Source of the DNA: a virus
Taxonomy: Duplodnaviria > Heunggongvirae > Uroviricota > Caudoviricetes
Length of the DNA: 25,829 bases
Reading direction: 5' to 3' (one strand)
Virus record (IMG/VR): IMGVR_UViG_3300005357_000001
The notes below the pieces were generated by a model, which had not been told where the DNA came from, searched no databases, and was given only the letters and a program-made list of their open reading frames with translations. Shown piece after piece: positions 1 through 25,829 of this stretch. How positions within the stretch are numbered: the first letter of the stretch is position 1; each line of letters opens with the position of its first letter. Both the position numbers and the translations under genes were made by a program.

Positions 1-10702: not shown

Positions 10703-11176
10703 TTACTTTAAACACTGCTCGGTTATGTATTGCTGAGCACCTTCAAGTTGGGCCTGCATCATTACCAGTCGTTCCCGGAGGGTGAAATAATCCCGTTCAG
10801 CGGTGTCTGCCAGTCGGGGGGAGGCTGCATTATCCACGCCGGAGGCGGTGGTGGCTTCACGCACTGACTGACAGACTGCTTTGATGTGCAACCGACGACG
10901 ACCAGCGGCAACATCATCACGCAGAGCATCATTTTCAGCTTTCGCATCAGCTAACTCCTTCGTGTATTTTGCATCGAGCGCAGCAACATCACGCTGACGC
11001 ATCTGCATCTCAGTAATTGCCGCGTTCGCCAGCTTCAGTTCTCTGGCATTTTTGTCGCGCTGTTCTTTGTAGGCGATGGCGTTATCACGGTAATGATTAA
11101 CACCCCATGACAGGCAGACGACGATGCAGATAACCAGAGCGGAGATACCGATGCTGCTTTCGGCTCTGCTGGTAAA
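10703..11176 (-). pseudogene. rzpR: Rz i-spanin homologue lacking a start codon; the Rz frame is open from 11176 and the first ATG is at 11008
   Basis: Translation gives ..[65 protein letters not shown]..., close to lambda Rz as recalled, but the position of the lambda Rz start codon reads ACC and an in-frame TAA lies just upstream (11177-11179). Confidence 0.7.
10762..10947 (-). CDS. rzoR: Rz1-like o-spanin lipoprotein, 61 aa, embedded in the +1 frame of Rz
   Basis: Signal peptide plus lipobox (LPLVVVGC), proline-rich C-terminus; classic Rz1-within-Rz arrangement. Confidence 0.75.
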
Positions 11177-11595
11177 TTATCGCCCGGTATGCAGTAACGA
11201 AATTTACCGCCCTGATTTACGCGAATCAGACGACCTTTGCTGATTGCCATTGCCAGCGTTGAAGCCACTTTGCGTGATGTGGTACCAAACAATGTAGCCA
11301 GCTCATCAGCCGTTTGTGGTCCTCGTTGTTCAATCGTCGCGGTTAAATCGCACTCTGAGATTTTCGCTACTGTTGCTGTGGTGATTTCTTCCGGCAGTTC
11401 TGCCTGCGCTGGCTGTTCCTGCTGAACATTGTTATCAGCCACACGCCAGGTGTACGCGCTTTTATCAACAAAACCAGCCTTTTTCAGTTCCCATAGTTCG
11501 TTCAGCACTTCTTCACGACTGATATCAAGTCGCGCAGCAAGTTCTATGGATGTGGCTTTTCCCATTGCTTTCAGTGCGTCAAAAACAGTCTCCAT
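11035..11595 (-). pseudogene. ydaW: Putative DNA-binding protein (winged-helix-like N-terminus), probably starting at ATG 11595 (track ATG 11646); C-terminal tail is out-of-frame Rz sequence
   Basis: GGGAGA SD before ATG 11595. The last ~45 codons of the track ORF overlap the Rz frame on the same strand, so the ORF runs across a deletion joint near 11170-11200. Confidence 0.5.
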
Positions 11596-11617
11596 TAAAT
11601 TTTTCTCCCGGTAAAAA

Positions 11618-12364
11618 TTACTTCGCAATTCCTGGCTGGACGACATTCGGACGCCAGCTCTCCCAGTTAAAATTCACCCATCGCCCGCCGTTCATGGTCA
11701 TGCGATCCATAATCCGCTCGCCGAGCAATGTTTTCATGGCCTCATAGTTCAGGTTTGTCAGCATCCCCACGCTGCGCATCGACGCTGTCCGGCGATCAAC
11801 AATCTGGTGCAGTACCACCTGCTCGTTTTTCGTCTCGCGCTGAATGCCAATTTCATCAAGAACCAGCAGATCCACTTCGCACAGTTCCCGCAAAAATTTT
11901 TCGCCTGACTGCCCATCGTCATAGCTGGCGTGCAGGGCACTCATAACATCAGCCACGGTAACCACAATCACTGTCTGACCGTCTTTCAGCAGGCGATTCC
12001 CGATAGCTGCCGCTAAGTGGTTCTTCCCGGTACCAGGTTTTCCGCTGAACGCAAAATTTGTACACCCGGTCATCAGTTCATCAGCGATGGATTTCGCCTG
12101 ACTCAACGCGTATCGCTGCCCTTCGTTCTGCACCTGGTAATTCGAAAACGAGCATTTGCGGTGCAATGGCTGGATGCCAGAGCGATTCAGAATTTTTTCC
12201 ACCCGCAACTGACGATTCTGACGGTTGATCTCCTCACAACGTTTCTGGCCTTCGGAAAGTTGCCACTCGCGCCACTCCGCTACCGTCTTGAATGGCGCGG
12301 TTACATGTGACGGGGCCAGTCTGCGGATACGTTCAAGAACATCGCCTGTCGCAATATTTTTCAT
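11618..12364 (-). CDS. ydaV: DnaC/IstB-like AAA+ ATPase (helicase-loader-like replication protein), 248 aa
   Basis: Walker A ([15 protein letters not shown]) and Walker B (DLLVLDEIG) motifs; position in the replication module. Confidence 0.8.
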
Positions 12365-12370
12365 GGTCAG

Positions 12371-13228
12371 TTACCCCCTGAAGCCTGGCGGGATCGCACT
12401 ATCCGGTAACGAGACGGTGTTAACCTGTCGGAGTAACGTCTCAGGTCGAACACCTTTCGGCGCGAACAAGCCCTGGTATTCATTGGCGATGCTGTGTCGA
12501 ATCACCTGCTCAGGTGAAAAACCCTGCTGGCGGAATTTTTCCAGCTCCCGTATCGCCCCGTTAGCGCCCTGCTCCGTTCGAATCGGTTTTCGCAATGCCT
12601 GGCGAAATTCAACCCACTCACGCCAAAGCGAGACAGAAATCCAGTTCGGCAAAGTAATATCCAGAGGGTCAAACTTTTTGACACCTCGATTCCCCCGGGG
12701 GGGATTTAGGGGGGGATCTGTTTTTAGATCTTTATCTGTATCTTTATTAGTTGCCTTTGTGTTGACATCATGTTCAAACACCACTTCAACATCTGTTTGA
12801 ACACCTGTTAAATTTCTCTCTTGTTTTGTTTGAACATCTGCTTCCTTTCTGCTTCTTCTGGCCTGAACAGATGCTTTTCCTGCGGCTGATTTTTTGGTTA
12901 ATTTTTCCCTGACTGATGCCAGATCTTCCTCAATCCGAAGATGCACCCATTCCTCGCCGTTATCGCAAAAAAACTCCTGCAAGGATGGTTCAACATCAGC
13001 CCATCGCTCGTTAGTCAGACGGGCAATTTTTGCCAGCCTGTTTTTAGGTATTGGCTTTCCTGTTTGCCAGTAATTGAACATCAGCAACAAATACGCACCA
13101 TGCTCCTCTGCTGACAAATGCATGGTGTCAGCCAGGTAATCAGCTATGTACAGTTGCATGTATGGTAATGCGGCCATAATTGCCCCGTATGATGCTGCCC
13201 GGTGGCTTAGAATAAGCACAAACAGCAT
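12371..13228 (-). CDS. ydaU: Putative phage replication initiation protein (O-like), 285 aa
   Basis: Track ORF with ATG start, directly upstream of the DnaC-like gene as in lambdoid O-P modules. Confidence 0.65.
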   Translation of the reverse strand: MLFVLILSHRAASYGAIMAALPYMQLYIADYLADTMHLSAEEHGAYLLLMFNYWQTGKPIPKNRLAKIARLTNERWADVEPSLQEFFCDNGEEWVHLRIEEDLASVREKLTKKSAAGKASVQARRSRKEADVQTKQERNLTGVQTDVEVVFEHDVNTKATNKDTDKDLKTDPPLNPPRGNRGVKKFDPLDITLPNWISVSLWREWVEFRQALRKPIRTEQGANGAIRELEKFRQQGFSPEQVIRHSIANEYQGLFAPKGVRPETLLRQVNTVSLPDSAIPPGFRG

Positions 13229-13240
13229 GGAAACTTTTGC

Positions 13241-13663
13241 TTAATGAACAATGACAGAATCGTCGGAAGAACCGCCGCCGCTGAAATGCGCTTTCCGGTA
13301 AACGGCTTGGACTGCATCATCATGCGCATCAATTGCCGTACTTAACGCTTCCTGCGCCGCCAGTAATGCACGGCGTTCCAGGGTATCGAAGATGCAGAGT
13401 CGGTGACGCAGCTCGCGCGGAAGGATTGCCAGAATTGCTGGGATCAGCTTCTGAATTTTTTCTCTTTGCGTTTTCGTTTCACCTTTCAACCAACGGTGAT
13501 AGATATTCTGCTGATTGTTCCAGTCCTTGCCTGGAACCAGGGGCAATTCGCCGCCCCCCTGGCGCAGATATTCTTCAGTAATTGCATTGGCTACCCATGC
13601 CTGCCCTTTTTCGGCTGCTAGGGCAAACAACACTGATTCGATGTGCTCATGCTTGATTTTCAT
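13241..13663 (-). CDS. ydaT: Prophage protein YdaT, 140 aa (reported host-toxic when derepressed)
   Basis: Track ORF; second gene of the leftward ydaS-ydaT unit divergent from racR. Confidence 0.7.
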   Translation of the reverse strand: MKIKHEHIESVLFALAAEKGQAWVANAITEEYLRQGGGELPLVPGKDWNNQQNIYHRWLKGETKTQREKIQKLIPAILAILPRELRHRLCIFDTLERRALLAAQEALSTAIDAHDDAVQAVYRKAHFSGGGSSDDSVIVH

Positions 13664-13685
13664 GAATCATTTGCCTCTTGATGTT

Positions 13686-13982
13686 TCAGGTATGATCAAA
13701 TGAGGATTTGTTACTGTCATTTAGTTGCTTCACTGACATATTCTGCGAACAACATGCCGAACGTCGTAAATATGACCAGTCAATATCAGGACGAAGTTCT
13801 TCGCACAGAACCTCACCTCTTGTTGCACGTTCAATTGCTGGACATCTCTCGGCAGGCAATTGACGTACCCCTTTGATCCATTGATTTACGCTTGGAGGTG
13901 ATACACCTAAAAGCCTAGCCATTGCTGATTGCCCACCGACAACAGCACAAGCTTGCTTGAATGAATAGTTCTCTTTTTTCAT
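13686..13982 (-). CDS. ydaS: Cro-like HTH protein YdaS, 98 aa
   Basis: HTH motif (QACAVVGGQSAMARLLGVSPPSVNQW); divergent from racR across an operator-containing intergenic region. Confidence 0.75.
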   Translation of the reverse strand: MKKENYSFKQACAVVGGQSAMARLLGVSPPSVNQWIKGVRQLPAERCPAIERATRGEVLCEELRPDIDWSYLRRSACCSQNMSVKQLNDSNKSSFDHT

Positions 13983-14011
13983 CGAATGAACTCCAAAAAC
14001 ACACAGAAATA

Positions 14012-14076
14012 TTAGGCGACGCCTAACGCAATTGTCAATAGGCTGTGCCTAATGCAGTAAGGGTAGGGATTGCCTA
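14012..14076. promoter_or_regulatory. Divergent racR/ydaS promoter region with three palindromic operator-like sites TAGGC-N3-(G/A)CCTA
   Basis: TAGGCGACGCCTA (14013-14025), TAGGCTGTGCCTA (14039-14051), TAGGGATTGCCTA (14064-14076), read directly. Confidence 0.55.
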
Positions 14077-14105
14077 ATGTAATGCGCATAGGAGAATATT
14101 AAGCA

Positions 14106-14582
14106 ATGCTTAGTGGTAAAGACTTAGGCCGAGCGATAGAGCAGGCCATTAACAAAAAAATCGCATCGGGATCCGTCAAATCAAAGGCGGAGGTCGCACG
14201 CCACTTTAAAGTCCAACCACCATCAATTTATGACTGGATTAAGAAAGGCTCTATAAGTAAAGATAAACTTCCAGAATTATGGCGTTTCTTTTCTGATGTT
14301 GTTGGTCCAGAGCATTGGGGGCTTAACGAATACCCCATACCAACCCCCACCAATTCAGATACAAAAAGTGAACTTTTAGATATAAACAACCTTTATCAAG
14401 CAGCCTCTGATGAAATAAGAGCGATTGTAGCTTTCCTGTTATCTGGAAATGCTACAGAACCAGATTGGGTTGACCACGATGTTCGCGCCTACATAGCAGC
14501 GATGGAAATGAAAGTGGGTAAGTATCTGAAAGCTCTTGAATCTGAACGGAAAAGCCAGAACATCACAAAAACTGGAACTTAA
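14106..14582 (+). CDS. racR: Prophage repressor RacR (CI-like), 158 aa
   Basis: Track ORF; N-terminal HTH; divergent from the cro-like ydaS. Confidence 0.8.
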   Translation: MLSGKDLGRAIEQAINKKIASGSVKSKAEVARHFKVQPPSIYDWIKKGSISKDKLPELWRFFSDVVGPEHWGLNEYPIPTPTNSDTKSELLDINNLYQAASDEIRAIVAFLLSGNATEPDWVDHDVRAYIAAMEMKVGKYLKALESERKSQNITKTGT

Positions 14583-14679
14583 ACTTATATGGTCTGACGG
14601 AAAACTCCTGGATTCCGTTATTTAACCCCCCCATCACTTTCTGCTGTCGCCATCACCTATTAGGTTACGCTCAAAACAT

Positions 14680-14717
14680 TAGGCATAGCCTATTGACAAT
14701 CAATTAGGCATTACCTA
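14680..14717. promoter_or_regulatory. Second operator-like cluster downstream of racR (OL-like), two TAGGC-N3-(G/A)CCTA sites
   Basis: TAGGCATAGCCTA (14680-14692) and TAGGCATTACCTA (14705-14717); the ATTGTCAAT element also recurs inverted (14031-14039 versus 14692-14700). Confidence 0.5.
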
Positions 14718-14890
14718 TAGTTCCAGCATACCACCCACCCCGCCCCACAGAACGCCGGGCAATACTTCGAGTTACCAGGCAGTGGTAAGGGGTTAAGTAG
14801 CCAGCCCGAGGCGTATGAACATGACGGCGGGATTCAAATTTTGCAGTGCAGCAGTTAGTTCCGCCACCCGGCGTTAAGGGGAGAGATAAG

Positions 14891-15025
14891 ATGGTGCATT
14901 ACGAAGTAGTTCAGTATTTGATGGATTGTTGCGGTATCACTTACAACCAGGCTGTGCAGGCTTTACGCAGCAACGACTGGGATCTCTGGCAGGCAGAAGT
15001 CGCTATACGTAGCAACAAGATGTGA
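14891..15025 (+). CDS. ydaG: Small prophage protein, 44 aa (below the track size cut-off)
   Basis: ATG at 14891 preceded by GGGGAGAG SD; translation MVHYEVVQYLMDCCGITYNQAVQALRSNDWDLWQAEVAIRSNKM. Confidence 0.6.
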   Translation: MVHYEVVQYLMDCCGITYNQAVQALRSNDWDLWQAEVAIRSNKM

Positions 15026-15035
15026 GATTCGCAAA

Positions 15036-15191
15036 ATGCAAAAAATCGACCTCGGCAACAACGAATCCCTGGTGTGCGGCGTGTTCCCCAACCAGGATGG
15101 AACGTTCACTGCCATGACGTATACCAAAAGCAAAACATTTAAAACCGAAACTGGTGCGCGCCGATGGTTGGAGAAGCACACAGTAAGCTAA
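15036..15191 (+). CDS. ydaF: Small prophage protein, 51 aa
   Basis: ATG at 15036; translation MQKIDLGNNESLVCGVFPNQDGTFTAMTYTKSKTFKTETGARRWLEKHTVS; 3' end overlaps the sieB stop by 4 nt (convergent). Confidence 0.6.
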   Translation: MQKIDLGNNESLVCGVFPNQDGTFTAMTYTKSKTFKTETGARRWLEKHTVS

Positions 15192-15676
15192 CGATTAAAA
15201 CGTCTACTCCTGCTGTTCCAGAATAACTTCATAAAATGGGAGTATTTTTCGGTGACGAGATAATAAGAACAGTTTGCGCTATCACTCTGATGTTGAATGA
15301 TGCCCTTCCGTTCTAATTTTTTCATAACCGGGTTACGGCAAGGAGAAGTGATAATAAGATTTCCTGTTTTAAGGAAATCTTTAAATACAGCGATTTCTTT
15401 CTCAGATAAACGAAGCAATACTCGTTGCTCTGGTAGTAATGAATAATGCTTTTGAATATGTGCTCGCAATCTTGAGAAGGAAATGGCGACCACGAAAGAA
15501 AAGGCAAAAACGATAATCTGAAAGAGCCAAGGTATTTCAGTATAAGCATTGAATGCGACAGTAAACTCTTTCGGTATCAGCCAGAGAGTGAGACCAAAAA
15601 TGATAATCGTATACATAAGTCTTTCGAGTGGCTCGTTAGCAAAAAGTTTCAACAATGGAGTAAATACATCCAACAT
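15188..15676 (-). CDS. sieB: Superinfection exclusion protein SieB (membrane protein), 162 aa from ATG at 15676 (track ORF extends to 15799)
   Basis: GAGAG SD 9 nt before ATG 15676; hydrophobic segments; position between the immunity region and kilR. Confidence 0.75.
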   Translation of the reverse strand: MLDVFTPLLKLFANEPLERLMYTIIIFGLTLWLIPKEFTVAFNAYTEIPWLFQIIVFAFSFVVAISFSRLRAHIQKHYSLLPEQRVLLRLSEKEIAVFKDFLKTGNLIITSPCRNPVMKKLERKGIIQHQSDSANCSYYLVTEKYSHFMKLFWNSRSRRFNR

Positions 15677-16117
15677 ATCAATAACTCTCAACTGTAAGGG
15701 TATTGAAATGTTAACACAAGCTCTCGCTGTAGGGGTATAGCCGAGACCACCGAAGCCCGGAGGTGGTGAAATAAAACCGGGCACAACACGAAGGCGCATT
15801 TCCGATATCCATAAAGAGTCGGTCTTGTCTGTTAAATTTAAATGGTGGGAGTGCGCCTCCGGTTGTAAATAACGACATTGCTGTGTGTAGTCCTGGCGGC
15901 ATCAGTTTTTTTCTTGAAGTTCGGCTGATGTCCGCCCTTTTTAAAGTGAATTTTGTGATGCGGTGAATGCGGCTAAGCGCACGTGGCACAGTTAAAAGTC
16001 ATGTTAGTCCTTATTGGTTTGGGTGGGAAAGCCGACTGTAATTGTTAACTGGTTGCAGTCACCTGGAGGCACCAGACACCGCATCAACAAAGTTCATTTG
16101 TAAAAATGGAGATAATT

Positions 16118-16339
16118 ATGATTGCACATCACTTCGGAACTGATGAAATACCACGTCAGTGTGTGACTCCTGGCGATTATGTTCTTCATGAAGGCCGGAC
16201 ATATATTGCCTCGGCAAACAATATTAAAAAGCGAAAACTATATATTCGTAACCTGACCACAAAAACATTCATTACTGACCGCATGATTAAAGTCTTCCTC
16301 GGTCGTGATGGTTTACCTGTAAAGGCGGAGTCATGGTGA
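16118..16339 (+). CDS. kilR: Cell division inhibitor KilR, 73 aa
   Basis: GGAG SD 7 nt before ATG 16118 (track starts at ATG 16106); first gene of the early-left operon. Confidence 0.75.
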
Positions 16340-16509
16340 TGACTAAGAAAATAAAATGTGCTTACCACCTTTGCAAAAAAGACGTTGAAGAAAGCAAAGC
16401 TATTGAAAGAATGCTTCACTTCATGCACGGGATTTTATCAAAAGACGAACCGAGAAAATATTGCAGTGAAGCTTGTGCCGAAAAAGACCAGATGGCACAT
16501 GAACTTTAA
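16339..16509 (+). CDS. ydaE: Small Cys-rich (zinc-ribbon-like) protein, 56 aa
   Basis: ATG overlaps the kilR stop (TGATG); CxxxxC...CxxxC pattern (KCAYHLC...YCSEAC). Confidence 0.6.
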   Translation: MTKKIKCAYHLCKKDVEESKAIERMLHFMHGILSKDEPRKYCSEACAEKDQMAHEL

Positions 16510-16583
16510 TTAATTGACTATTCGAAACTGAATTTATGCCAGAAATGGCAGGTATTCGCTCAACCTTAATTAAGGAGAAAAAC

Positions 16584-16859
16584 ATGATTACCAATTATGA
16601 AGCCACTGTTGTAACTACCGATGACATTGTTCACGAGGTGAATCTGGAAGGAAAGCGCATTGGCTACGTAATTAAAACAGAAAATAAAGAAACCCCATTC
16701 ACTGTGGTTGATATCGATGGTCCATCAGGCAACGTAAAAACACTTGATGAAGGTGTCAAAAAAATGTGCCTGGTGCATATCGGAAAGAATCTGCCCGCAG
16801 AAAAAAAAGCCGAATTTCTGGCAACTCTAATTGCAATGAAATTAAAAGGTGAAATCTGA
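16584..16859 (+). CDS. racC: RacC protein, 91 aa
   Basis: AAGGAG SD before ATG 16584 (track ORF starts at 16536). Confidence 0.7.
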   Translation: MITNYEATVVTTDDIVHEVNLEGKRIGYVIKTENKETPFTVVDIDGPSGNVKTLDEGVKKMCLVHIGKNLPAEKKAEFLATLIAMKLKGEI

Positions 16860-16864
16860 AAGAA

Positions 16865-16889
16865 ATAGCCTGCGTATGGCGCAGGCTAT
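16865..16889. other. Perfect 10-bp inverted repeat (ATAGCCTGCG / CGCAGGCTAT) with a 5-nt loop between racC and recE
   Basis: Read directly; no T-tract follows on the plus strand, so it is not a canonical terminator for the operon. Confidence 0.5.
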
Positions 16890-16960
16890 GAACAGTGTGT
16901 ATCCGGCAAGATCATTCACTGAACAAAACGAATTTTAATCTGAGTTGAGGTTAAAAAACA

Positions 16961-19561
16961 ATGAGCACAAAACCACTCTTCCTGTTACGGAAAGCGAAAA
17001 AATCATCCGGTGAACCTGACGTCGTCCTGTGGGCAAGCAACGATTTTGAATCGACCTGTGCCACTCTGGACTACCTGATCGTTAAGTCAGGTAAAAAACT
17101 GAGCAGCTATTTTAAAGCTGTTGCCACGAATTTTCCTGTCGTTAATGACCTGCCCGCTGAAGGTGAGATCGATTTTACCTGGAGTGAACGCTATCAACTC
17201 AGCAAAGACTCCATGACATGGGAACTAAAACCGGGAGCAGCACCAGACAACGCTCACTATCAAGGCAATACCAACGTCAACGGCGAAGACATGACTGAGA
17301 TTGAGGAGAATATGCTACTCCCAATTTCTGGCCAGGAACTGCCCATTCGTTGGCTTGCTCAACACGGCAGCGAAAAACCGGTAACGCACGTTTCACGCGA
17401 CGGACTCCAGGCATTACACATTGCTCGGGCTGAAGAACTACCGGCTGTTACTGCCCTGGCTGTTTCCCACAAAACCAGCCTGCTCGACCCGCTGGAAATT
17501 CGCGAACTCCACAAACTGGTTCGTGACACTGACAAAGTTTTCCCTAATCCTGGTAATTCAAACCTGGGACTGATAACTGCTTTTTTCGAAGCATACCTGA
17601 ACGCTGACTACACCGATCGAGGACTGCTGACAAAAGAGTGGATGAAGGGTAATCGTGTTTCACACATCACTCGCACGGCTTCCGGTGCTAATGCTGGCGG
17701 CGGAAACCTCACCGATCGCGGCGAAGGTTTCGTACACGATCTGACGTCACTGGCGCGCGACGTAGCCACTGGCGTACTGGCCCGTTCAATGGATCTGGAC
17801 ATCTATAACCTTCATCCGGCACACGCTAAACGCATTGAGGAAATTATCGCTGAAAATAAACCGCCCTTTTCTGTTTTCCGCGACAAATTCATCACCATGC
17901 CTGGCGGGCTGGATTATTCCCGCGCCATCGTGGTTGCGTCCGTAAAAGAAGCACCAATTGGGATCGAGGTCATCCCCGCGCACGTCACTGAATATCTGAA
18001 CAAAGTACTGACTGAAACCGATCATGCCAACCCTGATCCGGAAATCGTGGATATTGCCTGCGGTCGCTCCTCTGCCCCGATGCCGCAGCGAGTAACAGAA
18101 GAAGGAAAACAGGATGATGAAGAAAAACCGCAACCATCTGGAACAACGGCAGTTGAACAGGGAGAGGCTGAAACAATGGAACCGGACGCAACTGAACATC
18201 ATCAGGACACGCAGCCGCTGGATGCTCAGTCACAGGTAAATTCTGTTGATGCGAAATATCAGGAACTGCGGGCAGAACTCCATGAAGCCCGGAAAAACAT
18301 TCCATCAAAAAATCCTGTCGATGACGATAAATTGCTTGCTGCATCACGTGGTGAATTTGTTGACGGAATTAGCGACCCGAACGATCCGAAATGGGTAAAG
18401 GGGATCCAGACTCGCGATTGTGTGTACCAGAACCAGCCAGAAACGGAAAAAACCAGCCCAGATATGAATCAACCTGAGCCAGTAGTGCAACAGGAACCGG
18501 AAATAGCCTGCAATGCCTGCGGCCAGACTGGCGGGGATAACTGCCCTGACTGTGGTGCGGTGATGGGCGACGCAACATACCAGGAAACATTCGATGAAGA
18601 GAGTCAGGTTGAAGCTAAGGAAAATGATCCGGAGGAAATGGAAGGCGCTGAACATCCGCACAATGAGAATGCTGGCAGCGATCCGCATCGCGATTGCAGT
18701 GATGAAACTGGCGAAGTCGCAGATCCCGTAATCGTAGAAGACATAGAGCCAGGTATTTATTACGGAATTTCGAATGAGAATTACCACGCGGGTCCCGGTA
18801 TCAGTAAGTCTCAGCTCGATGACATTGCTGATACTCCGGCACTATATTTGTGGCGTAAAAATGCCCCCGTGGACACCACAAAGACAAAAACGCTCGATTT
18901 AGGAACTGCTTTCCACTGCCGGGTACTTGAACCGGAAGAATTCAGTAACCGCTTTATCGTAGCACCTGAATTTAACCGCCGTACAAACGCCGGAAAAGAA
19001 GAAGAGAAAGCGTTTCTGATGGAATGCGCAAGCACAGGAAAAACGGTTATCACTGCGGAAGAAGGCCGGAAAATTGAACTCATGTATCAAAGCGTTATGG
19101 CTTTGCCGCTGGGGCAATGGCTTGTTGAAAGCGCCGGACACGCTGAATCATCAATTTACTGGGAAGATCCTGAAACAGGAATTTTGTGTCGGTGCCGTCC
19201 GGACAAAATTATCCCTGAATTTCACTGGATCATGGACGTGAAAACTACGGCGGATATTCAACGATTCAAAACCGCTTATTACGACTACCGCTATCACGTT
19301 CAGGATGCATTCTACAGTGACGGTTATGAAGCACAGTTTGGAGTGCAGCCAACTTTCGTTTTTCTGGTTGCCAGCACAACTATTGAATGCGGACGTTATC
19401 CGGTTGAAATTTTCATGATGGGCGAAGAAGCAAAACTGGCAGGTCAACAGGAATATCACCGCAATCTGCGAACCCTGTCTGACTGCCTGAATACCGATGA
19501 ATGGCCAGCTATTAAGACATTATCACTGCCCCGCTGGGCTAAGGAATATGCAAATGACTAA
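16961..19561 (+). CDS. recE: Exodeoxyribonuclease VIII (RecE), 866 aa
   Basis: Long ORF with an acidic low-complexity middle region and a C-terminal nuclease domain; stop overlaps the recT start. Confidence 0.9.
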
Positions 19562-20363
19562 GCAACCACCAATCGCAAAAGCCGATCTGCAAAAAACTCA
19601 GGGAAACCGTGCACCAGCAGCAGTTAAAAATAGCGACGTGATTAGTTTTATTAACCAGCCATCAATGAAAGAGCAACTGGCAGCAGCTCTTCCACGCCAT
19701 ATGACGGCTGAACGTATGATCCGTATCGCCACCACAGAAATTCGTAAAGTTCCGGCGTTAGGAAACTGTGACACTATGAGTTTTGTCAGTGCGATCGTAC
19801 AGTGTTCACAGCTCGGACTTGAGCCAGGTAGCGCCCTCGGTCATGCATATTTACTGCCTTTTGGTAATAAAAACGAAAAGAGCGGTAAAAAGAACGTTCA
19901 GCTAATCATTGGCTATCGCGGCATGATTGATCTGGCTCGCCGTTCTGGTCAAATCGCCAGCCTGTCAGCCCGTGTTGTCCGTGAAGGTGACGAGTTTAGC
20001 TTCGAATTTGGCCTTGATGAAAAGTTAATACACCGCCCGGGAGAAAACGAAGATGCCCCGGTTACCCACGTCTATGCTGTCGCAAGACTGAAAGACGGAG
20101 GTACTCAGTTTGAAGTTATGACGCGCAAACAGATTGAGCTGGTGCGCAGCCTGAGTAAAGCTGGTAATAACGGGCCGTGGGTAACTCACTGGGAAGAAAT
20201 GGCAAAGAAAACGGCTATTCGTCGCCTGTTCAAATATTTGCCCGTATCAATTGAGATCCAGCGTGCAGTATCAATGGATGAAAAGGAACCACTGACAATC
20301 GATCCTGCAGATTCCTCTGTATTAACCGGGGAATACAGTGTAATCGATAATTCAGAGGAATAA
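19554..20363 (+). CDS. recT: Single-strand annealing protein RecT, 269 aa
   Basis: ATG 19554 overlaps the recE stop at 19559-19561 (track ORF starts further upstream at 19497). Confidence 0.9.
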
Positions 20364-20419
20364 TTCAGCCTGGCGGTGTAATGCACCGCCAACTTGAAAT
20401 ATTTTTTATGAGAAAAATT

Positions 20420-20614
20420 ATGAGATATGACAATGTTAAACCATGTCCATTTTGTGGTTGTCCATCAGTAACGGTGAAAGCCATTTCAGGATATTACCGA
20501 GCGAAGTGTAACGGATGCGAATCCCGAACCGGTTATGGTGGAAGTGAAAAAGAAGCACTCGAAAGATGGAATAAACGAACCACTGGAAATAATAATGGAG
20601 GTGTTCATGTATAA
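20420..20614 (+). CDS. ralR: RalR (Lar): restriction alleviation protein / DNase toxin of a type I toxin-antitoxin pair, 64 aa
   Basis: MRYDNVKPCPFCGC... with CxxC...CxxC zinc-ribbon pattern; track ORF starts at 20381. Confidence 0.75.
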   Translation: MRYDNVKPCPFCGCPSVTVKAISGYYRAKCNGCESRTGYGGSEKEALERWNKRTTGNNNGGVHV

Positions 20615-20816
20615 AATTACCGCCACTATTGAAAAGGAAGGTGGCACTCCTACTAACTGGACAAGATATTCAAAATCTAAACTAACGAAATCAGAATGCG
20701 AAAAAATGCTCTCAGGTAAAAAAGAAGCAGGCGTTTCCAGAGAGCAGAAAGTAAAACTGATAAATTTTAATTGCGAGAAACTTCAGTCCTCGAGAATTGC
20801 ATTGTATTCAAATTAA
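20607..20816 (+). CDS. ydaC: Small prophage protein YdaC, 69 aa
   Basis: GGAGGTG SD before ATG 20607; overlaps the ralR 3' end by 8 nt (track ORF starts at 20535). Confidence 0.65.
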   Translation: MYKITATIEKEGGTPTNWTRYSKSKLTKSECEKMLSGKKEAGVSREQKVKLINFNCEKLQSSRIALYSN

Positions 20817-20894
20817 AACTTCATAGCTGATTATTAATAATCAACATCGGGCGTCAATTTCAGTCTAACATTGGCGCCTGCCAGAGGTGATGCG

Positions 20895-21110
20895 ATGGCA
20901 CAAGTAATCTTTAATGAAGAGTGGATGGTTGAATACGGCCTGATGCTTCGCACTGGTCTGGGGGCCAGACAAATTGAAGCATACCGCCAGAACTGTTGGG
21001 TGGAGGGCTTCCACTTCAAACGAGTATCTCCTTTAGGTAAGCCAGACAGCAAACGAGGGATTATCTGGTACAACTATCCAAAGATAAATCAGTTTATCAA
21101 AGACTCATGA
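20895..21110 (+). CDS. xisR: Excisionase-like protein, 71 aa
   Basis: GAGGTGA SD before ATG 20895 (the track start at 20871 is TTG); stop abuts the intR start. Confidence 0.75.
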
Positions 21111-21111
21111 T

Positions 21112-22347
21112 ATGTCTAAATTACCAACAGGTGTCGAGATTAGAGGTAGATACATTCGCATCTGGTTCATGTTTCGAGGAAAACGATGTCGGGAAACATT
21201 AAAAGGCTGGGAGATTACAAACAGTAATATTAAAAAGGCCGGAAATTTAAGAGCGCTGATAGTTCATGAAATAAACTCCGGTGAATTTGAGTATTTAAGA
21301 CGTTTTCCCCAGTCCAGCACTGGGGCAAAAATGGTGACAACGAGAGTCATAAAAACGTTCGGAGAGCTTTGTGATATCTGGACAAAAATTAAAGAGACAG
21401 AGTTAACAACAAACACAATGAAGAAAACGAAATCACAATTAAAAACACTTAGAATAATAATTTGTGAAAGTACCCCGATATCACATATTCGTTATAGCGA
21501 TATCTTAAACTACCGGAATGAACTGCTGCATGGAGAAACGCTTTACCTGGATAATCCAAGATCCAACAAAAAAGGAAGAACCGTGCGCACAGTTGATAAC
21601 TATATCGCCCTGCTCTGTTCGCTGTTGCGTTTTGCGTATCAGTCGGGATTTATATCAACCAAACCATTTGAAGGAGTAAAAAAATTACAGCGAAACAGAA
21701 TAAAGCCTGATCCGTTATCTAAAACAGAATTCAATGCATTAATGGAAAGTGAAAAAGGACAGAGCCAGAACTTGTGGAAATTTGCCGTTTACTCAGGACT
21801 TCGTCACGGGGAACTGGCAGCTCTGGCGTGGGAGGATGTGGATCTCGAAAAGGGAATAGTGAATGTCAGAAGAAACCTGACGATACTTGATATGTTCGGT
21901 CCCCCAAAAACAAATGCCGGGATCCGAACAGTAACACTACTGCAGCCTGCTCTTGAAGCACTGAAGGAGCAATACAAACTGACCGGGCATCATCGCAAAA
22001 GCGAAATCACCTTTTATCATCGGGAGTACGGCAGAACCGAAAAGCAAAAACTGCATTTTGTTTTCATGCCCAGGGTGTGTAACGGAAAACAAAAACCTTA
22101 TTACTCGGTAAGCAGTTTGGGGGCAAGGTGGAATGCAGCAGTAAAACGTGCTGGTATTCGCCGCCGTAATCCGTACCATACGCGGCATACTTTTGCCTGC
22201 TGGCTGTTGACGGCAGGAGCGAACCCGGCATTTATAGCCAGCCAAATGGGGCATGAAACTGCGCAGATGGTGTATGAAATTTACGGTATGTGGATTGATG
22301 ACATGAACGACGAACAGATAGCCATGTTGAATGCGCGGTTATCGTAG
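21112..22347 (+). CDS. intR: Tyrosine integrase (lambda Int family), 411 aa
   Basis: C-terminal catalytic region with R...HxxR...Y pattern (..HTRHTFACWLL...; ..MVYEIYGMW..); terminal gene of the prophage. Confidence 0.9.
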   Translation: MSKLPTGVEIRGRYIRIWFMFRGKRCRETLKGWEITNSNIKKAGNLRALIVHEINSGEFEYLRRFPQSSTGAKMVTTRVIKTFGELCDIWTKIKETELTTNTMKKTKSQLKTLRIIICESTPISHIRYSDILNYRNELLHGETLYLDNPRSNKKGRTVRTVDNYIALLCSLLRFAYQSGFISTKPFEGVKKLQRNRIKPDPLSKTEFNALMESEKGQSQNLWKFAVYSGLRHGELAALAWEDVDLEKGIVNVRRNLTILDMFGPPKTNAGIRTVTLLQPALEALKEQYKLTGHHRKSEITFYHREYGRTEKQKLHFVFMPRVCNGKQKPYYSVSSLGARWNAAVKRAGIRRRNPYHTRHTFACWLLTAGANPAFIASQMGHETAQMVYEIYGMWIDDMNDEQIAMLNARLS

Positions 22348-22355
22348 TTGCAAAG

Positions 22356-22602
22356 TTTGCCCCCAATTTGCCCCATTTAGTACCAGAGAACTGAAATAAT
22401 GCAAGAAAATCAACAAATTACAAAGAAAGAACAATACAACCTGAACAAGTAAGGGCAAAAATCACAACTCTCTGACTCATAAGTATTTTACTTATTTTTC
22501 AATGTGTTAAATATCATCAGCGACAACAATAAGCTACGATAATCCACTCTTTTTTTGCCCCTTTTTTGCCCCTTTTGCAGCGTTTTGCCCCATTTTTGCC
22601 AC
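22356..22602 (+). repeat. Five exact direct copies of TTTGCCCC (plus two partial) in two clusters flanking the ttcA-like start; candidate integrase arm-type binding sites
   Basis: Copies at 22356-22364, 22367-22374, 22554-22561, 22565-22572, 22584-22591; partial at 22573-22580 and 22595-22602. Confidence 0.5.
22399..22452 (+). pseudogene. ttcA: 17-codon ORF MQENQQITKKEQYNLNK-stop matching the N-terminus of tRNA-thiolation protein TtcA as I recall it; the ttcA body is absent
   Basis: Read directly; no long ORF follows in any plus frame. Confidence 0.5.
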
Positions 22603-23000
22603 CGAAAAAAATTCCAAAACGTCTCAATCAAAGTCAAACCAACCGCAGCACGTTCTTGCATACGACGTGACTGCGGTTTTTCAACTATTCAGATACATCA
22701 CTCCCATCACATTCATTCCTCCGCATCAAAGGCATATAGGCTATATCACCTTGATATTTTTCTTCTTCAGATAAAAACTGTTATCTATGTATACTTTTAA
22801 ACCCAATCCGTGTAGAGTCTCTGCATAAGATAGTTTGCAGTTGCCACTTCAGCTTGCGCCATAAACCGCCTGATTTTTGCCGCCACCTGTTAGCATTCCT
22901 GTATACCTGAAACGACAATGTTTATCTACGAACTTTAAGAACACCCAGGATAAAAATTGTCAACTATATCATATATAACACATTACTAATTCGAGGCTAT

Positions 23001-23064
23001 ATGAACAGCATACTGATAATCACTTCGCTCCTTATCATATTCAGCATTTTTAGTCATGCTCTAA
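23001..23064 (+). other. 5' end of a small hydrophobic ORF (MNSILIITSLLIIFSIFSHAL...) cut by IS5 copy 2 after codon 21
   Basis: GAGG SD 4 nt before ATG 23001; the frame runs into the IS5 end; the continuation would lie beyond the IS5, in the N-masked region. Confidence 0.35.
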
Positions 23065-24259
<1,195 letters not shown>

Positions 24260-24669
24260 NNNNNNNNNNNNNNNNNNNNNNNNNNNNNNNNNNNNNNNNN
24301 NNNNNNNNNNNNNNNNNNNNNNNNNNNNNNNNNNNNNNNNNNNNNNNNNNNNNNNNNNNNNNNNNNNNNNNNNNNNNNNNNNNNNNNNNNNNNNNNNNNN
24401 NNNNNNNNNNNNNNNNNNNNNNNNNNNNNNNNNNNNNNNNNNNNNNNNNNNNNNNNNNNNNNNNNNNNNNNNNNNNNNNNNNNNNNNNNNNNNNNNNNNN
24501 NNNNNNNNNNNNNNNNNNNNNNNNNNNNNNNNNNNNNNNNNNNNNNNNNNNNNNNNNNNNNNNNNNNNNNNNNNNNNNNNNNNNNNNNNNNNNNNNNNNN
24601 NNNNNNNNNNNNNNNNNNNNNNNNNNNNNNNNNNNNNNNNNNNNNNNNNNNNNNNNNNNNNNNNNNNNN
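24260..24669. other. Run of 410 N: assembly gap or masked sequence, beginning exactly at the IS5 end
   Basis: Read directly; content and true length unknowable from the window. Confidence 0.95.
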
Positions 24670-24772
24670 AAGTGTTAAATAGCGTCTATCATTATCAGAA
24701 TTATCTGATCATATGACGTGGCTTTTTTGCGATCGGATAGCAACAAAAATTGATAAAAATAACGGGATCTCA

Positions 24773-25829
24773 ATGATTACGCACAACTTCAATACCCTGG
24801 ACTTACTCACCAGTCCTGTCTGGATCGTTTCGCCCTTTGAGGAACAGTTAATTTATGCCAATAGCGCGGCGAAACTGTTGATGCAAGACCTCACGTTTAG
24901 TCAGCTACGAACCGGACCCTATTCCGTCTCCTCACAAAAAGAAACTGCCGAAATACCTCTCCGATCTGCAAAACCAACACGATATTATCGAAATCCTCAC
25001 TGTTCAGCGTAAAGAAGAGGAAACAGCATTGAGCTGTCGGCTTGTTTTGCGAAAGCTGACAGAAACAGAACCGGTGATTATTTTCGAAGGTATCGAAGCG
25101 CCGGCAACGCTGGGTTTAAAAGCCAGTCGCTCGGCAAATTATCAGCGCAAAAAACAAGGTTTTTATGCGCGCTTTTTTCTGACTAACTCTGCACCAATGT
25201 TGTTGATTGACCCGTCACGAGATGGACAAATCGTCGATGCTAACCTCGCCGCGCTCAATTTCTATGGTTATAACCATGAAACGATGTGCCAGAAACATAC
25301 CTGGGAAATAAATATGCTCGGGCGTCGCGTCATGCCTATCATGCATGAAATCTCGCATTTACCCGGTGGTCATAAACCTTTGAATTTTGTTCATAAACTG
25401 GCGGATGGTTCGACTCGTCATGTGCAGACCTATGCCGGACCGATTGAAATTTATGGCGACAAGCTCATGTTATGTATTGTGCATGATATTACTGAGCAAA
25501 AACGGCTGGAGGAGCAGCTGGAACATGCTGCTCACCATGACGCGATGACCGGATTACTGAATCGGCGACAGTTTTATCACATTACGGAACCAGGCCAAAT
25601 GCAGCATCTCGCCATCGCTCAGGATTACAGCTTGTTGCTCATCGACACCGATCGTTTTAAACACATTAACGATCTCTATGGGCATTCTAAAGGTGATGAG
25701 GTGTTATGCGCCCTCGCCCGCACCCTCGAAAGTTGCGCTCGCAAAGGCGATTTGGTGTTTCGTTGGGGAGGCGAAGAGTTTGTCTTATTGCTACCAAGAA
25801 CCCCACTGGATACCGCGCTTTCGCTGGCT
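24773..25829 (+). pseudogene. dgcM: PAS-GGDEF diguanylate cyclase (dgcM/ydaM-like), 5' part, with an apparent +1-nt frameshift near 24936-24944; runs off the window end
   Basis: Frame A (ATG 24773 or 24713) stops at 25010-25012; a second frame is open from 24882 to the window end and encodes ...RWGGEEFVLLLP (GGEEF motif). Confidence 0.7.

Follow-up and report, generated by a model that had tools for sequence, protein, structure and literature searches.

The junction that follows intR in this stretch of DNA (25,829 nucleotides; hereafter the window) is the exact attP of Rac, and the Rac in question is that of E. coli K-12, DH10B lineage, with an extra canonical IS5 in ynaM. The attP of Rac as such is known biology. 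Here it is seen at full length, whereas normally it is split between the two ends of the prophage, and the limits of the site can be set at about 22350-22604. Viewing the junction as attP also lets us propose concrete, testable candidates for the arm sites of IntR (consensus TTTGCCCCWTTT), which we did not find described in the literature. We would caution that the scaffold, taken at face value, suggests that ttcA, dbpA, and zntB were lost and that the prophage has an odd end. The sequence supports neither.

Rac fills the window, in the reverse of its usual orientation in K-12. Its genes within the window include ynaE (90-356), pinR, tfaR, stfR, and recE, and a diverged IS5 lies in lomR (5553-6748). 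When we aligned the window to the finished genome of DH10B, positions 1-22448 were 100% identical to Rac, through the end of the att core beside ttcA. Positions 22406-24259 matched the other side of the prophage (the uspF-side core, the 5' part of ynaM, and IS5) with three mismatches, all of which lie left of the core. In a comparison with 5,426 complete E. coli genomes, 22406-23064 was 99.5% identical to the ynaM region of K-12, the part of Rac that adjoins uspF at the other end of the prophage. In finished DH10B, Rac is integrated normally (uspF-core-ynaM'-IS5-'ynaM-ynaE...intR-core-ttcA), with ordinary attL and attR. The genes beyond it run intR-ttcA-dbpA-ynaL-zntB-ynaN-dgcM, and this annotation agrees with the order ttcA, dbpA, zntB that a preliminary description of this DNA had given for the interval between intR and dgcM.

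We assign this Rac to the DH10B lineage because, among complete genomes, the ynaM::IS5 junction is found at 100% identity only in the DH10B family: 17 complete genomes have it, all of them DH10B-type or other laboratory strains, including DH10B, NEB10-beta, EPI300, and GB2005. The junction was absent from the viral contigs that we scanned for it. An attP combined with ynaM::IS5 is a compact fingerprint of DH10B-family host DNA in assemblies.

The window consists of two contigs, and the first of these (1-24259) is one complete, circularly permuted Rac::IS5 unit, without differences from DH10B except for three variant bases in the att site. Its span of 24,259 bp is the sum of the published size of excised Rac (23,060 bp), IS5 (1,195 bp), and a duplicated CTAA (4 bp). 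The IS5 at the end of the contig (23065-24259, minus strand, 1,195 bp, with the transposase ORF at 23211-24227) is the canonical element of the DH10B-specific ynaM::IS5 insertion; DH10B has IS5 at about 16 places. Intact YnaM has 37 amino acids. IS5 cuts the gene after 21 codons, and this 5' fragment (23001-23064, plus strand) ends in ...GCTCTAA, with CTAA at 23061-23064 as one copy of the target duplication. The second copy of CTAA is at positions 1-4 of the window, at the head of the 3' fragment of ynaM (1-54, plus strand), which reads LIKLGIGISNNPDKTDV and then stops. These are the first bases after the same IS5, as position 1 aligns to the base of DH10B directly after the element. Because the window begins on the far side of the insertion with which the contig ends, contig 1 is a circular permutation of the whole element. 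(The preliminary description had overlooked that the IS5 insertion at the end of contig 1 also borders position 1.)

The place of exchange within attP can be read from single bases. The attL and attR of DH10B share an imperfect homology of 43 bp (22406-22448), which is where our two alignments to DH10B overlap; 40 of the 43 positions are identical, and the mismatches are at 22414, 22421, and 22422. Prophage Tracer also gives 43 bp for the att site of rac. The last 26 bp of this homology (22423-22448; AAGAAAGAACAATACAACCTGAACAA) form an identical core that is common to attL and attR. To the left of the core, the window has the diagnostic bases of the intR side (C22414, C22421, and A22422), and from 22449 rightwards it has the sequence of the ynaM side, so the exchange occurred within the 26-bp core. 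The claim that this junction is attP-like, and not an ordinary attL or attR, is borne out base for base.

The window, attL and attR of DH10B, and a natural unoccupied attB all share the same 26-bp core. (The attB is from the locus L017, whose uspF-ttcA-zntB region is 100% identical to many Rac-free wild strains.) The attP, the attL and attR of DH10B, and the empty attB form a consistent four-way set, as conservative exchange within the core predicts. In the GenBank entry for phage Rac-SA53 (KU052037.1), a 26-mer recombination site is annotated at each end of the prophage: one of the 26-mers is identical to the core and the other differs from it at three positions. A simple and weak search of 22395-22475 for inverted core-type sites (6-9 bp, up to one mismatch, and a spacer of 4-9) found none, and such sites are often very imperfect. 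None of the 5,426 complete E. coli genomes has a K-12-type attP at 99% identity or above, and nowhere in them was the full 717-bp query more than 97.9% identical.

The genes for excision and integration lie just before the site. xisR (also known as ydaQ; 20895-21110, plus strand) is annotated as such in DH10B, and its product matches Pfam DUF1233, a family of putative excisionases (E = 6.2e-21). The role of XisR as the excisionase of Rac has been described (PMC4632033). intR (21112-22347, plus strand) is 100% identical to DH10B and encodes a tyrosine integrase with an N-terminal arm-binding domain (Pfam Arm-DNA-bind_2 at residues 5-69, E = 3.9e-26, and Phage_integrase at residues 205-391, E = 6.6e-23). 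The core is 75 bp from the end of intR, and overlapping it is a phage-borne 5' end of ttcA (22399-22452, plus strand) with 17 codons and then TAA. The preliminary description had likened this short ORF to the N terminus of TtcA; its translation, MQENQQITKKEQYNLNK, is exactly residues 1-17 of TtcA from DH10B. The integration of Rac replaces the N terminus of TtcA (PMC4632033), and this phage-borne 5' end supplies the new one.

Direct repeats are present on both sides of the core, as had been noticed (two at 22356-22374 and three at 22554-22591). The repeat TTTGCCCC starts at 22356, 22367, 22554, 22565, and 22584, always on the plus strand, which makes five copies in 236 bp, and a degenerate copy, TTTGCCAC, is at 22595. 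Relative to the core, the repeats are at -67, -56, and +106 to +147, and neighboring repeats are mostly 11 bp apart. Across the whole window, we observed 6 copies of TTTGCCCC versus 0.97 expected. In Markov simulations of the whole window (n = 3000), no simulated sequence had three or more copies within 250 bp, as against five in the actual sequence. Nor did any simulation based on the local composition (n = 20000) have three or more copies in 765 nt.

The int-proximal arm (22356-22374, plus strand) has two copies, 11 bp apart, that begin 67 and 56 bp before the core and are candidate arm-type sites for IntR. The int-distal arm (22449-22604, plus strand) has three copies plus TTTGCCAC, and its identity to the ynaM-side end of Rac is 99.5-100% in K-12 and DH10B. 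The preliminary description had allowed that the segment after intR might turn out to be host DNA that is contiguous with ttcA, or that the repeats might be lacking from the other end of the prophage. In our alignments, the segment is the opposite end of Rac, and TTTGCCCC is present at that end in both DH10B and K-12, as well as in natural attPs. Host DNA to the right of the core was thereby ruled out, as the segment is the ynaM-side end of Rac. IntR may bind the TTTGCCCC repeats. We searched the literature for IntR arm sites and for the TTTGCCCC motif and found nothing relevant, including no footprint or gel shift of IntR on the repeats.

Between attP and ynaM is more Rac DNA (22605-23000, plus strand), which is identical to DH10B and has only short ORFs and no supported gene. 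A 57-amino-acid ORF in the distal arm had exact protein matches only in ordinary uspF-side contexts. Exact matching of proteins gave no hit for the ORF that fuses YnaM' with IS5, for an ORF across attP, or for the 99-amino-acid fragment of DgcM. The preliminary description had called the 600 bp or so on this side AT-rich, with no convincing ORF, and ending at the second copy of IS5. The low GC content was confirmed (0.345-0.41 across 22300-23099), and the region does end at IS5, but it is the other arm of Rac instead of ORF-free host DNA, and its last part is the 21 codons of ynaM.

Related elements show how much of this layout is conserved. We scanned genome, viral, and metagenome contigs for a 70-nt attP sequence and found a remnant in Shigella flexneri, 6 contigs from IMG/VR, and 6 metagenome contigs. 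We then aligned 14 attP loci: the window and 13 natural loci (from strain Jnd12, Shigella flexneri, IMG/VR contigs, and metagenome contigs). The natural loci were picked by an exact match to the 70-nt junction pattern, and we judged conservation outside of those 70 nt. The 14 loci are conserved from the stop codon of intR through TTTGCCCCATTTTTGCCA (around 22601), and past that point each group of loci has flanks of its own. Twelve of the 14 loci have the left pair of repeats unaltered, while the other two (L009 and L015) have one substitution in each copy. The right triplet is also kept in 12 of the 14, and in the other two a 31-bp deletion removed two copies. Among the natural Rac-like elements from the 70-nt scan, none had K-12-type sequence across both arms.

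Overall, a lambda-type attP is well supported, because IntR has an arm-binding domain. A match to the IHF consensus (AATCAACAAATTA; 22408-22420, plus strand) lies just left of the core; it is one of only two matches in the window, which is no more than chance. IHF has a binding peak on this consensus in attL, near the start of ttcA (PMC8407004). In gel shifts, XisR shifts a fragment that contains attR (PMC4632033). Putting these together, the int-proximal arm of attP would be short (about 75 bp, two sites) and the distal arm long (about 155 bp, three or four sites); the IHF site would adjoin the core, and XisR would act on the distal arm. The attP of Rac thus appears to work like that of lambda.

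The window ends with a second contig (24670-25829, plus strand), which carries the start of dgcM together with the 103 bp that precede its ATG (24773). It matches DH10B at every base but for a single insertion, an additional A at 24942-24944. Three unrelated public assemblies, wild-type and free of Rac, share this insertion (we matched these via their truncated DgcM of 79 amino acids), and every other indel in those three assemblies changes GAAC to GAAAC or GTTC to GTTTC. The recurrence of the extra A in unrelated assemblies whose other indels all hit these sites is better explained by a technical error than by a genuine frameshift. We also considered the frameshift as a marker of lineage and dropped it because the extra A is found in unrelated strains. 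Errors at GAAC/GTTC sites affect 0 of 217 sites in contig 1 versus 1 of 9 in contig 2 (P = 0.04, Fisher exact test), and the case for uneven coverage of the two contigs rests on this single error.

The sole link between the Rac unit and dgcM is a run of 410 Ns (24260-24669). The preliminary description had listed a deletion associated with IS5 among its explanations, and our results do not support this: the element is the ordinary ynaM::IS5 of DH10B with its CTAA duplication, and only the run of Ns joins it to dgcM. The end of IS5 is not directly at a deletion endpoint, as 410 Ns separate it from the dgcM fragment. The start of contig 2 is unique and arbitrary: it does not coincide with the edge of a repeat, and it is unlike the CTAA-type site that flanks this IS5. 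With a chimeric query (the IS5 end, the DH10B sequence that fills the gap, and dgcM), we found no IS5 end beside dgcM in the 5,426 complete genomes, and all of the finished genomes of the DH10B family that we examined keep ttcA, dbpA, and zntB. A deletion of these three genes is not supported by the sequence, and their apparent loss comes only from the gap in the scaffold.

The orientation of dgcM relative to intR is the chromosomal one, so the scaffold link is probably genuine proximity in integrated copies of Rac. A link from contig 1 to dgcM through read pairs from integrated copies predicts a gap of about 2,190 bp, which is what remains of 4,001 bp of DH10B sequence once the 1,811 bp that contig 1 covers beyond the core is subtracted. 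The gap is given as 410 instead, which counts against a read-pair link from integrated copies.

How did an intact attP come to be in this record? Of the explanations that had been offered, a recircularized or tandem junction, or an artifact of scaffolding, fits best. Our preferred explanation, which we believe has about an even chance of being correct, is that real attP molecules were sequenced, either a circle or a simple head-to-tail junction, with no deletion demonstrated. The excision of K-12 Rac into a circle by IntR and XisR is well documented (PMC4632033, PMC11014345, PMC8682789). IntR and XisR would carry out a conservative exchange between attL (intR/ttcA) and attR (uspF/ynaM), within the 26-bp core, to give attP. 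In the sequenced DNA, the integrated junction would have been outnumbered by the looped-out circle or by a head-to-tail junction of Rac. The assembler would then have taken the path through attP (from the base after IS5 through Rac and intR to attP, the 5' part of ynaM, and IS5) and stopped where the circle closes on the multi-copy IS5. The dgcM fragment would have been joined at the scaffold level only, probably by read pairs from integrated copies.

The form of contig 1 is what this explanation draws on. The contig is unbroken through the att repeat and through the 1.2-kb, multi-copy IS5, and it ends at the very point at which the sequence would return to its first base. These features, along with the lack of errors in contig 1, the arbitrary start and extra A of contig 2, and the chromosomal orientation of dgcM, fit best if the Rac unit was over-represented and the chromosome thinly covered; we infer that this was so and that the Rac molecule was a circle or a dimer. 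A preparation that was enriched for circular molecules and that contained host DNA of the DH10B type is one plausible setting, but this is speculation. Published observations also count against this explanation. First, attP reads are rare in ordinary cultures of K-12 (PMC8682789), so attP could become the consensus only if Rac had been unusually induced, if circular DNA had been enriched, or if a dimer was present. Second, the excised Rac circle has been published as non-replicating, so a lasting excess of the circle is not expected.

The rarity of attP reads would fit if attP was never present in the DNA. Rac might be integrated normally, and the assembler might have crossed from attL to attR via their repeat (26 bp exact, or 43 bp at 93% identity), with a reciprocal attB-like contig elsewhere. 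We consider this rather unlikely. The output of such a misjoin would be identical base for base, since the switch lies in the shared core. Also, the finished DH10B-family genomes are all ordinary, the K-12-type attP is found in 0 of 5,426 complete genomes, and the record, a draft with a gap, probably contains one sequencing error or more. However, an exact repeat of 26 bp is shorter than almost any read, and it would collapse only with a very small k-mer or with very permissive overlaps. Furthermore, a misjoin at the core leaves three features of the assembly unexplained: contig 1 runs through the multi-copy IS5 to its far end, contig 2 has an arbitrary, unique start, and 4 kb of unique sequence (ttcA-dbpA-zntB) is absent from the scaffold.

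If we read the window as written, it begins just after IS5 and ends with IS5, the gap, and dgcM, which could instead reflect a stable rearrangement in a derivative of DH10B. Then the chromosome would really contain the attP and an IS5 on either side of the unit. One form would be a trimmed dimer of Rac, with a deletion adjacent to IS5 that took the second copy along with ttcA, dbpA, and part of zntB. In the other form, the Rac::IS5 circle would have re-inserted via IS5 near zntB/dgcM, by cointegration or by IS5-IS5 recombination, which amounts to an IS-mediated relocation of the whole prophage with attP intact. A dimer of Rac would be stable in DH10B, since the strain is recA1 and its IS elements are active. 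A gap of an estimated 410 bp is about what an IS5 end within the 5' part of zntB would give, and strain Jnd12 is a precedent for an intact Rac-type attP inside the chromosome. In Jnd12, a Rac-like genome lies between duplicated modules of another prophage (a DUF977 protein, the replication-organizer-position gene, and YdaT), the layout to be expected if a circle had integrated by homologous recombination. Nevertheless, a stable rearrangement seems improbable to us. It requires two rare events, or else an insertion that happened to land no more than 4 kb from where Rac was originally attached. Neither DH10B nor any of the 5,426 complete genomes has IS5 near dgcM, and no finished K-12-type genome has such a structure. 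The start of contig 2 is not a CTAA-type site or a repeat boundary, and about 410 bp of unique DNA would have gone unassembled for no reason.

Finally, it is extremely unlikely that two different ttcA-integrating prophages lie in tandem, with the right arm from the second phage: some natural contigs do have the intR-attP module and then unrelated phage DNA past about 22600, but here both arms are 100% identical to DH10B Rac including ynaM::IS5 (which was why we rejected a second, different prophage on the right-hand side), and the window starts with the rest of the same ynaM.

The closest known system is the excised Rac circle of K-12, which has the same integrase, excisionase, and att core, and the arms in the window are identical to those of Rac from K-12 and DH10B. 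The published unit of 23,060 bp is equal to ours once the IS5 of DH10B is added. The differences are that the element in the window carries the additional IS5 of the DH10B lineage in ynaM, and that the published attP was a minority species (detected by PCR or in a few split reads), while here it is the assembled consensus. An intact attP within a chromosome is also found at the middle junctions of tandem polylysogens and where circles integrate by recombination, as in Jnd12. Unlike a tandem polylysogen, the window shows a single Rac unit, with no second copy or second IS5 flank in view.

As in the attP of lambda (POP', with Int, Xis, and IHF), the integrase of Rac is a tyrosine recombinase with a separate arm-binding domain, the core is short, and there are direct repeats in both arms (two versus at least three) that are about one helical turn apart. 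The total length is about 250 bp in both. Further likely parallels in Rac are a candidate IHF site by the core and an excisionase that would act on the long int-distal arm. The P' and P arms of lambda would then be paralleled by the short and long arms of Rac, respectively. On the other hand, the consensus TTTGCCCCWTTT is unrelated to that of lambda, and the arm-binding domain of IntR belongs to Pfam Arm-DNA-bind_2. The 26-bp identical core of Rac is part of a coding region, and we recognized no inverted core-type sites around it. In carrying a replacement for the end of its target gene, the attP of Rac resembles that of e14, which integrates in icd: in both cases the gene is left intact and the protein is slightly altered. 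The difference is that e14 replaces the 3' end of its target, while Rac, with its 17 codons of ttcA, replaces the 5' end, including the start codon and presumably the promoter.

The two IS5 copies of the window are mutually inverted and share only about 91.5% identity overall. The copy in lomR (5553-6748) is assigned to the ISKpn26 family in the DH10B annotation, while the copy in ynaM (23065-24259) is the canonical K-12 IS5. Because the copies have diverged this far, the assembly passes through the lomR copy, yet the ynaM copy bounds the first contig. The scaffold consists of this contig (24,259 bp), 410 N, and a second piece of 1,160 bp. Position 1 of the window falls exactly at the IS5 target duplication, its end (25829) falls within dgcM, and the total is an odd length; these features together suggest that the window is the whole two-contig scaffold and not a slice from a longer record. 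In that case, the source assembly would be highly fragmented in its chromosomal portion.

In the second contig, dgcM (start codon at 24773) contains an extra A at 24941-24945, where GAAC has become GAAAC, which cuts DgcM to 79 amino acids. Three unrelated assemblies that lack Rac (Logan SRR33768594, SRR33769413, and SRR33768799) share this insertion, and all of their remaining indels are also at GAAC or GTTC. Among the top matches listed, none of the complete genomes, including MG1655, has the extra A. The insertion is probably a systematic sequencing error and not a real frameshift.

Within the prophage, racR (14106-14582) is bracketed by a 35-nt inverted repeat (14031-14065 and 14666-14700), whose arms are 83% complementary. 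These arms may be a pair of operators for a repressor. One of them lies in the racR-ydaS intergenic region.

A 57-amino-acid ORF on the minus strand (22488-22661) directly overlies the distal-arm copies of TTTGCCCC, the direct repeat that is found on both arms of attP and is a candidate arm-type site for IntR. RefSeq annotates this ORF as a hypothetical protein (WP_001157925.1 in E. coli Jnd12), and the gene index lists it in 1,398 blocks and records no Pfam match for it. Probably, the ORF is a spurious prediction over attP arm DNA.

The 3' end of intR with an intact attP also occurs as short remnants that correspond to 21706-22570 of the window and have unrelated surroundings. These remnants are in the chromosome of Shigella flexneri SFBU1023 (locus L004, 6684-7547), in a 184-kb plasmid (NC_007675.1, 90901-91165), and in two other loci from the database comparison (L005 and L007). 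In the S. flexneri and L005 copies, a 31-bp deletion removes two of the three distal repeats.

In E. coli Jnd12, a composite prophage (NZ_CP095820.1, 2652277-2712000; loci L001 and L030) encloses an entire Rac-like phage genome whose internal attP is intact. This genome is flanked by duplicated modules (a DUF977 protein, a gene in the position of the replication organizer, and YdaT), with another integrase located at the far end. The arrangement looks like a phage circle that was inserted into a resident prophage via homologous recombination.
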